Origin: Candidatus Pacebacteria bacterium UBA6180
Lineage (GTDB): Bacteria; Patescibacteriota; Microgenomatia; UBA1400; PJMF01
Length of the DNA: 64,000 nucleotides
Assembly: GCA_002422165.1 (NCBI GenBank)
Contig: DITQ01000008.1
Coordinates: 125,082 to 189,081 of the forward strand
Reading direction: 5' to 3'
Position 1 is the first letter of the stretch. Each line of letters starts with the position of its first letter. Positions 1-64,000 of the stretch are shown piece by piece. Both the position numbers and the translations under genes were made by a program. A model generated the notes under the pieces. The model was not told where the DNA came from and ran no database searches. It saw only the letters and a list, made by a program, of their open reading frames with translations.

Positions 1-1394
1 GCGTAGGTGTAAAGCATGTAGGGCCCGGAGTTGCCTTGGAGGTTGAGAATTTCTTCCCAATCGAAATTGATGTTGAGGTCAGATTTGCGCTTAAGATCAT
101 TCCATTTGAGCGCGGCGATGCCGACTGCTTCTGCCACTGCCTCATCTTTGGTGAAAGCAAGAGCTTTTTCTTTGGCCTTGGCTAAAACTTCTTGCAGCCA
201 GATGACATTGCCCTTGCGGGTAGACATTTTGCCTTCCTTGAAGCGGTAGAGGCCGTGCTTGACGTGAACTCTCTGTCCCTTGCTGTACCATCCTAGCAGT
301 TCTTCTGCTCGGTAAAGCTGCTTGAAGTAAAAGGCTTGTTCAGCACCAACTTCGTTGATAACTAGTGGTGCACTGCCATCGGCGTTTTGGTAGCGAGTAT
401 TCTCTAGACGCCACTTATCTGTCGCCAAATCTCTGGTAGCATAGAGGGTACTGCCGTCTTTTTTGGCGATCATCAGGGGGCTTAGCTCGTCGTTTGGGTA
501 GAAAATTAGAATTGCGCCTTGCTCACCAGTTTTGGCTAAGCCCTTGGCTTGCAGTTCCTCGATCAATGGCGCCAACATCGGTTCGAAAAATGACTCTCCG
601 TAACCTCGACCGTTATTTTCGGTGAAACTCACTCCCAACTGTTGATAGATTTGCTCGAATTCCTTAAATGACCAGTCGATACATTTCTGCCAGAGGCGTA
701 GCGCTTCTTCGTCACCCTGTTCTAGCTTCTGGAACCACAGGCGTGCTTCATCCTCCAGAGAGAGGTCTGACTCGGCTTCCTGATGAAATTTAACGTAGAG
801 AGCGACTAGCTCCTTGACTGGATTGCTTGATTTAGCGATCTGCTCTTCATCGCCATATTTTTTGATAGCGACGATCTGTTTGCCAAACTGCGTCCCCCAA
901 TCTCCCAGATGGTTGTCACGAAAAACCTTATATCCACTGGCTTCGAGCAGGTTGGCGATGCTGTCGCCGATGATGGTCGAACGTAAATGGCCGACAGTAA
1001 AAGGTTTGGCGATGTTAGGTGAAGAATATTCGACGATAGCGCTTTTACCTTGACCGAGGTCGGTGAAAGTGGCAGTTTTTTCTCGAGTTAAGTTTTCTAG
1101 GCTCTGTAAAAAATACTTATCAGCTAGAGTCAGATTGATGAAACCTGGTCCAGCGATGTTCAATTCTTTGATTATCTTTTGCTGATCGTGAATTTTGATT
1201 TTGTCGATCAAGCTCTGAGCCAGATCTTTAGGAGAATGGAAGCTCTCGCTCAATTTAGCGTAGGCCAACATAGCTAAATTGGTCGACAAATCACCAAAGT
1301 CAGGATTGCTCGGTTTCTCGAGTTTGATCGGTTGATCGATCTCCAAGTCAGCGGCTGCCTGGGCCAAAATATCTAAAAGTGTCTGTTTTTGCAT
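1..1394 (-). CDS. argS: Arginyl-tRNA synthetase, partial (C-terminus runs off the window start)
   Basis: Manual minus-strand translation from ATG (comp. 1392-1394): MQKQTLLDILAQAAADLEIDQPIKLEKPSNPDFGDLSTNLAM..., HIGH-region-like PFTVGHLRSTIIGD, KMSTRKG (ArgRS KMSKS variant). Open with no stop to position 1; absent from the ORF track because it lacks a stop in the window. Confidence 0.8.
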   Translation of the reverse strand, partial: MQKQTLLDILAQAAADLEIDQPIKLEKPSNPDFGDLSTNLAMLAYAKLSESFHSPKDLAQSLIDKIKIHDQQKIIKELNIAGPGFINLTLADKYFLQSLENLTREKTATFTDLGQGKSAIVEYSSPNIAKPFTVGHLRSTIIGDSIANLLEASGYKVFRDNHLGDWGTQFGKQIVAIKKYGDEEQIAKSSNPVKELVALYVKFHQEAESDLSLEDEARLWFQKLEQGDEEALRLWQKCIDWSFKEFEQIYQQLGVSFTENNGRGYGESFFEPMLAPLIEELQAKGLAKTGEQGAILIFYPNDELSPLMIAKKDGSTLYATRDLATDKWRLENTRYQNADGSAPLVINEVGAEQAFYFKQLYRAEELLGWYSKGQRVHVKHGLYRFKEGKMSTRKGNVIWLQEVLAKAKEKALAFTKDEAVAEAVGIAALKWNDLKRKSDLNINFDWEEILNLQGNSGPYMLYTY

Positions 1395-1448
1395 GAGCTG
1401 TCTTAGATTCTAGCATAACTCGGGGATTAATTCGCTTCGACTAGATGA

Positions 1449-2972
1449 TTAAAGCTCAGCAGATTTGGGTAGAAAGATGAAAAATCTGCCCTCTCCGTCA
1501 CTACCATTGATAACCTGATTAGCTTGGTGCTCCCCCATGTCATCAAATTTACTGGCTACGACAATGGTGTGAGGTTTTTCTAAATCACTCTGATTAATTT
1601 GATCGGCAAAGAAAAAGAGGTTAAGAATGCCGCCATGGTAAGCAATCGGACTCAATTCAAAAGCAAATAAGGCGTAAATATAAGGGTGTTGATAGTCGCT
1701 AGTAAAAACTATTTGGTCAACTCCCGAGCGATCCATTTGCTTTAGGTAGTGAAAAGTTTCTAAGTAAGCATCGACAAAATCGTCACTACTGCGCAATGGG
1801 TAATCTTGATAATAATGACGCAAGTAAAAGCCGGTAATTAGCAAATAAGCACCAAGTACCAAGCTCGTAAATAGGGCTCGCTGACCATTGAGTGCTTGCC
1901 AAATGGCCCGAAAAGCCAAAACCACCCAGAGAATAATGCCTGGTAGAGCCAGTAAACTACGGTTACTACTTGCCAAGCCTTCGGAAATTACAGCCGGCAA
2001 GAAGCCTAAAACCGTCATTGCTAAGGCTAGGATGAACAAAGCTTTATCTTTGTGTCGCCAAAAAAGGTAGCAAATCATCAAGACAAGAGAAAGTGGCTCT
2101 AAGACACCGAAGCGACCGTCGCCGTGGCGAAAATTACCCAAGTTTTTGCCAAAAATTAGGAAGTCAAGCGACAAATAACTCAGGCTATTATTCAGAAAAA
2201 CAACTGAGGTTTCCAATAAGCCCTGATTAGTAGCAAAAATAGTTGAGCTGGCTCTGGTTAAACCTTGAGCAAACAAGGCATCGTGAATAAAAGGAGCCAA
2301 AAGCAATAAACCCCAAAATCCTGCCCAGATGAGTTGTGATAATCTCCCGCGCAGTAGAGGCCAGTAAGCAAAAAGCAAAAAAATAAACAGAAGCGGCGTA
2401 GTAACCTTACTACTGTGATAGGCATAAAAAGTTAGTGAAGCCAGAGAAACCGCCAAAAGTAAGTTGCCAATTTTCGCCAAGCGCAAATAGCGATAGAAAA
2501 AGTAAAGTGCAAAAAGTAACAAATTGAGCGCTAAGCCAGATTCGAAAGCCAAGCGGCTGTAATGTATGTGCCAAGGGGAGATCGCCAATAAGAATGCAGC
2601 TAAAAGCGCCCACTTATGACGGTGGCGATCGCGACTAAAGACCTCACCAAAGAGCAAATAAATCCCTAAAACTGCCAAGACACCGTGTACTGCAAAAGGC
2701 AAGCGCACCGCCCACAAATTCATCCCAAAAAGTGCGGTTGCTAAGCCACTCTGATAAATGGCCAACGGCGCCTTGTAATCGCCAAAGGAACGAAAACTCA
2801 CTGGCAATCTCTCTAGCCACTCATCGCGCCTGGTGTTAAAAATTGCAAAGCCATTGTAGCCGATGGCTGCCTCATCCCAAGCCATGCCCATAGGCACTTT
2901 GCCCAGCTGATAAAATCTTAGCCCACAAGCCAGCAATAAAACCAGGGCTAGAGGAATGATTTTTTTGAGCAT
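1449..2972 (-). CDS. GT-C fold membrane glycosyltransferase, PMT/ArnT-like (GT39/GT83-type, PMT_2-like)
   Basis: Multi-TM protein. N-terminal loop motif RFYQLG...WDEAAIGYNGFAI...RDEWLERLP...FGDYKAPL, i.e. the DE motif of polyprenyl-P-sugar dependent GT-C enzymes. Paralogous to 11694-13340, 13333-14877 and 14867-16540. Confidence 0.75.
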   Translation of the reverse strand: MLKKIIPLALVLLLACGLRFYQLGKVPMGMAWDEAAIGYNGFAIFNTRRDEWLERLPVSFRSFGDYKAPLAIYQSGLATALFGMNLWAVRLPFAVHGVLAVLGIYLLFGEVFSRDRHRHKWALLAAFLLAISPWHIHYSRLAFESGLALNLLLFALYFFYRYLRLAKIGNLLLAVSLASLTFYAYHSSKVTTPLLFIFLLFAYWPLLRGRLSQLIWAGFWGLLLLAPFIHDALFAQGLTRASSTIFATNQGLLETSVVFLNNSLSYLSLDFLIFGKNLGNFRHGDGRFGVLEPLSLVLMICYLFWRHKDKALFILALAMTVLGFLPAVISEGLASSNRSLLALPGIILWVVLAFRAIWQALNGQRALFTSLVLGAYLLITGFYLRHYYQDYPLRSSDDFVDAYLETFHYLKQMDRSGVDQIVFTSDYQHPYIYALFAFELSPIAYHGGILNLFFFADQINQSDLEKPHTIVVASKFDDMGEHQANQVINGSDGEGRFFIFLPKSAEL

Positions 2973-2988
2973 TTTTTGATTTGATTTC

Positions 2989-3852
2989 TCAACGCATCTT
3001 AATAAACCAATAAGGCTGCCAAAGTAAAAATGCTAGTTTCTGCCAAAAATTAGCATTTTTCCAAGTAAATTTTTTGGCATTGCGCCAACTAATCTCACGA
3101 ATTTTCTTCTCACCAAAAACACTCTGGTTGGTAGTTTCGTGATTGTGATCAACTTGAGCCCGAGGTTCAAATAAAACCAAGTAGCCTCTTTTTTTTGCTT
3201 GATAAGAAAGATCGATGTCTTCCCAGTAGGCTGGATAGTAGCGCTTGTCGAAGCCGCCAATTTCTTCAAAAAAAGACTTGCGAAACATGGCACTGCCACC
3301 GCTTGCCCAGGCAGTCTCACCAGCCGACATATCTTGGTGACGACTGTGCAAAAACATGCCACGCTCAAACCATAGTATATTGCGTCCACCAATCTCGCCC
3401 AGGTGGGTTTCGTGTTCGAGACAACCCACCGCAAAAACCCTCGGCTGTTCGAAGTTCAAGAGCAAAAATTTAAGACAATCTCGATGAGGAGCGACATCAT
3501 TGTTAATGAGAAAAACCAATTCGTTTCTAGCAATCTGGAACCCACGATTGGCCGAAGCGCCAAAGCGCTGATTTTCATGATTGATAAGTAGAATGACTTC
3601 AATTTTTTTGGAATTTTTTTGGTAGCTACCAAGGTAGTAATCAACTGCAAAATCTGCAAAAGGTTTTTGCTTGACTTTGAAATTTTGTTTAAACCAAGCT
3701 AAAGTGTCGTCTTCTGGGCCGCTAGCATCATCAATCACAATCAGCTCATCGCCATCACGCATGCAGTCAAAAACTGCTGCTAAATTCTTTTTGTAAAGGT
3801 GAACTCCTCGGTAGCTTGGAATGATGACTGAGACTTGGATTGAGTGAGACAT
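2989..3852 (-). CDS. Glycosyltransferase family 2
   Basis: VSVIIPSYRG...LIVIDDASGPEDDT with DxD-like region; typical GT-A/GT2 N-terminus. Confidence 0.7.
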   Translation of the reverse strand: MSHSIQVSVIIPSYRGVHLYKKNLAAVFDCMRDGDELIVIDDASGPEDDTLAWFKQNFKVKQKPFADFAVDYYLGSYQKNSKKIEVILLINHENQRFGASANRGFQIARNELVFLINNDVAPHRDCLKFLLLNFEQPRVFAVGCLEHETHLGEIGGRNILWFERGMFLHSRHQDMSAGETAWASGGSAMFRKSFFEEIGGFDKRYYPAYWEDIDLSYQAKKRGYLVLFEPRAQVDHNHETTNQSVFGEKKIREISWRNAKKFTWKNANFWQKLAFLLWQPYWFIKMR

Positions 3853-4953
3853 TTACTTGTCCAGCATGGTTAATAAAATTTTATTAAACTTGTCCTTGGA
3901 AAATTCTTGACTGCGAATTTTCACTTTTTGTGCCAAGGCTGTAAGCTTAGTTTTATTTTTGATCAAACCTAGAGTTTTGGCAAGACATGCGTCTTCCTCA
4001 TCCCACATGCAATCTTGTAATTTTGAACCTAAAATTTCTTTTTGACCACCTTTGTTAATCACCACTGGCACCACTCCTGCCGCCATGGCTTCCAGAGTAG
4101 AGATACCAAAATGCTCAGCTTTTTCTGGTTCGACATTCTCATCGATACCGTAGCCTGTAGCGTGCCAATAAATGCTTGCTCGCTGGTAATAATCAAGCAA
4201 GAGACCGCGATCAGCGTCATGAATTAGAGTAATTTTGAATTCACCAACTTGCGCCGCCACTTGATTAGCAAAATCTTGGTCCTCAGCTCTACCAATTAAA
4301 ATTAGCTCCCAGTTTTTCATGTCCTTTGGAGCAGTTTTAACTAATTTTTTAAAAAATTCCACAAGAACGTCCTGACGCTTGCTGTGCAGCTGACGAAAAA
4401 AGCGACCAACTGATAAAATCATTTGCTCTTTATGTGGTGGTTTTTCTAGGGGAGGCAGTTCCACATAGGGCTGGTGAACATAATCAATTTTGGTTCGCCA
4501 ATATTTTTCAATATAGTTCTTGGTGAAGTATGAGTTGGTATTTTTGACTGACCAATTAGCCAACTTGAGTTTTTCCAAGAAAGAAGATTTATCGAGAGGC
4601 AGCGGTACTTGGATGTGCAAAATATTTTTCTTGGCCAAAGAGAAAAAAAGGCTGCCATCGGTTTGATAATAAAGGCAATCAAATTGTCTAGTCCACAATA
4701 ATTTTTTTAAAAGATTGCTGCTTGTAAAAAGTGGCGTAGCGATAAACTCAATTCCCACCAAAGAACAGTCTAAAAACTGCTCATATTTACCTCTCATTTC
4801 TGTTGCCTCATCTAAACTTAGATCCTGAGTGTCACTAACTGCGATAAAAACCTGATGTCCTGCGGCAGCGGCTAGTCTGGCGCAGTCAAGCATGTATTTT
4901 TCACCACCCCCAGTATGCTTGGGCAAATAAGGTGAGTAAAAAGCAATTTTCAT
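3853..4953 (-). CDS. Glycosyltransferase family 4 (GT-B, retaining)
   Basis: C-terminal EX7E-type motif EHFGISTLEAMAAGVVPVVINKGGQKEIL. Confidence 0.75.
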   Translation of the reverse strand: MKIAFYSPYLPKHTGGGEKYMLDCARLAAAAGHQVFIAVSDTQDLSLDEATEMRGKYEQFLDCSLVGIEFIATPLFTSSNLLKKLLWTRQFDCLYYQTDGSLFFSLAKKNILHIQVPLPLDKSSFLEKLKLANWSVKNTNSYFTKNYIEKYWRTKIDYVHQPYVELPPLEKPPHKEQMILSVGRFFRQLHSKRQDVLVEFFKKLVKTAPKDMKNWELILIGRAEDQDFANQVAAQVGEFKITLIHDADRGLLLDYYQRASIYWHATGYGIDENVEPEKAEHFGISTLEAMAAGVVPVVINKGGQKEILGSKLQDCMWDEEDACLAKTLGLIKNKTKLTALAQKVKIRSQEFSKDKFNKILLTMLDK

Positions 4954-5774
4954 CTAAGCTTGCCTTCCTCGCGCCAAAGTTTCTTGATTGCTTGTTCTTC
5001 TTTTTCGTAACGCGCTTGGAGACTTGGTTTTTGTTGCAATTCCCAAACCTGAATGTAAACAATCATTCTATTCATGGCTTGCACTAGAGCTTCAATTAGA
5101 CCGGCCATGCCGTCTTTGTAGCCCTGATGTTTGAAGGCACGGCGATAAAACTCCATGACGCCTTTACGCAAAATTAGCGGCAAAGAAATTTTGCGCACTG
5201 TCGCTGCCTCTAAAGCTTTGGCTTCCTTAATCGTCCAATCAGCACTCTTGCGCAAATTATCCCGAGTGTTGCGGTGAGTTAGATGAAGCATTTTGTGCTG
5301 CAAACGCAATGCCTCACCAGTAAAAATAGGGCTTTCGTGAATTTCTCCTTGCCAACCAAGAAGTGCAGTTTTGTGAAATACTCTAGTTACTAAGTCATTT
5401 TGCCAATTACCATAAGCAAAGCGTTGCCCATAACAAACATTTTCGCGATTAATGGTCATTGCTCGAACGTCGTCTTGCTCTATATGCAACAGAATTTCTT
5501 TGGCTAGGGCTGGAGTAACTCGCTCATCAGCATCGATGTAAAAAAGCCAGTCAGTCTCGACTAATGAAGCAGCTTTCTCGCGCAATTTAGCAAAAGATTC
5601 ATGGCTAAAGCTGACCACTTTACAACCATAGTGTTCGGCAATTTTGCCAGTTCGGTCAGTTGAGCCAGTGTCAAGCACTATGATATTTTGACAGAAGCTT
5701 AAAGTATCTAAGCAGGCCTCCAACATCTGCCCTTCATTTTTAGCGATAATAACTGCACTTAAATTTGATTTCAT
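4950..5774 (-). CDS. Glycosyltransferase family 2
   Basis: AVIIAKNEGQMLEACLDTL...IIVLDTGSTDRT...FYIDADE (GT2 DxD). Confidence 0.7.
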   Translation of the reverse strand: MKSNLSAVIIAKNEGQMLEACLDTLSFCQNIIVLDTGSTDRTGKIAEHYGCKVVSFSHESFAKLREKAASLVETDWLFYIDADERVTPALAKEILLHIEQDDVRAMTINRENVCYGQRFAYGNWQNDLVTRVFHKTALLGWQGEIHESPIFTGEALRLQHKMLHLTHRNTRDNLRKSADWTIKEAKALEAATVRKISLPLILRKGVMEFYRRAFKHQGYKDGMAGLIEALVQAMNRMIVYIQVWELQQKPSLQARYEKEEQAIKKLWREEGKLR

Positions 5775-5786
5775 AATTTTAAAATT

Positions 5787-6710
5787 CTAGACTACCGCTT
5801 GCTTGCCCATTCTTCCGATAAAAACATCAATGACTGCCTTGCGCTCGCTACGACTACCACCCAGCAAACTATTAAGAGCCAATCGCAGTGCAGTTAATTT
5901 GTAGCGCCAAGGAGCATGACGCATAGCCAAAAAAATACGATTGCGGGTCTGATAATATTGCTGCAAGGTAGAGCCAGCTCCTCCAGACGAACGACCAATT
6001 TTATGGTAAACCACTGAGCTTGGACAATAAACTACTTTGAGCCCAGCCTCTTTTACTCTGAGACTAAAATCAACGTCTTCACTATAAAGAAAATAGCGGT
6101 CATCAAGACGACCCACTCGCTCAATCACCTCTCGACTAATCAGGGTGACACAACCAGTAGCATAGTCCGTCTCTATAATCTGGTCGAAGTGGCCACGATC
6201 TACTTCATCAATACCAATGTGATAAGAAAGTAGATTGGTCCAATCAACTTTACCGCCCACATACCAGAGAACTTTATGCCTCTCTGCTTCTTTATAGGAA
6301 TCATTAAAATATTCGAAACCACGGTGAAAATATATTTTTGGAGCAACAAGACCAATTTTTGGATCTTTCTTAGCTAAATTGTAGAGTTCTTGCAAAAATT
6401 CATTGTCCACGATCGTGTCAGAGTTGAGTAGCAAATAATAATCACTATCGTAAGTATCGATGGCGTGTTGAATGCCTAAATTGTTGCCACCAGAAAACCC
6501 CAAGTTACCGTCACTTAGCAGAAGTTCTACTTTGGGATTTTTTTGCAAAAAATCTTGACTAAATTTCAAAGTATCTTTAGAGCCGTTGTCAACCACAATG
6601 ATTTTGTAGTCAAAAGCAAAATGCTTAAGATCGGCCAAGGACTTGATCGCAGCCTTGGTCTCCTCTGGGGTATTGTAATTAACTATGATGATGGAAATAT
6701 GATTGGTCAT
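5787..6710 (-). CDS. Glycosyltransferase family 2 (rhamnosyltransferase-like)
   Basis: ISIIIVNYNTPEET...IIVVDNGSKD...LLNSDT...DDRYFLYSEDVDFSLR motifs. Confidence 0.7.
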   Translation of the reverse strand: MTNHISIIIVNYNTPEETKAAIKSLADLKHFAFDYKIIVVDNGSKDTLKFSQDFLQKNPKVELLLSDGNLGFSGGNNLGIQHAIDTYDSDYYLLLNSDTIVDNEFLQELYNLAKKDPKIGLVAPKIYFHRGFEYFNDSYKEAERHKVLWYVGGKVDWTNLLSYHIGIDEVDRGHFDQIIETDYATGCVTLISREVIERVGRLDDRYFLYSEDVDFSLRVKEAGLKVVYCPSSVVYHKIGRSSGGAGSTLQQYYQTRNRIFLAMRHAPWRYKLTALRLALNSLLGGSRSERKAVIDVFIGRMGKQAVV

Positions 6711-7630
6711 AATCTAAATTTTCTACGAAATGTAGCAAGCAACTTTCGCCAACCCTTGCTTTCTCGCGCCTCCAAATCTCTTACCCAATAGTTTAAATCT
6801 TTTTGGAAACGTCGCAAGTCGGCAAGAACCTTTTCTGGATGGCTAGTTTCCAGGGCAGCATCATTGCCCAGCAGGTCAAAAATTTTCATTTGCACAGTCA
6901 TCTGATAAGCAGCCTGCATAGCACTCATGTAAAAGCCGCGCGCACCATCCAGATAGCCTTGCTTCTGGAAAAATCTGCGCAAAAAATCATCGCTGAAAGC
7001 TTGCAGTAACGTGGAATTGCTAATAATGAAGTCTTTGGCCAAGATTTGGCTTTTCTGCTCTGCCTCAATGTCGGTGTAGCGATCAAAACGAGCCAAATAA
7101 TCCTTGGTGTCATCGTAATTGTGGTGCAAAATGGCCAATTCTTCTTCAGCTGGCAGAATTTCAGCTTCTTTTTTGGCGGCAATAATTGGTCGAGAGTGAA
7201 TGGCCTCTGACCAACTGACCAGCCCACGCTTGAAAAAACGCAGTTGATAATCTGGCCACCAACCTGTGTGTTGCATCCAATAGCCACTGACTATATTTTT
7301 GCGTGGTAGATAAAAAGCTTGAGATCCATCTAGTTTGGTCAGATCTTTTAGCTTGGTGGCCAGAGTGGGTGGAATTTCCTCATCGCCATCTAACACCAGG
7401 GTCCAGTCTTGCGTCGCTTTTTCTAGGGCAAAATTACGGACTGGCTCGACAAAACGGCTGTCTTGAGGATATTCATAAATTTTACTGCAATATTTTTTGG
7501 CTAATTTGACTGTCTCATCTGTGCTTTTGATGTCCACTAAAATTATTTCTTTAGCAAATTGTACGGACTCCAAAATACGAACAATGGTTTTCTTAGAATT
7601 CTTACTGATAACAACTACTGAAATAGACAT
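6707..7630 (-). CDS. Glycosyltransferase family 2
   Basis: MSISVVVISKNSKKTIVRILESV...ILVDIKSTDET...VLDGDEE. Start moved to the ATG at comp. 7628-7630 (M11 of the track ORF), which better fits the divergent neighbour. Confidence 0.65.
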   Translation of the reverse strand: MSISVVVISKNSKKTIVRILESVQFAKEIILVDIKSTDETVKLAKKYCSKIYEYPQDSRFVEPVRNFALEKATQDWTLVLDGDEEIPPTLATKLKDLTKLDGSQAFYLPRKNIVSGYWMQHTGWWPDYQLRFFKRGLVSWSEAIHSRPIIAAKKEAEILPAEEELAILHHNYDDTKDYLARFDRYTDIEAEQKSQILAKDFIISNSTLLQAFSDDFLRRFFQKQGYLDGARGFYMSAMQAAYQMTVQMKIFDLLGNDAALETSHPEKVLADLRRFQKDLNYWVRDLEARESKGWRKLLATFRRKFRL

Positions 7631-7639
7631 ATTAATAGT

Positions 7640-8386
7640 ATGATAGCAGTTGTCATGCAAAAACTTAAGTCTCTGTCTGTTTTCTTCCCTGTTTACAACG
7701 AAGAAGCAAATCTAGAAATTTTAATTGATCAAGCTGCTCGCATCATCCCTACTCTAGCTAAAAAATACGAATTGTTGATTGTCGACGATGGTAGTTTAGA
7801 TCAAAGTGCCACCATTGCCAAACGCCTATGTAAAAAATATTCTCAAGTGCACTTAATTTCACACCCTCAAAATTTGGGTTACGGAGAAGTGCTTAAAACT
7901 GGTATCAAAAAGGCACAATACCAATGGATTTTCTGGACTGACAGTGATTTGCAATTTGATCTAAACGAGTTAGCGCATTTCGTGAAAGCCAGTCAAAATT
8001 CTTCGGCGATGATCGGTTTTCGAAAGAAAAGGTCTGAGGGCTTACGAAGACAATTAAACGCCAGTCTTTTCAAAATTTACATCGACCTATTGTTTCGTTT
8101 GCACGTCAAAGATATTGATTGTGCCTTTAAATTAATTCGTGCTGATTTATTAAAATCTCTAAAACTCAATTCTGGCAGTGCCTTTACTAGTGCTGAGATT
8201 CTCTATCGACTCAAGAAAAAAGGTGTGAAATTCAAGCAAATTGGAGTCAACCACTACCCACGTCTCTACGGCCGAGCAACAGGCTCCAACTTCAAAGTTG
8301 TCATCAAGGCTTGCTACGAAGCACTGACTACATATTTAAATATCAAGCTCTCTTCTCTAAAATGGACTGAGGAAGCCAAAAAATGA
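7640..8386 (+). CDS. Dpm1/ArnC-like GT2 (polyprenyl-phosphate sugar synthase-like), soluble
   Basis: LSVFFPVYNEEANLEIL...LLIVDDGSLDQSATIAKRL...TDSDLQFD. Immediately upstream of, and overlapping, a GT-C gene. Alternative start at 7655. Confidence 0.7.
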   Translation: MIAVVMQKLKSLSVFFPVYNEEANLEILIDQAARIIPTLAKKYELLIVDDGSLDQSATIAKRLCKKYSQVHLISHPQNLGYGEVLKTGIKKAQYQWIFWTDSDLQFDLNELAHFVKASQNSSAMIGFRKKRSEGLRRQLNASLFKIYIDLLFRLHVKDIDCAFKLIRADLLKSLKLNSGSAFTSAEILYRLKKKGVKFKQIGVNHYPRLYGRATGSNFKVVIKACYEALTTYLNIKLSSLKWTEEAKK

Positions 8387-10119
8387 TACAGTTTTTCAAT
8401 CAACTTTCTGAGCTAGTCAAAACTTGGCTAATTTTTTGTATCTTGTTTTTGATTTTATTGGCCAGCAGTTATGCTTTGCTTCATCCTAGTTTTTTTCACC
8501 TACATGATTTTACCCACGCGGCGCGTATTGCCGAAATGGTTCGTGGCTTAGACGCTGGGCAATTACCAGTACGCTGGAGTGAGAACTTTGGTTATGGTTT
8601 TGGCATGCCTTTGTTCAACTTCTACGCTCCATTACCTTACTTTGTTGGAGCTTTGTTTTATAAAGTTGGCTTTTCCCTACTTGCTAGCATCAAATTGCTT
8701 TATTTATTAACAGGCGCCTTGACCATAATAAGTTCTTATTTGCTTGGTCGCCAACTTTTGGGACGACTAGGAGGTCTCGTTCTAGCTGCGGCCTACACCT
8801 TGGCGCCATATCGCGCCCTCAATTTGTTCGTCAGAGGTGCTCTAAGCGAAGCGCTTGCCATGTCTTTTCTACCAGTCGTACTTTGGGCAATCGTCGCTTT
8901 TAGCAAGAAGCAAGACAAAAAATATTTGTTCTTTTTGGTTTTGTCACTTTTTGGCATTATCTTGTCGCACAACCTAACAGCCTTGATTTTTATTCCGCTA
9001 GCGGCTTTGTTTACTTTTTTGTACTTATGGCGCTTAGATCGCTTAAAATTGCTCTGGCCAATCGCTGGTCAATTTATCTTGGCAGCGGCACTAAGTGCTT
9101 TTTACATGCTGCCAGCTTTATTGGAAAAAAATGACACCGTGATTGAGCGAATTTTTGCTGGTTATTTCCATTATTCTCACCACTTCCTCTACCTGCGACA
9201 GTTTTTTCAAGACAACTGGGCCTATGGTGGTTCAGGCTGGGGGCCAGGGGACGATGTTTCTTTTTTTCTTGGCTTTGGACAACTTAGCGGCTTATTGGTT
9301 TTGATGGTTTTATTGTTAGGCAAACTGAGACGAGGCCTGTTAACTCTCACTCGGCGCAAGGAGTTCTTTTTATTGGTAACCATTGGCTTAATGTTGATCT
9401 TTAGCTTACTAATGAGCACTTTCAAAACTCAATGGCTCTGGGATCGTGTCAGTTTGCTACAATTCATCCAGTTTCCTTGGAGGTTTTTGTCAGCTGCCTC
9501 GCTTTTTGTCGCCATATTAGTTGCCTTTAATTTTGCTTGGCTGCGTGGTTTTGGCAAACGCTTGATTTTAGCCTTGATCTTGCTGGTTTTGTTGTTTACT
9601 AACGCTCGTTATTTCCAACCAGAGAAGTACTTAGATAATGCCGCTGCTCTCTACTATGGTGAACCAGAGAGAATTCGAAATGAAATGAGCGAAATCTTAC
9701 CAGATTATATTCCGAAACAAATGCCTGAGGAAAAAGTTCTGCGAGAAAAAAATCAGGAACTACCAGCGCTTTGGTTAAATAATGAAATGTATACGAAAAA
9801 TGACGACGACAAATTAGAAATAATGCTTGATCGCGGTTTTGAAAAAATGGCCCTAATTGATTCTGGCCAAGAGCAAATCTTGAATTTCAAAGTCGCCTAT
9901 TTTCCTGGTTGGCAAGCTGAAGTTGATGGTCAAAGCCAGGAAATTTTAGTTAGTGAAAGCTTGGGTAACATTCAAGTGCGTGTGCCAAAGGGCGAACATA
10001 AAGTGGTAATTTATTTTAGTGAGCAGACGCCTGCTCGAATTTGGGGAGATGCTATTTCTCTCTTAGCCTTGTTGATCTGTTTTTATTACTTCGCTCCATT
10101 TGCCAAAAACAAAAAATAA
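8383..10119 (+). CDS. GT-C superfamily membrane protein, YfhO/PTPS-related-like (putative glycosyltransferase)
   Basis: About 13 TM segments. N-terminal motif HLHDFTHAARIAEMVRGLDAGQLPVRWSENFGYGFGMPLFNFYAPLPYF, shared with the 10052-11701 paralog. Confidence 0.55.
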   Translation: MIQFFNQLSELVKTWLIFCILFLILLASSYALLHPSFFHLHDFTHAARIAEMVRGLDAGQLPVRWSENFGYGFGMPLFNFYAPLPYFVGALFYKVGFSLLASIKLLYLLTGALTIISSYLLGRQLLGRLGGLVLAAAYTLAPYRALNLFVRGALSEALAMSFLPVVLWAIVAFSKKQDKKYLFFLVLSLFGIILSHNLTALIFIPLAALFTFLYLWRLDRLKLLWPIAGQFILAAALSAFYMLPALLEKNDTVIERIFAGYFHYSHHFLYLRQFFQDNWAYGGSGWGPGDDVSFFLGFGQLSGLLVLMVLLLGKLRRGLLTLTRRKEFFLLVTIGLMLIFSLLMSTFKTQWLWDRVSLLQFIQFPWRFLSAASLFVAILVAFNFAWLRGFGKRLILALILLVLLFTNARYFQPEKYLDNAAALYYGEPERIRNEMSEILPDYIPKQMPEEKVLREKNQELPALWLNNEMYTKNDDDKLEIMLDRGFEKMALIDSGQEQILNFKVAYFPGWQAEVDGQSQEILVSESLGNIQVRVPKGEHKVVIYFSEQTPARIWGDAISLLALLICFYYFAPFAKNKK

Positions 10120-11701
10120 AGCCGACTGCGCTGAAAGCGCTTAGGCAATTACCGAGCAGTCGCGGCCAAGTATTTTGAGTGAAGCGCGATTTAACTTGAT
10201 AGTCGCCAGCAGGCAAACTATAAGCCAAACGCCCAGCAATCATCTCGTCATCAATATAATTGACCTTTTGTCCATCAATTCTGGTCTCCCAACCAGGAAA
10301 AAAGGCTGTTGATTCGACAAGAATCGCTTCAGATTCTAAGTGAAGTTGATATTGGCGTTTGGTGCCGTAAAACTGTTCCAGGTAGACCTGGCCTTCGCCC
10401 TGGAGAATAAAAACTGGTTCTTCTTTTTCAGCAAAAAAAGCAAACTTGAAACTTTTGGGCATATTTTCTTGATTGACCGAAGTGGTGCCAGCATCAGCAT
10501 CAAAGTCAATCTGTTCTTGGTGACGAAAGTCGATGGGTCGCACTTGCCAAAATTGCCAAACTTGAAGCAGTAAAAGCAGGCTTAAAAATAATTTTCCAAC
10601 CGAACTCAAATTTTCAAAAATAAGTGCACTAAGTGGCAAAAGTGTAATTGCCAAAAATAAGGAAAGACGCCAAGGAAATTGAATGAAGTCAGCAAAGGGC
10701 ACTGTTTCATAAAGTATTTTGCTAAAAGGTAGTTGCGCTAACACCAAAATAAAGCTAGTAAGGAAAAAAACCAAATTCTGGCCTGGTTTACGTCTCAACA
10801 GATAAATAATACTGAGAAACAAAATTAGCAGTTGCAACCCACCAAGTCCCAAAGACATCGAGTCGACATTGCCCCAATAGGAGTAGCCGAATTCAATTGG
10901 CAAACGCAACAACTGATTAAGATTCGGGAAATGACGGTAATAATTCAAAGTTAAATCAACTTGATCTAGAGTAATTAAATTTTTCTCCACAATCGCTGGC
11001 AACCAGAACCACAAGGCCATAAAAAAGGCCCAAGCAAAAGAGAAAGCGAGCTTGCGCCAGGCTGTAAAATTCTTCGCAAAGTTGAAAATTGAGTAGAAAA
11101 GCAGCAAAATGCTGGCAAAAAAGGCCGCAATATTGTGAGCTAAGAAAAGCAGCAGTAAGCTCAAGGTCAAAGCAAAAAAATATCGACTCCAAAATACTTT
11201 TTCATTCTTAATCTTTTCTAGCAGGTAAAAGATCCAGGGTAAAATACCAATAGCCATGATTTCACCGATGTTGCCGCGAAAAATAATACTAGTCAAAATA
11301 TAAGGGTTAACTGCCAAAACTGTCAAAGCAAAAATTCTTGCAAGACGAGAAAAATTACGGCTGCGTAAAAAGAAATTGCTGCCAACTAAACCAAACAAAA
11401 CGCTCAGGGTCATGATGATTTTAAAGGCAATTTCGTAGTGAATATTAAGAATCGAAAAAGGCAGTGAGAAAATATTAGCCAAAGGATAATTGTAGTTAAA
11501 AACAGGGTAACCATAGCCATTAACTAAGTTAGGTGCCAGTCGCGGCGGCAGGTGCAATTCACGAACAGCAATTTTGTAATTGGCAAAACGCACCAAGTGG
11601 TTTTGACCATCGTGAGTGACTGGCACACCTTGGATCAGAAAGTGACGAGAGCTGATGGCAGCAAGAAAAAGGTAGAAAAAAACTCGCAAAATTTTAATCA
11701 T
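10052..11701 (-). CDS. GT-C superfamily membrane protein, YfhO/PTPS-related-like (paralog of 8383-10119)
   Basis: HDGQNHLVRFANYKIAVRELHLPPRLAPNLVNGYGYPVFNYNYPLANI; multi-TM. Its 3' end overlaps the convergent paralog by 68 nt. Confidence 0.55.
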   Translation of the reverse strand: MIKILRVFFYLFLAAISSRHFLIQGVPVTHDGQNHLVRFANYKIAVRELHLPPRLAPNLVNGYGYPVFNYNYPLANIFSLPFSILNIHYEIAFKIIMTLSVLFGLVGSNFFLRSRNFSRLARIFALTVLAVNPYILTSIIFRGNIGEIMAIGILPWIFYLLEKIKNEKVFWSRYFFALTLSLLLLFLAHNIAAFFASILLLFYSIFNFAKNFTAWRKLAFSFAWAFFMALWFWLPAIVEKNLITLDQVDLTLNYYRHFPNLNQLLRLPIEFGYSYWGNVDSMSLGLGGLQLLILFLSIIYLLRRKPGQNLVFFLTSFILVLAQLPFSKILYETVPFADFIQFPWRLSLFLAITLLPLSALIFENLSSVGKLFLSLLLLLQVWQFWQVRPIDFRHQEQIDFDADAGTTSVNQENMPKSFKFAFFAEKEEPVFILQGEGQVYLEQFYGTKRQYQLHLESEAILVESTAFFPGWETRIDGQKVNYIDDEMIAGRLAYSLPAGDYQVKSRFTQNTWPRLLGNCLSAFSAVGFIFCFWQMERSNKNRSTRLREK

Positions 11702-13340
11702 TTTTTTTCATTTGCCCTTCTTTGACCACCAGAATTAGACTTGGTTCGCCGTCTAAAAAATTAAATTCTTCAATTTTTTCGTAACCCTCTGGAATTTTTT
11801 CCTCATAATAAATAAATTTGGCAAGTTTTTTACCTACATCTTTATCATCCAATAAATAAGCAAACGGGTCTGGCAAACCAAAACTATTGACTGGGCTGTT
11901 GAGAAAAGCGTTCTTGAGTTCACGAGTCGACTCTAGCAATTCGGGAAATTGATAGTAAACAAAAATTCTGGGCAACCAATAGCGTTCGTCAATTTCAATT
12001 TTACTAAATTCTTGGTAGTGATCGCGCAGGTAGATTGCGACCTGGTTGTAGCTATAAAGCCAAGCAGCACTTGAGCGAGATTTATAATCAATGAAGTAAT
12101 CACTGTAATAAAAAATAGCATTGAGCGCAAAAATACCAATCACAATAAGTAGCAGAATTTTACCAGCTCGCAAATAGAATTCATTGAGTCCCCAAGCAAT
12201 TAAAATTGAGAAAGGAAGCAGCAAATAAATGGCTCGTGAGGCGTGCGGCACTTCATAAACCATCGCTGCTGGAATGGGAGACAGGAGCATTAAAGCTAGT
12301 AAAAACCAACTTAATTTGCTGCGCCAGTTAAGCACTAACAATAACGCTCCTAAATAGAAAAAAGGGGCTGTCACCAAGAATAATTCTCCTAAATAGCCAG
12401 AGTGTTGGCGAAGATTTGAGTCACCCCGTAGAAAAAGAAAGTCAACGCTAAAATGGGAACTCATGTTGACCAGAAAATCTCTAGTCACAAAAACGTAACG
12501 GTGATAAACCAAGCGCGCCAATAAACTAGAATTATATTTTTCTAAGTAGGCGCTTGATTCTTCAATCGCTTGGCGATGATGAATCAAATTATTGTTGTTG
12601 AGCCGATAATCTTGGCTGCGCGCATAATAGGGTGAGCGTAGCATCGGGATCATGCTGAGTACGAAAAATAACATTGCGGCAGCCAACCACAACTTGCGGT
12701 TTTTGATTTTATGCCAAAAAATCACGATTAAACTCGCGCATAGCAGCGGCACAATCAAGCGCAGTGAATAATAAGAGTAGACACTAATGCTGGCGAAAAC
12801 AGTGCTGACGAGAAAATACCAAGCTTGAGTGCGCACTGCGCGCAGGAAAAAAATTAGCGCCAACAGTAAAAACGCCACCGATAAGCTCGACTCGAGACCA
12901 ATACGACCAAAATGAACACTCCAGGGAGAAATTGCCAACATCAGTGCCGTCAAAAGCGGCATAAAGCGATAGCGCTTGAGTCTTGGCTCAAGTAAAAGCA
13001 ACTCTCGCACTAACATATAAATCAGATAGACACTCAAAATAGAAAAAATTGTCACTGGCAAGCGAATTGCAAAAGCATTCAAACCAAAAACTCTGACCGA
13101 CAAGCTGCTCAACCAAATCAAAACTGGTGCTTTGAAATCACCATAAGAACCAAGCACTGGTGCTAACCAGTGTTGGTTGTTCATATCTTTGCCAGTTTGA
13201 CTGATGCTGTAAGCATCTAAACCGATCGCTGCCTCGTCCCAGTAGAGACTGATGGGATTATTTCTGAGCTGCCAAAAGCGCAAAAAACTTGCCAGAAGTA
13301 AAATAACCAAGAGCAGTAAACCTTCAGTTTTTTTAGTCAT
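11694..13340 (-). CDS. GT-C membrane glycosyltransferase, PMT/ArnT-like paralog
   Basis: RFWQLRNNPISLYWDEAAIGLDAYSISQTGKDMNNQHWLAPV...YGDFKAPVLIWL. Start ATG comp. 13338-13340 overlaps the upstream stop (ATGACTAA). Confidence 0.75.
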   Translation of the reverse strand: MTKKTEGLLLLVILLLASFLRFWQLRNNPISLYWDEAAIGLDAYSISQTGKDMNNQHWLAPVLGSYGDFKAPVLIWLSSLSVRVFGLNAFAIRLPVTIFSILSVYLIYMLVRELLLLEPRLKRYRFMPLLTALMLAISPWSVHFGRIGLESSLSVAFLLLALIFFLRAVRTQAWYFLVSTVFASISVYSYYSLRLIVPLLCASLIVIFWHKIKNRKLWLAAAMLFFVLSMIPMLRSPYYARSQDYRLNNNNLIHHRQAIEESSAYLEKYNSSLLARLVYHRYVFVTRDFLVNMSSHFSVDFLFLRGDSNLRQHSGYLGELFLVTAPFFYLGALLLVLNWRSKLSWFLLALMLLSPIPAAMVYEVPHASRAIYLLLPFSILIAWGLNEFYLRAGKILLLIVIGIFALNAIFYYSDYFIDYKSRSSAAWLYSYNQVAIYLRDHYQEFSKIEIDERYWLPRIFVYYQFPELLESTRELKNAFLNSPVNSFGLPDPFAYLLDDKDVGKKLAKFIYYEEKIPEGYEKIEEFNFLDGEPSLILVVKEGQMKKND

Positions 13341-14877
13341 AAACTTGCAAGCCTAAACTTTGCGAAATAATAATTTTTTCTTCTGCTTGGAGATCCTCAA
13401 TTTCTTTGATGAAGTGATAGTTGAGTAATTTTTCACCATAATAAAAATTGATACTATCGGCATCCTGGTATTTCATGGTAGCAAAAAACTGCTCGGCAGG
13501 CACGCGCAAGTACCAGGCAGTTAAAATGTATTGATAGCCACCACCATCAATCACCGCCACTTTTTGCTCACTGTATTTGTTAACAGCTTCTCTCAAAAGC
13601 TGCGGGTATGCTACAAACAAAGATTCAGGCTGGTTGTCTGGATAAACCATAAAATAATGGCGATAATAAATCGTCGCTTCGAGCAGCAGCAATCCAACCA
13701 CGAGTAAAGAAATTACCTTACTCTGTTTGCTAAAAATTCGTGTAAGCTTGTCAAAAAATAAAGTAGCCAAACAAAGCAACATAAAAAAGAATAATAAACT
13801 CCTGGTCGCATGAGGACTATCGACCGTAACCACTGAAGGCGCTAGGGAGACAAGTAGTAGGTAGAGCCAAAGCAAATGTCTTTTAACCAGCTTGGCAGAT
13901 TGATCAAATAAGCGCACTACTAACTCGCCAAGAAAATCAATCAACATAAAAAGCGCCAAAAAGTAGGCACTGTAAAACAAGTGACCAAATCCAGCTAAAT
14001 TATGCCAAGGATGAGAACCACCATTTTTCACCAAAAAACTCAATGAGAAACTCTCTACTAGGTTAGTCCACATTAGTTTGGCGTAGAAAACATACTGGTT
14101 GCCCAGTAGCGCTTGCCACAAACCGTTGAAGCTCGCTCGGTACTGAGCGTATGCTAGCCAAGTACTTGAGTCATTAAAAATCGTAATGCCACTTTTTTGG
14201 CTCGCTAAAGAAAAAAAATTAATCGCTCCCCAGACAAAAATTGCCAAGATGAGCAAGCTTGGCCACAGCCATTTTTTGTAATTTTTGACTCCCTGATCAT
14301 AAATTAATGCAGGCAAAAGGAGTGGTAAAAGCAGCAAAGGGGTGTTGTAAGTCAAAACAGCGATCAATAAACATAATGAAGCAAGCAAAACTTGGCGTTT
14401 ATTACGAAATAATAAATACAAACCGAACACAAAAAATAACAAAGCGAAGTTGGCTTCGAAAGCACTGCGTGAGTAAAAAAAGAATACTGGACTAATTGCT
14501 GCCAGAAAGGCCATTAGCAAGGCGCTGTTTGCTTTGACCCTCAAAACATCTCTGGCAAAGAAAAAAACCAAAACAACCAGCATCACCCCTGCTAAAGCAG
14601 AAGGTAAGCGTACTAAAAAATCACTTGGCTGGAAAAAGCTAAAAAGTACTGCTAATAAATATGGATAACCTGGTAATTTGTAGTCGCCAAAAGATTTCAA
14701 GGTTAGTGGCCAGGCAACTTGCCATTCATCTTGCCTGGTTTCTGCTAAAAGATAAGCATTGTAAGCCAAAGCCGCTTCATCTCTATTGAGAATAGCTGGC
14801 AGCTGCTCTAGGCGGAAAAAGCGCAAAGCAAAGGCTAAAAAAATAATCGTCAATAATAAGAGCGACTTAGTTTTCAT
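13333..14877 (-). CDS. GT-C membrane glycosyltransferase, PMT/ArnT-like paralog
   Basis: LRFFRLEQLPAILNRDEAALAYNAYLLAETRQDEWQVAWPL...FGDYKLPGY. Start moved to the ATG at comp. 14875-14877, which has a GGAG SD 5 nt upstream; the track start at 14910 is TTG. Confidence 0.7.
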   Translation of the reverse strand: MKTKSLLLLTIIFLAFALRFFRLEQLPAILNRDEAALAYNAYLLAETRQDEWQVAWPLTLKSFGDYKLPGYPYLLAVLFSFFQPSDFLVRLPSALAGVMLVVLVFFFARDVLRVKANSALLMAFLAAISPVFFFYSRSAFEANFALLFFVFGLYLLFRNKRQVLLASLCLLIAVLTYNTPLLLLPLLLPALIYDQGVKNYKKWLWPSLLILAIFVWGAINFFSLASQKSGITIFNDSSTWLAYAQYRASFNGLWQALLGNQYVFYAKLMWTNLVESFSLSFLVKNGGSHPWHNLAGFGHLFYSAYFLALFMLIDFLGELVVRLFDQSAKLVKRHLLWLYLLLVSLAPSVVTVDSPHATRSLLFFFMLLCLATLFFDKLTRIFSKQSKVISLLVVGLLLLEATIYYRHYFMVYPDNQPESLFVAYPQLLREAVNKYSEQKVAVIDGGGYQYILTAWYLRVPAEQFFATMKYQDADSINFYYGEKLLNYHFIKEIEDLQAEEKIIISQSLGLQVYD

Positions 14878-16540
14878 AAAAACTCCAAACTTCACCTTCT
14901 GTCTGATCAATTAATTTTAAAGCTTGCTGATTAAAATTGGCAGCGCGAAACTCTGGCGAGCTGATAAGCAGAATGGACTTGGATAAATCCAGCTCGTCTG
15001 CCTGATCGATGAAGCTAATTTTACCGAAATTGAGAAATTCACCTTGGTCTTTACGAGCTGTCTCATTCGCGGTTTGCACTAAACGTGGCTCGACTTGTGC
15101 ATAATAAAAATAGTACATCGCTGGCCGGCCTTGTTCGCGGGTAATGTAGATTTGCTCGTAATTGGCCTCTCTATCAAGCAGCTTGCCGACCATTTCTTCA
15201 TAACCAAATTGCCATTCGTGGCGGTATTTTTTCGGATAGATAAAAATCAGCTGGTAGAAAAAAGTTGCAAAAAAAACAAGGTAAGCCAAAGTTAGCACGG
15301 TGTTGAGGATTTTTGGCGTCATCTTCAGCTTGCAAAGCTCCACCAACTGCCACCAGGCAAAACTAAGTAAAACAATAAAAACTGGCCAAGCGGTGAGCGT
15401 TCGCAGAGCATGTGGCGTAGCCTTAGTAAAAGCTGCCGGCAAAATACCTAGTAGCAAAAAAGCAAACAATAACAAGCTAATTTTGCGGCGCTGACGCAGT
15501 AAAAAGTAGCCAGCAAAAATAAATAGCAACAGGTCTAAATAGTAAAAGTTGCCAAAGGTTTGGATGCTATGACGAGGATTATTATCGCCACTAACAAACA
15601 GGTAATTATAGCTAAAATGACTAGCGAAGTTCAAAATAGCCTCACGAGCAAAAAAAACATAACGGTGAAAAAAAGCACGAGCCAGCCAAGTGTTTTTATA
15701 AGCAGCACGCCACTCATTGCTTTCTTCGATTAAATTTAAATCATTGAAAATGCTAGTCTCAGCAATCCGTTGTTGACCACTTTGACCAAGTAGAGATATG
15801 GTGACTGGATAAATCATGATCAGCCCAAGTATCGCTGCAAGTAATAAGGCACGCCAGTTAAATTGATGTGATATTTTTTTGACCGTCAACCGATGATAAA
15901 CAAAATAGGCAGCCATCACGCTCAAGCCCAGTAGCGGCGCAGTCAAGCGGGCGCTGTGATAAGCATAGGTTGATAAAGTTAATAGCAAAGTTGCTAAAAT
16001 TAGCCACTTACTGCGATTGCTTTTGATAAAAAATAAGCCAAAAATAAAACCCCATAGGATTAGAGCGCTGGCCAAAACGCTTTCCCAGGCACTGCGAGAA
16101 AATACAAGCAACCAAGGCGAAATCGTTCCCAAAAATAAACTGCTATGAAACACAAAATTAGCCGCTTGCTTATCTTTTGGCCGATAAAAATGCAAAAATA
16201 AAAAGCGACTCAAAACCGCTGTGCCCAAAATTAAAGCTAGCGAAGCCAAAATAGTCGGCAAGCGCACCGCCAATAAATTCAGACCAAAGATTTTGATGAA
16301 AGGCACTGCCGCATAAAAATACAGGCTAGGCTTGTGATCGCCAAAAGATTCAAAAGAACTAAGCGGCAAAAAATTACCATGGTGATCTCTCCCCGTCAGA
16401 GTGATGTTGTAGGCATCATAGCCCAAGGCCACCTCCTCCCAATAAGGGCTGGGTGGAGAAATCATCAAAGCATAGAACCTGGAAAAAATTGCTAAAAATA
16501 ACAAGAGAGGCAATAAAGCAAACTTGACAGCTAGTTTCAT
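14867..16540 (-). CDS. GT-C membrane glycosyltransferase, PMT/ArnT-like paralog
   Basis: SRFYALMISPPSPYWEEVALGYDAYNITLTGRDHHGNFLPL...FGDHKPSLY. ATGA overlap with the upstream flippase gene. Confidence 0.75.
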   Translation of the reverse strand: MKLAVKFALLPLLLFLAIFSRFYALMISPPSPYWEEVALGYDAYNITLTGRDHHGNFLPLSSFESFGDHKPSLYFYAAVPFIKIFGLNLLAVRLPTILASLALILGTAVLSRFLFLHFYRPKDKQAANFVFHSSLFLGTISPWLLVFSRSAWESVLASALILWGFIFGLFFIKSNRSKWLILATLLLTLSTYAYHSARLTAPLLGLSVMAAYFVYHRLTVKKISHQFNWRALLLAAILGLIMIYPVTISLLGQSGQQRIAETSIFNDLNLIEESNEWRAAYKNTWLARAFFHRYVFFAREAILNFASHFSYNYLFVSGDNNPRHSIQTFGNFYYLDLLLFIFAGYFLLRQRRKISLLLFAFLLLGILPAAFTKATPHALRTLTAWPVFIVLLSFAWWQLVELCKLKMTPKILNTVLTLAYLVFFATFFYQLIFIYPKKYRHEWQFGYEEMVGKLLDREANYEQIYITREQGRPAMYYFYYAQVEPRLVQTANETARKDQGEFLNFGKISFIDQADELDLSKSILLISSPEFRAANFNQQALKLIDQTEGEVWSFYEN

Positions 16541-17985
16541 AAATTTCGTCGCAAACTTCTAATTTCTGCTGCAAATCTCTTACCCGAAATTGCCAAAAAT
16601 ATAGTCGCATATAGAGCAAAACTCGCCACGCCGCCCAAAAAGAAATAGTTAAAACTAAGACTCCACCACTTCAGGCCTAGCATTCCAAAGCCAGCCATCA
16701 AACCACTAGCTACAAGCTGTGCCCAGACGTTTCTCATGATTTGCACGGGCACATATTTTTTGATCAAAATGACTGAAAGCACAGAAGTCCAAGAAATCAG
16801 GAAGGCGGCGATGGCTACGCCGTTGAAAGCAAAACGATAAACAAGCAAAGGAGTTAACAACCAAGTCAAAGTCGTCCAAAAAATCATCAGCTTGAGAGTT
16901 TGGTTGATTTTACCAATAGCGTTTAGACTATTGACTAGGGGTGTCGAAATTGCCGACCATGCGATACTTAGCGAAAACAAGACGAAACTAAACAAAGCTG
17001 GTTGCCACTTAGCGTAGCGTGGCACCAATTCCGTCAGAGGATAAACGAAAACGCTCATTCCCACCAAAGTGGGGAAAATAAATAAGGCGATAAAATAAAT
17101 CGATTTCTCGATGGCTTTTTTGAGTAAATCTGGGTGGTTTTGCAAGCGCGAAAAAGTTGGAAAAGTAATCGCCATGACGTTTTGCACCGTCAGATTATAT
17201 GGATACATTGACCAATTTTTGGCCCACTGCATGTAACCAAAATCACGTAAGGGCAAAAAAGCTCCTAGTAACAAGAAATATAACTGGTCTTTGATCCGCG
17301 CCAATAGATCATTGAGTTGAAATTTGATTCCAAAACCAATTAAGCCACGAAGTGAATTCATGGTGATTTTCAAACGAGGCAACCATGGTTGAATCACTTG
17401 AATAACGATGATGCCAATAATTGAGCGGGCTAAAATTGCGTAAACATAAGAAACGATGCCAAAACCATGCCAAGCCATGAAAATCAAAATGCCGTGAAAG
17501 ACCAACTGTTCAAAAATTTGTGGCAAAACCAATTTATTAAAGTCTAAACGGCGCTCTAAAATGATCGAGGAAACAGTTTTAAAAGTAGCTAGGGGAAAAG
17601 AAATACCTAATGCTAGCAACACCCAGATTCCCTGTTCACCTAGTTTGTTTTGTAAAGCATCGATACGACTCAAACCTAAAATTAGCAAAAATAACAAACA
17701 AGCCAAGAGAAACTGAACACTAAAGGCAGTTTTATGATCGTCCTCGCTTGGCTCATTTTTCTTCTGAATCAGCGCTGCTGCCAAACCAATATCAGAGAAG
17801 AAGACCAGCAAAGCAATAATCTGAGTGACAATGCCAAAAATTCCAAACTCTTCTGGCGAGAAAAAAGCGCTCAAAACGAAAGCCGAAGCCAAGCCAATTC
17901 CCTGGATCAAGATTGTGCGTAAGAAGAAAGAGAAAACACCCCTAACGGATTTGCGTTTGATTTGATCAACTTCTAGGGTTTGCAT
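16537..17985 (-). CDS. Polysaccharide/oligosaccharide flippase, Wzx-like (MOP superfamily)
   Basis: 482 aa, about 12-14 TM helices, typical Wzx-like composition. First gene of the minus-strand GT-C operon. Confidence 0.6.
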   Translation of the reverse strand: MQTLEVDQIKRKSVRGVFSFFLRTILIQGIGLASAFVLSAFFSPEEFGIFGIVTQIIALLVFFSDIGLAAALIQKKNEPSEDDHKTAFSVQFLLACLLFLLILGLSRIDALQNKLGEQGIWVLLALGISFPLATFKTVSSIILERRLDFNKLVLPQIFEQLVFHGILIFMAWHGFGIVSYVYAILARSIIGIIVIQVIQPWLPRLKITMNSLRGLIGFGIKFQLNDLLARIKDQLYFLLLGAFLPLRDFGYMQWAKNWSMYPYNLTVQNVMAITFPTFSRLQNHPDLLKKAIEKSIYFIALFIFPTLVGMSVFVYPLTELVPRYAKWQPALFSFVLFSLSIAWSAISTPLVNSLNAIGKINQTLKLMIFWTTLTWLLTPLLVYRFAFNGVAIAAFLISWTSVLSVILIKKYVPVQIMRNVWAQLVASGLMAGFGMLGLKWWSLSFNYFFLGGVASFALYATIFLAISGKRFAAEIRSLRRNL

Positions 17986-18018
17986 GAGTCCTGCTCATTC
18001 TAGTCGACTTTTTTCGCT

Positions 18019-18047
18019 TTGAAAATAAGCGCCTTTTCCAATATACT
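18019..18047 (+). promoter_or_regulatory. Sigma70-like promoter TTGAAA-17nt-TATACT for the LCP gene
   Basis: TTGAAA at 18019-18024 and TATACT at 18042-18047. The predicted TSS near 18054 lies inside the GGAGG that abuts the ATG at 18057, implying a near-leaderless transcript. Confidence 0.45.
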
Positions 18048-18056
18048 GCGAGGAGG

Positions 18057-19166
18057 ATGAATAAAGACCTCTTAGTCACTCTTGAATACAAGAAGCCTAG
18101 TGGTTTTTGGCGCTTCTTTCTATGGACTTTGGCCATACTCTTTTTGACCGCAATTAGCCTGGTGATTTACCTATATGTCCAGAGCAATAAACTTGTCAAG
18201 GGTTTTACCGCTGGAGCAGAAATCAGTCGCGAAGAATTTTTTGATCAAAGCAATCAGTTTCTAACTGCTTTGCAGAGTCATTACCAAGAAGTTGGCGAGT
18301 TGCCAGAGAAATACAACTTTTTGATTCTCGGCACAGACAAGCTCAGTGGTCGCGAAGGTGATCCCGAGTTGACCGATAGCATAATGCTGCTGCAACTTGA
18401 CTTTGAAGCTGGAGAAATCAAAACTCTATCACTGCCTCGCGACCTATATAACGATGACTACCAAACTAAAATCAACGCTCTATATTTCTATGGTTTAGAA
18501 AAATATCCTGATGAGCCGGGAAAGTTTCCGAGAGAAGTACTTACTGAGATGACAGACCTTAAATTTGATTACACTCTGGTCATCAGTATTGAAGACCTGG
18601 AAAAATTAATTGCCTTGGTTGGCGATATCGAGCTAGATGTGCCGACTGCTTTTACTGATCCAAGTTTTCCCATTCCTGGAGTGGACGTTCACACCGTGCG
18701 TGATCCAAAGCTACTATATGAAGAAATTAGCTTCGAGACTGGGCTTCAAACTATGGATAGCGCGACTGCGCTCAAATACATGCGTAGTCGCTACAGCGAA
18801 GGTGATGAAGGCACTGATTTGGCTCGCTCCGCTCGCCAGCAGCTCGTCCTAGAAGCTTTGGCTTCAAAACTAATAAAAGCTCAAGATCCATTTCTCTTTG
18901 GTCAACTTTACCGCTTCTACCTCGACAGATTCTCTAAATTTTTGCCAGCAGAGGAAATTGCTAAGTTGCTCAGCGTCTACTTGAACTATGTCGAGAGGAA
19001 TCAAGCTACCGAATTGACTTTTGTCAAACACCAGTTGCCGATCTACCCTACGGATGACAACGGTGTCATTTATAATCCTCCATTCTGGCAGAGTAGACAG
19101 CAGTGGATTTATCAGATCAAAGATCAACAAACCTTTAAAGAAAGCCTAGATGCTGTTTTCAACTAA
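18057..19166 (+). CDS. LytR-CpsA-Psr (LCP) family cell-wall glycopolymer phosphotransferase
   Basis: N-terminal TM then LCP core FLILGTDKLSGREGDPELTDSIMLLQLDFEAGEIKTLSLPRDLY...ALKYMRSRY. Confidence 0.8.
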   Translation: MNKDLLVTLEYKKPSGFWRFFLWTLAILFLTAISLVIYLYVQSNKLVKGFTAGAEISREEFFDQSNQFLTALQSHYQEVGELPEKYNFLILGTDKLSGREGDPELTDSIMLLQLDFEAGEIKTLSLPRDLYNDDYQTKINALYFYGLEKYPDEPGKFPREVLTEMTDLKFDYTLVISIEDLEKLIALVGDIELDVPTAFTDPSFPIPGVDVHTVRDPKLLYEEISFETGLQTMDSATALKYMRSRYSEGDEGTDLARSARQQLVLEALASKLIKAQDPFLFGQLYRFYLDRFSKFLPAEEIAKLLSVYLNYVERNQATELTFVKHQLPIYPTDDNGVIYNPPFWQSRQQWIYQIKDQQTFKESLDAVFN

Positions 19167-19182
19167 AAATCTATTTCGCCTT

Positions 19183-19317
19183 ATGTTACTGTTAATTATT
19201 GTCTTGGCCTTGGCTGCCGGCTATTACCAATCAGCGCTAGAGGTGGAACAACGCAAAAATAAATATTTACGAAATCAGATCGAAATCTTAAGCAAGCAAG
19301 AAACAACGAAAATCTAA
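19183..19317 (+). CDS. Small (44 aa) single-TM protein with C-terminal coiled-coil-like region (hypothetical)
   Basis: ATG at 19183: MLLLIIVLALAAGYYQSALEVEQRKNKYLRNQIEILSKQETTKI*. Fills the LCP-rmlB gap. No clear SD. Below the track size cut-off. Confidence 0.3.
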   Translation: MLLLIIVLALAAGYYQSALEVEQRKNKYLRNQIEILSKQETTKI

Positions 19318-19321
19318 ACAT

Positions 19322-20344
19322 ATGTCGCAAAAAACTCTCCTCGTCACTGGCGGCGCTGGCTTCATCGGCTCCAATTTCATTCGCCATTATTTGCAAGCTC
19401 ACCCAGAAGATAAAATTATCAATCTAGACCTTTTGACTTACGCAGGCAACCTAAGCACTCTGACAGAAGTTGCCAACAATCCTAATTACCGCTTCGTCCA
19501 GGGAGACATTTGCGACCCACAAACTGTCGATCAGCTGATGGCTGAAATTGATACAGTTGTTCACTTCGCTGCCGAAACACACGTGGATCGCTCGATTATG
19601 GAACCAGCGGTTTTCTTACAAACCAACGTCATTGGCACCCAAGTTTTGCTTGATGGTGCTTTGCGCCACAAGATTAAACGCTTCCACCACATCTCCACTG
19701 ACGAGGTTTTTGGCGCTTTGCCACTTGATTCAGCTACAAAATTCACTGAGGACACTCCCTATAATCCACACAGTCCATACTCTGCTTCCAAAGCTGCTTC
19801 CGACCACCTAGTACGAGCTTACGGCGACACCTATGGTTTACCCTACACCCTCAGCAACTGCTCCAATAACTATGGCGAATATCATTTTCCTGAAAAAATG
19901 ATTCCCTTAGCGATCACCAATCTCATCGATGACCAAAAAGTCCCAGTCTATGGTGATGGCCTGTACGTTCGTGACTGGCTTTATGTACAAGATCACGCTC
20001 GCGGCATTGACCTCGTCTTGAGAGATGGAGAGATTGGTAAAACCTACCTTTTCGGCGGTCTCTACAAAGACATCAATAACTTGGAACTAGTCAAAATGAT
20101 TCTCTCCATCATGGGTAAAGACGAGAGCCATATCGAACATGTTTTGGATAGACCTGGCCACGATCGACGCTACAGTGTTGATTTTTCGAAAACCAGTCAA
20201 GCACTTGGTTGGCAGCCAAGCCTGGATTTAGAGGAAGGTTTGCGTAGAACCATTTCCTGGTATCAGGCTAACCAAGCTTGGTGGCGACCACTCAAGGAGA
20301 AAAATCAAGCCTACTTCACCAAGCAATACCAAGAAAGAAAGTAA
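19322..20344 (+). CDS. rfbB: dTDP-glucose 4,6-dehydratase
   Basis: LLVTGGAGFIGSNFIRHY...YSASKAASDHLVRAY (SDR YxxxK), typical RmlB length and motifs. Confidence 0.85.
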   Translation: MSQKTLLVTGGAGFIGSNFIRHYLQAHPEDKIINLDLLTYAGNLSTLTEVANNPNYRFVQGDICDPQTVDQLMAEIDTVVHFAAETHVDRSIMEPAVFLQTNVIGTQVLLDGALRHKIKRFHHISTDEVFGALPLDSATKFTEDTPYNPHSPYSASKAASDHLVRAYGDTYGLPYTLSNCSNNYGEYHFPEKMIPLAITNLIDDQKVPVYGDGLYVRDWLYVQDHARGIDLVLRDGEIGKTYLFGGLYKDINNLELVKMILSIMGKDESHIEHVLDRPGHDRRYSVDFSKTSQALGWQPSLDLEEGLRRTISWYQANQAWWRPLKEKNQAYFTKQYQERK

Positions 20345-20347
20345 AAA

Positions 20348-21226
20348 ATGAGCAAAATTCCCCTACTTGGCACAGGCCTCAACGGTTTGGTTGGTTCGAA
20401 ATTTGTAGCTGATTTTGGCGACATTTATGATTTTACCAATCTCGACTTGCGTCACTCTCAACAACCGACAGATATCACAAACCAACAGCAGGTTTATACA
20501 GCTCTAAACAACTCCAGTGCCAAATTTGTCGTTCACATGGCTGCTTACACCGACGTCACTGGCGCCTTTCAACAAACCGGAGACCAAACTGCACCATGCT
20601 ACCAAATCAACGTTAAGGGCACAGAAAATTTGGTCAGAGCCTGCAACGCAACTGACAAGCACCTAATCCATCTCTCCACCGCCTATGTTTTTGATGGCGA
20701 GAAAAAGGAAGCTTATAAAGAAACCGATTCAACCAATCCAATCGAGTGGTATGGTCAAACTAAAGCCCTGGCTGAAGAAGTAGTGATGAAAGATGCAAAA
20801 ACTTGGACCATCTTGCGTATCGACCAACCTTTCCGCAACGACATTTTTCCTAAAGTTGACACTCTGCACCGCATCATCGAGGGTATGCGCAGTGATCAAC
20901 TCCATCCACAGTTCACTGACCACCATTTCGGACCCACCTATATCAATGATTTCGTCAAAATTATTGATCTCGTCATTCGCCAACGCATGATTGGCCTCTA
21001 TCATGCTTCTTCTGGGGAGTCTTGGACTGACTACGAGTTTGCCAAAGCCGTCAATAACATTTTACAGCTTGATTTTGAAGTTCGGCGGGGTTCACTTGCT
21101 AAGTATTTGAAAACAAGTCGCCGGCCCTATCAAAAGAACACGGCTTTAAACATCGACAAGCTCAAAAAGTTTTTAGATTTCAAACCAAGATCTATCAAAC
21201 AAGCAATTGGTGAAACTATTCTTTAG
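20348..21226 (+). CDS. rmlD: dTDP-4-dehydrorhamnose reductase (RmlD family)
   Basis: HLSTAYVFDG, YGQTKALAEE and a 292-aa size fit the RmlD family; adjacent to rmlB. Confidence 0.65.
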   Translation: MSKIPLLGTGLNGLVGSKFVADFGDIYDFTNLDLRHSQQPTDITNQQQVYTALNNSSAKFVVHMAAYTDVTGAFQQTGDQTAPCYQINVKGTENLVRACNATDKHLIHLSTAYVFDGEKKEAYKETDSTNPIEWYGQTKALAEEVVMKDAKTWTILRIDQPFRNDIFPKVDTLHRIIEGMRSDQLHPQFTDHHFGPTYINDFVKIIDLVIRQRMIGLYHASSGESWTDYEFAKAVNNILQLDFEVRRGSLAKYLKTSRRPYQKNTALNIDKLKKFLDFKPRSIKQAIGETIL

Positions 21227-21244
21227 TGATAGAATCTAAATATT

Positions 21245-21433
21245 ATGATTGAAAAACTACCAGAAGAAGATGTTATTGCCAACATAACTAGAAGAATGAG
21301 TGTTGAAGGTGCTGATTACTTGGAAAAAGAACGCAAGCGATTGAAAGAGCTGAAGGAAAAAGGAGTTGAGATTCCAGTAGAGATCATCGAAGCTGTTGGT
21401 GATTTAGAACCAGAGAATTCAATGGAAAAATAG
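21245..21433 (+). CDS. Hypothetical small acidic protein (62 aa)
   Basis: Coding-like composition, fills the otherwise empty gap between rmlD and convergent trmD. No SD and no recognisable motif. Confidence 0.35.
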   Translation: MIEKLPEEDVIANITRRMSVEGADYLEKERKRLKELKEKGVEIPVEIIEAVGDLEPENSMEK

Positions 21434-21441
21434 CTCTTATC

Positions 21442-22083
21442 TTATTTTCCACTTCTCCATTTTTTAATTTTCTCGTGATCCCCAGACAATAGCACTTCCG
21501 GCACTTCCCAACCACGATAAACAGCTGGCTTGGTGAATTGTGGATGAGCTAATTTGCCAGGAAAATTGTGCGATTCATCTTGATTGCTGGCTTCATTGCC
21601 AAGAACCCCAGGCAACAAGCGCGTCACTGCGTCAGCCATCACTATGGCTGCCGCCTCGCCGCCAGTCAACACGTAATCGCCGACTCGCACTTCAGCATCC
21701 ACTAAGTGTAGGGCAACTCGCTCATCGACCCCTTCATAGTGACCACAGATTATGGTCAGTTCTTGCAGTTTAGCTAAATGCTGAGCTCCTTTTTGAGTAA
21801 ACATTTCGCCTTTGGCTGAAGTTAGAATGATTTGCCTATCAACTTGGCCTTTGGCTACTCCCAAAGATACCAGAGCGCGGTCAATTGGCTCGACCATCAT
21901 CACCATCCCTGGTCCGCCGCCAAAAGGGCGCTGATCAGTGGTTTGGTGCTTATCAGTGGTGAAGTCACGCAAATTCAGCACACGAAATTCAACTAACTCC
22001 TTGGCCACGGCGCGTTTGAGAATAGAAGTTTGCAAAGGTGTCGTGAAAAAATCTGGAAAGATGGTCAAAAAATTAATTTTCAT
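21442..22083 (-). CDS. trmD: tRNA (guanine37-N1)-methyltransferase
   Basis: MKINFLTIFPDFF...FTTDKHQTTDQRPFGGGPGMVM. Start moved to the ATG at comp. 22081-22083; the longer track ORF would overlap ugd. Confidence 0.85.
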   Translation of the reverse strand: MKINFLTIFPDFFTTPLQTSILKRAVAKELVEFRVLNLRDFTTDKHQTTDQRPFGGGPGMVMMVEPIDRALVSLGVAKGQVDRQIILTSAKGEMFTQKGAQHLAKLQELTIICGHYEGVDERVALHLVDAEVRVGDYVLTGGEAAAIVMADAVTRLLPGVLGNEASNQDESHNFPGKLAHPQFTKPAVYRGWEVPEVLLSGDHEKIKKWRSGK

Positions 22084-22131
22084 AAAATCGTGATGGTTTT
22101 TCCTTAGCAATGTGGTTATTATACTAGACAT

Positions 22132-23412
22132 ATGAACGTAACTGTTATTGGGACTGGTTTTGTGGGAGTAGTGTCGGCAGCGGTTTATGCTTCCCTTGGT
22201 CACCAAGTGATCGGACTAGACGTCGACGAGAATAAAATCAAAATGCTTAAGCAAGGCCAAGTGCCATTTTATGAACCAGATTTGCAGGAACTTCTTCTCG
22301 AACAGCAAAAAACCAGCCAATTGGAATTCACCACTTCATACGAAGAAGCTATTGGCGAAGCAGAGATTATCATTGTCGCTGTTGGCACCCCTTCGGCTCC
22401 TGACGAAACCGCAGACTTGCGCTACGTTCTGGCGAGCAGCGATTCGATGGCGCCTTACCTTCAAGAAAATGTTATCGTTGCTATCAAGTCGACAGTGCCG
22501 CCGGGCACTCTCGAAAAAGTCACTCAAACTATCAAGAAGAAAACTCAAGTCAAATTCTATGGGGCTTCTTTACCTGAATTTTTACGTGAAGGTTCGGCCG
22601 TCCATGATACTCTCCACCCCGATCGAATTGTCATAGGTGCAGAAGATAATTTTGTTTTCGAGAAACTTGAAAAGCTACATGTCAAACTTAAAGCTTCAAT
22701 AGTACGTTGTAGCATCCCTTCCGCCCAAATGGCCAAATACACCGCCAATGCTTATTTGGCGACTCGAATCACTTTCATTAACGAAATTGCCAACCTCTGC
22801 GAGAAAAATGGCGCCAACATCGATGAAATAATTCAAGCCATCGGTTATGACAAACGCATCGGGCCTCACTACTGGTACCCAGGTCTTGGTTATGGTGGCT
22901 CTTGTTTCCCTAAAGACGTCAAGGAGTTAGCTGCCTATTCACGCAGCGTTGGCGAGGATGGCAACTTACTCAACCGTATTAATGAGATCAATAAAGCCCG
23001 CATTTTTCGTTTGCTAGACAGGTTTGAGCAAGAAACCGGTGGCTTCGAAAGCAAAACTATCGCTCTGCTTGGCTTAGCTTTTAAACCCAACACCGATGAT
23101 ATGCGCGAAGCCCCCTCTACCAAGATTATTCCTTACCTTAGCAAACAAGGTGCTAAAATCCAAAGCTATGACCCCATGGCTAAATACCAAAATTCAGATG
23201 GTGACCGACATACACAAGTTGCGACTATCGAAACAGCCTGTGCCGGTGCCGACATTATTATGGCAGTGGTAGAGTGGCCTGATATTGTCAACTTTGATTT
23301 CTCGACTGTCAAAACCGAGCAGACTCAATTTTTCATCGATACACGCAACCAATTCTCTGCTAGCAAAATCGAGTCTTCAGGCTATAAATATTTAGGTGTT
23401 GGAAAAAAATAA
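22132..23412 (+). CDS. ugd: UDP-glucose 6-dehydrogenase
   Basis: MNVTVIGTGFVGVVSAAVYASLGHQVIGLDVDENKI...GGSCFPKD (catalytic Cys region), UDPG/GDP-Man dehydrogenase family. Confidence 0.85.
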   Translation: MNVTVIGTGFVGVVSAAVYASLGHQVIGLDVDENKIKMLKQGQVPFYEPDLQELLLEQQKTSQLEFTTSYEEAIGEAEIIIVAVGTPSAPDETADLRYVLASSDSMAPYLQENVIVAIKSTVPPGTLEKVTQTIKKKTQVKFYGASLPEFLREGSAVHDTLHPDRIVIGAEDNFVFEKLEKLHVKLKASIVRCSIPSAQMAKYTANAYLATRITFINEIANLCEKNGANIDEIIQAIGYDKRIGPHYWYPGLGYGGSCFPKDVKELAAYSRSVGEDGNLLNRINEINKARIFRLLDRFEQETGGFESKTIALLGLAFKPNTDDMREAPSTKIIPYLSKQGAKIQSYDPMAKYQNSDGDRHTQVATIETACAGADIIMAVVEWPDIVNFDFSTVKTEQTQFFIDTRNQFSASKIESSGYKYLGVGKK

Positions 23413-24351
23413 ATGGCAAGAATTTTGATTACTGGTGGAACTGGCTTCGTTGCCTCTCATTTAGTTGAAGCGCTCCACAAGCGCGGTGAAGAAGACATTC
23501 ACCTCACCGCTTACAGAGATGAAGGAGAATTCGTCAAGCAATTTGTCAAAACCAAAAATATCCATCAATTAAATTTAGCTGACAAACAAGCCACTCTGGA
23601 TCTCATCCAAAAAATTCAACCAGATCAAATTTATCATTTAGCTTCGCTAGCCAGCGTTGGTGATAGTTTTGAAAAACAAAGTTTCGTACTTGAAATGAAT
23701 ATTGCCTTGCAAGTCAATTTGCTGGAGGCCATCAAACTTCACGTTCCAAAAACTAAACTCCTGCACATCAGCACTGCTTTGATTTATGCCAAAAGCAACC
23801 AGCCTCTCAATGAGCTGGCTACTGTGGGACCAGACAACCCTTACGCTTTGTCTAAATTCACTCAAGATTTGTTGACTCAAATTTTTAGTCAAAAAGAGAA
23901 CTTGCAAGCAGTCATCGCTCGCCCTTTTAATCACATTGGCGAACGACAAACCCTAGGTTTCGTCGTCGCTGATTGGGCCGCAGCAATTGCTCGCATTGAG
24001 CGAGGTGAACAGGAATCTTTACCAGTCGGCAACCTAAGCAGTGTTAGAGATTTCACTGATGTCAAAGATATGGTGCAGGCCTATATTTTGCTAATGGAAA
24101 AAGGCTTGCAAGGAGAAATTTATAATATTGGTTCTGGCCAAGGCGTAAAAATTCAAGAAATTTTAGATTTGCTCTGCTCCCTAGCGCAGAAGCCTATTGA
24201 AGTGATTGCTGATCCACAAAAAATTCGTCCGATTGACCTTCCTTCTCTTGTTTGCGACAATGAAAAGATCATGACACTTGGCTGGCAGCCAAAACATCAA
24301 TTAAAAGCTACTTTAGCAAGAATTTTAGAATACTGGAGAGAAAATCTATGA
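23413..24351 (+). CDS. rmd: GDP-4-dehydro-6-deoxy-D-mannose reductase (Rmd-like SDR), predicts GDP-D-rhamnose
   Basis: [14 protein letters not shown]..., [28 protein letters not shown]; these match Pseudomonas Rmd motifs ([11 protein letters not shown] / VSRDFLDVQD / YNVCSGQ). Directly upstream of gmd. Confidence 0.7.
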
Positions 24352-25325
24352 AAAAAGCATTTATCACCGGCATCACTGGCCAGGATGGTTCTTACTTGGC
24401 AGAATTACTTTTAAATAAGGGCTACAAAGTCTACGGCTTGACCAGACGCACCAGCACCCAAAATTTCGACCGCATCAAAGATATCATTCACAACCCCAAT
24501 CTAGAGTTAATTTCTGGAGATCTAATCGACCAGCATTCATTAACTTTTGCTCTCCAAGATATTCAGCCTGACGAAATTTATAACCTAGCCGCCCAATCTT
24601 TCGTCAAAGCTTCCTGGGAACAACCAGTTTTGACCGGAGAATTCACTGCCATCGGTGTCACCAGAGTTTTAGAAGCAATGCGCTTAGCTTGTCCTAAAGC
24701 CAAGTTTTACCAGGCTAGCTCAAGCGAAATGTTTGGCAAAGTGCGCGAAGTACCTCAAACTGAAGAAACCCCCTTTTACCCTCGCTCTCCCTATGGTGTG
24801 GCCAAGGTTTATGGTCACTGGATCACCGTCAATTATCGCGAATCATATGATATGTTCGCCGTCTCTGGTATTCTTTTCAATCATGAGTCGCCGCGCCGAG
24901 GACTCGAGTTCGTCACTCGTAAAATTAGCAATGCCGTCGCTCGCATCAAACTTGGCAAACAGAAATTTGTAGAGCTAGGTAATCTCGATGCCAAACGCGA
25001 CTGGGGCTATGCCAAAGACTATGTCGAGGCGATGTGGCTAATGTTGCAGCAAGATCGCGCTGATGATTACGTAGTGGCCACTGGCGAAACTCACAGCGTA
25101 CGCGAGTTTTTGGAAATCGCCTGCAAAGCAGTTAGCTTAGGCAACTACGAAGATTACTTCAGACATAATAAAAAATATGATCGCCCCGCCGAAGTTGATT
25201 TACTTATTGGCGATCCAACTAAAGCCAAAAAAGACTTAGGCTGGCAACCATCTGTCAGCTTTGAGGAATTAGTAACCTTGATGGTAGAAAAAGATCTGGA
25301 ATTCGAAAGTAAAAATCCCAATTAG
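24348..25325 (+). CDS. gmd: GDP-mannose 4,6-dehydratase
   Basis: [35 protein letters not shown]...[10 protein letters not shown]. Canonical Gmd N-terminus and Y-x3-K. Confidence 0.9.
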
Positions 25326-25335
25326 AAATCACTTC

Positions 25336-26535
25336 ATGAAAATTGCCGTTGTCATCATTCCGACTTACAATGAAAAAGGGAATATTGTCAAAACTATCGA
25401 GGCTTTGGCAGTAGTTTTTCAAAAAATTAAAAATTACCAAATGAAAGTTTTGGTAGTTGATGACAGTTCGCCAGATGGCACAGCAGAAGTGGTTCGTCAG
25501 TTGCAAAAAAAGTTTAAATTTTTAGAATTGTTGGTCAATTCAAAAAAATCTGGTTTAGGCGGAGCCTACCTAAGCGGCATGAAGCAAGCCTTTGGTAAAA
25601 TCAGGGCTGATCTTGTTTTTGAGTTCGACGCCGACCTATCCCACGACCCAGCCAAAATTCCTGATTTTCTAAGCAAAATCGATGAAGGTAATGACTTCGT
25701 GCTTGGCTCACGCTATATAGCTGGCGGCTCTATTCCAGAAAATTGGGCTCTGCATCGTAAATTTTTAAGCATTTTTGGTAACTTATTTATCAATTTTTTG
25801 ATGTTAGACTTCTCCCTGCGAGACTGGACGACTGGCTTTCGCGCTATCAAGAAAAAAGTCTACTTGGCAGTAGAAGCGGAGCTTCACAGCGAACGGTTCT
25901 CTGGCTATACTTTTCAAATTGGCTTCTTACATAAAGCGCTGCGTAAAGGTTTTAAAATTGCTGAAGTACCCTTTGCCTTCAAAGACCGCGTGGTCGGCAA
26001 ATCAAAAATTGGCCCGGAATACATCAAAAATACTATGCTTTACCTTATTAGAGTCAGAGTTAAAGAGCTATTAGCTATGCGCATAATCCGTTTTGCAATG
26101 GTGGGTGCTTTTGGAGCTATAGTTCAACTTGTAGCGTTACAATTGTGGCGCATTATTTTTGCAACCGAAAAAACCTTTGTTATTGCCAACTTTCTCTCGA
26201 TAGAGACTGCTGTTATTTCCAACTTCATCTGGAGCAACTTCTGGACTTTCAAGGACCGCAAGCTCAAGGCAAGTCAAATTCCCTTAAGCTTCATCACCTT
26301 CAATCTCTCCAGCGCTGGTTCGATTTTGATTCAAAGCGTAATTGCCTACGTAACTGCTCACACGGTTGGTTTGGTGCCATTATTCGTGGTGCCAACCATC
26401 AACTACACGGTTGACACGGGAGTCGTTTCAGCCATCATCGGTATTTTGATTGGCATGTTTTGGAACTTTTTTGCTTACAATACTTTTATTTGGAAGAAGA
26501 AAAAAGTTGATGAAAAATCGCCTGTCACAAATTAA
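25336..26535 (+). CDS. Polyprenyl-phosphate mannose/hexose synthase (Dpm1/Ppm1-like GT2) fused to a C-terminal GtrA-like 4-TM domain
   Basis: VVIIPTYNEKGNIVKTIEAL...VLVVDDSSPDGTAEVV...EFDADLSHDP, then RFAMVGAFGAIVQLVALQ... four TM helices (GtrA-like, as in archaeal DPMS). Confidence 0.75.
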   Translation: MKIAVVIIPTYNEKGNIVKTIEALAVVFQKIKNYQMKVLVVDDSSPDGTAEVVRQLQKKFKFLELLVNSKKSGLGGAYLSGMKQAFGKIRADLVFEFDADLSHDPAKIPDFLSKIDEGNDFVLGSRYIAGGSIPENWALHRKFLSIFGNLFINFLMLDFSLRDWTTGFRAIKKKVYLAVEAELHSERFSGYTFQIGFLHKALRKGFKIAEVPFAFKDRVVGKSKIGPEYIKNTMLYLIRVRVKELLAMRIIRFAMVGAFGAIVQLVALQLWRIIFATEKTFVIANFLSIETAVISNFIWSNFWTFKDRKLKASQIPLSFITFNLSSAGSILIQSVIAYVTAHTVGLVPLFVVPTINYTVDTGVVSAIIGILIGMFWNFFAYNTFIWKKKKVDEKSPVTN

Positions 26536-28063
26536 GTTTGAGCAAATTTTTTTAGTGCTAATTTTATTAGCAGCTATTTTTTTACGTTTTTATAATCTAC
26601 GCGATTCTCTAATGTTTCAGGGTGATCAGGGCAGAGATGCGCTAGTGGTCTCACAAATTTTCAAAGATTTAGATCCAGTTTTCATCGGACCGGTCACTAG
26701 CATTGGCAACATGTATCTAGGACCTTTTTATTATTATTTTATGCTTCCATTTTTGATGCTAAGTTATCCTGATCCGATGGGACCGGTTTTTGCGGTAGCC
26801 GCGCTTGGAGTTATCACAGTTTGGCTGCTATTTAAGGTTACTCGACAAATTTTCGGCATTAAAACTGCCTATCTAGCAACTTTTTTCTTCACTTTCTCTG
26901 CGGCAGCAGTTAACCTAAGTCGCTTCAGTTGGAATCCCAATATTGCTCCATTTTTCAGTTTGCTGATGTTTTATTTCACTTATTTAGCTTGGCAAAAAAA
27001 CAGCAAATACTGGCTAGCCGCCGCCATATGTTTTAGCTTGCTCATCCAATTGCATTACGTCACTCTTTTATCTTTTTCTGGACCAGCAATAATTCTATTA
27101 ATTCAATTAGTCGAAAAATACAAACTTACTCCAAAAAAATTCTTCATCAATCAAAAAAAATTGTTTGGCCATCTTGCTCTTTCGATAATAATTTTTCTAG
27201 TTTCCCTAGCTCCACTAGTTTTATTTGACTTCAAACATGACTTTATAAATGCTCGTTCCTTTAGCACAATCGTTGTCAAAGAAGATAGTTTCAACTTAGA
27301 GAAAAAAGCTAGAAAAGCTGGCTTTGGCACTTTGCAGAAATATTTTACACTTGACCTCAAAGATCGTGCTTCACAAGTTTTATTTGAACCAAGCTTTGGT
27401 GTTCACACTGCCAACCACCCACTACTTTTTATTACTGTCGGCTTAACACTTTTTTACCTACTCAAAACCAAAGTTCGTCTCAAAAAAGGCGAGATAGTTT
27501 TACTTGCCTATTTAGTCCCAGGCATTATCGGCGTCAGCCTATACCAACACCAAATCTACGAACATTACATTGCCTACCTCTTTCCTTTTATTTATCTTTT
27601 TTACGCTTTATTTTTTAGCAAAATCCGAAGTAGGTGGTTGCTAACCATTTGTTTATTACCTTTCGTAGTTTTTTTCATAATTAATAACGCCGGTCGATAT
27701 TGGCTTCAAGACAATAGCTGGACTATTGACGATATGCGCCATACTAGCGAAGCTATATTCGAAAGGGTCAAGGAAGGCGAGAAATATAATATAGTTTTGC
27801 TATCTGAATCTCGTGATCTCTACGGTATGAACTATCGCTATTTCCTGCATACCATGAGACAAGCTCCGGTAAAAATGGAGGATCACCTCTTGGCCAAAAA
27901 ACTTTTCATCATCAACGAAGAAAAAGTTGCCGATGACGTAGTTAGCTTACCCATTTACGAAATCATTGTCTTCAGAGGTAAATATGTCAGTGAAATTTTT
28001 CAAATAGAAAATGGCCCAGAAATTACTGTTTTAACTCGCTATAATGAACAGTCGTCACTATGA
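26510..28063 (+). CDS. Putative GT-C fold membrane glycosyltransferase
   Basis: LRFYNLRDSLMFQGDQGRDALVVSQIF... acidic loop-1 motif after TM1, about 12 TM helices. Start taken at ATG 26510 (M21 of the track ORF). Confidence 0.5.
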   Translation: MKNRLSQIKFEQIFLVLILLAAIFLRFYNLRDSLMFQGDQGRDALVVSQIFKDLDPVFIGPVTSIGNMYLGPFYYYFMLPFLMLSYPDPMGPVFAVAALGVITVWLLFKVTRQIFGIKTAYLATFFFTFSAAAVNLSRFSWNPNIAPFFSLLMFYFTYLAWQKNSKYWLAAAICFSLLIQLHYVTLLSFSGPAIILLIQLVEKYKLTPKKFFINQKKLFGHLALSIIIFLVSLAPLVLFDFKHDFINARSFSTIVVKEDSFNLEKKARKAGFGTLQKYFTLDLKDRASQVLFEPSFGVHTANHPLLFITVGLTLFYLLKTKVRLKKGEIVLLAYLVPGIIGVSLYQHQIYEHYIAYLFPFIYLFYALFFSKIRSRWLLTICLLPFVVFFIINNAGRYWLQDNSWTIDDMRHTSEAIFERVKEGEKYNIVLLSESRDLYGMNYRYFLHTMRQAPVKMEDHLLAKKLFIINEEKVADDVVSLPIYEIIVFRGKYVSEIFQIENGPEITVLTRYNEQSSL

Positions 28064-28815
28064 AAACCTATCTTTCAGTCATTTTGCCCTCTTACAATGA
28101 AAGTAAAAACATTGCTCGCGGTGTTTTGACAGAAGTCTACCAATTTTTGCTCGACTACGAGAGATCTTGGGAGTTAGTACTATCTGACGATGGAAGCAGT
28201 GATGACACTCCAAAAAAACTGCAAGAATTTGCCAAGCAGGACTCTCGCATCAAAGTCATTCTCAATCCTCATCGTGGCAAGGGCCCAACAGTCAAGGCTG
28301 GCATGCTTAAAGCAGAAGGCAGCTGGCGACTTTTTACTGATTTCGACCAATCTACTCCTCTTCGAGAAATTCGCAAACTCCTCAAACATACCTCTTCTCA
28401 TGAGGTGATCATTGGTTCTAGAGAGATAGTTGGCGCCAAACGGGAAAAAGAGCCATTTTATCGCCACCTGATGGGTCGAGGCTTCAATCTAGTTGTACAG
28501 CTTTTGGCTGTTCAAGGCACTCAAGACACCCAGTGTGGCTTCAAGCTGTTTTCTGCAACGGCAAGTGAAAAATTATTTGGCAATTTACACATTTACTCAG
28601 GAAAAAGCGAACGCCAAGACGCTTTTACTGGCGCTTTTGACGTCGAGCTGCTTTACTTAGCCAAAAAATACCACTTCAGCGTCAAAGAAGTCCCCATCCT
28701 CTGGAAACACTTCGCTACTGATCGAGTCAACCCCTTGCGAGATTCTTTTTTGATGTTTGCCGATATTTTGCGTATCAAGCTAGCAGACTTGCGTGGCAAA
28801 TATCCTAAGAGCTAG
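28060..28815 (+). CDS. Dpm1/ArnC-like GT2 (polyprenyl-phosphate sugar synthase-like), soluble
   Basis: LSVILPSYNESKNIARGV...LSDDGSSDDTPKKL...TDFDQSTP. Confidence 0.7.
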   Translation: MKTYLSVILPSYNESKNIARGVLTEVYQFLLDYERSWELVLSDDGSSDDTPKKLQEFAKQDSRIKVILNPHRGKGPTVKAGMLKAEGSWRLFTDFDQSTPLREIRKLLKHTSSHEVIIGSREIVGAKREKEPFYRHLMGRGFNLVVQLLAVQGTQDTQCGFKLFSATASEKLFGNLHIYSGKSERQDAFTGAFDVELLYLAKKYHFSVKEVPILWKHFATDRVNPLRDSFLMFADILRIKLADLRGKYPKS

Positions 28816-28834
28816 GTGGCGATATAAATGCAAA

Positions 28835-30019
28835 ATGAAAAAAGCCTTATTATTTAGTTATTTTGCTCTTTTTCTAATTTTTGCTGTTTTTTCTTTCGTA
28901 TTAACTGACCCTAATTTATTTTTACTCAAAGCCGACTGGTTCGTTAATTTTCAACTCTATCTCTGGCAAAATTTCCTCCCTCTGCAAACCTGGCGCACTG
29001 GGTTTTTTGTGGTTTTAGTGCTGCTGCTTTTTTGCAATTACATCCTCATCATTAAAAATTGGCCAAAATTAGAGTTGAATAGTCGCCGCGATTTTTGGCT
29101 GTTTCTAGCAGCTCTTAGTTTGCCACTAATTTTGTCTTATAACGCCCTTTCTTACGATCTTTTTAATTATATCTTCAACGCCAAGATGGTCATTGAGTTT
29201 GGTGCTAATCCGCACCTTAGAACTGCCTTGGAGTTTGCCGATGAGCCAATGTTGCGCTTCATGAACAATGTTCACACCGTGGCTCCATACGGTTATGGTT
29301 GGACAGGCTTGTCGCTTTTGCCTTACGCTCTTGCTGGCAGTAAATTTTTGGCTGCCTTCTTCTCTTTTAAGTTGTTTGCTTTGCTGTCTCTGTTGCTTTG
29401 TTTACTGATTAGTGAAAAACTTTTCACCAAGGTTAACTATCGCCAATTGGCCTTGTTTTTTCTAAATCCTTTAGTTCTAATCGAGGTGCTCAGCAGCGCC
29501 CATAACGATTTGTGGATGCTGTCGCCAGCCCTAGGGGCGCTCTACCTGGCAAGTAATTTTGAAAATAAAAAAACAACTAAGCTTTTATTAATTGTCCTGC
29601 TCCTTGGCATTTCTATTTCGATCAAATTCGCCACCATCCTACTACTTCCTTTTATTTTGTACTTGCTTTTGCAAAGCAAATTGCCCAAAATTCCCTACTT
29701 TTACGACTTGATGAGCTTAGCGATGTTTGCGCCACTCTTGACTGAGAGATCAAAACATTTTTTGCCCTGGTATTTACTCTGGGCTTTAATTTTTCTGCCT
29801 TGGCTCAAGAGTAGTCTCTGGCGACAGTTGCTGCTTGTCTTTTCGCTAAGTGCGCTGCTGCGCTACGTGCCTTGGATTTATTATTTGCCGTGGATGAGCT
29901 TTCATCTGGATACGAGCAATTTATTAGCCTATCAAAAAAGCGTTACCTGGCTAATTCCTGCTTTCTTCCTCTTGTCCAAAGGCCTGCTTGTCTTGTTTAA
30001 TAGAAGTCGTGCAAAATAA
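28835..30019 (+). CDS. Integral membrane protein, putative GT-C glycosyltransferase (DUF2029/GT87-like features)
   Basis: Multi-TM. ...ILSYNALSYDLFNYIFNAKMVIEFGANPH...HNDLWM. Start ambiguous: GTG at 28793 or ATG at 28835. Confidence 0.4.
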   Translation: MKKALLFSYFALFLIFAVFSFVLTDPNLFLLKADWFVNFQLYLWQNFLPLQTWRTGFFVVLVLLLFCNYILIIKNWPKLELNSRRDFWLFLAALSLPLILSYNALSYDLFNYIFNAKMVIEFGANPHLRTALEFADEPMLRFMNNVHTVAPYGYGWTGLSLLPYALAGSKFLAAFFSFKLFALLSLLLCLLISEKLFTKVNYRQLALFFLNPLVLIEVLSSAHNDLWMLSPALGALYLASNFENKKTTKLLLIVLLLGISISIKFATILLLPFILYLLLQSKLPKIPYFYDLMSLAMFAPLLTERSKHFLPWYLLWALIFLPWLKSSLWRQLLLVFSLSALLRYVPWIYYLPWMSFHLDTSNLLAYQKSVTWLIPAFFLLSKGLLVLFNRSRAK

Positions 30020-31484
30020 ATCTATTTTTTTCTTTTTGCTTTTACTCGGCCTCTACTTTGGGTTACATTTATTTCGTCTGACTGCTCTTCCAGTTTTCGC
30101 TGATGAGGCCATTTACATTCGTTGGAGTCAATTAATCATTGATGATTTTGATCGCTATTTGTTTTATCCCATGAACGATGGTAAAACTCCGCTTTTGATG
30201 TGGCTAAGCGTCCCACTGCTGCGCTTGATTGACAATCAATTGCTGGCTGCTCGCTTGGTCTCTGTACTTCTTGGGGCTGTCAGCGTTTCTTTCATTTTTT
30301 TGTTACTTCGTGAATTTAAACAAAAGCAGGCCGCTTGGTGGGGGATGTTTTTGACCATCATTGCTCCTTTTACTTTTTTCTACCACCGCCTTGCTTTGAC
30401 TGATTCCTTACTTTTATGTAATTTGATTGTCGCTTATTATTTCACCGTCAAAACTGTGCAGGGTAAAAACTGGCTAACAATTTTTGGATTAGCTTTGTTT
30501 TTTTTCCTCGCCGTCATGAGTAAAACTCCAGCTTTGCTGTTTATTCCAGTTTTTTACTTCACGATTTTTTTGACTCCAAAATTGACTTGGCGAGTACTAC
30601 TGCGACAATTTTTGCTCATTAGTTTTGGTTTAGGCTTAGCACTTTTGACTTTTTACAGCTTTAGGGTAATACCGCTTTTCACTCAGCTTTTTGCCGTTGG
30701 TGGTAATTTTCTCCAAGATCGAGAAACAATTTTATCGGCTGCTATTTGGCCAGTAGTCTGGCGCAATGGCAATTTTTTTCTCGAACAGTTAATGATTTAT
30801 TTAGGACCGATTATTTTAATTTTGGCCCTACCACTTTTCACCAAAACTAGACGTTTGCAACTGATTTTGTTTCTTTCAGCTATTTTATTTCTACTCCCCC
30901 TCATTCTCATGGGTAAAATCATCTACCCTCGATACATTCTGCCCAGTAGTTTTTTGCTGCTTAGTTCCGCAGCAATTTCACTAACTCACTTACGCTTCCA
31001 CAAGTTTTGGCGCGCGCTGCTTTTAGCTCTAATTCTTTGGCCTAGCCTGATGTTTATCCAAACCTCTTATTTCAAAGTCGACCAACTTCCGCTAAGTACA
31101 GCCGACCGTGAACAATTCTTTGAAGAATGGTCTTCAGGCCAAGGCATCAAGGAAGCTAGTGATTTAATTATTGAGCTCGCTAGAAACCAAAAAGTAGCTG
31201 TTGCCACCGAGGGTTATTTTGGCACTTTACCTGACGGGATTTTGCTTAACTTGCACAACAAAGACGTCAGTAATATTTATGTAGAAGGCATTGGCCAACC
31301 AGTGAGAGAAATTCCCAAAGAATTTGTTCGGAGAGCGGAAGATTTTGACCTCAAATTATTAGTCGTTAATTCACATCGTATGAAAATAGAACTCCCATCC
31401 TCACAGTTGCTTAGAAGCTACTGTCGACCCAATCAAGCTCCTTGCTTGCAGATTTGGCAGTTAAACGAAGAAAATTTTAAGTAA
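29988..31484 (+). CDS. GT-C membrane glycosyltransferase, ArnT/PMT-like
   Basis: LHLFRLTALPVFADEAIYIRWSQ... (DE motif), multi-TM, 498 aa. Confidence 0.7.
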   Translation: MSCLIEVVQNKSIFFFLLLLGLYFGLHLFRLTALPVFADEAIYIRWSQLIIDDFDRYLFYPMNDGKTPLLMWLSVPLLRLIDNQLLAARLVSVLLGAVSVSFIFLLLREFKQKQAAWWGMFLTIIAPFTFFYHRLALTDSLLLCNLIVAYYFTVKTVQGKNWLTIFGLALFFFLAVMSKTPALLFIPVFYFTIFLTPKLTWRVLLRQFLLISFGLGLALLTFYSFRVIPLFTQLFAVGGNFLQDRETILSAAIWPVVWRNGNFFLEQLMIYLGPIILILALPLFTKTRRLQLILFLSAILFLLPLILMGKIIYPRYILPSSFLLLSSAAISLTHLRFHKFWRALLLALILWPSLMFIQTSYFKVDQLPLSTADREQFFEEWSSGQGIKEASDLIIELARNQKVAVATEGYFGTLPDGILLNLHNKDVSNIYVEGIGQPVREIPKEFVRRAEDFDLKLLVVNSHRMKIELPSSQLLRSYCRPNQAPCLQIWQLNEENFK

Positions 31485-31513
31485 ATTTTAAGTTGAAGAC
31501 TTAATATCTGTCT

Positions 31514-31942
31514 GTGACAGATGTTTTCTTACTGACTCAAGCTATAGAAGAAGTGATTGACCAGATGAAATCGGCCAATCAACAATTAATTTTAATAAAT
31601 AAAATTAACTTTCCAGCAGAAATGAAACTACAAGGCAAGAAAAAAATCTTTACACAATTTTTCTATGAGCTACTTTGCAAAGCTGAACTTTCTTATCAAG
31701 AAACAGTTTCCAATAAAATTATTTTACTCACCAGCAAATTTGAAACTGACCAAAAATTGTCGATTAGTATTACTGACGGAGGTCATCTAAACAAACCATA
31801 CTCGCTTCGAGATGTAAATCTAAATGACCGCCTAGCAAGCGTCATAATTGCACTAAAAAATGAATTTTCTGGTAAATTAGAAATCATCAGTCGCAATAGC
31901 AAAGGTAAAACCATCAAATGTCTTTTGCCCTTAAATCAATAA
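31514..31942 (+). CDS. Hypothetical protein with degenerate histidine-kinase-like ATPase (HATPase_c-like) features
   Basis: 142 aa. ...FFYELLCKAEL (N-box-like, but without Asn), SISITDGGHL (G1-like), ...GKTIKCLLPL (C-terminal HK-like). No DHp/His domain. Start is GTG at 31514; other in-frame starts are possible. Confidence 0.35.
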   Translation: MTDVFLLTQAIEEVIDQMKSANQQLILINKINFPAEMKLQGKKKIFTQFFYELLCKAELSYQETVSNKIILLTSKFETDQKLSISITDGGHLNKPYSLRDVNLNDRLASVIIALKNEFSGKLEIISRNSKGKTIKCLLPLNQ

Positions 31943-32588
31943 ATTTGTAGCCACGATTTTTGTAAGTTAAGATTTGAAAATCTTCCGCTGGTAATTTAGA
32001 ACGAATTCTCCTGATGTAGACACTAATGGTTTTTTTAATTGGCAGAACTTCCCTATAACCCCAAACATAACTGGCAATTGTCTCATAAGAAATAACCATG
32101 TTTTGGTGCCTGATCAAGCACTCTAGAATTTTAAGCTCTTGAGGACGTAGTTGTAAATTTGCCTGCGCAGAAAAATTATTTTCTCTAAGTAAGAATTGGT
32201 TATTTTCTAAAAAGTCTTGGTTGCCTAGTTTGCGCATGCGTAGTAAATTATTAATTTTTAACAACAATTCACCAAAGTGTAGCGGCTTAGCCAGAAAATC
32301 ATCAGCCAACTTAAGTGTCTCAATCCTCTCTGCTAAAGATTTGTGGCGACTAATCACTAGGGTCCGAAGAAACAAATGTCGTTCTTTAATTTTTTCCAAT
32401 AAATCTAGACTACTGCCATCTGCTAATTTTCGCTCAGCAACCAACAAATCAAAGCTGTCTTTTTTAAGCAATTCTTCAGCCCTAGTAAGCGACTGGACAC
32501 AATTCACCAAATGACCTCTTTTTTCCAATAACGTCCTTAGAGAAGACATTACAAAATAATCATGGTCTAGAATTAAGATTTTTTGCAT
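31914..32588 (-). CDS. OmpR/PhoB-family response regulator (REC + winged-helix) with Glu at the phospho-acceptor position
   Basis: ILILDHDYF..., DLLVAERKLADGSS (aligns with DLILLDWMLPGGSG of PhoB, so D->E), LAKPL (conserved Lys). C-terminal ISYETIASYVWGY...VYIRRIRSKL...GYKF (trans_reg_C). Confidence 0.75.
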   Translation of the reverse strand: MQKILILDHDYFVMSSLRTLLEKRGHLVNCVQSLTRAEELLKKDSFDLLVAERKLADGSSLDLLEKIKERHLFLRTLVISRHKSLAERIETLKLADDFLAKPLHFGELLLKINNLLRMRKLGNQDFLENNQFLLRENNFSAQANLQLRPQELKILECLIRHQNMVISYETIASYVWGYREVLPIKKTISVYIRRIRSKLPAEDFQILTYKNRGYKFIDLRAKDI

Positions 32589-32662
32589 TGTGTTGACCTC
32601 ATGTCACCAAAAAACTCTTTTTGTTATATAATCGAAACATAAAATAATCTTAAAATTTAGAC

Positions 32663-32733
32663 TCCCGGGTAGTGAAATGGCATCACCACTGACTCTGAAT
32701 CAGTTATTCTAGGTTCGAATCCTAGCCCGGGAT
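32663..32733 (+). tRNA. tRNA-Gln (anticodon CUG)
   Basis: Manual fold: acceptor TCCCGGG/CCCGGGA, D-arm GTGA-AATGGCA-TCAC, anticodon arm ACTGA-CTCTGAA-TCAGT (U33, anticodon CTG, A37), T-arm CTAGG-TTCGAAT-CCTAG, discriminator T. CCA is not encoded. Confidence 0.8.
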
Positions 32734-32743
32734 CAATCAATTT

Positions 32744-32992
32744 ATGACAAACAACGAAAATTTGGAAAAAGAAATCCACCAACTAAACAAAACTATCCTC
32801 AAACTTGATAAACGTCACAATCTAACTAATTCGCTACTTAGAGGAATTTTTTATGGACTAGGCTCTGTCATTGGTGCTACTATGGTATTCGCTTTGCTAG
32901 CTTACTTATTGCGAAATATAGAATTGATTCCTGTCATCGGGTCTTGGACTGCACAGCTCATAGAACACGTTAATAGTGTCTCTAGCAAATAA
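32744..32992 (+). CDS. Small membrane protein (hypothetical)
   Basis: 82 aa with an N-terminal coiled-coil-like region and one TM helix (GIFYGLGSVIGATMVFALLAYLL). Confidence 0.4.
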   Translation: MTNNENLEKEIHQLNKTILKLDKRHNLTNSLLRGIFYGLGSVIGATMVFALLAYLLRNIELIPVIGSWTAQLIEHVNSVSSK

Positions 32993-33006
32993 CCCCAATT
33001 TTTTAG

Positions 33007-33720
33007 TTGGAAATCCTACCAGAAATTCTATATAATTTTTCTGTGATTCAATTAATCAAAAAAAACGCTCAAGTCTTTTCATATCTCATCGGCATTGATC
33101 TGGCCATTGTTTTATTACATCTTTTTCTAGCCAGAAACTGGACCTTTTTTCATCTAGATCATGAGTTAAATTTACCTACTTTTTGGCAATCTGGAAAATT
33201 AATTTTGTTTGGCAGTTTATATTTTTTGACCAGCTTCACCAAAAGATTTGGCAAAGAACTTAGATCATTCATCTTACCACTTGCTATTTTCACCACTTTT
33301 TTAGGCTTAGATGAGTTGCTACAAATTCACGAGAATATTTACCGTATCTTTGAATTTTTACCTTGGTTACACCCCAGTAAAATTGTTGATGCTTCCATGA
33401 AACTTGGTTACAGATCTTCACTATGGATTCTCTACTATCTCCCTTTCATCTTTTTGTTTGTCTTTTGGAGTGGCTATTGGCTGCGTTACTTCCAAGACAG
33501 AATTAAGAGCAATTTTTGGATTATCTTGGTCAGCAGTTTTTCTCTGTTGACCATTTTAGTTATGGAGGTCATGAGTTCAACCGGCACTTACAGCGACAAC
33601 ACTTATTTCATCATGGTTACCATCGAAGAAAGCGCCGAAATGTTGCTTGGCTCCACTCTGGTTTTAGTCGGACTCAAGGTTCTTGACCGAGCTATTTCGC
33701 AAAAAACAAAAAATCGCTAA
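33007..33720 (+). CDS. Integral membrane protein (hypothetical)
   Basis: 237 aa with about 6 TM helices; no recognised motif. Confidence 0.45.
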   Translation: MEILPEILYNFSVIQLIKKNAQVFSYLIGIDLAIVLLHLFLARNWTFFHLDHELNLPTFWQSGKLILFGSLYFLTSFTKRFGKELRSFILPLAIFTTFLGLDELLQIHENIYRIFEFLPWLHPSKIVDASMKLGYRSSLWILYYLPFIFLFVFWSGYWLRYFQDRIKSNFWIILVSSFSLLTILVMEVMSSTGTYSDNTYFIMVTIEESAEMLLGSTLVLVGLKVLDRAISQKTKNR

Positions 33721-33769
33721 TTCTCTATATCATTTGTGCTTACCACACTGACTATGTTAAGATATTTTT

Positions 33770-34294
33770 ATGCTTAATCTTTCCCCGGTGCTTAAGCACC
33801 CCACCTTTCAAAAATTAGATCAAGAGTTGGAGGCAGTTTTTGCCAACGCACCGCATTTGCCGAAAAAGGTTGTTGACGTTTTGGTCAAAATTGCCCCTTA
33901 TATGATGTTGGTTTCTGGTTTGTTTATGATTACTGGCGGTTTACAAAGTATTTTTGGCGCTAATAGCTTCTACCGTATGATGGATTTATGGATGAACACT
34001 CCTCCTTTTTACTTTTATCTAATCGGCTTGCTACAAATTGTCGCCGGCGCACTTTCCATCATAGCCTACCAACCTCTCAGGTCTCGCTTACTAGAAGGTT
34101 GGCAAATTATGTTTATTTTAACCTGGCTCAGCCTGCTAATGAATTTAGTCAGCGTGGGCTTTTTTAGAGACGGCCTTTTTGGCTTACTGCTAAGCCTACT
34201 GCTTAGCCTATACTTGATTTATGAACTCAGACCCGCCTATGTGGGAGCCGATAAACTCAAAAAAGTCCAAACACTAAAAAGAAAAAAGAAATGA
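33770..34294 (+). CDS. Integral membrane protein (hypothetical)
   Basis: 174 aa with about 4 TM helices and a Lys-rich C-terminus. Confidence 0.45.
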   Translation: MLNLSPVLKHPTFQKLDQELEAVFANAPHLPKKVVDVLVKIAPYMMLVSGLFMITGGLQSIFGANSFYRMMDLWMNTPPFYFYLIGLLQIVAGALSIIAYQPLRSRLLEGWQIMFILTWLSLLMNLVSVGFFRDGLFGLLLSLLLSLYLIYELRPAYVGADKLKKVQTLKRKKK

Positions 34295-35361
34295 CTTATC
34301 AGGAAATTGTTGATTTGCTTGGCAGCGATGCTTCTTATTTATTAAAGCATCGCTGCCAGTTATTGCCCAAAGAATTAATTCACTTTCCCAAAGGCGATCA
34401 CGTGGAGCAAGTTTTTGCCAATTCTGATCGCAGCGAAAAAGTCTTGCAAAACCTCTCCAGACTCTATGGTCACGGCAGGTTAGCCAACACTGGCTATCTT
34501 TCAATCTTACCAGTAGATCAAGACATCGAACACAATGCCAATTATTCTTTCTATAAAAACCCTATCTACTTCGATCCTGAGAACGTGGTTAAGTTGGCCA
34601 TGGAAGCAGCCTGCAATGGCGTCGCTTCGACCTTGGGAGCGCTCGGACTGGTCAGCAAGAAATACGCCGATAAAATCCCTTTCATCGTCAAAATCAATCA
34701 CAACGAGCTCCTGACTTATCCAAATAAATGGAATCAGGTACTTTTTGCCTCAGTCAGGCAAGCAGCCGAGATGGGTGCCGTCGCCGTCGGTGCGACCATA
34801 TACTTCGGCTCAACTGACTCTAGTCGCCAAATTACTGAAATCGCTCACGCCTTCGAAGAAGCACATCGACTGGGACTAGCTACTATCCTCTGGTGTTATC
34901 CGCGCAATAGCGCTTGGCAGGAAAAAGACATCAATTATGAAAGTGCTGCTGACGTCACCTCTTATGCTAATCGCTTGGGAGTAACCATCGAAGCTGACAT
35001 CATCAAGCAAAAATTACCTGAAAATGACGGGGCGATGCTTAAGTTTAAATTTGGCAAATATAGTAAAGAAATGTACGAGTCGCTTAGTACCGAAAACCCC
35101 ATCGACCTAGTACGTCTGCAAGTTGTCAATTGCTACGCGGGCAAAATCAGCCTGATTAATTCTGGGGGCGAAAGCAATTCCTCTGGTGATTTTGAGGCTG
35201 ACCTACGTGAAGCTATCAAAACTGCTGTCATCAATAAACGTGGTGGAGGTAGCGGTCTAATTATGGGTCGCAAAGCTTTTAAGAGACCGATGAATGAAGG
35301 CGTTAAAATTATTCAGGCTGTCCAAGACGTTTATTTGACAGAACATATTGATTTAGCTTAA
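34291..35361 (+). CDS. fbaB: Fructose-bisphosphate aldolase class I (FbaB/DhnA type)
   Basis: DASYLLKHRCQLLP..., GYLSILPVDQDIEHNANYSF, NPIDLVRLQV, VINKRGGGSGLIMGRKAFKRPM. Near-colinear with E. coli FbaB. Confidence 0.85.
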   Translation: MTYQEIVDLLGSDASYLLKHRCQLLPKELIHFPKGDHVEQVFANSDRSEKVLQNLSRLYGHGRLANTGYLSILPVDQDIEHNANYSFYKNPIYFDPENVVKLAMEAACNGVASTLGALGLVSKKYADKIPFIVKINHNELLTYPNKWNQVLFASVRQAAEMGAVAVGATIYFGSTDSSRQITEIAHAFEEAHRLGLATILWCYPRNSAWQEKDINYESAADVTSYANRLGVTIEADIIKQKLPENDGAMLKFKFGKYSKEMYESLSTENPIDLVRLQVVNCYAGKISLINSGGESNSSGDFEADLREAIKTAVINKRGGGSGLIMGRKAFKRPMNEGVKIIQAVQDVYLTEHIDLA

Positions 35362-35944
35362 AAAGAGCCTGGCGACGATGAGAAATGGTGTTTTTGAAAT
35401 CTGCTCCTAACTCTGCAAAAGTTTTGTCCTGGCCCTCAGGAATAAAAATCGGATCATAACCGAAGCCTTCTAGTTTGTTGCCTCGTGGCTGCTTAGCAAT
35501 CTGACCCTGAATTTCTCCTTCGAAAAATTGCTTGTCTGAAGTTTTTGGATCGAAAAAACAAATCACACTATAAAATCTAGCTCGGCGATCAACTTTTTCT
35601 TCTAGCAGCTTCAACAAAGCCAAATTTCTCTCTGCAGGCGTACCGGTAAACCAACGGTTGGAATTGACCGAGGGGAAACCATCTAGAGCGGTCACCTCCA
35701 GTCCAGAGTCATCAGCAATGGTTGCCAAGCCAGTCAGGTTGGCATAGGCCTGGGCCTTAAGCCAAGCGTTTTCCCGAAAAGTTTTGCCGTCCTCGACAAC
35801 GTCGAAATCACTCGGAATGACAATACTCAGCTCAGCCAACTTAGCCTGATCCGCGACGCTCACTAATTCCACCCCACTATCCTGGAGAATGGCTAGGATT
35901 TCCCTGATTTTACCCTGGTTGGCGCTAGCGATAAATAAGCGCAT
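35309..35944 (-). CDS. rdgB: Non-canonical purine NTP pyrophosphatase (RdgB/Ham1)
   Basis: IASANQGKIREI, DDSGLEVTALDGFPSV, FGYDPIFIP, ISHRRQAL. 3' end overlaps convergent fbaB by 53 nt. Confidence 0.85.
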   Translation of the reverse strand: MRLFIASANQGKIREILAILQDSGVELVSVADQAKLAELSIVIPSDFDVVEDGKTFRENAWLKAQAYANLTGLATIADDSGLEVTALDGFPSVNSNRWFTGTPAERNLALLKLLEEKVDRRARFYSVICFFDPKTSDKQFFEGEIQGQIAKQPRGNKLEGFGYDPIFIPEGQDKTFAELGADFKNTISHRRQALFKLNQYVLSNKRLGQPE

Positions 35945-35958
35945 GAAGGTTGATTAAA

Positions 35959-36237
35959 TTATTTACCCAGCAAAGAGCCGAGACCACCAGTCATGCTCTG
36001 CAATTTTTTGGCTGCCACTTCCTGTGATTTCTTGATGGCTTCATTGAGGGTTTTGACTAGTTCCTCACTATGAATGCCTTGGACAGAGACATCTTTAATC
36101 TCTTGGCCTCCAGTAATTTTGACGATGATATCACCGCGCTCGACGACAATCTCCTCCGCCGCCAGATCCTGCTGCATCTGTTTGGCCTGCTTGCGCAATT
36201 TATTAAGATCTCCTAGTTGATTCATGAAACCTGCCAT
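35959..36237 (-). CDS. ybaB: Nucleoid-associated protein YbaB/EbfC
   Basis: MAGFMNQLGDLNKLRKQAKQMQQDLAAEEIVVERGDIIVKITGGQEIKDVSV; directly downstream of dnaX as in most bacteria. Confidence 0.85.
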   Translation of the reverse strand: MAGFMNQLGDLNKLRKQAKQMQQDLAAEEIVVERGDIIVKITGGQEIKDVSVQGIHSEELVKTLNEAIKKSQEVAAKKLQSMTGGLGSLLGK

Positions 36238-36266
36238 ATGTCTTCCTTTCCTATTTTTATAGTAAT

Positions 36267-37769
36267 CTATAACAAAGAATCTCGGGCTGCAAGCACCAAG
36301 TCAGTTTCTGCGACTGCTGATGATGGTGCTTGTTCTTGCAAAACAAAATCAAAGTTTAAATTCGTTCCTAACAAATCCAAAGCCACCCGACGCAGGAGGT
36401 CTTTATTTTTGTTTTGTTCGAGCTGCTCTTTGTGAAATGAATAATAGACTGAAATTTGGGCTTTTTCCTGGCTGAGACTGTCTAGGCGGCAAGATTTAAG
36501 TAGGGTGTGCAAGGAAAAGTTTTCACCTGCAAAAGCTTTAACGATTTTTTGCCAAGTCTCTTTAAGGTCAGTGGCTGAAGATGCTGGATCTAGGTCAATT
36601 TTTTTTTTCGCTGCAGGCTTGATAGTGGGAGCTGTTGATTTTGAACTTGATTTCTGTGACTCTGCTGCTTTTGGCTTGTCTTTGGTAGGCGGATTTTTTT
36701 TAGACCTAGTAATAATTTCCAATAACTTGAGTTCGAGAACCAGAAAAGGAATCGGGCTGTCCTGATTGAGGTCGGCACTTAAAGCCTCACGAATGAAAAA
36801 TTGATCCACCGCTGCTTCATAAGTTGGCGCTCCTTTAACCACGCCTAGGTTAAGTAACAAATCGCTATGCAGAAACTGCAAGAAATCCTTGTAAAAATCT
36901 CGCTGGTTGTAATTATTCTCCCGCAATTCTAGGAAAACGCTGGCTAGAGCAGCTTCGTCCTTTTGCATCACCAAGTCAATCAATTTTTTGATGTAGTGAG
37001 CCGTGTCGGTTGCCAAGAGATCTTTGATACTCTCCAGATCTAGTTTGCCACTCTGACAAGCCATCTCCAGAATTTTGACCCCGTCACGAAAACTACCTTC
37101 AGCTCGCAGGGCAATTTTAGACAGATCAGTTGGCTCAAATTTGATTTGCTCAGCCAGCAGCACGCGCTCTAGAGCCTGCTTAATCTCCTCATCACTAGCT
37201 TTGCGAAAATTCACCACGCTACAGCGAGAAACGATGGTCGCCGGAATCTTATGTAGCTCCGTAGTAGCCAAAATAAAAACTACGTGCGCCGGTGGTTCTT
37301 CCAGAATTTTCAAAAGGGCGTTAAAAGCCTCCGTGGTCAGCATATGGACCTCGTCCAAAATGTAGACGGTCATTTTGCCCTCAGTCGGTGGTAAGTTGAT
37401 CCGCTCCTTGAGCAAGCGAATATCGTCGATGCGCCGATTCGAGGCGGCGTCAAGCTCTTGGACGATGAAGGAGTGACCCTCGTAAACGCGACGAGCAAAA
37501 TCGCTCTTGGTGTCTGGCTCCGCGAAAACCAGTTTGGCGGGTGCGGCTTTTTGGAAAAAAAGGTGGTCAACAAGCGCAGCGTTGGCCGGATCATTAAGCA
37601 TCGCTCCCAGAATTCTCGAGGCAGAAGTTTTACCCGTGCCCCGAGGACCAGCGAAGAGCAGCGACTGGGGAACTTTGCCGCTTTGCATCATCTGCTGCAG
37701 GGTTTCCCTGACGGAAGTGATGTTGAGATCAGCGATTTGTTTGGGGCGATAGAGACGGTACCAAGCCAT
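36267..37769 (-). CDS. dnaX: DNA polymerase III subunit gamma/tau
   Basis: YRPKQIADLNITSVRETL...LLFAGPRGTGKTSASRILGAMLN (Walker A), SRC box-like TIVSRCSV. Confidence 0.9.
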   Translation of the reverse strand: MAWYRLYRPKQIADLNITSVRETLQQMMQSGKVPQSLLFAGPRGTGKTSASRILGAMLNDPANAALVDHLFFQKAAPAKLVFAEPDTKSDFARRVYEGHSFIVQELDAASNRRIDDIRLLKERINLPPTEGKMTVYILDEVHMLTTEAFNALLKILEEPPAHVVFILATTELHKIPATIVSRCSVVNFRKASDEEIKQALERVLLAEQIKFEPTDLSKIALRAEGSFRDGVKILEMACQSGKLDLESIKDLLATDTAHYIKKLIDLVMQKDEAALASVFLELRENNYNQRDFYKDFLQFLHSDLLLNLGVVKGAPTYEAAVDQFFIREALSADLNQDSPIPFLVLELKLLEIITRSKKNPPTKDKPKAAESQKSSSKSTAPTIKPAAKKKIDLDPASSATDLKETWQKIVKAFAGENFSLHTLLKSCRLDSLSQEKAQISVYYSFHKEQLEQNKNKDLLRRVALDLLGTNLNFDFVLQEQAPSSAVAETDLVLAARDSLL

Positions 37770-37908
37770 AGGTTGAGTTTACCATTAAAACAGAAGTTGC
37801 GCTTATTTACTTACGCCTAGATTTCAGTTTTTGTCGAATTGACTTCTAGAGGGAGTAAAGTAGAATCTCTCCTTAAAGTTCCTAAATAATGCCTGAGAAA
37901 GGCAAAAA

Positions 37909-38265
37909 ATGCCAAAAGAAGCTAGAATAGCCATTATCGAGGATCATAAAGATTATCTTCAAGTTATTGAAGAATTTCTTCAGGAGAACGGTCACATAAT
38001 TGTAAAAATAGCAACAACTTTCCCAGATGCATTGCTTTTAGCTAAGAATTTAAAAAGATTGAAAGTGAGTATTGTCATACTAGACGGAAATCTCACTCCA
38101 GGCAAAATTGACGGTAAAGAAGGTCAGCTTATATTAACAGCTATTAGAAAATACGCTCCACATATTAAAGTAATTGGAATTAGTTCTGTGAAATTTGAAG
38201 GCGTCGATCTAGACCTATTAAAAAGAAATATAAAAACAATTGGAGAAGCTGTTAACAACCTTTAA
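37909..38265 (+). CDS. Stand-alone response-regulator receiver domain protein (CheY-like)
   Basis: 118 aa: IAIIEDHKDY...VSIVILDGNLTPG...VIGISS. Receiver-like, with no output domain. Confidence 0.6.
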   Translation: MPKEARIAIIEDHKDYLQVIEEFLQENGHIIVKIATTFPDALLLAKNLKRLKVSIVILDGNLTPGKIDGKEGQLILTAIRKYAPHIKVIGISSVKFEGVDLDLLKRNIKTIGEAVNNL

Positions 38266-38279
38266 TAACTTATTATAAC

Positions 38280-38675
38280 CTAATGATCATCGTGATGATA
38301 ACCAAGTAAGTGCAGGAGTGCGTGTTCCACGTAGAAGCAAATCTGGTCGTCGACCATTTTTCCGAAGCGCTTGGCTGTTTTGACTGCTTCAGGAAAGCTA
38401 ATAATAATGTCGCCTAGGTGACTGAGTACTCCTTCTGGTAAGGGCATATCTTGCAGTTGGCCTCGATCGTGCTGGGGAAAAGACAAGACGTCAGTCGGCC
38501 CTTGGTGCTTGAGGTGCTGCTCGTTGAGAGTGGTGATTTTTCTGGCCCCGACGATGGAAACGTCCACTTGGACGTTGTCAAGTTTGTGCTCCTTCAGAAC
38601 TCGTTCGACGGTGGCTTTAATTTGCCGTCGACTAACTGGGTAGCGCGAACCGATGAATAAATTAGTTTTGATCAT
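38280..38675 (-). CDS. ybeY: rRNA maturation endoribonuclease YbeY
   Basis: VEHALLHLLGYHHDD (HxxxHxxGxxH zinc motif); about 131 aa. Confidence 0.85.
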   Translation of the reverse strand: MIKTNLFIGSRYPVSRRQIKATVERVLKEHKLDNVQVDVSIVGARKITTLNEQHLKHQGPTDVLSFPQHDRGQLQDMPLPEGVLSHLGDIIISFPEAVKTAKRFGKMVDDQICFYVEHALLHLLGYHHDDH

Positions 38676-39456
38676 GAGAGCTTATTTTAGCAAAATCCAA
38701 AGAAATTGGACCAAGCGGAATTTGGTCTTGCTCGTCATCGACGAAAAGCAACATCACCTTGCCTTTGCTGGCAGGACTCCAAATTTTACCTTCCCGAATC
38801 ACCTCTGGGGAACCGCCAAACTGCTTCTTGACCCACATCGCTGGACCAGCATCAGCGACGACACCCACGACCGCCATTTGTTCGGCTGGATTGATGACGA
38901 TCATTTTGCGAAACTTATACCAGGGCTTAAGCTGCGGATGCTGACTGCTCCAGTCTGGTAGATACATCAGCTGCACTGCAAAATAATACTTCTCTCGCAT
39001 GATTGACTGTTCGGTCAACTGACCATTTTCCGTAAACCAACCAAAAGCTCCACGATTGGGAGCGATGCCTGCTTCCTGGTAGACGTCGTGCTGAATGAGT
39101 TCGTCTCCTGGAAAACGCAACAGATGCTGTTCAGCACCCATGATACCAATGCTGTGATTGAGACGATTGCCTTCAAGCTCAGCTCGCACTTTGAAGCCCA
39201 AGATTTCTGAGAGCTGCTGCTCCAGATAGAGTTCAGTCTCACGCTCCAGATGACCAGCCGGAGAATTAACATGAGCGTTTAACTTGGCCATGATTTCTTG
39301 GTGCTCGGTTTCAGAGATGTCCAGGGCAAGCTCACGAGTTTTTTCATCTAAAACGACGTTCTGCTGGTTATTGCTGGGAGTTGGACTTGTCATCACCACC
39401 TGGCCAGCCATTGCTAGGCCCGCCAAAAATTGCTGGGGTTTGTTTTGGGCAGTCAT
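38662..39456 (-). CDS. Hypothetical protein
   Basis: 264 aa, no recognised motif; sits between gltX and ybeY in a tightly packed minus-strand operon. Confidence 0.5.
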   Translation of the reverse strand: MTAQNKPQQFLAGLAMAGQVVMTSPTPSNNQQNVVLDEKTRELALDISETEHQEIMAKLNAHVNSPAGHLERETELYLEQQLSEILGFKVRAELEGNRLNHSIGIMGAEQHLLRFPGDELIQHDVYQEAGIAPNRGAFGWFTENGQLTEQSIMREKYYFAVQLMYLPDWSSQHPQLKPWYKFRKMIVINPAEQMAVVGVVADAGPAMWVKKQFGGSPEVIREGKIWSPASKGKVMLLFVDDEQDQIPLGPISLDFAKISSHDQN

Positions 39457-39472
39457 ATATTTACTTTTGCAT

Positions 39473-40909
39473 TTATTCTAACTTAGCCAGGGCTTCTTCC
39501 AGACGAGCAATCAATAAATCTCGACCAAGCACTTCCATGGTCTCGAAAAGGGGTGGTGTAGCCTTTTCACCAGTGGCTGCCAGGCGCAACATCATAAAAT
39601 ACTGGCCGCGGTGCCAATTTTCCTGTTCTTGAAGCTGGCGAATTGATGACTCGAGTTGTTGGGTGGACCACTCGCTGATTTTTGCCAGCGCTTCAGTAGT
39701 AGCTCTAAGCTGTGTTTTGACCAAAGCAGCATCAGCTTTTTTGAGTAGTAGAGCACTATCGTAAGCGATTGGCAAGTAAAAAAACTTAGTCAATTCACTA
39801 AAATCAGCCAGAGTCACCAGGCGCTCGTGAATTAAGGGTAAAATGGCCGGTAATTTTTCGACAGGGAAATCAGCTGGGATAAAAGGCTGAAGACGTTCCT
39901 GCAGCTCTTCACTAGACAACTTACGGATATAGACGCCATTGAGCCAATTGAGCTTAACCAGATCGAAAGCAACACTATTGCTACTCAAATCACTGGGTTC
40001 AAATTCTTGAATATATTCCTCTAGAGAGATCACTTCTTCCTGATCTTTTTTTGCCCAACCAAGAATCATGAAAAAATTAAGCATCGCTTCTGGTAGATAG
40101 CCACGATCTAAAAATGACCCTGCTGAAACCATGCCTTTGCGTTTGCTCATCTTACCCTTGCCATCAGGGTTAAGAAAGACTGGAATATGAGCGAAAACCG
40201 GCTTGGGCCAGCCAAAAGCCTGGTAAAGCAGTACGTGCTTGGGAGTGGAACTAATCCACTCTTCGCCCCGCATGATGTGGCTTATTTTCATCAAGTAATC
40301 ATCAATTACCACCGCCAAATGATAGGTCGGGTAGCCATCTGACTTAAGCAAAACTTGATCATCAATCAAATTGGAATTGAAGCTAATTTCCCCTCGCAAC
40401 AGATCAATAAAAGAAATTTCCTGATCTTCTGGAACTTTGAGGCGAATGACATAAGATTCTCCAGCAGCAATTTTAGCTTGTGCTTGTTCTGGCGATAAAT
40501 GGCGACAATGACGATCGTAACGCGGTGCTTGTTTGGCGGCAATTTGTTGCTCTTTGACTTCTGCCAGGCGTTCCTTGGAACAAAAACAGTAGTAAGCCTG
40601 GCTATTACCAATCAGGGTTTGCACTTCACGCTGATAGATCGCCAAGCGCTCTGACTGGATGTAGGGCCCATAGGAGCCATCTTTGCCCGGCCCCTCATCC
40701 CAATCCAAGCCATAGCGACGGATGATCTCCTGAATTGCCGCCACACCTCCCTCAACTTCTCTTTCTTTGTCGGTGTCCTCGATGCGCAAGATAAATTGCC
40801 CACCATGCTTTTTGGCATAGGCGTAGTTCTTGAGTAAAGTGGCCATGCTACCAACATGCATTTCGCCGGTTGGACTAGGGGCCATTCTGGTTCTGACGAT
40901 ATTATTCAT
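39473..40909 (-). CDS. gltX: Glutamyl-tRNA synthetase
   Basis: RMAPSPTGEMHVGSMATLL (HIGH), ...GKGKMSKRKG (KMSKS), 478 aa. Confidence 0.9.
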   Translation of the reverse strand: MNNIVRTRMAPSPTGEMHVGSMATLLKNYAYAKKHGGQFILRIEDTDKEREVEGGVAAIQEIIRRYGLDWDEGPGKDGSYGPYIQSERLAIYQREVQTLIGNSQAYYCFCSKERLAEVKEQQIAAKQAPRYDRHCRHLSPEQAQAKIAAGESYVIRLKVPEDQEISFIDLLRGEISFNSNLIDDQVLLKSDGYPTYHLAVVIDDYLMKISHIMRGEEWISSTPKHVLLYQAFGWPKPVFAHIPVFLNPDGKGKMSKRKGMVSAGSFLDRGYLPEAMLNFFMILGWAKKDQEEVISLEEYIQEFEPSDLSSNSVAFDLVKLNWLNGVYIRKLSSEELQERLQPFIPADFPVEKLPAILPLIHERLVTLADFSELTKFFYLPIAYDSALLLKKADAALVKTQLRATTEALAKISEWSTQQLESSIRQLQEQENWHRGQYFMMLRLAATGEKATPPLFETMEVLGRDLLIARLEEALAKLE

Positions 40910-40931
40910 GGTAGATATTCTAGCATCATTT

Positions 40932-42026
40932 CTATCTGGTGGCTGACCGACTCAAGTAATTTGGATCAATCGCTGGCACCATGGCGAAAAAATTATTGTC
41001 ACCCTTGAAAACATAAATGGGTTGCAAATATTTTTGCTCTTCAAAGCTATCATAGTAAGCCAATTCAAACTCTCGCACCACTGCCTCCTGAAGATTCTCG
41101 CCGCCAATCACATAAGCTTCGCCTGACTGAACTAAATTCCAGGCCGAGCGAGCACTCCGCAGAGGATAAGTTTCGAAATTTAAATAATCCACCCGACGAT
41201 AATAATAATTCATCTCAACAATCGAATTATTTCCAGAAAAAGCCGCGCTCAGCTTGGCTGAAATAATGCCTCGCTGCGGATCGCTGGTATAAACTTTGTA
41301 AACCTGATCAATAGGGCTGCGGTTGAGGTCAATTTGCAAAAAATTGGCGTCAGAGAGCGAAAAAGCAGTCTTGAGTTCCCCACCAATAGAGCGTAAAAAG
41401 GTCACTTGACCAGAGCCAGTGGCAATATCTGCCTCCAGTAAGCTGCCTGTTCCAGCAAACTTCCTAACTCGGTCGATAGCTTCAAACTCTTCTGGCAAAC
41501 GCCCACTAGTCGTCAACAGGTCTGGCCTAGAAAGAAAATTACTCTCCATCGAAAAAGTGAAGTCAACTGCACTAATTTCGAAGCTCATGTCGAGCGGGGT
41601 GTTTTTGGTGAAGCGATAAGTTTGATCGGCAATCAGCTCTGGCGCAAAAATAAAACCGTAGTTGGAAGCAATTTGTTTAACCCGATCATCAGCCAATAAA
41701 TTAGCGCTTGATTTGGTAACCAAGAAAACCTTGGCTCGATCAGTAACTTCGCGAATGCCAAAGGGCATCTCTAGAGTGTAAGAAGCTGGCTTATCAGCTT
41801 CATCTTGAGGAGGAAATTGCAAATTTGGCAAAATACCAAAGCCAACCGTTGGTGGCGGAGGCGGCTCAGGATGAGTGGCCTTCCAATAAGCAACAAAAGC
41901 ATTGAGTAAAACTCGACCAACCATCAAAAACACCAAAAAAGCCAAGCCATATCTCACTAGCATCCGTCCAGCATAATTGATGTTAGTTAGATTGGGTCCA
42001 GAAGAGTTGGTTGCTTGGCTCGGCAT
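40932..42026 (-). CDS. Membrane-anchored extracytoplasmic protein (hypothetical)
   Basis: N-terminal TM (LAFLVFLMVGRVLLNAFVAYW), then EPPPPPT and about 300 aa of extracellular domain. Confidence 0.5.
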   Translation of the reverse strand: MPSQATNSSGPNLTNINYAGRMLVRYGLAFLVFLMVGRVLLNAFVAYWKATHPEPPPPPTVGFGILPNLQFPPQDEADKPASYTLEMPFGIREVTDRAKVFLVTKSSANLLADDRVKQIASNYGFIFAPELIADQTYRFTKNTPLDMSFEISAVDFTFSMESNFLSRPDLLTTSGRLPEEFEAIDRVRKFAGTGSLLEADIATGSGQVTFLRSIGGELKTAFSLSDANFLQIDLNRSPIDQVYKVYTSDPQRGIISAKLSAAFSGNNSIVEMNYYYRRVDYLNFETYPLRSARSAWNLVQSGEAYVIGGENLQEAVVREFELAYYDSFEEQKYLQPIYVFKGDNNFFAMVPAIDPNYLSRSATR

Positions 42027-42028
42027 AG

Positions 42029-43021
42029 CTAGTCGTTATTGTACTCGTTTTCCTGTAGTTTTTGCCACTCGTAATTGTTAAAAATCCAAGCCAACAACTT
42101 ACTAGTATCGAGATAACGATCTTGACTATTCATTAGGCTAATTAAAATCTGCTGACCCTCTCTCTCGACAAGAGTAATCAGAACTTCACCAGCCAACTCG
42201 GTTGTGCCTGTCTTGACACCTCTCACTCCGCGAATTCTACCAAGCAGCTGATTGGTGTTGTACAAATCATAAGTCCAACCCTGATCTGGATTGGCAATCC
42301 GCTTGTATGGTGTGGCTACTAATTCTCGAAGGTAAGGTTGTTTGAGCAACTCTCGAGCGATAAGATTGAGTTCTCGAGCGGTGCTAAGCTGACCATCCTC
42401 ATCCAGTCCGGCTGGATTGCTAAAATGAGTCTCCACTAAACCTAGCTGCTGCGCCTTTTGATTCATAGCTGCAACAAAACCAGTCGAACCGGTAGGGTAA
42501 TTGTTGGCCAAAACGTAGGCACTGTCGTTGGCCGAATTAATTAGTAAAGCAGCCAAGAGATCAGCGGTCGTAATTTGCTGACCAGGATCTAGAGACAGCT
42601 TGGTGCCAAGAGTGGTAGCGGCCTCGCTAGCAACTAATAATGCTTGATTTAAATCAAAAGTATCTATAGCCACCAAAGCAGTCATCATTTTGCTAGTTGA
42701 GGCGGGATAAAGCCCCTGGTCGGCGTTTTTCTCGTAGAGCAAAGTCATTGAAGTCAAGTCAACGACGTAAGCAGCGGTAGCACTAATTTCTAGAGTTTGC
42801 TCCGTCAAACCTGAAGCGCGCAAAATGGGCAATTCCTCAATTGTTGCCAATTCCAACTCATAACTCAATATCTGCTGCTGTGGGTAGAAAAAAAACAAAT
42901 AGAAAGAAACAAAGAGCGAAACAAACAGCAATAAAACAAGAATAAAATTAAATTTTTTCACTAATTCATTGTAACAAAAATCTCTTAGGCTAGTTGCATA
43001 ATTTTGGAAGTTTGACCACAA
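42029..43021 (-). CDS. D-alanyl-D-alanine carboxypeptidase (peptidase S11, PBP5-like)
   Basis: N-terminal TM; SxxK active-site motif in YPASTSKMMTALVAID; ...SANDSAYVLAN (SxN). Confidence 0.8.
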   Translation of the reverse strand: MWSNFQNYATSLRDFCYNELVKKFNFILVLLLFVSLFVSFYLFFFYPQQQILSYELELATIEELPILRASGLTEQTLEISATAAYVVDLTSMTLLYEKNADQGLYPASTSKMMTALVAIDTFDLNQALLVASEAATTLGTKLSLDPGQQITTADLLAALLINSANDSAYVLANNYPTGSTGFVAAMNQKAQQLGLVETHFSNPAGLDEDGQLSTARELNLIARELLKQPYLRELVATPYKRIANPDQGWTYDLYNTNQLLGRIRGVRGVKTGTTELAGEVLITLVEREGQQILISLMNSQDRYLDTSKLLAWIFNNYEWQKLQENEYNND

Positions 43022-43650
43022 ACAACTACCAAGTCTTCTTTTTGAAAAATTAAGCTCTTATCTGGATTAGTGATAATTTCCTTGCCTCTTTTAATAGCTG
43101 CCAACATCAAATCATGTTTCTTAAAAACTTCTATTTCAGCCACTTGCTTCCCCAGCCAAGATTCTAAAACCACCAATTCGACAAAGCGAAAATCTGGAGT
43201 CAATTCCAAAGAATCAATGACTTTGTTGGAATATAGGCTAAGCGCAACTTTTCTTCCCATTTCTCGCTCAACCGTCACTACCCAATCGGCACCAATTTTT
43301 TGCAAAATTTTCTCATGCAAATCATCAGCTGCCTTGGACACTACATATTTGGCTCCCAATTCTTTAAGTAAAGTGGTTATTAAAACACTAGATTCAATAT
43401 CGTGTCCAATGGCCACCACCACCGCATCAAAATGAGCTAAGCCTAAAGATTCCAAAAAATCTTCATCGTGAATGTTGCCTGCCATGGCCTCAGTGACATC
43501 CTCGCTAATCTTGCTGACTTTTTCAAAATCTTCATCGACAGCCACCACTTCACAATCCATTTTCATCATGTTTCTAGCGAAGCTGGAACCAAAACGTCCC
43601 AGACCAATCACTAGAAAAGACTTCTTTTTTAAAGTTTTTTTTACAAACAT
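42985..43650 (-). CDS. trkA: Potassium uptake protein TrkA/KtrA (RCK NAD-binding domain)
   Basis: FLVIGLGRFGSSFARNMMKMDCEVVAVDEDFEKV (GxGxxG Rossmann). Confidence 0.85.
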   Translation of the reverse strand: MFVKKTLKKKSFLVIGLGRFGSSFARNMMKMDCEVVAVDEDFEKVSKISEDVTEAMAGNIHDEDFLESLGLAHFDAVVVAIGHDIESSVLITTLLKELGAKYVVSKAADDLHEKILQKIGADWVVTVEREMGRKVALSLYSNKVIDSLELTPDFRFVELVVLESWLGKQVAEIEVFKKHDLMLAAIKRGKEIITNPDKSLIFQKEDLVVVCGQTSKIMQLA

Positions 43651-44981
43651 ATGTCTGCTTTCGGATATTTTTTAATTACATTGTGCCTTTTAGTATAAAA
43701 GATTAAACCATAAAGCAACACATAGAGACCAACTCGACCCATAAACATAAGGAAAATCAGCACTATTTTACCCAAAATTGATAAATCAGCTGTCAAGCCC
43801 ATGGACAACCCAACTGTTCCCATGGCAGAAACTGCTTCAAATAAAGCGTTTAAAAAAGGAGGATTATCAAAAATCTCCAAAGCTATCAAACCAACAATGA
43901 TCAATAAAAAACTAATTGCAGCCAAACTTAATCCTCTAAAAGCTGTTTTAAGGTCAATATTCTTTTTCATCACTTGCAAGGATAAATCCCCCCTTATCGT
44001 GCCCCACAACATCAAAAAAAGCACTAAGGCCACGGTCACCTTGATACCCCCAGCTGTAGAAGCTGGCGAACCACCAATAAACATCAGGCCCATTAAAACT
44101 GTTAAGGACGGCTTGCTCATAGTCGATAGATCATAAACACTAAAACCTGCTGTTCTGGCACTAACGCTGTGAAAAATTGACTCACGCAAATGCGAAACTT
44201 GATTCGTCATCGCAAGTCGATTGCTACTTTCTAAAAACCAAAAAGCTAAAGCGCCTAAAATTATAAGTAAAATGTTTGCAATTAGCACCACCCGACTGTG
44301 AAAAGATATTTGATGAGTTGACCTTTTTTTAATTTTTTCCAGTAAATCGAGCCAAACTGGAAAACCCAGCCCGCCCAAAACAATTAAAAACATCACTATT
44401 TCCAAAGCAAAACCAATTCCAAGTAAAGGCTCCGCACTAGTGCCAAGCCCAAAAATATCAAAGCCAGCATTCGCAAAAGCTGAAACAGCGTGAAAGATAC
44501 CGTGCCAAAGTGAGAAATTGAAGTCAAATCCGTGCAGCAAAAAATTGAGAGTTAATAGCGACGCTCCAAAAAATTCAATCAAAAAAACATAGCGCACTAC
44601 TATTTTTAGCACTTTGACTACTTCGCCTTTATTGCCAAAACCTAAGTTATCTCCGAGTAACATTCGGTCAGCATAATAAAAACGTTGTCCCAATAAATAG
44701 GCTATGTATCCACCTATTGTTACAACTCCTAATGCTCCTGTCTGAATCAACAATAAAATCACTAGTTGACCAAAAAATGACCAGTGACTACCGGTTTCCA
44801 CCACAGCCAAACCAGTTACAAACAAAGCAGAAGCGCTGGTAAAAAGAGCATCGATGAAAGTGGTGTTAAAACCTGCCTGAGTCGCCCATGGCTGACTAAG
44901 CAAAAAAGCTCCCAAAAGCATGGTCAACAAAAATGCCAAAATAACTAGTAAAAAAGGATTAATCCTCTTATTTTTTACCAT
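43641..44981 (-). CDS. trkH: Potassium transporter TrkH/KtrB
   Basis: 446 aa polytopic protein with repeated TxGxxG-like pore loops (FVTGLAVVETG, TVGLSMG). Confidence 0.8.
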   Translation of the reverse strand: MVKNKRINPFLLVILAFLLTMLLGAFLLSQPWATQAGFNTTFIDALFTSASALFVTGLAVVETGSHWSFFGQLVILLLIQTGALGVVTIGGYIAYLLGQRFYYADRMLLGDNLGFGNKGEVVKVLKIVVRYVFLIEFFGASLLTLNFLLHGFDFNFSLWHGIFHAVSAFANAGFDIFGLGTSAEPLLGIGFALEIVMFLIVLGGLGFPVWLDLLEKIKKRSTHQISFHSRVVLIANILLIILGALAFWFLESSNRLAMTNQVSHLRESIFHSVSARTAGFSVYDLSTMSKPSLTVLMGLMFIGGSPASTAGGIKVTVALVLFLMLWGTIRGDLSLQVMKKNIDLKTAFRGLSLAAISFLLIIVGLIALEIFDNPPFLNALFEAVSAMGTVGLSMGLTADLSILGKIVLIFLMFMGRVGLYVLLYGLIFYTKRHNVIKKYPKADICL

Positions 44982-44987
44982 ACCAAA

Positions 44988-46385
44988 TTAAGCAACCTTG
45001 ATCCCCAATTCTTTGAGCTGTTCTACACTAACTTCGCTGGGCGCCTCCATAATGGAGGTGTGACCAGTCGAATTCATCGGAAAAGCAATTGTTTCCTTGA
45101 GAGAAGTTTCGCCAGCAAGCAACATCACTAGACGATCAAGTCCGAGAGCAATGCCTCCGTGGGGCGGAGTACCAAGCTTGAAAGCCTCTAGCATGTGGCC
45201 TATGCTTGCTTCGATTTCCTGGTCAGAGTAACCCATAATTTTAAATGTTTGCTTGAGCACTTCTGGTTCGTGAGCGCGGATGCTGCCACCGCCAGCTTCG
45301 TAGCCATTGCAGACCAGATCGTACTGAGCGGTAATAATCTTGTCGATGTTCTCGCCAGCTAGATGGTCAGCAAGTGACTCATCGATGGGGCGGGAAAAAG
45401 GGTTGTGAGTGAAGGTCCAGCCACTCTTACCGTCGCGCACTTCGGCAATGTCTTTTTTATCGACTTTTTTGAAAAATGGAAAACGCACTACCCAAGCGAA
45501 AGCGAGCACGCCAGCTGCTTTCTCTTCTTGCGAGCGCAGGTCGAACTTGTCGGCGCCGTGCTGGGCGATGGCATCTTCATAATTGATGACGGGGAAATTT
45601 TCTTGCTGGAGCTGGCCACCAACTTTCTTGACCGCGTTTTTGACGATTTCTTCGACGTGCGCCATCAGTTCCTCCTGAGTGACGAAGCTCATCTCGAGAT
45701 CAAGCTGAGTAAATTCAAAACCGCGATCAGCTCGCAGATCTTCGTCTCGGATACAACGAGCAAACTGATAGTAATTCTCTACACCAGCAGTCATCAAGAG
45801 CTGCTTATACTGCTGCGGACTCTGCGGCAGGGCATAAAATTTACCCGGGTTGAAACGCGAAGGGACGATGAAGTCCCGAGCGCCTTCCTTGGTGGACTTG
45901 GTCAACATCGGAGTTTCGACTTCGGTGAAATCTTTTTTTTCGAGCTGTTCACGCAGCGCCTGATAAAACTTGGAGCGCAGACGCACAATTTTTTGCATCC
46001 GTTCTCGACGCAAGTCGAGGTAGCGATACTTGAGACGCATTTCCTCGTTGACCTCGCGGCCGTCGCCTTCCACGAGAATCGGTAGCTCGGCTGACTTATT
46101 GAGGATTTGGTAGCTTTCGACAAAAATTTCGATGCTGCCAGTTGGTAAATTGGGGTTGACGGATTTCTCTTGGCGCTGATTAATGACACCAATCAACTCG
46201 ACCACTGACTCAGTGCTTAAGTCGCTCAACTTGCCTTGGATGCCCACTGCTTGAATTTTACCAGTGCGGTCACGCAGGTCGATAAAAGTGACCTTGCCGT
46301 GATCCCTTTTGGAATCAACCCAGCCACAGAGGCGGACGGTTTGGCCAATTTGCGCTAGAGTGTCGAGGACGAGAGTGCGGTGCAT
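44988..46385 (-). CDS. aspS: Aspartyl-tRNA synthetase, short form lacking the bacterial GAD insertion
   Basis: Class II: RYLDLR, FYALPQSPQQYKQLLM (AspRS QSPQ motif), FRDEDLRADR, TPPHGGIALGLDRLVMLL; 465 aa. Confidence 0.85.
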   Translation of the reverse strand: MHRTLVLDTLAQIGQTVRLCGWVDSKRDHGKVTFIDLRDRTGKIQAVGIQGKLSDLSTESVVELIGVINQRQEKSVNPNLPTGSIEIFVESYQILNKSAELPILVEGDGREVNEEMRLKYRYLDLRRERMQKIVRLRSKFYQALREQLEKKDFTEVETPMLTKSTKEGARDFIVPSRFNPGKFYALPQSPQQYKQLLMTAGVENYYQFARCIRDEDLRADRGFEFTQLDLEMSFVTQEELMAHVEEIVKNAVKKVGGQLQQENFPVINYEDAIAQHGADKFDLRSQEEKAAGVLAFAWVVRFPFFKKVDKKDIAEVRDGKSGWTFTHNPFSRPIDESLADHLAGENIDKIITAQYDLVCNGYEAGGGSIRAHEPEVLKQTFKIMGYSDQEIEASIGHMLEAFKLGTPPHGGIALGLDRLVMLLAGETSLKETIAFPMNSTGHTSIMEAPSEVSVEQLKELGIKVA

Positions 46386-46396
46386 AGATGAGGAAT

Positions 46397-46402
46397 ATTA
46401 TA
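46397..46402 (-). promoter_or_regulatory. Perfect TATAAT -10 hexamer 11 nt upstream of the aspS ATG (minus strand)
   Basis: Minus-strand reading cccTTATAATattcctcatctATG. No SD between it and the start, implying a near-leaderless aspS mRNA. Confidence 0.35.
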
Positions 46403-46478
46403 AGGGAGAAGGTGGGGAAAAGGTAGAGGAGGTGGGGAAAGATTCACCCCGACCCTTACGGGTCGGGGGGGTTGGAGG

Positions 46479-46583
46479 CTATCGGGGGCGATCAGGGCAT
46501 TTGCTTGACTTGTGGTCTCCCCCACAATGAATGCAAACACTTTCACACACCCAAATGACCAAACTTAAAATTAAGTTTTTCAT
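46479..46583 (-). CDS. Small Cys-rich peptide (34 aa), hypothetical
   Basis: Minus strand AAAGGAGGcctaaaaATG: strong SD with a 7-nt spacer. Peptide MKNLILSLVIWVCESVCIHCGGDHKSSKCPDRPR*. Followed by a perfect 9-bp GC hairpin with a GTAA loop. Below the track size cut-off. Confidence 0.45.
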   Translation of the reverse strand: MKNLILSLVIWVCESVCIHCGGDHKSSKCPDRPR

Positions 46584-46744
46584 TTTTAGGCCTCCTTTCT
46601 TTAGGATGTCCTTCCTTGCGGAAGAAACTCCCCTCGAGTACTGAAGCGCAGGCGCCTCAGCCCCTGGGGGGATTCCTCAATCTTCGAAATTCAAAATCTG
46701 AAGAATCCACCCTGGAGAAAAAACCTTTTTAATGTGCCCTAAAA

Positions 46745-46790
46745 CAAAAAATCCCGCTTATCTAGGCGGGGTTTAGTTTTTTTTGCTTTT
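46745..46790. terminator. Bidirectional intrinsic terminator-like hairpin (CCCGC-ttatctag-GCGGG) flanked by an A-run and a T-run
   Basis: Stem 46752-46756 / 46765-46769. T-rich tract tttagttttttttgcttttttct follows on the plus strand; an A-run upstream gives a U-tract on the minus strand. Confidence 0.55.
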
Positions 46791-47148
46791 TTCTGTTACG
46801 CAACTACAACACCCCGCAAATCCTTGCGCAAAAAGGCGACAATAAATCTGAGGTGATAATTACTTGATAGCATGGGGTTTATTATAAGAAACACTCATAA
46901 TATTGCAAGTCGCAATTTTTGCATGTGTTAGCTTACTCTTCATCTTGCCCTGATTTTTTCTTTTGCGCTATCTCATCTTTTTCTCTACGTTTCATGTGGC
47001 AACGACTATCGTGGGGCTTGAGAGATTTAATATATAGTCAATAAACTATCCTCATCTCCAGAATAAAGATTTCTAAGCTCATCAGGAATCATCCTCTCAG
47101 CCTCAACAGCGCTAGGAGTAGACCATCTTTTTTCCACATACTAAGATC

Positions 47149-47176
47149 AAAAAACCCGCCTCTCTTTGGACGGGTG
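47149..47176. terminator. Terminator-like hairpin (CCCGCC...GACGGG) with flanking A-run and T-rich tract
   Basis: Folds best on the minus-strand RNA (CCCGUC-caaagaga-GGCGGG + UUUUUU). On the plus strand there is one C.A mismatch followed by a U-rich tract. Confidence 0.45.
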
Positions 47177-47240
47177 TTCCTATTTGTGTTTGTTTAATTT
47201 ATATTTTTACAACCAATTTCGCACCAGCTGTTTTTTGCTT

Positions 47241-47269
47241 TGCAAAAAGCAGAGAGCAGAAATATAATC
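47241..47269 (+). promoter_or_regulatory. Sigma70-like promoter TTGCAA-17nt-TATAAT for the hydrolase gene
   Basis: TTGCAA at 47241-47246 and TATAAT at 47264-47269. Predicted TSS near 47276, ATG at 47283, no SD, so a short-leader mRNA. Confidence 0.55.
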
Positions 47270-47282
47270 AGCCTAGCAAAAA

Positions 47283-48389
47283 ATGCTCAAATTATTTCTC
47301 TCTATTTTTATTTTAATCTCTATCAGTAGTTTGTCTTTCGTCCTTGGTCATTTTTATGACAAACTAGCCAAGCTACCAACTACACCTCATTTTTTTCAAG
47401 TGCAACCCACTCCCAAACCGCTGCCCTTGCTTGCTTACACGATTGAAAAGCTGAGTCAACAAGAAGTCAAGGCCACTTCCCCCCTCCAAGTCGAAAAACT
47501 TCTCAATCACGACCCTATCGCCAACCTCTACACTTTGCTTTTTACCTACCAAAGCCAGGGAAAACAAATTTCTGGCGCCCTCAACCTCCAGTTGGATGAG
47601 GCGACTACTGCCAGCCCAAGCGCCATGCCTGTCATTCTCATGTTGCGCGGCTATGCGCCTCTCGAAGTTTACTATTCAGGCATAGGCACCAAAAGCGCCG
47701 CTAGTGTTTTCGCTCAGGCAGGCTACGTCACTCTGGCGCCAGATTTCCTAGGCTACGGCGAGAGCGATCCTGAGCCAGACGATACCTGGGAAGCACGCTT
47801 TATCAAGCCTCTTAATATTCTGGATTTGCTGGCCACGCTACAAAAATTCCCCATTCTCGATCTAAGCAAAATCGAGGAGTCTCCCCTCAAATCAATTTCC
47901 CTAGACCCTGCGCACCTCGGTGTTTGGGCCCACAGCAATGGTGGCCAAATTGCAGTCACCACTCTGGAGATTCTTGGCCAAAATCTACCCACCACCCTCT
48001 GGGCGCCAGTTTTGGCGCCTTTTCCTTATTCGATTCTCTACTTCAGTGATGAATATGAGGACGAGGGCAAAGAAACTCGCAAGTATGTGGCGCTGTTTGA
48101 AGCCGACTATGATGTCTTCGATTTCTCTCTGACTCGCCACCTTGATCGCTTGCATGGACCCATCCAAATTCACCACGGCGGTCGCGATGACGCTGCCTTA
48201 CTTAGTTGGAGCGAAGAGTTTTTGGCCAAAGTCGATTTGGAAAATCAGCGCCGAGCGACAGCGAGCGCCTTGACGGAGGAATTGGAAATCAAGCTGTATC
48301 GTTACCCAAGCGCCGACCATAATTTGCAACCCAATTGGAATGAAGCGATTCAGAGAGATTTGGGGTTTTTTGCGGAAAATCTTAACTAA
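47283..48389 (+). CDS. Secreted alpha/beta-hydrolase fold protein (putative esterase/peptidase)
   Basis: Signal-peptide-like N-terminus; GYVTLAPDFLGYGES; nucleophile-elbow-like WAHSNGGQIAV; C-terminal ...HHGGRDD... acid/His region. Confidence 0.6.
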   Translation: MLKLFLSIFILISISSLSFVLGHFYDKLAKLPTTPHFFQVQPTPKPLPLLAYTIEKLSQQEVKATSPLQVEKLLNHDPIANLYTLLFTYQSQGKQISGALNLQLDEATTASPSAMPVILMLRGYAPLEVYYSGIGTKSAASVFAQAGYVTLAPDFLGYGESDPEPDDTWEARFIKPLNILDLLATLQKFPILDLSKIEESPLKSISLDPAHLGVWAHSNGGQIAVTTLEILGQNLPTTLWAPVLAPFPYSILYFSDEYEDEGKETRKYVALFEADYDVFDFSLTRHLDRLHGPIQIHHGGRDDAALLSWSEEFLAKVDLENQRRATASALTEELEIKLYRYPSADHNLQPNWNEAIQRDLGFFAENLN

Positions 48390-49525
48390 CCCTTCAAAAG
48401 CTTCGGCTTCTCGCCATCGTCCAACAGCTCCACCGAGCTGCCGCGATATTGTTCGATTTTGGCAATTCTTTTTTCCATTTGTTTCTTGCGGGTGCCAGTC
48501 AGAGTATCGTAATTCTTTTGCAAACTCTCGATGCTGCGACCAAATTTGGCAAATTCTTCGTCGAAGCGCAACCATTCAGTCGCGAATGCGTCAATCTGCT
48601 TGATCACTTCTTTGATCTTCTTACCAACCATAAAATTGCGGTAACTCTCCATGACGGTGCGAGCCACTATCAGGAAGCTAAAAGGCGAACAGATAATAAC
48701 CTTTTTTGCCAAGGCCTCATCGATAATGTCAGGAAATTTCTGATTGATGAAGGAGAAAAGCGCCTCGTTGGGAACAAACATAATCGCGTAGTCAAGAGTA
48801 TCGTTTTCTGGTGAAATATATTCGGCCACTTTGTCAACTTTTGCCTTGAGATCTCGCTTGAACTGTTGGACGTGAACTTGCTTATCACTCTGGCTTTCAG
48901 CGACGGACATTTTTTGAACTTCCTGGTAGGGGAACTTGACATCGACCGGCACCACGCGTTTGTCTGGCAGAAGCAAAGTGATGTCCGGCTTCATCACCGA
49001 GTCACCCAACTTGGCCTGGCGCAAATAATGAATCCCCTCTTGCAAACCATTGGCTTGCAGCAAGTCTTCAATGATCCGCTCGCCCCAAGCTCCACGAGTC
49101 TGATTGTTAGAGAGCACTTTCGCCAAGGCCTCGGTGGACACCTTCAGCTCCTTGGTTAGCTGGCGGTGTTCTTCGACAGCGGTACTGACTTTGCTAATTT
49201 TATCGATCTGGTCTTTCTCGATGTTGCGAATTTCCTGCTGTTGCTCGTTCATTTCAGAGCGCAGTTCCTTGATCATTTTTTCCATCATTGCCTGTTTGTT
49301 AGCCAAATCATTCTTGATGACATCTTTCTCAGAAGACAAGGCCTGCTTGCTCTGCTCGACGAGCTTATTGGCAGTCATCCCAAACACCTTGTGTACCATG
49401 TTTTCTAGTTCCACCTCGTCTGCGACAGAGTCTTTGTTTTCCAAAAGTTTCTTGATCGCTAGATAAAAAATCACCAGGGCGGCAATCAACAACAAAAATA
49501 ACAAAAAAAGAGTGGCGTTGGACAT
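48386..49525 (-). CDS. rmuC: DNA recombination protein RmuC
   Basis: N-terminal TM, long coiled-coil, then C-terminal RmuC core ...DYAIMFVPNEALFSF...VIICSPFSFLIVARTV. Confidence 0.75.
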   Translation of the reverse strand: MSNATLFLLFLLLIAALVIFYLAIKKLLENKDSVADEVELENMVHKVFGMTANKLVEQSKQALSSEKDVIKNDLANKQAMMEKMIKELRSEMNEQQQEIRNIEKDQIDKISKVSTAVEEHRQLTKELKVSTEALAKVLSNNQTRGAWGERIIEDLLQANGLQEGIHYLRQAKLGDSVMKPDITLLLPDKRVVPVDVKFPYQEVQKMSVAESQSDKQVHVQQFKRDLKAKVDKVAEYISPENDTLDYAIMFVPNEALFSFINQKFPDIIDEALAKKVIICSPFSFLIVARTVMESYRNFMVGKKIKEVIKQIDAFATEWLRFDEEFAKFGRSIESLQKNYDTLTGTRKKQMEKRIAKIEQYRGSSVELLDDGEKPKLLKG

Positions 49526-49547
49526 ATGAGTCTACTATACTGGAGAA

Positions 49548-50042
49548 ATGGACAAGATCCAAGCCAAATCGAGACTCAAAAAGCCACTCAACAAGCCTCC
49601 AGCTCCCAATCCTACCCCTGCGCCCTCTAGGCTGGCAAAGCTGATCAAACCTCCAAGGAAGGTCAAGGAACAAAATAAGCGCCTGCAAGCTTACGGTCGC
49701 TACATTATTTGCCTCGTCATCGCCATGATGTCTTACTACGGGCTATTTTTCCTGATGAGTCAAGTTTATCCTAGCCAAATTCAACATTTTCTATGGACCA
49801 ACAGCTATTTGCCTTTCTTTACCTTGCTCTTCGTTGGTAATTTTTTCTTGCTAACTTTTTTGTTTTTGGATAAAAAAATCGGCTTCTACTTGGCAATCTG
49901 GCTCAATTTGGTCATTTATTTAAAAATTAGCCAGGTCAGGTTAGACTTTTACAGCCTAGGGTTACTGCTTTTACTAGCTGCGATTTTGCTTTTACCAGAT
50001 ATAATAAGAAATTATGCCAACAACTCAAACAACAAAAGATAG
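49548..50042 (+). CDS. Membrane protein with basic, Pro-rich N-terminus (hypothetical)
   Basis: SD ctGGAGaaATG. N-terminal KKPLNKPPAPNPTPAPSRL, then about 4 TM helices. Overlaps the metG start by 29 nt. Confidence 0.5.
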   Translation: MDKIQAKSRLKKPLNKPPAPNPTPAPSRLAKLIKPPRKVKEQNKRLQAYGRYIICLVIAMMSYYGLFFLMSQVYPSQIQHFLWTNSYLPFFTLLFVGNFFLLTFLFLDKKIGFYLAIWLNLVIYLKISQVRLDFYSLGLLLLLAAILLLPDIIRNYANNSNNKR

Positions 50043-51468
50043 CTTTTACCTCACTACCACTTTGCCCTACGTCAACGCTGCACCACACATTGGATTCGCC
50101 TTGGAAATCATCGAGGCGGACGTGATCGCTCGCCACCAGAGAGAAATTCTCGGCACAGAAGTCATTTTTAACACTGGTACCGACGAACATGGTCAAAAAA
50201 TTTGGGAAAAGGCGGTTGAGCGAGGCTTGGAGCCTCAAGTTTATTGTGATAGGTGGGCGGCTAAATTCTCAGAACTCAAGGAGATGCTTAATTTGAGTTT
50301 TGACCACTTCATTCGCACCACTGATGACAAGCACGTCGCTGCTGCCCAAGAATTCTGGCGCCGCTGCGACAAAAATGGAGACATTTACAAAGCCAAATAT
50401 CAAATTAAATATTGCGTCGGCTGCGAATTAGCCAAGACTGAAAGCGAGTTGGCTGAGGGACGCTGTCCACTACACCCCAAGCAAGAAATCGAGTTGCGCG
50501 AGGAAGAAAATTACTTTTTTCGCTTTAGCAAATACCAAGACAAATTACTTGAACTTTACGAACAAAACCCGAATTTTGTCAAACCCAAGCATCGCTTGCG
50601 AGAAATTCAGGCTTTTGTCACTGCAGGCCTCGAGGATTTCAGCATCTCACGCCTAAAGAGTAAAATGCCTTGGGGCATCGCTGTGCCTGACGACAACAAA
50701 CATGTCATGTATGTTTGGTTCGACGCTCTGGTCAACTACATTTCTACACTAGATTGGCCGCAGGATCAGGCCAAGTTTGAACGCTTCTGGCCAGGCATAC
50801 AACTAGCTGGCAAAGACAACTTGCGCCAACAATCAGCCATGTGGCAAGCAATGCTGCTCTCCGCTCAGCTGCCACCAAGCAAACAAATCCTTATCAACGG
50901 TTTTATTGGTGTCGATGGCCAGAAAATGAGCAAGTCGCTTGGCAACGTCATTAGTCCTCAACAACTAATAGAGCGCTATGGCATTGATGCCGCTCGCTAT
51001 CTACTAATCAATTTGGGCACTTTTGGTGAAGACATGGATGTAAGCTTTGAGAAATTAGATATCAATTACAACGCTGCACTAGCCAACGGTCTTGGCAACC
51101 TCTGTTCACGGGTCGCCAAAATGGCTGAACAGGTCGACTTGAGTGCTTCGACCAAAAAACCCGCAGCCCCAGAGCAATATTTAAGCTTGATGAAAAATTT
51201 CCAGCTCAATGAAACACTGAATTTTGTGTTAGAACAAATTGGCGAGACAGATAAATTCCTCGCAGAGCACAAACCTTGGCAAAAGGAAGAGCAAGAGAAA
51301 AAACAAATTCTAGCGAAAGCAGTCGAAAAAATTAAAGTAATTGCTTTGATGTTGCAGCCTTTCATGCCCACAACTGCTATCATCATCAACAAGCATTTTA
51401 CTGGCCAAATCCAAGCTTTTGCTGCTGGCCTTTTCCCGAGAATTGAAGCCGCCAAAACCAGTAAATAA
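50014..51468 (+). CDS. metG: Methionyl-tRNA synthetase (short form)
   Basis: FYLTTTLPYVNAAPHIGFALE (HIGH-type), CxxC...C zinc knuckle (CVGCE...CP), KMSKSLGN. Confidence 0.9.
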   Translation: MPTTQTTKDSFYLTTTLPYVNAAPHIGFALEIIEADVIARHQREILGTEVIFNTGTDEHGQKIWEKAVERGLEPQVYCDRWAAKFSELKEMLNLSFDHFIRTTDDKHVAAAQEFWRRCDKNGDIYKAKYQIKYCVGCELAKTESELAEGRCPLHPKQEIELREEENYFFRFSKYQDKLLELYEQNPNFVKPKHRLREIQAFVTAGLEDFSISRLKSKMPWGIAVPDDNKHVMYVWFDALVNYISTLDWPQDQAKFERFWPGIQLAGKDNLRQQSAMWQAMLLSAQLPPSKQILINGFIGVDGQKMSKSLGNVISPQQLIERYGIDAARYLLINLGTFGEDMDVSFEKLDINYNAALANGLGNLCSRVAKMAEQVDLSASTKKPAAPEQYLSLMKNFQLNETLNFVLEQIGETDKFLAEHKPWQKEEQEKKQILAKAVEKIKVIALMLQPFMPTTAIIINKHFTGQIQAFAAGLFPRIEAAKTSK

Positions 51469-51474
51469 CCTGCC

Positions 51475-52281
51475 ATGCAACTTTTTGACACTCATTGCCA
51501 CTATAATCTCGAGCCTCTGCTCGCAAATTGGCAGAAACTTTGGGGTGATAGTCAACAAGCAGGAATAAATCGAAGTTTAATTGTCGGAACCACTTTGGCT
51601 AGCAGCCAATTAGCTGTCGAGCAAGCCTCAAGCGACGAGCGGCTTTACGCCTCCTTAGGCATTCACCCAGGCCATGTAGATCAAGCTGCTGATCTGGAGC
51701 AAGCAGTGAGTGAACTTAAAAAAATGGCAGCGAATAAACAAGTAATCGCCTTCGGCGAGGTAGGCTTGGATTATTATCATTTGTCAAATAATCTAGACCA
51801 GCAAGCAATTAAAATCGAACAAAAACACCTTTTCCTCGCCATGATTAATTTGGCTAAAGAAGCTAATTTGCCACTCATTTTACATGTCCGCGATCGAGGT
51901 GAAGCAGCCTATTTTGAAACCTTAGAGCTTTTGGAGAAGCATTGGTCCTTCGAGCAAGCAATAATTTTTCACTGCGTTTCTGGCCCTCTTGAATACGTGC
52001 GTCGTGCTCTGGCGATGAAAAATAGCTATTTTGGCTTCGATGGCAACTTGACTTTCAAAAACGCACATTACCAGCGAGAAATTTTCGAGCTGGTGCAACA
52101 AGCCGATTCCCGCAAAATTCTACTCGAGACCGATGCGCCTTACTTGGCTCCTGAGCCTTACCGTGGACAAGTCTGCGAACCTGCGATGATTACTTCAACC
52201 GCTAATTTTGCAGGACAAAAATTAGGTTTAGACTTAAACCTAACCTACCAAAATTCGCTGCGCGCCTTTGGCCTTTTATAG
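51475..52281 (+). CDS. tatD: TatD-family metal-dependent DNase/hydrolase
   Basis: MQLFDTHCHYN..., ...GEVGLDYY..., LPLILHVRD, ...ETDAPYL. Confidence 0.85.
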   Translation: MQLFDTHCHYNLEPLLANWQKLWGDSQQAGINRSLIVGTTLASSQLAVEQASSDERLYASLGIHPGHVDQAADLEQAVSELKKMAANKQVIAFGEVGLDYYHLSNNLDQQAIKIEQKHLFLAMINLAKEANLPLILHVRDRGEAAYFETLELLEKHWSFEQAIIFHCVSGPLEYVRRALAMKNSYFGFDGNLTFKNAHYQREIFELVQQADSRKILLETDAPYLAPEPYRGQVCEPAMITSTANFAGQKLGLDLNLTYQNSLRAFGLL

Positions 52282-52303
52282 AGTTATAGGATAAAATACA
52301 ACG

Positions 52304-53800
52304 ATGGTCAGAAATTACTTTCGCCGCCACCCCATCCGCACCAGAAGAGCTTTGGAGATTTTGCCTGGCGCCTTTTCCTGGTTTTTGATCCTTTTTCCGA
52401 TCTGGGGCTCCTTCGTAATTCCACAAGCCGTCGCCTACTACGTGATTATTTTCGCCGTTTATTGGCTGTACCGCTCATTGATGCTGACTTTTTTCGCCAC
52501 TATCTCGCACTTCAAAATTCGCGCTTTCAGCAAATATGATCACATTCCTGAACTCAAGGCGCGTTTCAAGGACAAGTGGGACCAAATTCACCACATCATC
52601 GTTATTCCGACTTACCAAGAACCAGTCGCAACGTTAGAAAGAACGCTGGAAGGCCTAAGCAAGCAAACTTTTCCAAAAAGCAATCTTCACATCATGCTCT
52701 CTTTCGAAGAACGAGAAGGGGCAGTGGTTGATGAAAAAGCCAAGGTATTGCTCAAAAAATTTGGCAGAGTCTTTGGCCACCTCTGGGTCAGCAAACACCC
52801 CGACGTCGTCGGCGAGATCAAAGGTAAATCTTCCAACACTTGCTATGGCGCCAAAGCTGCCAAAGCGCTTTTAGTTGACCAAGAAGGGATGCCAATCGAA
52901 AACATCACCATCACCAGTGAAGATGCGGACGCCATTTTTCACCCCCACTATTTTTCTTACCTGACCCACTCTTTCCTAACTAGCGAAAAGCCTTACAACC
53001 GCAGCTGGCAGGGCGGAATTAGTTTCTACAACAATATCTGGCGCGTGCCTGCGCCGATTCGCGTCTTGGCTGCCATTCAATCAGTAATGCAGATTTACAT
53101 TTTGTCACGCAAAGATCGCCTGATTAATTTTTCAACTTACTCGACTACCCTCAAGCATGTCGACGAAATTGGCTACTGGGACACCGACGTTATTCCTGAG
53201 GATTACCGGCTTTTCTTCAAATCTTACTTCGCCAAAAAAGGCGACTTCGAGGTCGAGCCGATTTATCTACCCATCTACGCTGATGCTGTTCAGGCCGATG
53301 GTTTCTGGCGCACAATGCACAACCAATATGAACAAATCAAGCGCTGGGCCTGGGGAGTTAGTGACGACGCCTACATCATTCGCCAGTATGTCTTGACTGA
53401 AGGTTTGCCTTTTTGGGATAAAACTATTCGCGTCCTTAAGGTTATAGAAGACCATTTCCTCTGGCCAGTCAACTGGTTTGCGGTAACCGTTTCTGCCATG
53501 TTGCCCCCCCTGCTCAATGATGAATTCAACCGCACTATCATCGGTAAAACTTTGCCTCAAGTCACCTCCACTTTATTGACCTTGTCGCTGATCGCTATGC
53601 TGACCATCTTCATTATTGATTCAAGCAATCGCCCCGCGCACCACAACAAGCGCGGTTTCTTTTCCTACCTAATGCAGCCGCTTGAATTCATTTTAATACC
53701 GGTGATTGGCTTTTTCTTCTCTGCCTTACCAGGCATTGACGCTCACACTCGGCTGATGCTTGGTAAATACATGGAGTACAAGGTAACGGAAAAAGTCTAA
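52304..53800 (+). CDS. Processive membrane GT2 glycan synthase (cellulose/chitin/hyaluronan-synthase-like)
   Basis: N-terminal TM helices; IIVIPTYQEPVATLERTL; ITSEDADAIF (DxD); QIKRWAWG (QxxRW); C-terminal TM bundle. Confidence 0.7.
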   Translation: MVRNYFRRHPIRTRRALEILPGAFSWFLILFPIWGSFVIPQAVAYYVIIFAVYWLYRSLMLTFFATISHFKIRAFSKYDHIPELKARFKDKWDQIHHIIVIPTYQEPVATLERTLEGLSKQTFPKSNLHIMLSFEEREGAVVDEKAKVLLKKFGRVFGHLWVSKHPDVVGEIKGKSSNTCYGAKAAKALLVDQEGMPIENITITSEDADAIFHPHYFSYLTHSFLTSEKPYNRSWQGGISFYNNIWRVPAPIRVLAAIQSVMQIYILSRKDRLINFSTYSTTLKHVDEIGYWDTDVIPEDYRLFFKSYFAKKGDFEVEPIYLPIYADAVQADGFWRTMHNQYEQIKRWAWGVSDDAYIIRQYVLTEGLPFWDKTIRVLKVIEDHFLWPVNWFAVTVSAMLPPLLNDEFNRTIIGKTLPQVTSTLLTLSLIAMLTIFIIDSSNRPAHHNKRGFFSYLMQPLEFILIPVIGFFFSALPGIDAHTRLMLGKYMEYKVTEKV

Positions 53801-53840
53801 AGACTTGCTTTTATTGCCGCCATCCCGCTAAAATGAAGTC

Positions 53841-55427
53841 ATGAAATTCATCGAACTGCTCAAACGTGCCGACCGCTATTTCGACCGCCAGACACCAATT
53901 CTGGTTTTGTTTTTGCTTATTTTGGCTTTGCGCTTGCCTAATTTTTTCGAACCTTACTGGTACGGCGATGAAGCCATCTACCTGACATTAGGCACTGCTT
54001 TGCGTGAGGGTGGCGCGCTTTACACCACCATTATCGATCACAAGACTCCTCTCATTTATTATTTGGCGATGGTACCTAATCAGTTTTACTTCCGCTTGCT
54101 CAACTTAGTTTGGATGTTGGTAACCACCGCCTTGTTTTTCAAATTTGCCAAAACTTTGTTTAAGAAAACTATTTGGGCCTGGTTGGCAACTTTGGTCATG
54201 GTGCTTTTGACCACCTTGCCGTGGCTGGAGGGTCATATTCCCAATGGGGAATTGTTTGTCATGGGTTTTGTCATGGCAGGGGCCATTTTGTTTACCAAAA
54301 GCGATGTTTGGAAACTATTTTTTAACACCAAAAAAACTACCTTTGTTCGTAATTCGCGCCAAAAAGAAATTTGCTATCTTCTAAGCGCTGGCGCTTTCAT
54401 GGGACTGGGCATTTTGACCAAAGTCCCGGCCATCTTGGACGTGGCTGCTTTTCTAGCTATTTTCTGGCTCATTTTGGCTGGCCAGTTTTTCAACCCTCAA
54501 ACCAAGGCTAAAGAGTTAGGGCAAACTTTTACTTGGTTGCTCAAAAGAGGCTTGATTTTTATGACTGGCTTGCTGCTGCCATTGCTCGCTTCAGTAGTCT
54601 ACTTCGTCGCTGTTGGTAGTGGCCAAGACTACCTAGATTATGGTTTGCTCTACAACTTTCGCTACAGTCAGTCTTGGTCGCTCGATCTAGGCAATGAACT
54701 GCTTAATTTCGCTTTTAGCATGCCGGGCAAAACCATCATCTTGCTGATAGTAGTGATGCTCATCACCCTGAACGTGCGCAAGCTTAAGAAAAGAACTCAA
54801 TTTATCTGCCTCTATTTCCTCTTCACTCTCTATTCTGTGTTGTTGTCTAGCAGACCTTACCCGCACTACTTCATCCAGATGGTGCCAGCTTTGGCTTTGT
54901 TACTTATTGATTTACTGCAAAACTGGAAAGAAGTTAAAGGAACTGCTCTCAAAATCGGCTTAATCGCTGTAACTGCCTATGTAATGCTTAGCCTGGGTTT
55001 TAAACCATATTCAACTGGAGAATATTATAAGAAATTTTGGCAATTTGCCACTTTGAAAATTACCCAAGAAGAATATGAAAACTCCTTCGACAGCAATGTC
55101 AAAGACAACCGTGAAGTCAGCAGGCTTATTCATGAGATGGGGGTCAAGAAAATTTTCATCTGGGGAACCAATCCTCTCCTTTATGCACAAAGCAAAACTG
55201 TACCCACCTCGCGCTTCACTGTTGCTTTTCACATCAAGGACTTCGATGATCAGGCTAGAACTTTTTCTCAGATCGAACGCGAAGAGCCAAAATTAATCGT
55301 CGTCATGAAAAACGAGCGCGACAGCTTCCCGCAACTAGAGGCTTATCTTAGTAAGTATTATCTGCCCAATACCCAGTTTGATAGAATGGTCTTATATCTA
55401 AGACAAGAACTACCTGAGATAAAATAA
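53841..55427 (+). CDS. GT-C membrane glycosyltransferase, ArnT/PMT-like
   Basis: LRLPNFFEPYWYGDEAIYLTLGTAL...DHKTPLIYY (DE motif), about 12 TM helices. Confidence 0.7.
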   Translation: MKFIELLKRADRYFDRQTPILVLFLLILALRLPNFFEPYWYGDEAIYLTLGTALREGGALYTTIIDHKTPLIYYLAMVPNQFYFRLLNLVWMLVTTALFFKFAKTLFKKTIWAWLATLVMVLLTTLPWLEGHIPNGELFVMGFVMAGAILFTKSDVWKLFFNTKKTTFVRNSRQKEICYLLSAGAFMGLGILTKVPAILDVAAFLAIFWLILAGQFFNPQTKAKELGQTFTWLLKRGLIFMTGLLLPLLASVVYFVAVGSGQDYLDYGLLYNFRYSQSWSLDLGNELLNFAFSMPGKTIILLIVVMLITLNVRKLKKRTQFICLYFLFTLYSVLLSSRPYPHYFIQMVPALALLLIDLLQNWKEVKGTALKIGLIAVTAYVMLSLGFKPYSTGEYYKKFWQFATLKITQEEYENSFDSNVKDNREVSRLIHEMGVKKIFIWGTNPLLYAQSKTVPTSRFTVAFHIKDFDDQARTFSQIEREEPKLIVVMKNERDSFPQLEAYLSKYYLPNTQFDRMVLYLRQELPEIK

Positions 55428-55430
55428 AAC

Positions 55431-55811
55431 ATGGAGCTAACTTTTCGAAGTGAAACCAAAACCAAAAACTGGCGCTATCTGCTTTTTTTACCCAAAGAGC
55501 TGCGACCATTAGGAGTCTTGACTCTTGGAATTAGCTTGATCATGTTGTTGATCAGCTTAGCTTTTTACTTTCCCTTGCAGAATCAAGTCCCGCTTTTTTA
55601 TTCACTGCCGAGCGATCAGCAGCTAGTTGATAAAAAATTCCTTTTTATCCTGCCAACTTTATCTATCCTCATCAATTTTTTTCACATGCTGATCATCAAG
55701 TTCAATAAAGAAATTCATGAATATGTATTAAAAATGTTCGTGCATCTAACTTTCCTGCTGCAAATTTTGCTTTTGGCGATTCTGCTTAGAATCATTATAA
55801 TAGTTACCTAA
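55431..55811 (+). CDS. Small integral membrane protein (hypothetical; about 4 TM)
   Basis: 126 aa, hydrophobic; sits between the GT-C and phosphotransferase genes. Confidence 0.45.
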   Translation: MELTFRSETKTKNWRYLLFLPKELRPLGVLTLGISLIMLLISLAFYFPLQNQVPLFYSLPSDQQLVDKKFLFILPTLSILINFFHMLIIKFNKEIHEYVLKMFVHLTFLLQILLLAILLRIIIIVT

Positions 55812-56869
55812 TGTGGTCCTTTACTTTGAGTTTCTTTTTGGCGGTGTTGCTTGCTCCACTCGTGATTTATTTCTATCGTAAAAACGCTTGGCTGGATGAC
55901 CCAGAAGTCAACCTTCACGCCAAAAAAACTCATCGTGAAGCCGTGCCGCGCGGTGGAGGAATAGTCATTTTTTTGGCTACTTTCCTAGCAGCAGCCATGC
56001 TGCTAGATTTTGACAAATATTTGTTGGCGATTTTTCTTGGCGCCTCTATTTTGACTTTTGTTGGCCTGCTTGACGATATCCTTGATCTCAATCCATATTT
56101 TCGCCTATTCACCGGTCTTTTTGCTGCCTTGATCGTAGTTGGCGCCGGCATCGGCATCGCCTACGTCAGCAATCCTTTTGGTCCTGGAGTCATTCACCTC
56201 GATCAACCGCGTCTTTACTTCGAGTTGTTTGGGACTGATCATTCTATCTGGCTACTCTCAAGTTTGTTTGCCATTTTTTTCATCGTTTGGAACATGAACA
56301 TCATCAACTGGGCCAAGGGTGTCGATGGCCAGCTACCTGGTTTTGTGGCCGTTTCCTGTCTTTTTATTGCCATTTTGGCGGGCCGTTTCGTCGATGCGCC
56401 GACACAGTTTAATGTCGCTAATTTAGCTCTGATCGTCAGCGGCGCTTTTGCAGGCTTACTAGTCTGGAATTTCTACCCACAGCGTATTATGCCTGGCTAT
56501 GGAGCGGGCTCTCTGGCGGGCTTTTTCTTGAGTGTCTTGGCAATTCTCTCTGGAGCCAAGGTCGCCACTATGCTGATGGTGCTGGCGGTGCCGACTGCAG
56601 ACGGTTTGTTTACCATCTTGCGGCGCTTGCTAGCCGGCAAATCACCTTTTTGGGGCGACCGCGGCCACTTGCACCACAAGCTGATGGACTACTACGGCTG
56701 GGGCAAGCGCCGCATCGCCATCTTTTATATCCTAAGCAGCACTGCTCTTGGAGGACTCTCACTTTTACTTGACAGCACTGGCAAACTCATTGCCATCATC
56801 ACCACCACTGTCATTGTCTTTGCTTTTTTGATATATACTAAGCTTGCTAGCAACAATAAATCAAAATGA
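55811..56869 (+). CDS. Polyprenyl-phosphate N-acetylhexosamine-1-phosphate transferase (WecA/TagO/MraY family)
   Basis: DDPEVNLHAKKTHREAVPRGGGI (compare WecA DKPNYRKRHQG.IPLVGG), NMNIINWAKGVDGQLPG (compare NAFNMVDGIDGL), 352 aa with about 10 TM helices. Confidence 0.75.
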   Translation: MWSFTLSFFLAVLLAPLVIYFYRKNAWLDDPEVNLHAKKTHREAVPRGGGIVIFLATFLAAAMLLDFDKYLLAIFLGASILTFVGLLDDILDLNPYFRLFTGLFAALIVVGAGIGIAYVSNPFGPGVIHLDQPRLYFELFGTDHSIWLLSSLFAIFFIVWNMNIINWAKGVDGQLPGFVAVSCLFIAILAGRFVDAPTQFNVANLALIVSGAFAGLLVWNFYPQRIMPGYGAGSLAGFFLSVLAILSGAKVATMLMVLAVPTADGLFTILRRLLAGKSPFWGDRGHLHHKLMDYYGWGKRRIAIFYILSSTALGGLSLLLDSTGKLIAIITTTVIVFAFLIYTKLASNNKSK

Positions 56870-57816
56870 ACAATCCGCTCTGGCTACTCATCAAATCTGC
56901 CCGCCCCAAGCAGTGGCTAAAAAATTTTGCCCTTTACGCTGCGCTAGTTTTTTCTGGCTTTTTCTTCTATCAGGAGGCTGGGCAAGCACCTTATTTCGTG
57001 ATCGTCACCTACGCTTTTTTGATTTTTTGTGTCCTGACTTCAAGTATTTACTTAATCAATGATCTGATCGATATCGAATCGGACCGCAAACACCCTTTCA
57101 AGAAAAACCGCCCTTTGGCCGCTGGCAGTTTGCCCGTACCCATCGCCGTTTTTAGCGTGGTCACTGGCTTGGCGATAGTTTTTTTTCTGTCTCTGAATTT
57201 GCCGGTTTTCTTCAAAATCTTAGCTTTTGCTTACTTCATCTTGCAAATTCTCTACTCGACCCATCTTAAAAATTATGCCATTTTTGACATTGTGGCCATT
57301 GCCCTAGGCTTCTTGATCCGCGTCTACGCCGGTGCAGTAGTGGTCAATTTGCACATGAACGTCTGGTTTTTGCTAACGGTGGTATCTGTGTCGCTCTTCA
57401 TGGCTGTGGGCAAGCGGCAAAGTGAACGCACCTTGCTTAGCAGTAGCCACGTCGAGTTTGCCCGCAAGAGCCTCGATCGTTATAGTCCGCGCCTGCTCGA
57501 CCAGTATACTTCGATGTTCGCCACCTCGACTTGGCTAACTTACGCCATTTTCACCTTCCAAAGCTATACTGGTAGCGTTAACTTACTCTACGAGAAATTT
57601 CCCGAGCTCTACTTCATCTTGCCAAAAACTCTCCAGTCACAAAAGCTACTGATGCTGACTTTGCCCTTCGTAATTGTCGGGGTGATGCGCTATTTGCAGC
57701 TGATTTATGAAGAAAATAAAGGCGAGGCTCCAGAGGATGTCCTACTCAAGGATCGAACTTTGCTAACCACGGTCTTTCTGTGGTTTGCGGCAGTGATTTT
57801 TGTAATATATGCTTGA
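56866..57816 (+). CDS. UbiA-family prenyltransferase, decaprenyl-phosphate phosphoribosyltransferase (DPPR synthase)-like
   Basis: RPKQWLKNFALY..., YLINDLIDIESDRKHPFKKNRPLAAG (NDxxDxxxDR plus K..RP.AAG), about 8 TM helices. Confidence 0.6.
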   Translation: MNNPLWLLIKSARPKQWLKNFALYAALVFSGFFFYQEAGQAPYFVIVTYAFLIFCVLTSSIYLINDLIDIESDRKHPFKKNRPLAAGSLPVPIAVFSVVTGLAIVFFLSLNLPVFFKILAFAYFILQILYSTHLKNYAIFDIVAIALGFLIRVYAGAVVVNLHMNVWFLLTVVSVSLFMAVGKRQSERTLLSSSHVEFARKSLDRYSPRLLDQYTSMFATSTWLTYAIFTFQSYTGSVNLLYEKFPELYFILPKTLQSQKLLMLTLPFVIVGVMRYLQLIYEENKGEAPEDVLLKDRTLLTTVFLWFAAVIFVIYA

Positions 57817-58105
57817 AGAAAATAATTTGTTTCACTCAAGATCACGTTCGACTGAAATTAAAGCTTTCCTCAATTAACGATCTTCTTCTCACTCGATGAA
57901 GTCGCTGTCTATAATCAACTCAACAGTTAATCTTACAGTTCAGCTCCTTCAACGGACTTGAGAGAAACAAATTTTTTCTAAGAATCAGTAAATCAAACGG
58001 GTCGGAATTTAGACAAATTGCTGCCAAATTAATTAAAATCTGCTTCTCCAACAGACTTTATTGGAGTGTATTTTTACCTATTTTTTCACTTAGGCAAATT
58101 GTTCT

Positions 58106-59047
58106 CTAATGATCAAGCAACCAATGTTCCACATCCAAGGCGGCCTGGGTGCCCATGCCGGCGGAAACAATGGCTTGGCGGTAACGGTGGTCAGCAACGT
58201 CGCCAGCGGCGAAAACGCCTTCGACTGAGGTTTGGGTGGAATAAATGTCGTGAGACAAGAGTTCGATATAGCCTGCTTTGTCCAGATTCAGCTGGTCGAC
58301 AAACAAACTAGTATTAGGCTTGTGACCGATAGCGAGAAAAACGCCCTCTGCCGACAACTCTCGGACTTGACCATTTTCTTCTACTTTGATGCCAGTAATA
58401 TTCTTGCCGTCGCCAAGAACTTCTCGAAGTTGAGTGTTCCACATTATTTTGACATTGGGATTATTTAAAATGCGTTCCTGCATGATTTTACTAGCCCTGA
58501 AAGCGTCGCCGCGGTGAATAATAGTCACTTGCTTGGTGAATTTGGTCAAAGCCATAGTGTCTTCCATGGCAGAGTCGCCACCACCAATGACGTAGACGTT
58601 TTTATCGACATAAAAAGCAGCGTCACAAACTGCACAAGTGCTGACGCCGCGACCAAAATACTCCTTCTCACCAGGCACACCCAGCATGATGCTGCTGGCA
58701 CCACTAGCGATGATCAGGGCATCTGCCTCGTAGGCCGCTTCGTTTTTTTCTGGATCAGCATTCCAAAGTTTAAAAGGCCGCTGACTCAAATCCACCTTAG
58801 TGATGTGCTCGTACTTAAGCTCTGTACCGAAGCGAGTGGCTTGCTTCTGCATGTCCATCATCAGGGCTGGACCTGCTTTGCCCTCAGGAAAACCAGGGAA
58901 ATTCTCGATGTCGCTGGTGTACATCAGTTGCCCACCAATTTCCAAGCCCGCAAACAGAGTCGTCTGGATGCGCGCCCGAGAAGTGTAAATGGCGGCGGTC
59001 AGTCCAGCTGGACCAGAACCAATAATGGCGAGTTTAAGTTTTTGCAT
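58106..59047 (-). CDS. trxB: Thioredoxin reductase
   Basis: LAIIGSGPAGLTAAIY..., CAVCD redox centre (STCAVCDAAF), GGGDSAMEDT (NADPH GxGxxA). Confidence 0.9.
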   Translation of the reverse strand: MQKLKLAIIGSGPAGLTAAIYTSRARIQTTLFAGLEIGGQLMYTSDIENFPGFPEGKAGPALMMDMQKQATRFGTELKYEHITKVDLSQRPFKLWNADPEKNEAAYEADALIIASGASSIMLGVPGEKEYFGRGVSTCAVCDAAFYVDKNVYVIGGGDSAMEDTMALTKFTKQVTIIHRGDAFRASKIMQERILNNPNVKIMWNTQLREVLGDGKNITGIKVEENGQVRELSAEGVFLAIGHKPNTSLFVDQLNLDKAGYIELLSHDIYSTQTSVEGVFAAGDVADHRYRQAIVSAGMGTQAALDVEHWLLDH

Positions 59048-59072
59048 AATTTGATTTTACTCTAGATTTGGT

Positions 59073-59396
59073 TTAGGCCAAAGCTTTATCAACCATGGCT
59101 TTGAGGCCATCTGGGCCAGGGTAGCCAACTTGACGGTCGACTTCTTGACCATCTTTGAAAACCACGAAAGTGGGAATGCTCATCACCCCATACTTCATGG
59201 CTGGCTCGCGAGCTTGATCGACGTCAACTTTGACAATGCTGGCTTTGCCTTCATAGTCTCCTGCCATCTGATCGACGACCGGCGCTGACATCTGACAAGG
59301 ACCACACCAGACCGCAAAAAAGTCGACCAAAACGACCCCCTTGGCTTCTTCGACCTGCTTAGCAAAATTTTCACTAGTTAAATGTACTGCTGACAT
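59073..59396 (-). CDS. trxA: Thioredoxin
   Basis: WCGPCQ active site; 107 aa. Confidence 0.9.
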   Translation of the reverse strand: MSAVHLTSENFAKQVEEAKGVVLVDFFAVWCGPCQMSAPVVDQMAGDYEGKASIVKVDVDQAREPAMKYGVMSIPTFVVFKDGQEVDRQVGYPGPDGLKAMVDKALA

Positions 59397-59432
59397 TTTT
59401 ATCTTTCTTTAGACCAACTTCTGGCCCATAAT

Positions 59433-59678
59433 TTAATAACGCAAGAGCTCTTTGAGGACTAAGTTGAGTTGAGCGCGGTTTTCATCTTTAGAACAGACGC
59501 CCGCTTCACCAGTCAAAATATCCCGAGCCACCGTGCCGACAGAGTTGCGAACTGCAGCCAACTGTCGAGCAATCTCGACGCAGGGTCGCTTTTCTTCATA
59601 CATCTTGATGATGCCATCCACTTGCCCGCGAATGCGGTTGAGGGAAGCGACAACTGGATCTTTTTTGAGGCCTTGCAT
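59433..59678 (-). CDS. CsoR/RcnR/CstR-family transcriptional repressor (two-Cys, no His: CstR-like thiol/persulfide-sensor type)
   Basis: LNRIRGQVDGIIKMYEEKRPCVEIARQLAAVRNSV...GEAGVC. CsoR-family RxxGQxxGI...C...C spacing, with Glu where CsoR has the metal-ligand His. Confidence 0.65.
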   Translation of the reverse strand: MQGLKKDPVVASLNRIRGQVDGIIKMYEEKRPCVEIARQLAAVRNSVGTVARDILTGEAGVCSKDENRAQLNLVLKELLRY

Positions 59679-59703
59679 AATTAGTATTTAATAATTTTTC
59701 TAT

Positions 59704-59731
59704 AATATACCCTATGGGGGTATGTTGACAA
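59704..59731 (-). promoter_or_regulatory. Sigma70-like promoter (TTGTCA-16nt-TATATT) with an embedded CsoR-type operator palindrome ATACCC-N5-GGGTAT
   Basis: Minus strand TTGTCAacataccccCATAGGGTATATTatag. Palindrome ATACCCtatggGGGTAT at plus 59707-59723 lies between -35 and -10. It resembles the B. subtilis CsoR box TACCCTACGGGGGTA as I recall it. Confidence 0.6.
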
Positions 59732-59741
59732 GGGGCAAATT

Positions 59742-61562
59742 CTAGCCAAGTTTCTTGATTATTGCCTGTTTCTGGACAATTTCAGTCAAAAGCTGATCAA
59801 GGCGAGCTTCTTCCTCACTACTTCGCTCAAGACTGCTATCTAGCTTGCTAATCTCTTCGTTTATACTAGCAATTTCCCGTCGCAAAGCTTCTTTTTTGAT
59901 CATGGTCAGGGTGGTGAGCCATTCTTTTTCCAGATCTTGATCTTTGGCATTTTTTTCGTACTCAGGATTAAGCAGAGCATCCATTAGGGCTTTCTTGAGG
60001 TCTTCAGCCAAGGCGCTGGAGAAGCTTTGCAAACTAAATTTACCTTTGACTAAGAGGAGGCGCTCGATGATTTGCTTGAAACCCAGACTGGAAAAGTTAA
60101 AATCGCTCAGCGTACCAGCTCGCTCCTGAATTTTATCTGGTTCGAAACTAAACAGCAAAAAGAGCAAATATTCTTCGTTACGCTGCTGGTAAGTTTTGAG
60201 AGTGGGCTTACTGGCTGAAACTTCTTCTGGAGTGGTGGAAGTTGCAGCACCAGCCTTAATTTGTCCAAATTTGCTGATATCGGCCTTAAGCAGCGACTCC
60301 TTGACGTTGAGGGCGACAGACAGTTTTTGCAGGTAAAATTCTTTCTCGACGCTATGCTCAATTCCCTCAAGAATGGGAGCTAAATAGTTGATGATTTTGC
60401 GCTTGCCCTCGGCAGTCTTGGGGTCGAAAGCGTCCAGAGCGTGATTAATCAGAAATTCGTAAACCGACACCGCCCCTTCGACGGCTTGACGCCAGACTTT
60501 GGGCTGCTCTCGAGCCAGTTCGTCGGGGTCTTTGATCTTATCCGCCTCAGCTAGCAAAGTCGAGTGCTTGAGGTCAATGACTTTGAGATCGATACCCTTG
60601 GCGCGAACGATATCGATAGCGCGCTCAGTAGCTTTGACCCCAGCAGCATCCGCATCAAGAGCCAGGATGATGGTTTGTACCACTCTGGAGAGTAAATTAA
60701 CCTGGTCAACAGTCAGAGCCGAGCCCTTGATCGCCACCACGTGGTTGACGTGGGCCTGGGCAGAAGAAATCATGTCAAACTCGCCCTCGACCACCACCAC
60801 TTGTTCCTTCTTCTTGATCTCACGAAAAAGCTCGCTGTAACCGTAAAGCATCTTGGACTTGTGATAAAGCGAAGTTTCCGGCGAATTGATATACTTGGCT
60901 TCCTTGGGTGATTGACTGAGGAGACGACCAGAAAAACCAACCACCTGACCACGGTGGTTTTTGAGGGGAAAAATCAAGCGCTCGCGAAAACGATCGTAAT
61001 AGCCACCATTGCGACCTTTGATAATCAGGCCAGTTTTCTCGATCAGTTCCAGCGGATATTTTTTCTTATGGTGCAGGTACTTGAGCAACGAATCCCAAGC
61101 GTTGGTGGCGAAGCCCAGCTGAAAAAGCTTGATCGACTCGCTGGTAGTACCCCGCTGTTTAAGGTAATCACGGCCAACCTGGCCAACCTGGTGCTCCATT
61201 AGTAAGAAGTGGTAATACTCCTTGGCTAAACTAAGAATTTCCAGGAGCTTCTCTCGCTCCTCGTCCTCGCCGCTTCTTTGAAAATCCTGGAGAGTGATGC
61301 CTGAGCGATCAGCCAGACTCTTAAGTGCTTCGTAGAAAGTCACGCCCTCGAAGTTCTGTAGGAAGTCCAAGACATCACCGTTAGCGCCACAGCCAAAACA
61401 GCGGTAACGCTGCAGGGAAGGATTGACGAAAAAAGAGGGTGTTTTCTCCGAGTGAAAAGGGCAACAAGCCTTGTAATTGAGGCCACCGACATCGAGCTTG
61501 ATGCGCTCGCCAATCACCTCGACGATGTTGTTGGCTTCTTTGACGGTGCGTATTTGCGACAT
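59742..61562 (-). CDS. dnaG: DNA primase
   Basis: Zinc ribbon CCPFHSEKTPSFFVNPSLQRYRCFGCGANGDVLDFL; TOPRIM region (VVVVEGEFD...LALDADAAG). Confidence 0.9.
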   Translation of the reverse strand: MSQIRTVKEANNIVEVIGERIKLDVGGLNYKACCPFHSEKTPSFFVNPSLQRYRCFGCGANGDVLDFLQNFEGVTFYEALKSLADRSGITLQDFQRSGEDEEREKLLEILSLAKEYYHFLLMEHQVGQVGRDYLKQRGTTSESIKLFQLGFATNAWDSLLKYLHHKKKYPLELIEKTGLIIKGRNGGYYDRFRERLIFPLKNHRGQVVGFSGRLLSQSPKEAKYINSPETSLYHKSKMLYGYSELFREIKKKEQVVVVEGEFDMISSAQAHVNHVVAIKGSALTVDQVNLLSRVVQTIILALDADAAGVKATERAIDIVRAKGIDLKVIDLKHSTLLAEADKIKDPDELAREQPKVWRQAVEGAVSVYEFLINHALDAFDPKTAEGKRKIINYLAPILEGIEHSVEKEFYLQKLSVALNVKESLLKADISKFGQIKAGAATSTTPEEVSASKPTLKTYQQRNEEYLLFLLFSFEPDKIQERAGTLSDFNFSSLGFKQIIERLLLVKGKFSLQSFSSALAEDLKKALMDALLNPEYEKNAKDQDLEKEWLTTLTMIKKEALRREIASINEEISKLDSSLERSSEEEARLDQLLTEIVQKQAIIKKLG

Positions 61563-61915
61563 AATTTGCGTAGAGAGACATGACGCGATCTGCGATCAGA
61601 CGCCCCAGATGGGGCGAACTGGCCCAATCTCTCAAGGGAGTTATCTCATTTTTCGAAGGAAAAAGCAAGGTAGGGCGCAGGGGTTTGGGAGAAAAGTAGT
61701 ATGTGTAAAATTTGCACCAGTTGTTTCCAAAATGGAAAATACATAAAAACCCAGCTAGAAAGAGCTTTGATCACCTAAATAATTAACGCATTTTATGACA
61801 AATTATTTAGTAAACTAAAATAGCCGTGAAAAACTATTCTAACCTGGTGAATATTGATCCGTTTATAATGTTTGAAAATTAGGAGAAATAACCAATTAAA
61901 TATGGTCTATCTTTT

Positions 61916-62983
61916 TCACGACTTTTTCACTAAAGAGACAAGCAATCGCTCATATTTTTTTGCTGTCTGTTTCCAGAGATATTTTCCCAAAATTCTTTCC
62001 TTAAGCTTACTACTCATCATCTTTGCTTTATCTTGATTTCTCAACAAACTCTCAATGCCAGCTTTAACACTTTCATCCGTCGGTTCAACTAATAAACCTG
62101 AAACACCATCTTTAATTATTTCTCTAGTGCCTCCCACATTTGTCGCCACTACTGCACAGGAAGCCAAACCAGCTTCTAGCAAAATTGTTGGCAAACCCTC
62201 GTGATGAGTTGATGGGTGTACAAAAATTGTCGTTTGCTGCAATAAATCCATAACTCGCTGATGTGAAACTCCACCAACTCGCTCAAAAACGACTTCTTTA
62301 TAAAGTGGCTTGAGTTCTTTAGCAACTTGATCAAAAAAACTCGCTCCCTTGGCAGCAATGTTTCGACCAATAAATCTAACGCTAATTTTGGAATTTTTAG
62401 GTTTTTTGTCGATCAACAAAGACTCGCTGACACTATTTGTAATTACCGCTATTTTTCCAGCATTGCCAATTTGCTTAATCCAAAAATCTTTAGTAGCCTG
62501 ACTGACTACGGTAATTTGATCATAAACTTTACTAAGCAAAGGCATTAACAATAAATCAATTAACTTGGCAATCAATTTGACTACTGCATTTTTGTGTTGT
62601 GGGTGACTAGCGCAGTGATCTGTCAAAATTGACTTAGCACCCAAATATTTGGCTGCCAAAAAACCCCACCAGGCTGTGTCAAAAAAACGCGTGTGAGCAT
62701 TCACCAAATCATATTGATTGGCCTTTAGTTTTTTAAGCAGCTGGTAAAGCTCGAGATAGTTGGGCAAGGCAAATTGACCTGGCAAAATCTCCCAACACCC
62801 CACTCGGTAGATGTTAAAACCTCGGTAGCGCTCAAGTTTTGAGCTTTGGTTGGTGTTGTAAGTCAAGACATCTACATTTACATTCTTGTTTTGTCTCATC
62901 AATTCGCCATACAACTCTTCGATATAGCGCTCACTTCCTCCAAGGTGCGGGTGGAAATATGGAGTTAAGACTAAGATTTTCAT
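61916..62983 (-). CDS. Glycosyltransferase family 4 (GT-B)
   Basis: HEGLPTILLEAGLASCAVVATNVGGTREII (EX7E), N-terminal MKILVLTPYFHPHLGG. Confidence 0.75.
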   Translation of the reverse strand: MKILVLTPYFHPHLGGSERYIEELYGELMRQNKNVNVDVLTYNTNQSSKLERYRGFNIYRVGCWEILPGQFALPNYLELYQLLKKLKANQYDLVNAHTRFFDTAWWGFLAAKYLGAKSILTDHCASHPQHKNAVVKLIAKLIDLLLMPLLSKVYDQITVVSQATKDFWIKQIGNAGKIAVITNSVSESLLIDKKPKNSKISVRFIGRNIAAKGASFFDQVAKELKPLYKEVVFERVGGVSHQRVMDLLQQTTIFVHPSTHHEGLPTILLEAGLASCAVVATNVGGTREIIKDGVSGLLVEPTDESVKAGIESLLRNQDKAKMMSSKLKERILGKYLWKQTAKKYERLLVSLVKKS

Positions 62984-63735
62984 GCCCCCACCTCTCTGCT
63001 AAGTTTCCAAGATTTATTTGCGCTAGCGAAAAGAGCTGACCATAAGGTTTGTAGTCGGTAAGTCAAAATAAACCACAAATGCTCTAAGCCCGTCAGCACC
63101 AATTTTTGTTTACTCTGGCCAAATTCGCGTTCGTAATGATGAATGTGAAACTCATCCAAAGCAAGATCTTGATTTAAAGCTGCAGCTAGTTTGATTTCTG
63201 GCGAGAGATTCCAACCGCCTTGCTTTAAATGTAATTTGCCAAGCGCAGGCTTTCTAATCACCCACATACCACTGAGTATATCGCTTAGCGCTCTGCCATA
63301 TAAGAGTCTGACTTCACTGTTGAGCACCCAAACTCCAGCCTGGCGCCAAAGCGAAATCGCTTGTCCATCAACTAGAGGAAAGCGACTACACAAAACCATG
63401 TCGAGGCAATTTTTCTGCAAAAATTTTACTGCCTCTGCGACTTGGTCGAGTGGATAAGTGCCATCGCCATCCAAAGTCACAATGATTTCATGCGTGGCTG
63501 CTTTCATTCCCTTCACTAGCGAATAACCGTAGCCAATGCCTAATTTATCGACTCTAGGCTCTTTAATGACTCGTGCGCCAGCTTTTTTAGCTACCAATGC
63601 TGTTTTGTCAGTTGACTGATTGTCAACAACGATAACTTCAGCGGCTATTTGGAGGGCACGTTGAACTAAATGGCCGATGCCCTCTGCTTCATTGCGGCAA
63701 GGAATGATCAAAGAGATGTTGAGTTTATTTTTCAT
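62980..63735 (-). CDS. Dpm1/ArnC-like GT2 (polyprenyl-phosphate sugar synthase-like)
   Basis: MKNKLNISLIIPCRNEAEGIGHLVQRAL...VIVVDNQSTDKTALVAKKAGARV...TLDGDGTYP. Start moved to the ATG at comp. 63733-63735; it overlaps the upstream gene's stop by 11 nt. Confidence 0.7.
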   Translation of the reverse strand: MKNKLNISLIIPCRNEAEGIGHLVQRALQIAAEVIVVDNQSTDKTALVAKKAGARVIKEPRVDKLGIGYGYSLVKGMKAATHEIIVTLDGDGTYPLDQVAEAVKFLQKNCLDMVLCSRFPLVDGQAISLWRQAGVWVLNSEVRLLYGRALSDILSGMWVIRKPALGKLHLKQGGWNLSPEIKLAAALNQDLALDEFHIHHYEREFGQSKQKLVLTGLEHLWFILTYRLQTLWSALFASANKSWKLSREVGA

Positions 63736-64000
63736 CTTGCACCTCCCAAATAGCCATTGCTCCATTCTGATAAACCAGCTTTAGGCCATCTCTCTGGCTG
63801 ATCTGCCTGATCAACTCTCCATCTGTAAGCGACAAAATAACTGGCGACCACACGTTATAAGCAAATGATTGCCACGCTTCATCGTTGGCGCGAGCCCAAG
63901 CCATACTACGGCCAGAAACGACTAGAAGTTGCGCTTCGCTGTCACCAAGATCAGTCAATTCTCTGGCTGCTGCGGCTATTTTGCTAGCATTTCTCGAGTA
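63725..64000 (-). CDS. C-terminal fragment of an upstream gene (possibly another GT-C-like membrane protein), partial at the window edge
   Basis: ...LLVVSGRSMAWARANDEAWQSFAYNVWSPVILSLTDGELIRQ...AIWEVQDEK*. The reading frame is open to the window end. The tail resembles the C-termini of the PMT-like paralogs (e.g. ...GEVWSFYEN). Confidence 0.35.
   Translation of the reverse strand, partial: YSRNASKIAAAARELTDLGDSEAQLLVVSGRSMAWARANDEAWQSFAYNVWSPVILSLTDGELIRQISQRDGLKLVYQNGAMAIWEVQDEK

Follow-up and report, generated by a model that had tools for sequence, protein, structure and literature searches.

A predicted CsoR-family thiol-redox repressor linked to the thioredoxin genes trxA and trxB in Patescibacteria

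Introduction

Repressors of the CsoR/RcnR superfamily are described by the residues that they carry at the sensor positions W-X-Y-Z. The characterised metal and formaldehyde motifs (x-C-H-C, x-C-H-H, H-C-H-H, H-C-H-C and P-C-H-x) all contain at least one His (PMC8643695; PMC11672702). InrS, NreA and RcnR need His at both W and Y (H-C-H-C or H-C-H-H). FrmR has the P-C-H-x motif, and its Pro2 is needed for the Cys35-Pro2 methylene bridge (PMC11672702). The Cu(I)-sensing CsoR proteins of M. tuberculosis, B. subtilis, S. lividans and G. thermodenitrificans have His at Y and a second-shell Tyr, are associated with copA/copZ, are autoregulated as the first gene of their operon, and act on type-2 operators with a TAC-X9-GTA core and G/C tracts. 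Across the superfamily, operators of type 1 and type 2 are AT-rich inverted repeats around G/C tracts. The operator consensus of Streptomyces CsoR is ATATACCCCTNAGGGGTATAT, with the core TAC-X9-GTA, and the last Arg of the RLXR motif and Gln81 of S. lividans CsoR have been implicated in operator binding (PMC3902906).

CstR proteins have Cys at X and Z and no metal-ligand His. Their Cys pair lies 7-9 Å apart across the dimer interface and is cross-linked by persulfides, tetrathionate or H2O2; the resulting interprotomer Cys-Cys' di- or polysulfide links go along with reversible release of the operator (PMC8643695). The S. mitis cst operator, which was used in CstR binding assays, is ATATACCCTTATGGGGTATAT (PMC8643695). 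CstRs fail to discriminate H2O2 from reactive sulfur species (RSS) in vitro (PMC11672702). Known CstRs occur in Firmicutes or Actinobacteria, where they are found with rhodaneses, CoA-persulfide reductase, persulfide dioxygenase or SQR.

In RsrA-sigmaR of Streptomyces and Spx of Firmicutes, a cysteine switch senses disulfide stress and the thioredoxin system is induced in response. RsrA is a zinc anti-sigma factor which is reduced again by the induced thioredoxin system, and Spx is an RNA-polymerase-binding ArsC-like protein. Patescibacteria are largely uncultured, and no regulator of their thioredoxin system has, to our knowledge, been described; our literature searches found none either. Here we describe a CsoR-family repressor gene that heads a trxA-trxB operon in a 64,000-nucleotide stretch of DNA from Candidatus Pacebacteria bacterium UBA6180 (the window), and we compare it with the systems above.

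Results

The operon and its surroundings

The features of the locus are as follows.

59726 to 59731, minus strand: -35 hexamer TTGTCA of the operon promoter (promoter scan; TTGTCA-16-TATATT, 10 of 12 matches)
59707 to 59723, no strand assigned: putative operator, a perfect 6-5-6 palindrome ATACCC-CCATA-GGGTAT (minus-strand reading), type-2 CsoR-family site
59704 to 59709, minus strand: -10 hexamer TATATT (promoter scan), sharing 3 nt with the right arm of the operator
59433 to 59678, minus strand: CsoR-family repressor gene, 81 aa, x-C-E-C motif (C33, E58, C62), Pfam PF02583 match
59073 to 59396, minus strand: trxA, thioredoxin (WCGPC), 107 aa (PF00085, 100.5 bits; TIGR01068, 115.3 bits against a cutoff of 96.8)
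58106 to 59047, minus strand: trxB, thioredoxin-disulfide reductase (CAVC), 313 aa (TIGR01292, 369.6 bits against a cutoff of 343.45)
58034 to 58098, minus strand: two predicted RNA hairpins just past the trxB stop codon, with a U-rich stretch behind the second; perhaps where the operon ends (low confidence)

The repressor gene is separated from trxA by 36 nt and trxA from trxB by 25 nt, and a terminator scan found no terminator-like site between the three genes. The dnaG primase gene (59742-61562, minus strand) lies upstream, followed by a gap of 63 nt before the repressor gene. No terminator was found between dnaG and the promoter, and read-through from dnaG could supply unregulated transcription of the operon. 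The gene beyond trxB is on the opposite strand and convergent. The RNA of the hairpin region after trxB folds with -18.3 kcal/mol (z = -3.39), and 2 of 200 shuffled sequences were equally stable; a simple terminator scan did not flag this region. An Rfam search of positions 57700-59900 gave no match. The window encodes mostly envelope glycosylation, tRNA synthetase and housekeeping functions. Among its 54 ORFs there was no copper or sulfur-detoxification gene and no HMA or P-type ATPase gene, and copA and copZ are not adjacent to the repressor gene.

The repressor has the CsoR fold and an unusual sensor site

The ORF at 59433-59678 on the minus strand encodes a protein of 81 aa, MQGLKKDPVVASLNRIRGQVDGIIKMYEEKRPCVEIARQLAAVRNSVGTVARDILTGEAGVCSKDENRAQLNLVLKELLRY. 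Residues 6-78 match the Pfam family PF02583 (Trns_repr_metal) with 63.1 bits against a gathering score of 22.8. An AF2 model of the monomer, built with 36 homologues as input, reached a pLDDT of 91.8; its three helices span residues 8-28, 33-64 and 68-78. When this model was compared with the PDB by Foldseek, the best 19 matches were all CsoR-family structures, including InrS, S. pneumoniae CstR (SpCstR), the CsoR proteins of Geobacillus, Streptomyces and Mycobacterium, and FrmR. The best PDB match in both sequence and structure was InrS (E = 1.3e-7, TM about 0.79). The layout of the sensor residues is also that of the family, with the X Cys at the N-terminus of helix 2 and Y and Z one turn apart near its C-terminus. 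The profile score, the three-helix protomer with its Cys placement, and the operator type thus all assign the protein to the CsoR/RcnR superfamily. By analogy with this family, the repressor is probably a tetramer (dimer of dimers) that would be bound to DNA when uninduced.

By direct reading the protein contains exactly two Cys (C33 and C62) and no His. HMMER alignment to solved structures placed C33, E58 and C62 at Cys36, His61 and Cys65 of M. tuberculosis CsoR, i.e. at X, Y and Z, and at C30, N55 and C59 of SpCstR. The original prediction had claimed a CsoR-family fold, two Cys at the C36/C65-equivalent positions and Glu at the position of His61, and these results bear it out on all three points; the canonical His is absent under the reference alignment as well. 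Pro32, and not the second-shell Tyr, precedes the first Cys. The repressor and InrS have the R-P-C context of this Cys in common.

The models of the characterised subfamilies did not fit. The repressor scored 33.5 bits with the NCBIfam RcnR model (cutoff 138) and 29.7 bits with the FrmR model (cutoff 133); it was well under the cutoff for RicR and reached none of those for the other copper repressors. Its N-terminus is MQGLKK, i.e. it lacks the Pro2 of FrmR. Because it has no His, whereas each of the characterised metal- and formaldehyde-sensing motifs needs at least one, the repressor falls outside all of these classes. On the DNA-binding side, motif inspection (no alignment by a tool) equates R15 with the last Arg of the RLXR motif in helix alpha1, and Q39 with Gln81 of S. 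lividans CsoR. Both residues are invariant in the 36 close homologues.

A palindrome fills the promoter spacer

The palindrome at 59707-59723 reads ATACCCTATGGGGGTAT on the plus strand and ATACCCCCATAGGGTAT on the minus strand. Positions 59708-59722 within it form TAC-CCCCATAGG-GTA, a TAC-N9-GTA core with G/C tracts. It has exactly the same arms as the S. mitis cst operator, the whole is nearly equal to the Streptomyces CsoR consensus, and its architecture is that of the CstR and CsoR operators that have been bound experimentally (PMC8643695; PMC3902906).

The promoter scan found TTGTCA, 16 nt and TATATT across 59731..59704 of the minus strand. The order on this strand is the -35 hexamer (59731-59726), 2 nt, the 17-bp box, and the -10 hexamer (59709-59704), which starts with the last three bases of the box. 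Since the box takes up the spacer and the edge of the -10 hexamer, a protein sitting on it would cover the entire spacer together with part of the -10 hexamer. The placement of the palindrome between these two hexamers had been predicted from the letters, as had trxA and trxB downstream on the same strand, and both hold: the two genes pass the cutoffs of TIGR01068 and TIGR01292. Nor does the palindrome occur at random frequency in the window. The exact form ATACCC-N5-GGGTAT is found once in the 64-kb window and in none of 100 shuffled versions. A search for further ATACCC-N5-GGGTAT boxes with up to two mismatches, and one for ATACC-N7-GGTAT with up to one mismatch, found none elsewhere in the window.

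Upstream of the -35 hexamer there is a AATTTGCC motif. It occurs 14 times in the window against 7.2 expected, a mild enrichment, and these occurrences are mostly intragenic.

Box and thioredoxin genes are conserved in close relatives

A protein search retrieved 36 homologues with 48-91% identity; the few with names belong to Candidatus Woesebacteria and similar bacteria. All of these proteins have C33 and C62, and E58 is at least 90% conserved. When genomes were scanned, with each species represented once, 40 loci from Patescibacteria were obtained (L001-L040). Many of their records are titled "uncultured Pseudomonadales", at odds with isolate names such as HK-STAS-PATE-16, and these titles were treated as unreliable. 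In all 39 loci with downstream DNA, trxA and then trxB directly follow the repressor gene. Upstream, 34 of the 40 loci have dnaG and the remaining 6 have a different gene.

When the 40 promoter sequences were aligned on the box, ATACCC and GGTAT carried 2.0 bits per position (invariant), whereas the -35 carried only 0.6-1.3 bits. The placement of the box between -35 and -10 is identical in all 40. A TTGACA/TTGTCA-like hexamer stands at the -35 place, and the -10 is TATATT (18 loci), TATAAT (6), TATATC (5) or similar and always starts inside the right arm of the box. The exact form ATACC-N7-GGTAT occurs 36 times in 291,737 bp of DNA from the relatives, once per locus and in this promoter only; three further loci have 9 of the 10 core bases, and L040 has the related ATACT-GGGGGG-AGTAT. 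This pattern of conservation is strong evidence that the box is a phylogenetic footprint of a site for the repressor.

A candidate pairing of csoR with trxB outside the CPR, in Helcococcus (L041), was rejected. It is an ordinary copA-csoR copper locus (C-H-C), downstream of which lie an unrelated methyltransferase gene and trxB.

Distant relatives share the thioredoxin linkage

A profile search over all 1.84 billion representative proteins yielded 5770 family members. Among the 50 best representatives, X is Cys in 45, Y is Glu in 39 and Z is Cys in 46, and C-H-C proteins dominate lower in the ranking. Judged from the 36 homologues and these 50 representatives, the conservation of the sensor residues is free of selection bias. 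The first Cys has a Tyr directly before it in 42 of 51 C-H-C relatives vs none of 50 C-E-C relatives. Asn at Y was found in only 3 of 159 aligned domains from 150 proteins (C-N-C, C-N-L and C-N-T).

Genomic context was inspected for ten diverse members, each from its own subclade, with about 25-40% identity to the protein of the window; their named sources are Woesebacteria, Dojkabacteria or "Patescibacteria group". The immediate next gene encodes thioredoxin in nine of the ten. After it come a TrxB-type reductase (3 loci), glutamate dehydrogenase (2) or glucose-6-phosphate dehydrogenase (1), and the two dehydrogenases are possibly suppliers of NADPH. The tenth relative is followed by CcdA/DsbD and a redoxin instead of thioredoxin. 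A TAC...GTA palindrome is present at the promoter of each of the ten loci, and the upstream genes vary throughout. Because thioredoxin stays while the upstream genes vary, it is the pair of regulator and thioredoxin that forms the conserved unit, rather than the surroundings of dnaG.

In some relatives one Cys is missing, either the first (S-E-C, A-E-C, G-E-C) or the second (C-E-L, C-E-F), and these proteins are still linked to thioredoxin, P0231 being an example. A simple disulfide between two Cys therefore cannot be the universal mechanism of these proteins.

We propose an "x-C-E-C" thioredoxin-linked clade, defined by the residues C-E-C at X-Y-Z, a thioredoxin gene immediately downstream and, in the promoter of the regulator itself, a TAC...GTA palindrome. 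The window has all three features, and they were scored as present in 39 of 39 assessable loci and in nine of the ten distant subclades. The recurrence of this arrangement across ultra-small Patescibacteria (CPR) points to an undescribed redox-sensing branch of the CsoR family, as far as the sequences can indicate.

Discussion

We think it likely that this member of the CsoR/RcnR superfamily acts as a thiol-based redox switch and regulates itself, repressing its own operon of regulator, trxA and trxB. In the model that we favor, the reduced tetramer would sit on the 17-bp G/C-tract palindrome in the spacer of the sigma-70-type promoter and exclude RNA polymerase. Upon thiol oxidation, for which disulfide stress, peroxide or reactive sulfur species are candidate causes, C33 of one subunit would become cross-linked to C62' of its neighbour by a disulfide or polysulfide bridge. 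The cross-linked repressor would have lower affinity for DNA, and the operon would be transcribed. The genes under control encode a disulfide-reducing system; for this reason we propose that oxidation of C33/C62' derepresses trxA-trxB and that thioredoxin re-reduces the repressor. The induced thioredoxin and thioredoxin reductase would restore the thiol pool and probably reset the repressor at the same time, closing a homeostatic loop. Glu58, which takes the place of the Cu(I)-ligand His of CsoR and of the wedge Asn of CstR, may tune the reactivity of the Cys residues or assist proton transfer; this role is a guess, because a carboxylate near a thiol does not obviously activate it.

The regulatory logic proposed for this switch is shared with RsrA-sigmaR/trxBA and Spx, but the folds and mechanisms of those two regulators are unrelated to a DNA-binding repressor that occludes a promoter. 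For the action of the protein itself, CstR is the nearest model. The repressor has the fold and size of the CstRs of S. aureus, E. faecalis, S. pneumoniae and S. mitis (PDB 7MQ1-3), with about 31-39% identity in the aligned region. It shares with them Cys at X and Z (x-C-x-C), the lack of a metal-ligand His and the identical operator arms ATACCC...GGGTAT, and release of DNA upon an interprotomer Cys-Cys' cross-link is likely to be common to both as well. The differences are that Glu58 is conserved in the repressor clade where cluster-10 CstRs have the wedge Asn55, that the repressor stands with trxA-trxB rather than with sulfur enzymes, and that it belongs to Patescibacteria. It would thus work most like CstR, yet it fails two defining features of CstR, the wedge Asn and the sulfur-detoxification neighbourhood. 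The description "CstR-like" in the original prediction therefore stands for the motif class x-C-x-C and the likely mode of action; the protein is not a demonstrable CstR, since it has Glu for the wedge Asn and no sulfur genes beside it. The broader expectation, that the protein responds to thiol chemistry rather than to Cu, is supported by the lack of His, the missing second-shell Tyr and the conserved thioredoxin linkage.

The strongest competing explanation takes the CstR resemblance at face value. The protein would then be a true CstR-type sensor, specific for persulfide or reactive sulfur species (RSSH, polysulfides) in sulfidic, anoxic habitats, and Trx and TrxB would serve as protein-persulfide reductases. 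The repressor does share the x-C-x-C motif class with SSN clusters 3, 4 and 10 (PMC8643695), its operator arms are those of the S. mitis cst operator, and SpCstR is among its best sequence and structure matches. Reduction of protein persulfides by thioredoxin-like proteins of S. aureus is described in one report (PMC6196236), which would fit such a role for the trx products. We nevertheless consider specificity for persulfides unlikely. A conserved Glu occupies the place of the Asn that defines the x-C-N-C CstRs, and no gene for rhodanese, persulfide dioxygenase, SQR, CoA-persulfide reductase or TauE was found beside the 50 loci or in the window, although genomic neighbourhood is the criterion by which the CstR clusters were assigned. 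Moreover, CstRs do not separate H2O2 from RSS in vitro, so specificity for persulfide cannot be read from the motif alone. The general redox switch that we prefer leaves reactive sulfur in place as one possible trigger.

A metal sensor with a Cys2-Glu site, e.g. for Cu(I), Zn(II), Cd(II) or Fe(II), with the thioredoxin operon as a response to metal stress, seems to us very unlikely. Most of the superfamily senses metals, InrS is the best PDB match, and C33, E58' and C62' would make a three-ligand, subunit-bridging site at exactly the positions of the Cu(I) ligands. The gene for one distant relative, P0071, even lies between a ZIP transporter gene and genes for CcdA, a redoxin, DUF3179 and a cupredoxin. 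Against this, the repressor has no His while every characterised metal motif has at least one, its second-shell Tyr is missing, it scores far under the NCBIfam cutoffs for RicR and RcnR, and no metal efflux or chaperone gene lies beside the other 49 loci or in the window. The comparison with the subfamilies comes out the same way. CsoR shares the fold, the type-2 operator with its TAC-X9-GTA core and G/C tracts, R15, Q39 and autoregulation (predicted for the repressor) with our protein, which differs from it in having Glu rather than His at Y and in lacking both the second-shell Tyr and copA/copZ. Unlike InrS, NreA and RcnR, the repressor has no His at W and Y, and there is no metal-efflux gene adjacent to it.

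FrmR is also a family member with a reactive Cys at X, and its structures are among the fold matches, but a sensor of electrophiles or aldehydes of this type is improbable in the extreme for a protein that begins with MQG, has Glu at Y and Cys at Z, scores 29.7 bits where 133 are required, and has no frmA-like dehydrogenase gene nearby. Finally, the reading of the palindrome as a dnaG terminator, an RNA hairpin or a chance feature rather than an operator, which could appeal to a perfect inverted repeat 18 nt past the dnaG stop codon, is effectively refuted and was rejected with hardly any reservation, because this region, as RNA, is no more stable than shuffled sequence (z = -1.17) and its minimum-energy structure does not use the palindrome, no U-tract follows, the sequence itself and not just its pairing is invariant in 40 loci, the arms pair over no more than 5 bp in the closest relatives, the palindrome persists where the upstream gene is not dnaG, and the box is absent from the rest of the relatives' 292 kb of DNA and of the 64-kb window.

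The redox switch that we prefer can be stated more narrowly. Tentatively, the x-C-E-C clade may be a dedicated thiol-redox homeostat of Patescibacteria and the first sensor with a CsoR fold that responds specifically to disulfide or peroxide stress, as opposed to persulfide or metal. In this narrower form, C33-C62' would be oxidised by the stress and re-reduced by the very thioredoxin that the protein controls, and the invariant Glu would act as a catalytic acid/base. We put this forward as a possibility with less confidence than the general redox switch.

Full-text literature searches found no paper that links the CsoR family to trxA/trxB or to Patescibacteria. One apparent match of "DUF156" with thioredoxin was spurious, the domains being in fact DUF1566 and DUF1560. 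In the main text of the family-network paper, clusters 6-9 are uncharacterised, with Cu sensing predicted for 6 and 7 and Ni/Co for 8, and thioredoxin is not mentioned there (PMC8643695). From the sequences, the conserved C-E-C sensor triad, the thioredoxin-system regulon and the host lineage appear to be new, and the scaffold and the operator familiar. A conserved acidic residue at Y would extend the W-X-Y-Z code of the family. A review from 2024 points out that the CsoR family has no characterised member specific for H2O2, a gap that blocks a side-by-side study of ROS and RSS sensing on one scaffold (PMC11672702). For such a comparison, a clade that is wired to thioredoxin and not to sulfur enzymes clearly suggests itself.

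For Patescibacteria, the sequence is enough to read off the regulator with its operator, promoter and target genes in dozens of lineages, which gives metatranscriptomics and heterologous reconstitution a concrete starting point. In complete genomes, the invariant 17-bp box can serve in practice as a marker of further members of the regulon. If the homeostat reading is true, the repressor could be among the very few conserved transcription factors with a readable operator in these minimal genomes.

Cysteine variants of the regulator

Within the clade of thioredoxin-linked CsoR-family proteins to which the 81-aa regulator of the window belongs, not every natural variant retains both cysteines. 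At the X-Y-Z positions, the first Cys is missing from variants reading S-E-C, A-E-C, G-E-C and V-E-C, and the second from variants reading C-E-L and C-E-F, some of which have a Cys two residues earlier ('ESCKL'). The variants are the representative proteins P0231 (locus L083), P0046, P0048, P0057, P0078, P0240, P0079, P0089 and P0093. P0231 is found on many contigs and still has a thioredoxin gene downstream. A one-Cys mechanism must operate in some lineages. In about one third of the close homologues, the helix 2-helix 3 loop region contains a third Cys ('NNC', at the column of window residue 69 in alignment A1), which is not present in the regulator of the window.

Operator and promoter variation

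The boxes of loci L079, L082, L074 and L040 read ACT-G6/7-AGT in place of ACCC...GGGT, and thus operator type varies within the thioredoxin-linked clade. These boxes of some subclades resemble the RcnR type-1 site. A further conserved stretch, AAATTTGCC(T/C)C, is located beside the minus-strand promoter of the window and recurs after trxB:

59734-59741, AAATTTGCC(T/C)C stretch directly upstream of the -35 hexamer, also at equivalent positions in relatives
58093-58100, further copy of the stretch, right after the trxB stop

The relatives sharing it at the equivalent position are L001-L013, L015, L025, L028, L031 and L032, with L011 having it in duplicate. The window holds 14 occurrences of AATTTGCC, where 7.2 would be expected. 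The stretch could be an UP-like element or the site of a second factor.

In many relatives (L004, L006, L008, L010-L013, L022, L029, L080 and others), the start codon lies just 6-10 nt or so past the -10 hexamer, implying that their mRNAs are leaderless or near-leaderless. For the window operon we infer a leader of about 19 nt, and no Shine-Dalgarno-like sequence is found in it.

Many of the Patescibacteria-like MAG records (L001, L010-L013, L015, L022 and others) are titled 'uncultured Pseudomonadales bacterium', some of them bearing isolate names with 'PATE', and the L003 record is titled 'candidate division TM6'. Gene content and synteny contradict these titles, which seem to have been assigned in error.

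TrxB and the genes around the thioredoxin system

TrxB of the window (58106-59047) is 313 aa long and lacks, between residues ~100 and 101, a FAD-domain insertion of about 24 aa (for example GVDQKQLKSLRDEELVKMMQEI-R) that is present in relatives of 337-355 aa at ~50-75% identity. The trxB ORF is intact, so the difference is in frame and does not reflect a frameshift. The protein carries IIHRGDAFRAS. Where it has HRGDAFR, its close relatives read YRGDSFR, and HRRD is retained in CPR relatives that are more distant. We take this stretch to correspond to HRRDxxR, the NADPH 2'-phosphate-binding motif of E. coli TrxB. With HRGDAFR in place of HRRDxxR, the NADH/NADPH preference of the window enzyme could be altered.

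Elsewhere, genes for envelope glycosylation form a dense block that takes up about half of the window (1449-31484), encoding at least 10 GT2, GT1 or GT4 glycosyltransferases, five PMT_2/ArnT-like membrane proteins, a flippase, LytR-CpsA-Psr and nucleotide-sugar enzymes.

At L083, L069-L070 and L080, genes for glucose-6-phosphate dehydrogenase or glutamate dehydrogenase come after the regulator-thioredoxin pair, which suggests that NAD(P)H supply is co-regulated with the thioredoxin system in these lineages.
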